Part shown: piece by piece, positions 1-10,182 of the stretch
Layout of the letters: each line of letters starts with the position of its first letter
Position numbering within the stretch: the first letter of the stretch is position 1
DNA from: Candidatus Omnitrophota bacterium
GTDB taxonomy: Bacteria; Omnitrophota; Gorgyraeia; JABMRG01; JAFGKX01
NCBI GenBank assembly: GCA_020354945.1
Contig: CP070655.1
Span: 817,529 to 827,710 of the forward strand
Reading direction: 5' to 3'
DNA: 10,182 nt
Notes under the pieces: generated by a model
Seen by the model: only the letters and a program-made list of their open reading frames with translations
What the model was told of the DNA's origin: nothing
Database searches by the model: none
Position numbers and translations under genes: made by a program

Positions 1-2
1 AA

Positions 3-293
3 TGGGCAAAAAAAGTTGAACAATTGGGCGCAGGAGAAATTCTTTTAACCAGCAAGGATGCTGACGGAACGAAAGACGGATATGACATTGAAATGACCAA
101 AGCAGTAGCAGAGGCAGTCTCAATTCCCGTTACTGCCTCCGGAGGCGCAGGGAAATGGGAGCACCTTTATGAAGCAGTAACTCAGGCCAAAGCAGCCAAT
201 GTGTTATGCGCTTCAGTATTTCATTTTGGAGAAATTACAATTCCTGAAGCAAAAGAGTATTTGAAAAATAGAGGAATTTCGGTTAGGATATAA
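3..293 (+). CDS. hisF: Imidazole glycerol phosphate synthase cyclase subunit HisF, C-terminal part (5' end outside window)
   Basis: Frame is open from the window edge ([28 protein letters not shown]...ASGGAG...[18 protein letters not shown]), matching HisF C-terminal motifs. The ORF-track start at 24 is an internal TTG. Confidence 0.95.
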
Positions 294-297
294 TAGA

Positions 298-339
298 CAG
301 TTTTCACCAATCAGTTTTCAGTTATCAGTAAAGAGTTTT
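298..339. repeat. Degenerate heptamer tandem repeat, ~6 units
   Basis: cagtttt caccaat cagtttt cagttat cagtaaa gagtttt fills the hisF-DUF1846 spacer. Confidence 0.6.
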
Positions 340-342
340 ACT

Positions 343-1860
343 ATGATAGAAAAAGTTGGTTTTGATAACGAGAAGTATTTAAAAGAGCAGACTCAAGCTA
401 TCTTAGAAAGGGTTAAAAGGTTTGATAATAAATTATACCTTGAGTTTGGCGGCAAGCTTATCTTCGATTACCACGCCTCAAGGGTCTTGCCCGGGTTTGA
501 CCCTAATGTAAAGATGAAACTCTTGCGAAAATTGAAGGACAAAGCCGATATCCTGCTTTGCATTTATGCCGGCGATATCGAGAGGAAGAAAGTAAGGGCG
601 GATTTCGGGATTACTTACGATGTCGATGCGCTTAAGCTAATAGATGATTTAAGGGAATGGGGTATTGATATATTAGCAGTGGTAATAACCCGGTTCGAGA
701 ATCAACCGGCAGCCAAAGTATTTAAAAATAGATTAGAACGAAGAAACATAAAAGTATATACCCACTCCTATACAAAAGGCTATCCAACAAATGTAAATTT
801 AATCGTGAGCAAAAATGGCTATGGAGCGAATGAATATATCAAGACTAAAAATCCATTAGTCATAGTTACAGGCCCAGGCCCGGGCAGCGGAAAATTGGCC
901 ACCTGCCTTTCCCAGCTATATCATGATTATAGAAAAGGGGTAAAATCAGGATATGCCAAATTCGAAACATTCCCTATCTGGAATTTACCGCTTAAACACC
1001 CTGCGAACGTTGCTTATGAGGCAGCTACGGCCGACATCGGGGATTTTAACCTAATCGACCCATTTCATTTAAAGGCCTACAATAAAAGGGTAGTTAACTA
1101 TAATCGCGACGTAGAGATGTTTCCGGTAATTAAGAGGATATTAGAAAAGATAATGAAGGCCAAACCGATATACAAATCTCCTACAGATATGGTGGTAAAT
1201 CGGGCCGGCTTTGGTATTATTAATGATGATATAGTAAAAGAGGCTGCGAAACAAGAAGTTATAAGGAGATATTTCAGATATTCTTGCGAGTATGCAATGG
1301 GTTTTGTAGATAAAGAGGCAGTGCAAAAAGTAGAAGCACTTATGAAGAAACTTAAAGTTAAACCAGAGGATAGATGTGTTGTTGAGCCAGCAAAGGGTGC
1401 TGCCAGGGAGGCCAGCGATAAGAAGAAAGGGCACGAAGGGATTTTTTGCGGGGCAGCTATACAATTAAAGGATGGTTCAATTGTTACGGGAAAAAACTCA
1501 TCCCTATTGCATGCGGCATCGAGCCTTATTTTAAATGCCATAAAGCAATTAGCGGAAATTCCGGATAAGATACATCTATTATCCCCTAATATAATAGAGT
1601 CGATAGCAAATCTTAATAAAAATATCTTAAATTCAAAAGAGGTAAGTCTGGATCTAGATGAGGCCTTGATTACTCTGGGCATAAGCGCAGCCACAAATCC
1701 CGCTGCCGGTTTAGCTGCAGAGAAATTAAAAGAACTTCAAGGCTGCGAAGTTCATATGACCCACATCCCCACTCCGGGCGATGAGGTAGGCTTAAGAAAG
1801 TTGGGAGTCAACCTTACCAGCGACCCAAATTTTTCCACTAAAACTCTTTTTGTAACCTAA
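343..1860 (+). CDS. DUF1846 / UPF0371 family protein, function unknown
   Basis: 505 aa. N-terminus GFDNEKYL...KLYLEFGGKL..DYHASRVLPGFDPN, P-loop-like GPGPGSGKLAT, and GYAKFETFPIWNLPLKHP are characteristic of this family. Confidence 0.9.
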   Translation: MIEKVGFDNEKYLKEQTQAILERVKRFDNKLYLEFGGKLIFDYHASRVLPGFDPNVKMKLLRKLKDKADILLCIYAGDIERKKVRADFGITYDVDALKLIDDLREWGIDILAVVITRFENQPAAKVFKNRLERRNIKVYTHSYTKGYPTNVNLIVSKNGYGANEYIKTKNPLVIVTGPGPGSGKLATCLSQLYHDYRKGVKSGYAKFETFPIWNLPLKHPANVAYEAATADIGDFNLIDPFHLKAYNKRVVNYNRDVEMFPVIKRILEKIMKAKPIYKSPTDMVVNRAGFGIINDDIVKEAAKQEVIRRYFRYSCEYAMGFVDKEAVQKVEALMKKLKVKPEDRCVVEPAKGAAREASDKKKGHEGIFCGAAIQLKDGSIVTGKNSSLLHAASSLILNAIKQLAEIPDKIHLLSPNIIESIANLNKNILNSKEVSLDLDEALITLGISAATNPAAGLAAEKLKELQGCEVHMTHIPTPGDEVGLRKLGVNLTSDPNFSTKTLFVT

Positions 1861-1863
1861 AAC

Positions 1864-1906
1864 TACCGTTTACGGTTTTGTTCGGATACCGTTTACGGTT
1901 TTGTTC
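1864..1906. repeat. Two-copy tandem repeat (20 bp identical, 23-bp period) with internal palindrome
   Basis: taccgtttacggttttgttc at 1864-1883 and 1887-1906. Each copy contains accgt-tt-acggt. Confidence 0.9.
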
Positions 1907-2300
1907 CGGTAACTGTCCCCTTTGATAAATATTTTGCTGCCTTGTATATCATCACTCCTGATAAAATTCCTAGCATATCTGCTAACAAATCTAAAGTTTC
2001 AAATCCTCTTAATGGGACAAAGCTCTGATAATACTCATCAAAAAAAGCACAAATACTGCCGGTTAGAAACGCCACAATGATAAAATACTGTTTTAGGAAA
2101 TTTGTCTTTGCATTAAGGTATGACCTTGCAAGAAGCAGCCCGAAGATAGTATATTCTACAAAATGTATCCATTTATCGGAAAAGGAAGGCAAAGAAGGCG
2201 GGACAACCAGCGAATACGAGGATAAAGTGAATATTAATCCTGCGTATAAATAGCTCGGTAGGTAATATTTAAACCAGGCCTGTTTTTTTATGTTGTCCAT
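1893..2300 (-). CDS. VanZ-family membrane protein
   Basis: 135 aa, hydrophobic. DKWIHFVEY and DEYYQSFVPLR...DLLADMLG match VanZ-like motifs. AAGGGG upstream may act as an RBS. Confidence 0.88.
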   Translation of the reverse strand: MDNIKKQAWFKYYLPSYLYAGLIFTLSSYSLVVPPSLPSFSDKWIHFVEYTIFGLLLARSYLNAKTNFLKQYFIIVAFLTGSICAFFDEYYQSFVPLRGFETLDLLADMLGILSGVMIYKAAKYLSKGTVTGTKP

Positions 2301-2321
2301 AGCCGCCCCTTAAAAACGAAA

Positions 2322-2345
2322 TGGCACGCCCAAGAGGATTCGAAC
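2322..2345 (-). repeat. Exact 24-bp duplication of the tRNA-Arg 3' end (T-loop to CCA)
   Basis: tggcacgcccaagaggattcgaac at 2322-2345 is identical to 2608-2631, 286 bp away. Confidence 0.95.
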
Positions 2346-2590
2346 TGTCGTGTCGTGGCTTCCGTTTACTTCGTAAGCCTCAGCCACTCACTCCATAAAA
2401 AGAAACCCTGATAGTTTCTTTTTAATGTTTATCTTCCTTCCGCATAGTAGAAACTTTGCGCCGATAGGGGAAAACAATCTTTTTCCGGCCGCCTCACCTT
2501 CTCGGCGGCGCTCGTAGTTTGTTCGCACTTATTCGTGCGAACACTCGCCCCTAAAACCCCTTTTTAGGTTCTCATCCCAAGGACTTGCCA
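2322..2590 (-). ncRNA. Putative tRNA-linked structured RNA/repeat element (RtT-like architecture)
   Basis: At least 7 consecutive hairpins, imperfectly complementary termini, a tRNA-identical CCA end, and no credible ORF. Confidence 0.5.
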
Positions 2591-2607
2591 AATTTTCAAA
2601 GAAAATT

Positions 2608-2684
2608 TGGCACGCCCAAGAGGATTCGAACCTCTAACCCCTGGTTCCGTAGACCAGTGCTCTATCCAATTGAGCTATGGGCGC
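2608..2684 (-). tRNA. tRNA-Arg(ACG), 77 nt, encoded CCA
   Basis: Reverse complement GCGCCCATAGCTCAATTGGATAGAGCA CTGGT CT ACG GA ACCAG GGGTT AGAGG TTCGAAT CCTCT TGGGCGT G CCA folds into a full cloverleaf. Confidence 0.97.
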
Positions 2685-2686
2685 AG

Positions 2687-2707
2687 GAATTTTACTTCGT
2701 AAAATTC
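2687..2707. repeat. Perfect 9-bp-stem mini-hairpin with GAA loop, 2 nt 5' of tRNA-Arg
   Basis: Minus strand GAATTTTAC-GAA-GTAAAATTC. Confidence 0.8.
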
Positions 2708-2737
2708 AGTCGTAAGTTGTAAGTATTAAGTCGTAAG
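2708..2737. repeat. Heptamer tandem repeat, 4 units, in the tRNA-Arg leader
   Basis: agtcgta agttgta agtatta agtcgta ag. Confidence 0.7.
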
Positions 2738-2739
2738 AT

Positions 2740-2768
2740 AATATAACATAATAGCCTACAAATCTCAA
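2740..2768 (-). promoter_or_regulatory. Sigma70-type promoter for tRNA-Arg
   Basis: Minus strand TTGAGA-17 bp-TATATT with a TG extended -10. Confidence 0.7.
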
Positions 2769-2815
2769 GTTTTTTCAATTGTTCTAAAATAAGACTTCCA
2801 TAAACAAAAGCTATA

Positions 2816-2824
2816 TGTTAAAAT
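2816..2824 (+). promoter_or_regulatory. Extended -10 promoter candidate for tadA
   Basis: TGtTAAAAT ends 14 nt before the tadA ATG. There is no good -35 and no Shine-Dalgarno. Confidence 0.45.
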
Positions 2825-2838
2825 TTAACGCATAACTT

Positions 2839-3306
2839 ATGAAAAAAGATGAAATCTATATGAAAGAGGCGCTGAAGGAGGCGGTTAAAGCACAACAAAA
2901 GGACGAAGTCCCTATTGGCTGCGTAATTGTTCATAAAGACAGAATTATTGCGCGGGCCCATAATCAGGTAGAGACTTTAAAAGACCCCACTGCCCATGCG
3001 GAGATGATAGCCATAACTCAAGCAGCAGCGGGTTTAAAAAGTAAATGGTTGCAGGGCGCAACGGTTTATGTTACAATTGAGCCCTGCATAATGTGCACCG
3101 GCGCATTAATTCTTGCAAGAATCAAGCAATTAGTTTTTGGCGCAAAAGACCCTAAAACAGGAGCATGTGGTTCTGTTTTTGATATACCTAAAGAAAAAAA
3201 TCTCAATCACAGATTCAAGATAAAATCGGGCATGATGAAAGAAGACTGCGCTTCTCTTTTAAGCGGGTTCTTTAAGAAAAAGCGAAAACTTACGCTTAAA
3301 ACTTAA
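2839..3306 (+). CDS. tadA: tRNA-specific adenosine-34 deaminase
   Basis: 155 aa with EVPIG, DPTAHAE, EPCIMC zinc motif, and GAKDPKTGACGS. Confidence 0.93.
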   Translation: MKKDEIYMKEALKEAVKAQQKDEVPIGCVIVHKDRIIARAHNQVETLKDPTAHAEMIAITQAAAGLKSKWLQGATVYVTIEPCIMCTGALILARIKQLVFGAKDPKTGACGSVFDIPKEKNLNHRFKIKSGMMKEDCASLLSGFFKKKRKLTLKT

Positions 3307-3333
3307 AACTAAATATTTGCGAAGCAAAATTTT

Positions 3334-3426
3334 GGAGAGGTGTCTGAGCGGCCGAAAGAGGCGGCTTGCTAAGCCGTTAAGGGGGTTTTACTTCCTTCGT
3401 GGGTTCAAATCCCACCCTCTCCGCCA
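3334..3426 (+). tRNA. tRNA-Ser(GCT), 93 nt, long variable arm, encoded CCA
   Basis: Acceptor GGAGAGG/CCTCTCC, anticodon arm GCGGC-TT-GCT-AA-GCCGT, variable stem AAGGGGG/CTTCCTT, T-arm GTGGG-TTCAAAT-CCCAC. Confidence 0.96.
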
Positions 3427-3456
3427 ATGCAACTAATTTGTAACCCATAATTAACC

Positions 3457-5121
3457 ATGACATACATAGTATTTGCCAGAAAATGGCGGCCAAAGACCTT
3501 TGATGAAGTAATTGGCCAGGAGCATATTACCACTACATTAAAAAATGCCATAGAACAAAAAAGGGTTGCCCACGCCTATCTTTTCTGCGGGCCGCGAGGG
3601 ACAGGAAAGACAACCACTGCCCGCCTATTAGCAAAGGCATTAAATTGCGAAAAAGGTCCCACACCTGACCCTTGCAATAAATGCACATCATGCCTAGAAA
3701 TTACAGAAGGAAGAAGCATTGATATAATTGAGATAGACGCTGCTTCAAATCGCGGAATTGACGAAATAAGAAGCCTGCGGGAGAGCGTAAAGTTTAGACC
3801 GCAGGGCGGCAGATACAAGGTATATATTATAGACGAAGTCCATATGCTTACCCAGGAAGCATTTAATGCATTGCTTAAGACTCTGGAGGAGCCACCCGCC
3901 TATATTAAGTTTGTCTTTGCCACTACTGCCGCGCATAAGGTATTACCGACTATTTTATCCAGATGCCAGAAATTCGATTTCAAACGCATATCATCAAAAG
4001 ATATAATCTCTAAAGTTAAAAAGATAACCGCCGCAGAAAAAATAAAAATAGAAGAAGCAGCCCTGTTTACTATTGTCAGAGCAGCATCCGGAAGCATGCG
4101 AGACGCAGAGTCCATACTTGACCAGATGAACAGCTTCACCAAGGGCAGGATATCCCTTGATAGCGTAAATTCTGTTCTTGGCTTGATAAGTCAGAATATT
4201 TTAATGGAATTTACTCAAAGTATAATAAAGAAGGATACCGCATCAGCCCTTAAACTCGTTGATAAAATTATGAATGACGGTAAAGATGGATATCAATTTC
4301 TGGCAAATTTGATTGAGTATTTTCGCAATATTTTAATTGCAAAACAGGGGAAGGATTTAGGAAAACTTTTAAACCTTCTTCCGGAAGAGATAGAATCAAT
4401 TTCTAAACAGGCTGCCAATTTTACCATTGAAGATATTCTATACATACTTTATACATTGATAAATACCACCTCCTCCATGAGATATGCGCCGTCGGTAAGG
4501 ATACCACTGGAGATGCTCGCCGTAAAACTTACCCGTAGAGAGTCGATAGTTTCGTTGGCGGAGATATTAAAACGCATTGCGGCGCTGGAGGAAAGAATAG
4601 TAGGCGATATCCAGCTTGACAGTCTTAAAAAAGCCGTAAAAACGCCGGAGCAGATTGCAAAAACGCCGCAGGAAACCAAAACTGCCGGTAAATCGGAGCA
4701 TCTTGATTCTGCCAGTTTATATAGGTTAAGAGAGATATGGCCGCAGGCAATAAAAAGAATCAAGATAGAGAAGATATACGTTGCATCCTGTTTAGAGGGA
4801 GCAGAGATAGTAGAATTCAAAGATAATATATTAACCTTGGGCTATGCCAAAAACAACAAATTTCATAAAGAGATTTTAGAAAAAACCCAGAATAAAAAAC
4901 TCATAGAAGCAATCGTTTCTGAACTCCTGAATGCAAAAGTAGTGATAGAATACATTATGTCAGATAAAATCAAATCGGCCGGCGAAGAAAAATCTGATTC
5001 TGATAAAGAAAGGAAAAACCGGCCTGAGGCAAGAAGGGACTCTATTAAAAAGGCATTATCCGATCCTATCATACAATCGGCTTTAGATATATTTGACGGC
5101 AACATAATGAAGTTCTTTTAA
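3457..5121 (+). CDS. dnaX: DNA polymerase III subunit gamma/tau
   Basis: ARKWRP, Walker A GPRGTGKT, Zn-binding cysteines, IIDEVHML, SRC motif, and a C-terminal tau-like domain. 554 aa. Confidence 0.97.
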   Translation: MTYIVFARKWRPKTFDEVIGQEHITTTLKNAIEQKRVAHAYLFCGPRGTGKTTTARLLAKALNCEKGPTPDPCNKCTSCLEITEGRSIDIIEIDAASNRGIDEIRSLRESVKFRPQGGRYKVYIIDEVHMLTQEAFNALLKTLEEPPAYIKFVFATTAAHKVLPTILSRCQKFDFKRISSKDIISKVKKITAAEKIKIEEAALFTIVRAASGSMRDAESILDQMNSFTKGRISLDSVNSVLGLISQNILMEFTQSIIKKDTASALKLVDKIMNDGKDGYQFLANLIEYFRNILIAKQGKDLGKLLNLLPEEIESISKQAANFTIEDILYILYTLINTTSSMRYAPSVRIPLEMLAVKLTRRESIVSLAEILKRIAALEERIVGDIQLDSLKKAVKTPEQIAKTPQETKTAGKSEHLDSASLYRLREIWPQAIKRIKIEKIYVASCLEGAEIVEFKDNILTLGYAKNNKFHKEILEKTQNKKLIEAIVSELLNAKVVIEYIMSDKIKSAGEEKSDSDKERKNRPEARRDSIKKALSDPIIQSALDIFDGNIMKFF

Positions 5122-5185
5122 CGCGGAAGAATGCTAATTTATTGCGAATGAACGCGAAATTGCGTTCAAAACTGAAATCCGAATA

Positions 5186-5785
5186 ATGAAAAGCTATACC
5201 GGGTCAATGTCAAACCTTATACAGGCCCTTAAAAGAATGCCAGGTTTGGGGCCTAAGAGCGCTGAACGCATAGCCTTTCATATCTTAAGGATTCCCCAAA
5301 AAGATGCAAAGGCGCTTGCCTTCTCAATACTAAAGGTGAAGGAAAGAATAAAATTCTGCTCGCGTTGCGGCAATTTAAGCGAAGAAGACCTTTGCGATAT
5401 ATGTAAAGACTCAAACAGGGACAGGTCAATAATATGCGTCGTAGAACAGCCAAATGATATATTAGCGGTTGAGAAGACCTCTGCCTTTAAAGGGCTATAC
5501 CATGTTTTAGGAGGTGCACTTTCACCTTTAGACGGCATAGAGCCGCAGAACTTAAGAATAAAAGAGTTGTTCGGTAGATTAAAAAAAGAGAGAATAAAAG
5601 AGGTAATAATCGCCACCGATTCCGATTCCGAAGGGGAGACTACCGCTCTGTATTTAGCAGACCGGCTTAAAAGAACACAGATTAAGGTAACCCGCATAGC
5701 ATTTGGCCTTCCGGCAGGTACCAATCTTGAATATGCGGATGAAGTTACCTTATCAAACGCTATAGAAGGCAGACGGAATCTGTAG
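5186..5785 (+). CDS. recR: Recombination mediator RecR
   Basis: HhH PGLGPKSAER, C4 zinc finger CSRC...CDIC, Toprim ICVVE...YHVLGG, EGETTA and EYADEVTL. Confidence 0.97.
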   Translation: MKSYTGSMSNLIQALKRMPGLGPKSAERIAFHILRIPQKDAKALAFSILKVKERIKFCSRCGNLSEEDLCDICKDSNRDRSIICVVEQPNDILAVEKTSAFKGLYHVLGGALSPLDGIEPQNLRIKELFGRLKKERIKEVIIATDSDSEGETTALYLADRLKRTQIKVTRIAFGLPAGTNLEYADEVTLSNAIEGRRNL

Positions 5786-5834
5786 CAATTTTTTTGGAAT
5801 TGCTTCTGCCGAAGTTTCGGCCCCGCAACAGGGC

Positions 5835-5863
5835 TTGACATGCGTATGTATTTTTAGTATAGT
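5835..5863 (+). promoter_or_regulatory. Near-consensus sigma70 promoter upstream of the hypothetical + por operon
   Basis: TTGACA (5835-5840), 17-bp spacer, TATAGT (5858-5863). Confidence 0.8.
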
Positions 5864-5907
5864 AAGCGTTACAAAAGGGTATGGTCCCTAAGAAAAAGGA
5901 GGGCATG

Positions 5908-6195
5908 ATGAAAGAATATAAGTTTTTAAAAGTAGCGCGTGCCGTATTTAAGGTATTGGCGTGGTTGGTGCTGAGTTTGGGGATAATAGTCGGCATAATT
6001 GTTTTAGTAACAGGGGGCGCTATATCTACAGCTGCATTAACGCCTCAAGGGACCACGGTTCCACCTACCCCTAAAGCCGCAGGCCTGGTATTTATGATTA
6101 TGGGCGCTTTGTATTTTTTGATACTTTACACTATTTCTGAAGTCATTGGTCTGCTTTTAGAGATCAGAGAAACCTGCAAACCATCTGCTGCTTAA
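5908..6195 (+). CDS. Small hypothetical membrane protein, two predicted TM helices (~95 aa)
   Basis: RBS AAGGAGG at 5896-5902 favours ATG 5908 (or 5905) over 5881. Two hydrophobic stretches are separated by a Pro/Thr-rich loop. Confidence 0.8.
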   Translation: MKEYKFLKVARAVFKVLAWLVLSLGIIVGIIVLVTGGAISTAALTPQGTTVPPTPKAAGLVFMIMGALYFLILYTISEVIGLLLEIRETCKPSAA

Positions 6196-6219
6196 GAATA
6201 ATTCCCATTAAGGAGATTT

Positions 6220-6780
6220 ATGTTAGAAGTACGCTGGCACGGACGCGGCGGTCAAGGAGCAAAAACTGCTGCCCAGTTTTTGGCAGAGGCCGCCATGGAT
6301 GCGGGGAAGTTCATACAGGCCTTTCCTGAATATGGGCCCGAAAGGGCAGGCGCTCCAATCAGGGCCTATACCAGGATAGATGATGCGCCTATTAAAATAC
6401 ACTGCGGCGTAACAAATCCTGGCATAGTAGTGGTTGTTGACCCTACCCTGATGTCAGAAGAGGTACTGGATGGCTTGCCCGAAGATGGGATACTGGTAGT
6501 TAATACTTCAAAGCCACCTGAGGAGTTAAAAAAAGAACTTAATATTGCTACAGTTAAAGTTGCTACAGTAGATGGCACAAAAATAGCCCTTGATACTCTT
6601 GGGTTGCCAATGCCTAATATCCCTATGTTAGGCGCCTTGCTAAAGGTTAGCCCTGTAGTTTCTTTAGAAAAACTTAAAGGCCAAATCAGGCATAAGTTTT
6701 TAAAAAAGCTCGGTGAGGAAAAAACTAATGCTAACATAGAAGGTATGGAAAGGGCTTATAAAGAGACAAAGGTTTCTTAA
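6220..6780 (+). CDS. porC: Pyruvate/2-oxoacid:ferredoxin oxidoreductase gamma subunit
   Basis: EVRWHGRGGQG and FPEYGPERAGAP motifs. RBS AAGGAG at 6210-6215. Confidence 0.93.
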   Translation: MLEVRWHGRGGQGAKTAAQFLAEAAMDAGKFIQAFPEYGPERAGAPIRAYTRIDDAPIKIHCGVTNPGIVVVVDPTLMSEEVLDGLPEDGILVVNTSKPPEELKKELNIATVKVATVDGTKIALDTLGLPMPNIPMLGALLKVSPVVSLEKLKGQIRHKFLKKLGEEKTNANIEGMERAYKETKVS

Positions 6781-7068
6781 ATGAGAAAAAAGACCTGGAA
6801 GGAAATACCAATAGGTGGCTTAATTGATAAAGCGGGCAGTGCTAAGGAATATAAGACCGGCGAATGGCGCACCTTCAAACCTATCAGGGATGAGAAAAAA
6901 TGCATAAATTGCTTGATATGCTGGGTATATTGCCCGGATTCCAGCATACTGGCAAAAGACGGAAAAATGGCAGGTTTTGACTACGAGCATTGTAAAGGCT
7001 GCGGCATATGCGCATCAGTGTGCCCGGTTAAATGTATAAAGATGGTAAAAGAAGAAAAGGAAAAATGA
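6781..7068 (+). CDS. porD: Pyruvate/2-oxoacid:ferredoxin oxidoreductase delta subunit (2x 4Fe-4S)
   Basis: KTGEWR..P, CINCLICWVYCP and CKGCGICASVCP. Confidence 0.93.
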   Translation: MRKKTWKEIPIGGLIDKAGSAKEYKTGEWRTFKPIRDEKKCINCLICWVYCPDSSILAKDGKMAGFDYEHCKGCGICASVCPVKCIKMVKEEKEK

Positions 7069-8246
7069 GCAAATATATAGCAATAGCAGGAGATCAGGCA
7101 GCAGCAGAGGCAATGCGGCAGATAGAGCCGGATGTAGTTGCAGCTTATCCTATTACTCCGCAGACTGAAATAGTAATGACATTTTCCCAGTTCGTTGCAG
7201 ACGGCAAGGTCAAAACGGAGATGATTCCTGTAGAATCAGAGCATTCGGCAATGAGCGCCTGTGTCGGCTCAGCCGCCGCCGGAGTGCGAACCATGACTGC
7301 AACTTCTGCAAATGGCCTTGCTTTTATGTGGGAGATTGTTTACATTGCTGCATCGACGAGACTTCCTATTGTAATGCCGGTTGTAAACCGGGCCCTCTCC
7401 GCCCCTATAAATATTCATTGCGACCATTCGGATACAATGGGCGCAAGAGATTCGGGATGGCTTCAGATTTATTCTGAGAACGCCCAAGAGGCTTATGAAA
7501 ATATAATCTTAGCTGTAAAGATTGCCGAGAATGAAAATATACTTCTGCCTATTATGGTGTGCCAGGATGGATTTATCACTTCACACGCAGTTGAAAAGGT
7601 AGAAATTTTTGATGATAAAAAAGTCAAAGATTTTATAGGAGAATATAAACCCAGGCAGCCGCTTTTAGATGTTGATAATCCCGTAACCTATGGCCCGCTA
7701 GATTTGCAGGACTATTATTTTGAGCATAAAAGACAGCAGTCCGAAACGATTAAGAATTCATTAAAGGTTATCCCTGAAGTTATTGCAGAGTTTAATAAGA
7801 CATTTAATAGAAAATGCGACTTAGTGGAAGAATATAAATTAAACGATGCAGAAATAGCCATTGTAGTTTTAAGTTCAACCGCAGGCACGGTAAAAGTAGC
7901 GGTCGATAAATTAAGAGAACGAGGCATAAAGGCCGGTCTTTTAATGCCTCGATTTTTTAGGCCATTCCCCGCAGCAAGGATTGTGCGTTCGCTTCGCGGC
8001 AAAAAGGCAGTTTGTGTTTTGGACAGGGCAGAGTCATTTTCAGGCCATGGCGGGCCTTTATTTAATGAGACACGTTCCGCAATGTATAATCAAGAGGATG
8101 CCCCTATTATAAAAAACGGTATCTATGGTTTAGGCGGACGGGATATTTTTGTAGAGGATATAGAGAGGGTATTTGTGGATTTAATAAATATTGCAAAGAC
8201 AGGCAAGGTTAAAAGCTTGGTTGATTATATAGGCGTAAGACAATAA
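7065..8246 (+). CDS. porA: Pyruvate/2-oxoacid:ferredoxin oxidoreductase alpha subunit
   Basis: AAYPITPQT, VESEHSAMS, NRALSAPINIHCDHSD and YGLGGRD. Start reassigned to 7065 (ATGA overlap with the porD stop). Confidence 0.94.
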   Translation: MSKYIAIAGDQAAAEAMRQIEPDVVAAYPITPQTEIVMTFSQFVADGKVKTEMIPVESEHSAMSACVGSAAAGVRTMTATSANGLAFMWEIVYIAASTRLPIVMPVVNRALSAPINIHCDHSDTMGARDSGWLQIYSENAQEAYENIILAVKIAENENILLPIMVCQDGFITSHAVEKVEIFDDKKVKDFIGEYKPRQPLLDVDNPVTYGPLDLQDYYFEHKRQQSETIKNSLKVIPEVIAEFNKTFNRKCDLVEEYKLNDAEIAIVVLSSTAGTVKVAVDKLRERGIKAGLLMPRFFRPFPAARIVRSLRGKKAVCVLDRAESFSGHGGPLFNETRSAMYNQEDAPIIKNGIYGLGGRDIFVEDIERVFVDLINIAKTGKVKSLVDYIGVRQ

Positions 8247-8247
8247 A

Positions 8248-9180
8248 ATGGCTGTTAATTTAAAAGAACTGTCAAAAATGCCGCAAAGGTTCTGCGGGGG
8301 CCATAGGCTTTGTTCTGGCTGCGGCGCCTCCATTATTGTAAGGCAACTTCTTTTGGGGACTCAAGACCCGGTTGTAGTTGTTTGCGCAACAGGCTGCCTT
8401 GAAGTTGCAACAACCATATATCCTTATACCGCATGGGAAGTTCCTTTTATGCATAATGCCTTTGAAAATTCTGCTTCGACTATAAGCGGAATTGAAACCG
8501 CATACCGGGCCTTGAAGAAAAAAGGAAAGATAAAAAAGAATATAAAATTCCTCGCACTCGGCGGCGATGGCGGCACCTACGACATCGGGTTCCAGGCATT
8601 ATCAGGAGCCCTTGAAAGAGGCCATAATTTTGTATATGCCTGCTATGACAACTCCGCCTACATGAATACAGGGATTCAACGCTCAGGTGCGACACCCACA
8701 GGTGCATCTACGACAACAGCGCCTGCTGGAAAAGCAAGTTATGGAAAACCGCAGAGACGGAAAGACCTTACTGCTATTTGCGCTGCTCATAATATTCCTT
8801 ATGTAGCGCAGGCTTCAATTTCGCACTGGAAAGATTTAATAGAAAAATCCCAAAAAGCATTTGCAGTAGAAGGGCCGGCATTTATAAATATTTTGTCTAT
8901 GTGCCATAGAGGCTGGCGTTTTCCTCAAGCAGATACCGTAAAAATTGCAAAGCTTTCAGTCGAAACTTGCTTCTGGCCAATCTACGAGATAGAAAACGGC
9001 GAAAAATTAACCATAAATTATAAACCAAAAGAGAAAAAACCTATAACCGAATTTTTAAAAGCCCAGGGCAGGTTCAAGCATATATTTAAACCCGGCAATG
9101 AAGAAATTTTAAAAGATATTCAAGCCCAGGTCGACCACGATTGGGGCCTGCTCCTTAAAAAAGAAGAATGCTCAAAGTAA
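8248..9180 (+). CDS. porB: Pyruvate/2-oxoacid:ferredoxin oxidoreductase beta subunit (TPP-binding)
   Basis: GHRLCSGCG, TGCLEV, and TPP motif GGDGGTYDIG...YDN.AYMNTG.QRS. Confidence 0.94.
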   Translation: MAVNLKELSKMPQRFCGGHRLCSGCGASIIVRQLLLGTQDPVVVVCATGCLEVATTIYPYTAWEVPFMHNAFENSASTISGIETAYRALKKKGKIKKNIKFLALGGDGGTYDIGFQALSGALERGHNFVYACYDNSAYMNTGIQRSGATPTGASTTTAPAGKASYGKPQRRKDLTAICAAHNIPYVAQASISHWKDLIEKSQKAFAVEGPAFINILSMCHRGWRFPQADTVKIAKLSVETCFWPIYEIENGEKLTINYKPKEKKPITEFLKAQGRFKHIFKPGNEEILKDIQAQVDHDWGLLLKKEECSK

Positions 9181-9243
9181 AATGGGGACTGTCCCGTCCT
9201 TTCTTTAGTTTGCTGACGAAGGATAGGGCCTGTCCCCATTTTA
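9178..9243. repeat. Long imperfect inverted repeat, REP-like (GGGGAC-W-G motif); may double as the por terminator
   Basis: taaaatggggac (9178-9189) pairs perfectly with gtccccatttta (9232-9243). The stem continues imperfectly via ccc/ggg and tcctt/aagga. Confidence 0.7.
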
Positions 9244-9265
9244 TACTACTCTTTACGATATTCGT

Positions 9266-9341
9266 TCCCCGGTAGCTCAGTTGGTAGAGCGCGTGGCTGT
9301 TAACCACTAGGTCGTAGGTTCGAGTCCTACCCGGGGAGCCA
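9266..9341 (+). tRNA. tRNA-Asn(GTT), 76 nt, encoded CCA
   Basis: Acceptor TCCCCGG/CCGGGGA, anticodon arm CGTGG-CT-GTT-AA-CCACT, T-arm GTAGG-TTCGAGT-CCTAC. Confidence 0.97.
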
Positions 9342-9350
9342 TTCTTGATG

Positions 9351-9386
9351 ATTACTCCTATTTATATGAATAGGGGTAATTTTTTT
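9351..9386 (+). terminator. Probable intrinsic terminator after tRNA-Asn
   Basis: attactcctatt/aataggggtaat 12-bp stem (one G-U) followed by a T run at 9380-9386. Confidence 0.65.
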
Positions 9387-9430
9387 GCTTACCCCAAAAC
9401 GCGGTGCCCGGCCAGCGGCCGGACGCGGGC

Positions 9431-9484
9431 GGCCGCATTCCCAAGACGGGAGAAGTTAAGAGATGGATTGAAGAGGAGAAATAA
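9431..9484 (+). pseudogene. Probable C-terminal remnant of a small thioredoxin-like (MTH895/ArsE-type) gene
   Basis: Reads GRIPKTGEVKRWIEEEK*, with its TAA overlapping the next ATG (TAATG). Upstream in-frame sequence has no CxxC motif and hits a stop at 9377. Confidence 0.5.
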
Positions 9485-9924
9485 TGCGCATAAGGCTTTT
9501 GTTTTGCCTAGTATTTGTGTCAATTTTTTTTATGAGCAATTTTGCTATCAGTGCTGATTCTACGCAGGATGCCGAAAGCCCCCCGGCAAGCCACGTAATT
9601 GCTTATTATTTTCACGGAAATTTTCGCTGCGTTAACTGCTATAACATTGAACGCTATTCGAAAGAAGCGGTAGAGCGGTATTTTAAGGATGAATTGGCTT
9701 CGGGCAAGGTAGTTTTTAAGGTGGTTAACATTGAAGAAAAAGGCAACGAGCATTTTGTTAATGATTATCAACTTTATACAAGGTCACTTGTATTGTCGCT
9801 GGTAAAAAACGGGAAGGAAATAAAAGCAAAAAACCTTACTAAGGTCTGGGAATACCTAAGAAATAAACCGAAATTTTATCAATATGTTAAAGACGAAGTA
9901 AACAAATATCTTAATGAGTTCTGA
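9484..9924 (+). CDS. Exported thioredoxin-fold CxxC protein, ArsF-like family
   Basis: Signal-peptide-like N-terminus, then VIAYYFHGNFRCVNCYNIE. RBS GAGGAG upstream. Adjacent to an ArsG-like gene. Confidence 0.78.
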   Translation: MRIRLLFCLVFVSIFFMSNFAISADSTQDAESPPASHVIAYYFHGNFRCVNCYNIERYSKEAVERYFKDELASGKVVFKVVNIEEKGNEHFVNDYQLYTRSLVLSLVKNGKEIKAKNLTKVWEYLRNKPKFYQYVKDEVNKYLNEF

Positions 9925-10182
9925 TGAGCGAACTATTAGTAGCAATTCTATCTGCACTATGGCTTGGGATACTTACCTCTATAAATCCATGTCCACTTGC
10001 CACCAATATCGCCGCGATATCATTTTTATCTAAAAGAGCCGCTCACGCAAAAATTGTATTTTTCTCCGGCCTATTTTACACAATCGGCAGGATGACAGCA
10101 TATGCGATTATAGGTTTTATTATCATATATTCCTTTTTGAGCGTGCCTGCAACAGCAAATTTCTTGCAAAAATATATGAATA
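9924..10182 (+). CDS. ArsG-like / CcdA-like membrane protein, N-terminal part (runs off window; absent from ORF track)
   Basis: TGATG overlap. Translates MSELLVAILSALWLGILTSINPCPLATNIAAISFLSKR...YTIGRMTAY; the S-x-x-PCPLATNIAAISF motif is typical of this family. Confidence 0.85.
   Translation, partial: MSELLVAILSALWLGILTSINPCPLATNIAAISFLSKRAAHAKIVFFSGLFYTIGRMTAYAIIGFIIIYSFLSVPATANFLQKYMN

Follow-up and report, generated by a model that had tools for sequence, protein, structure and literature searches.

A dispersed family of small ORF-less elements at tRNA gene 3' ends in Candidatus Omnitrophota

A structured unit behind a tRNA-Arg(ACG) gene

The window, i.e. the whole 10,182-nt stretch of DNA analyzed here, derives from a Candidatus Omnitrophota genome (G000) and carries an intact tRNA-Arg(ACG) gene on the minus strand at 2608..2684 (ARAGORN; Rfam tRNA, 66.3 bits). 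The segment abutting its 3' end, 2322-2607, is a complete member of a family of small, dispersed elements without ORFs that occurs in this phylum. A repeat search of the window places TGGCACGCCCAAGAGGATTCGAAC at 2322-2345 and again at 2608-2631 with an identity of 24/24: the proximal copy (2608-2631, minus strand) is the last 24 nt of the tRNA gene itself, and the distal copy (2322..2345, minus strand) reproduces the tRNA 3' end from G53 of the T arm through CCA. An initial annotation, made from the sequence alone, had already recorded this exact T-loop-to-CCA copy, and the comparison bears it out.

Read on the minus (tRNA-sense) strand, on which all of the features below lie, the unit shows a five-part plan: a variable spacer, an arm complementary to the T arm, a core of ~145 nt, a two-strand 3' motif and the tail copy ending in CCA. 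The spacer (2591..2607), directly 3' of the CCA, is by sequence and fold an A/T hairpin (AATTTTC TTT GAAAATT); its sequence differs among units, with a terminator-like hairpin in several relatives. It is followed by the left arm (2567..2590), recognized from sequence, fold and a duplex test as a degenerate inverted copy of the tRNA 3' end. The T-loop part of this arm is GATGAGAACC, so that pairing with the 3' copy yields a tandem G.A/A.G mismatch, and an arm of the form GAGAACC or TCGAACC is present in most family units.

The conserved core was delineated with a covariance model (R1) which, like the covariation alignment used below, was built on 38 cores; it matches 2373..2580 with 103.1 bits (E 1e-32), the window copy carrying a 69-nt insertion relative to the model. 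The core opens with purine tract 1 (AAAAAGGGG, 2557..2565), which in the alignment is the mirror image of the 5' strand of hairpin 1 and a candidate third strand of a first triplex. A linker (2552-2556) leads to hairpin 1 itself (GGGG...CCCC, 2467..2551; defined by covariation and R1), here interrupted by a nested 61-nt module (2487..2547) with two hairpins, which the alignment and its repeat copies identify as a separate small repeat. Conserved alignment columns then mark a near-invariant TATCGGCG followed by a variable hairpin 2 (2441..2466). Next comes a near-invariant GAAGGAA with purine tract 2 (2426..2440), aligned as the mirror of the hairpin 4 5' strand and the candidate third strand of a second triplex, and then the covarying hairpin 4 (2396..2425), with a stem of 11-12 bp and the conserved loop (T/C)ATCAGG. 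Comparison of copies defines a 3' module (2346..2394) composed of GGAGTGAG, a hairpin and CGACACGAC; its two-strand motif, GAGYGAG / CGAC, is circularly permuted in other copies, where it appears as a hairpin loop, GAACGAAGTGA. This motif may correspond to a K-turn or tandem-GA motif. A hammerhead-like reading of GAGTGAG...CGAC was dropped, as the core positions misfit by eye and no Rfam ribozyme family matched.

The ORF list of the window contains no frame of at least 50 aa overlapping 2322-2607, and the integrase matches of G000 lie elsewhere in the genome, in agreement with the initial annotation, which saw no credible ORF or integrase. In an Rfam cmscan of the whole window at E<=1, tRNA is the only family on 2322-2607, apart from weak, chance-level overlapping rows for mir-5350 and rivX. 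A consensus scan of 2150-2900 returned no terminator-like site and placed its sole promoter-like site at 2768-2740 on the minus strand, upstream of the tRNA.

Distribution, tail copies and persistence of the family

R1 matches 33 of the 151 sampled genomes of the phylum, with six copies in G000. The related loci (designated by L-numbers) belong to Candidatus Omnitrophota, as fits the initial impression of a lineage that is not enterobacterial; the core pattern has 0 matches in viral contigs. Thirty-six of the 53 distinct cores have a tRNA gene within 300 nt, and all 36 are on the strand of the tRNA: a same-strand tRNA is found within this distance upstream of 33/53 cores and downstream of 3/53, and an opposite-strand one in 0. 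A further 11/53 have no tRNA within 300 nt, and the ends of these 11 differ. Copies were found at 19 tRNA species overall. Replication shows no strand bias in G000, where 3/6 copies are co-oriented (by a noisy cumulative GC skew with its minimum at 880 kb and maximum at 260 kb). In the literature searched, including passages on Omnitrophota, no such family is described.

Copies at other tRNAs with matching termini, which the initial annotation had proposed to look for, do occur: 25 units, distributed over 17 tRNA species, finish in a match of 12 or more positions to the final 14 nt of their own tRNA (14/14 in 22 units, 13/14 in 2 and 12/14 in 1), and in a second set, found by the model alone, 6/9 units end in the tail of their own tRNA. 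On its right side the duplicate invariably stops at the CCA end, and the left end falls in every unit in a cloverleaf loop or at position 1. It is in the T loop in most units, the others being in the anticodon arm (2 units), the variable loop (1) or at position 1 of the full tRNA (2). Thus, the tRNA-Pro(GGG) units L014 and L087 have a 40-nt copy beginning at a second GGTTCA motif in the anticodon arm, L128 has a 33-nt copy from the variable loop, and L019 and L133 adjoin position 1 of the full tRNA. Duplication past the CCA was not found (4.5/14 identities vs 3.9/14 for non-cognate pairs, with two tandem cases left out), although it would be expected of a simple staggered-cut duplication that includes the trailer. 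Across the tail copies of 24 units there are 0 mismatches in the last 12 nt and 46 in the next 12, a count biased by the choice of these units for a tail match of at least 12/14; the mismatch-free last 12 nt suggests selection on the CCA end, an RNA-like feature. The tail copy also follows the T-stem changes of its own tRNA (CCTGC in L102 vs CCAGC in L088), and in L102 the 5' strands of acceptor and T stem recur in the left arm, which makes a full minihelix. Terminator-like hairpins that have T runs stand between the tRNA and the element in L017, L018, L088, L105, L100 and L050, and in L017, L018, L105 and L100 such a hairpin follows both the proximal and the distal tails.

In the congener G001 an identical tRNA-Arg stands immediately before the ortholog of the VanZ-like gene; the same site is therefore empty, a state that the initial annotation had proposed to look for in relatives, although this may reflect loss rather than a site that was never filled. 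A possible parallel is seen at tRNA-Gly(CCC), where the distal copy of G000 has the T-stem strand CTCGT, which is the working one in G001, and the outgroup G003 has the proximal type of G000, a distribution that looks like deletion between repeats in G001. The latter genome also has larger inserts bounded by tRNA tail copies. Among contigs of four DNA runs, in their covered parts, no joint across 2322-2607 (an empty allele) was seen; in two DNA runs contig joints skip 2484-2547, with short sides of 23-24 nt. One relative's contig runs from the VanZ-like gene into the element.

Tandem arrays occur in L012, L019 and L082. The nested 61-nt module has three copies in G000, namely that of the window, one at 1020888-1020958 (100% over 71 nt) and one at 197318-197378 (93%) that sits inside an ORF, and is missing from the other tRNA-linked copies of that genome. 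Family copies within a genome are only 72-86% alike and their nearest neighbors are often in other genomes, some of them at the same tRNA: the tRNA-Lys(TTT) units of L102 and L088 are 95% alike and those of L050 and L105 88%. This argues against a recent burst and for long vertical residence, which would fit a kept, useful RNA as well. We read the family as mobile or formerly mobile; the copies at 19 tRNA species, the empty G001 site, the arrays and the nesting all support the initial suggestion of a non-autonomous, tRNA-targeting mobile element. Since the same core sits at many tRNAs, the unit is not simply the decayed end of one integrase-bearing island.

Fold, covariation and candidate triplex modules

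The minus (tRNA-sense) strand of the unit folds better than its dinucleotide shuffles, with -102.7 kcal/mol against -76.8 +/- 4.8 for 200 of them (z -5.4; 0/200 as good); the plus strand gives a z of -6.5. All stems listed in the initial annotation recur in the minus-strand fold, but the family alignment favors a purine tract with linker over a hairpin at 2550-2568, and the stems at 2488-2509 and 2520-2543 belong to the separate nested 61-nt module. In the minimum-energy fold the left arm (2567-2590) pairs with the 3' tail copy, as had been proposed for this opposite-orientation copy. The predicted duplex of the left arm with its own 3' copy has -25.8 kcal/mol, compared with a mean of -16.1 and a best of -24.0 for the 3' copies of the other 23 units. 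Across the family, the best duplex partner of the left arm is its own tail copy in 7/24 units, with arm extraction imperfect in ~7/24; against the acceptor part alone, the cognate is no better than non-cognates (1/25).

Covariation among homologs, which the initial annotation had named as a check, is present in two hairpins. In the 38-core alignment 97.9% of cells are paired, both sides change in 13/24 pairs, and 0/500 shuffles reach the observed values, while slid registers attain at most 71% pairing. Both-side changes affect 5/7 pairs of hairpin 1 and 8/13 pairs of hairpin 4, the latter with 99% of cells paired, and the core loops are invariant throughout the class. A manual tally from the pair table gives 13 G.U-type pairs vs 5 A.C, an excess that mildly favors the tRNA strand without separating RNA from DNA.

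Both covarying hairpins are accompanied by a mirror-image purine tract that changes in step with them, following the rule of the purine-motif triple helix. Thus, among the 38 cores, the column triplet 111/154/176 reads G,G,C in 28/38 and A,A,T in 10/38, 39/49/73 reads G,G,C in 26 and A,A,T in 8, 35/53/69 reads G,G,C in 16 and A,A,T in 15, and 108/157/173 reads A,A,T in 17, G,G,C in 11 and T,A,T in 8. The mirror registers have identities of 281/304 and 275/304, as against at most 228 and 186 at offsets of 1-3. This three-way covariation points to two putative purine-motif triplex modules inside the element. By sequence, and with the above register control, the tracts obey the antiparallel three-tract rule (A.A-T / G.G-C / T.A-T) given in passages of Holder et al. 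2015 (PMC4666352). The same passages give the purine-motif triplets as A(T).AT and G.GC, their third strand running antiparallel, state that they 'cannot form in RNA', and describe intrastrand triplex repeats in bacteria (Holder et al. 2015, PMC4666352). As reported there, then, the code followed by the family counts against an RNA fold of the tRNA strand.

A precedent for such modules is presented by the BoxC / PIT / TMECO repeats, which in those passages are likewise dispersed and intergenic, with a reverse-Hoogsteen purine tract, a purine strand and a pyrimidine strand as three tracts obeying A.A-T, G.G-C and T.A-T, and are tied to genome rearrangement (Holder et al. 2015, PMC4666352), as the family is here. 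TMECO is presented there as a single 9-nt G/C-rich class II motif with the pyrimidine strand first (PMC4666352), whereas the family has two A/G-mixed class I motifs, with the third strand first, in a 145-nt core with invariant loops. The TMECO pattern of a C-rich stem first and two 9-nt G-rich stems is accordingly absent from the core, in which the order is third, purine and pyrimidine strand. The word 'tRNA' occurs 0 times in Holder et al. 2015 (PMC4666352), and the passages drawn on here describe neither a tRNA-gene link nor a tail duplication.

Known systems, rival explanations and wider meaning

The closest likeness in boundary design is to the RtT repeats of the E. coli tyrT-tyrV operon and their rtT RNA (rttR; Rfam RF00391), reportedly described by Bosl and Kersten in 1991. 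These are known at one tRNA operon of enterobacteria. The motif that the initial annotation ascribed to them is correct: GGATGAGAA occurs exactly, with one copy per unit in the three 178-bp units that follow tyrV in E. coli K-12, and with 5 matches in the locus at <=1 mismatch (0/200 shuffles reach 5). Both RtT and the Omnitrophota family stand behind a tRNA gene and on its strand, form tandem arrays, and close each unit with a T-loop-to-CCA tail copy, 19 nt long in E. coli and 24 nt long in the window. Both RtT and the window unit (2567-2590) also have an inverted T-arm copy in which GAGAA replaces TCGAA, with GGATGAGAA in each, although some family members carry TCGAACC instead. Thus, the proposed analogy fares better than anticipated, extending to position, tail copy, the GA-for-TC inverted T-arm copy and arrays, but not to the core, the bodies having no detectable homology: in the Rfam check that the initial annotation had proposed, RF00391 does not match the window at E<=1, and R1 has no match on the E. 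coli locus better than E 0.72. The family further differs in its 19 tRNA species, its phylum, its presence away from tRNAs and its two candidate triplex-type modules, RtT having been compared on boundary design and core only.

Other classes of small repeats fit less well. REP/REPIN and IS200/IS605-type elements, which are moved as single strands by Y1 (HUH) transposases without target duplication or tRNA tail copies, are similarly hairpin-rich, ORF-less, dispersed and orientation-specific, but the window unit has a 24-nt duplication. G000 has one Y1_Tnp (PF01797) match, in a 234-aa frame, and no family repeats were seen flanking it by eye in the 1.8 kb around the gene; Y1_Tnp is present in 36/41 relatives, G000 included. 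The window unit also lacks the terminal inverted repeats and flanking 2-10 bp duplication of a MITE of a DDE transposon: its duplicate measures 24 nt (in relatives as much as 40 nt), and between the proximal copy and the left arm there is a variable spacer. A nearer parallel is offered by G003, in which two GIY-YIG cassettes and one ORF-less derivative begin right after the CCA and finish in a tail copy, like the window unit, with a small GIY-YIG ORF (~90 aa) between tRNA and tail copy in L031 and L071. The window unit has no ORF and another body. According to passages of Chenal et al. 2025 (PMC11893778), the Ssn proteins, which are small GIY-YIG nucleases, cut ssDNA site-specifically, are associated with hairpin repeats, and act on folded single-stranded repeat DNA near their own genes. 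Small GIY-YIG frames occur in 40/41 relatives; G000 has none, its single PF01541 match being a 514-aa frame.

The account that we favor, at about even confidence, is that of a non-autonomous element which folds as single-stranded DNA, inserts at tRNA gene 3' ends and duplicates the tail. The unit would lodge at the tRNA gene 3' end, on the strand of the tRNA, and be followed by a duplicate of that tail; because the tail is duplicated 3' of the unit, the tRNA gene would remain intact. As the mirror purine tracts covary by the antiparallel purine-motif code, we infer that the selected fold is that of single-stranded DNA of the tRNA-sense strand. The machinery would recognize a tRNA-shaped fold and not plain duplex, and the left arm, being complementary to the T arm, may help to find the T loop or to hold it. 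Candidate enzymes present in the class are the small GIY-YIG nucleases, Y1 (HUH) transposases and tRNA-adjacent tyrosine integrases. Inserted copies would last long, the tail copy continuing to track its tRNA. Against this account stand the want of any enzyme linked to the element, the 72-86% likeness within a genome with a vertical residence that would suit a useful RNA too, the chance that the G001 site is empty by loss, and a left arm whose specificity for its own tRNA is confined to some units (7/24).

A host-kept non-coding RNA, in line with the co-transcribed, CCA-terminated tRNA mimic of the initial annotation's other reading, is possible though less probable: it would arise from the tRNA transcript by co-transcription or read-through and be excised by tRNA-processing enzymes, with the E. 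coli rtT RNA as analog. The left arm and tail copy would close an acceptor/T-arm-like minihelix with a free NCCA end, providing tRNA-like processing and stability, and each paralog would serve or sense its own tRNA. The uniform strand of the tRNA-adjacent cores (36/36), the class-wide invariance of the core loops, the persistence of same-tRNA copies across genera, the tail copies that track T-stem changes (L102 CCTGC vs L088 CCAGC) and have no mismatch in their last 12 nt (in a selection-biased set of 24), and the full minihelix of L102 are all as such an RNA would have them. Further, a small RNA is annotated at the rttR locus that follows tyrV in E. coli, and no obvious mobilizing enzyme adjoins any G000 copy. 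Yet terminator-like T-run hairpins separate tRNA and element in several units (the six loci listed above), 11/53 cores have no nearby tRNA and different ends, the congener's site is empty, arrays and nested insertions exist, and the third-strand code fits a purine motif that, in the passages cited, is reported not to form in RNA (PMC4666352).

Tyrosine-integrase elements offer a rather improbable alternative, in which the units are scars or miniature hitch-hikers of elements that enter tRNA genes at the T loop or the anticodon loop: the proximal tail, spacer and terminator would have come with the element, the distal tail would be the displaced original, and the conserved core would be the non-coding attP-side part, used in trans. 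Such elements in tRNA genes, with their attL/attR repeats, were reportedly described by Williams in 2002, and their classical att pattern is said to be a direct repeat from T loop or anticodon arm to tRNA end; the window unit shares this repeat, the intact tRNA on one side and a possible empty site. The terminator-like hairpins behind both tails in four loci are as expected if the element brings tail and terminator, G001 has the larger tail-bounded inserts, and integrases of ~360 aa lie ~130 nt upstream of tRNAs in 5/7 loci examined, one of them, in G015, beside tRNA-Arg(ACG) and a core. However, no integrase lies inside any repeat-bounded unit seen, and G000, whose three Phage_integrase (PF00589) matches (195701, 233099 and 833999) are all outside the unit, offers no more than two recombinases of Xer size and, at a distance of 14 kb, a 130-aa fragment. 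Unlike an integrase island, the window unit has 286 bp and a structured, covarying core, and one core family at 19 tRNA species would need its own matching tail at each. Strong structural covariation and a triplex code are not expected of an att arm, and the units adjoining position 1 of the full tRNA (L019, L133) misfit a T-loop crossover. Less probable still is a retro-copy, in which a reverse transcriptase, having copied a tRNA or fragment from the CCA end, would switch to the element RNA at its 3' end, the cDNA then recombining at the tRNA gene. The joined tRNA pieces do share their starts with natural tRNA fragments (position 1, anticodon loop or T loop) and run to CCA, but RVT_1 has no match in G000 and occurs in 3/12 relatives with core-covering matches (G001, G014, G015) vs 9/29 others. 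The start of the tRNA-Pro(GGG) copy (G37/U38) coincides with that second GGTTCA motif, so that sequence or structure, not a modification stop, explains it; a reading of the copy starts as reverse-transcription stops was dropped, RVT_1 being absent from G000 and not associated with core-bearing genomes.

The observation in the initial annotation is thus confirmed and its interpretation partly supported, and none of the refuting conditions that it had set (no homologs or covariation, folding no better than shuffles, the decayed end of an integrase island) is borne out. Beyond the single-stranded DNA element favored above, a speculative and rather doubtful extension is that window-type units, the tRNA-tail GIY-YIG cassettes and E. 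coli RtT are products of one undescribed mode of moving DNA: triplex-folded single-stranded DNA docking by the T-arm-complementary arm, with a structure-specific nuclease and tail-duplicating repair. The dock would be a tRNA-shaped target, i.e. the folded sense strand of a tRNA gene or the tRNA itself; a structure-specific single-strand nuclease would cut at the CCA end and in a cloverleaf loop, and repair would duplicate the tail, so that an essential gene could be targeted without harm.

tRNA genes are classic landing sites of mobile DNA, and the known mechanism needs an integrase and a tail fitted to one tRNA; here one small ORF-less family stands behind 19 tRNA species with the right tail each time. 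To our knowledge, the RtT repeat has been without explanation since the 1980s-90s, and the family provides dozens of independent, covarying examples from which the rules of an RtT-like boundary design can be read: a right end fixed at CCA, a left end in a cloverleaf loop, and a T-arm-complementary arm with tandem G.A. The triplex modules, if physically confirmed, would be rare evidence of an intrastrand DNA triplex under selection and would point to a single-stranded DNA stage. For annotation, units of the family account in Omnitrophota genomes for many 'pseudo-tRNA 3' halves' and for structured intergenic regions that lack an assignment.

The element behind tRNA-Arg(ACG) and its relatives

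The minus-strand tRNA-Arg(ACG) gene (2608-2684) is adjoined by the element (2322-2607, same strand), which terminates at 2322-2345 in an exact second copy of the last 24 nt of the tRNA (repeat family D7), as the initial annotation had stated. An ORF scan found no frame of at least 50 aa between the two tail copies, in keeping with its judgment that no credible ORF is present. The element folds better than its shuffles: the 286-nt tRNA-sense strand reaches -102.7 kcal/mol versus -76.8 +/- 4.8 in 200 shuffles (z -5.4), and the opposite strand z -6.5. All the stems proposed by eye recur in the computed tRNA-sense fold, in which the two ends of the element are paired with each other, and reading of the sequence shows the proposed degenerate inverted copy at 2567-2590 to be real.

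The element proved to belong to a family, which makes the observation more general than the sequence alone could show. Five more relatives are present in the same 1.14-Mb genome. Two immediately follow tRNA-Gly(CCC) and tRNA-Met, oriented to the tRNA as the Arg copy is to its own, and each terminates in the tail of its own tRNA and not in that of tRNA-Arg. Three lie away from tRNAs and differ at their ends, with a palindrome on the 5' side and, on the 3' side, a hairpin whose loop reads GAACGNNGTGA. A search of species-representative genomes recovered the pattern of the core, the conserved part of about 145 nt, at 29 loci, labeled Candidatus Omnitrophota (18), 'uncultured Planctomycetia' (9), Candidatus Kappaea (1) and 'bacterium' (1); among viral contigs it was found in none. 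A covariance model built from 38 cores matches the window with 103 bits (E 1e-32) and has hits in 33 of the 151 genomes of a phylum-wide sample; 30 of these belong to the class of the window and 3 to other classes. A literature search of main texts found no description of this Omnitrophota family.

A separate two-hairpin module of 61 nt, nested in hairpin 1, accounts for the greater length of the Arg copy. This module (loop of the second hairpin GAGAAGGTGA) has three copies in the genome, at window 2487-2547 and at genome positions 1020888-1020958 and 197318-197378. Two of them interrupt two core elements at one and the same position and are 100% identical over 71 nt; the third lies, apparently in frame, within a putative Kdo-transferase (WaaA)-like ORF recognized by eye, a position that recalls the Rickettsia palindromic elements.

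Several further features mark the neighborhood. Upstream of tRNA-Arg, 2686-2742 holds a hairpin (AATTTTAC TTCG GTAAAATT) with GTAAGT-rich short repeats; it has further occurrences upstream of or close to other tRNAs of the genome (808474, 720031) and many in the congener G001, and may be a tRNA promoter-region repeat. The tadA gene (2839-3306; tRNA adenosine deaminase fold, Pfam matches MafB19-deam and dCMP_cyt_deam_1) adjoins tRNA-Arg(ACG), the gene of its expected substrate; this pair, followed by tRNA-Ser(GCT), is kept in most relatives searched, with differing tRNA orientation. A 23-nt unit, TACCGTTTACGGTTTTGTTCGGA, is tandemly repeated at 1864-1909 with 91% identity between the DUF1846 and VanZ-like genes (D9), and a 31-nt inverted repeat (I1; 74% complementary, 4-nt loop) occupies 9178-9243 just upstream of tRNA-Asn.

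Fold of the core and a triplex-like code

The core comprises two hairpins with many compensatory changes (RNAalifold). Across the 38 cores 97.9% of cells pair and 13 of the 24 pairs show changes in both partners (89 cells), covariation values that none of 500 shuffles reached; sliding the pairing partner by 1-3 columns lowers pairing to 50-71%. Between the hairpins lie the near-invariant stretches TATCGGCG, GAAGGAA and a loop (C/T)ATCAGG. The 3' motif, GAGYGAG ... CGAC, is split around a hairpin in some copies and joined as a hairpin loop in others; motifs built from two strands typically show circular permutation of this kind.

A purine tract precedes each hairpin and mirrors the purine strand of that hairpin, and the three columns involved covary. 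Among the 38 sequences, the column triplet 111/154/176 reads G,G,C in 28 and A,A,T in 10, 39/49/73 in 26 and 8, and 35/53/69 in 16 and 15, respectively, with T,A,T in none of these; 108/157/173 reads G,G,C in 11, A,A,T in 17 and T,A,T in 8. The mirror register gives 281/304 and 275/304 identities, versus 228 and 186 in the best shifted register, and the window's own copy fits the code, one T.A-T included. Being a mirror repeat, such a tract cannot replace the purine strand in Watson-Crick pairing with the pyrimidine strand. According to Holder et al. (2015), G.G-C, A.A-T and T.A-T are the triplets of the purine motif, which has an antiparallel third strand and does not form in RNA, and a triplex of the pyrimidine motif is possible on the complementary strand; in the latter case the T,A,T instances would be misfits. 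Because of this misfit and the reported absence of purine-motif triplexes from RNA, we lean, on the covariation and this one literature statement, to the tRNA-sense strand as single-stranded DNA being the selected fold. The triplex modules here are similar in principle to the known intrastrand triplex repeats BoxC, PIT and TMECO and differ from them in class and sequence.

Linkage to tRNA genes and boundaries of the tail copy

When 53 distinct cores were examined for the nearest tRNA within 300 nt, it lay upstream on the same strand for 33, downstream on the same strand for 3 and on the opposite strand for none; 11 had no tRNA within that distance and 6 were at a locus edge. Behind 17 tRNA species, 25 distinct units terminate in the last 14 nt of their own tRNA (14/14 in 22, 13/14 in 2, 12/14 in 1), a count outside which stand two further tRNA-adjacent cores, L090, cut by a contig end, and L050, where a GIY-YIG cassette leaves 17 nt of the tail copy. 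A second set came from the covariance model alone; in it, six of nine tRNA-linked cores (one a repeat of a first-set locus) have a tail match of at least 13/14, adding tRNA-Asp and tRNA-Ser; the remaining three have decayed or different ends.

In most units the tail copy begins with G53 of the T arm. In the two tRNA-Pro(GGG) units it spans 40 nt, beginning where the anticodon arm has a second GGTTCA motif, and at locus L128 it begins in the variable loop; at L019 and L133 the 3' motif of the element abuts position 1 of a complete tRNA, and at L131, another exception, a copy of the next tRNA's positions 1-20 follows it. Duplication never extends past CCA (4.5/14 identities versus 3.9 in non-cognate pairs, two tandem cases left out); the right end of the copy is therefore fixed at the mature 3' end. 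With the left end in a cloverleaf loop or at position 1, these boundaries suggest something that recognizes the folded tRNA shape, as RNA or single-stranded DNA.

Whatever the starting point of the tail copy, the left arm complements its first 10-14 nt, the arm of L014 fitting the anticodon-arm start of its copy. In the window and many units its T-loop part reads GAGAACC, not TCGAACC, and the closing helix thus contains a tandem G.A/A.G mismatch. Past the T arm, only some units (the window, L102, L017, L107) show clear complementarity, the cognate arm/tail duplex ranks first of 24 in 7 units, and the acceptor strand alone gives no cognate signal against the left arm; the arm is thus mostly a generic T-arm complement. 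The likeness to the E. coli RtT repeats drawn by the initial annotation extends to this boundary design: in K-12 each 178-bp unit behind tyrV terminates in the last 19 nt of tRNA-Tyr and holds GGGGAAGGATGAGAAGC, the reverse complement of the T arm and acceptor start with the same GA-for-TC change, whereas the body is unrelated to that of the Omnitrophota element.

Site history, other cargo and interpretation

An empty site was found in G001, where tRNA-Arg is identical and the VanZ-like gene (1893-2300 in the window) has its ortholog directly after it, with neither element nor duplicate. Among nine relatives in which tRNA-Arg(ACG) was found, one (G015) has a core together with an exact 24-nt copy, one (G011) tandem units of another body, one (G003) a GIY-YIG cassette, and six nothing. 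Absence at a site can reflect loss: at tRNA-Gly(CCC), the distal copy in the window's genome has the T-stem strand that works in G001, while G003 matches the proximal copy of the window's genome, for which a deletion between the repeats in G001 is the best explanation. Behind this tRNA G001 has an insert of about 970 nt where the window's genome holds the element (L111 1315-2280), with a putative NYN/LabA-like ORF recognized by eye, two tandem repeats of about 70 nt and no tail copy.

Copies within one genome are 72-86% alike; the nearest neighbor of a copy often belongs to another genome and in some cases sits at the same tRNA, where the tail copy tracks the T-stem change of that tRNA. The elements are thus long-standing residents whose tail copy is kept like the tRNA, by gene conversion or selection. 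Near the junction, tail-copy mismatches in 24 units number 46 at positions 13-24 from the end and 0 at 1-12, a contrast overstated by the choice of these units for a tail match of at least 12/14, a filter that most tRNA-linked cores nonetheless pass.

The enzyme data tie no enzyme to the core family. The window's genome has no RVT_1 match and no small GIY-YIG frame; it encodes two Xer-size recombinases plus a fragment and one Y1 transposase. Among 41 relatives, small GIY-YIG frames are nearly universal and Y1_Tnp is present in 36. A tRNA is present in 14 of 30 GIY-YIG loci; in 11 it lies immediately upstream, and among these a tail copy follows the ORF in the G003 case alone. In 5 of 7 loci, genes for tyrosine integrases of about 357-363 aa end some 130 nt upstream of a tRNA on the same strand (L150 Pro, L151 Val, L152 Met, L153 Arg, L156 Arg), which is not the side on which an integrase usually neighbors a tRNA.

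G003 has three tail cassettes, L031 2300-2720 (minus), L071 1408-1830 (plus) and an ORF-less one at L152 3912-4076 (plus), with conserved ends starting right after CCA. They are about 380 nt long with a sole ORF for a GIY-YIG protein of about 90 aa (Pfam GIY-YIG, 1.9e-15), the ORF-less derivative being about 145 nt; each lies at a different tRNA and terminates in a 21-nt copy of its tail, and the L031 repeat also takes in about 55 nt of trailer. Another trailer module, behind the CCA of several G003 tRNAs (L152 3691-3760; L156 842-910; L113 1575-1635), consists of (T/C)GAACC, a hairpin and GGTTC(A/G)TGGC, a T-loop-like motif and its complement. Downstream of tRNA-Arg(ACG) in G011 (L033), at least two tandem 243-nt units of different body each end in a 21/24 tail copy; the T arm recurs in exact inverted form close to the 5' end, and GAACGAAGTGAG stands close to the 3' end.

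Origin as a retro-copy is very improbable: besides the lack of an RVT_1 match in the window's genome, RVT_1 occurs in 3 of 12 core-bearing relatives versus 9 of 29 others and is not associated with the core. That the copies are integrase-type scars or hitch-hikers seems unlikely. A kept, co-transcribed RNA with a tRNA-like end, its expression putative, is a possibility that we hold tentatively. To a non-autonomous element folded as single-stranded DNA, which targets the tRNA tail and duplicates it, we assign roughly even prospects; such an element would contain a triplex and be moved by a mobilizing enzyme, both putative. Insertion at tRNA tails with duplication of the tail is itself a common event in the class, and its cargo varies.
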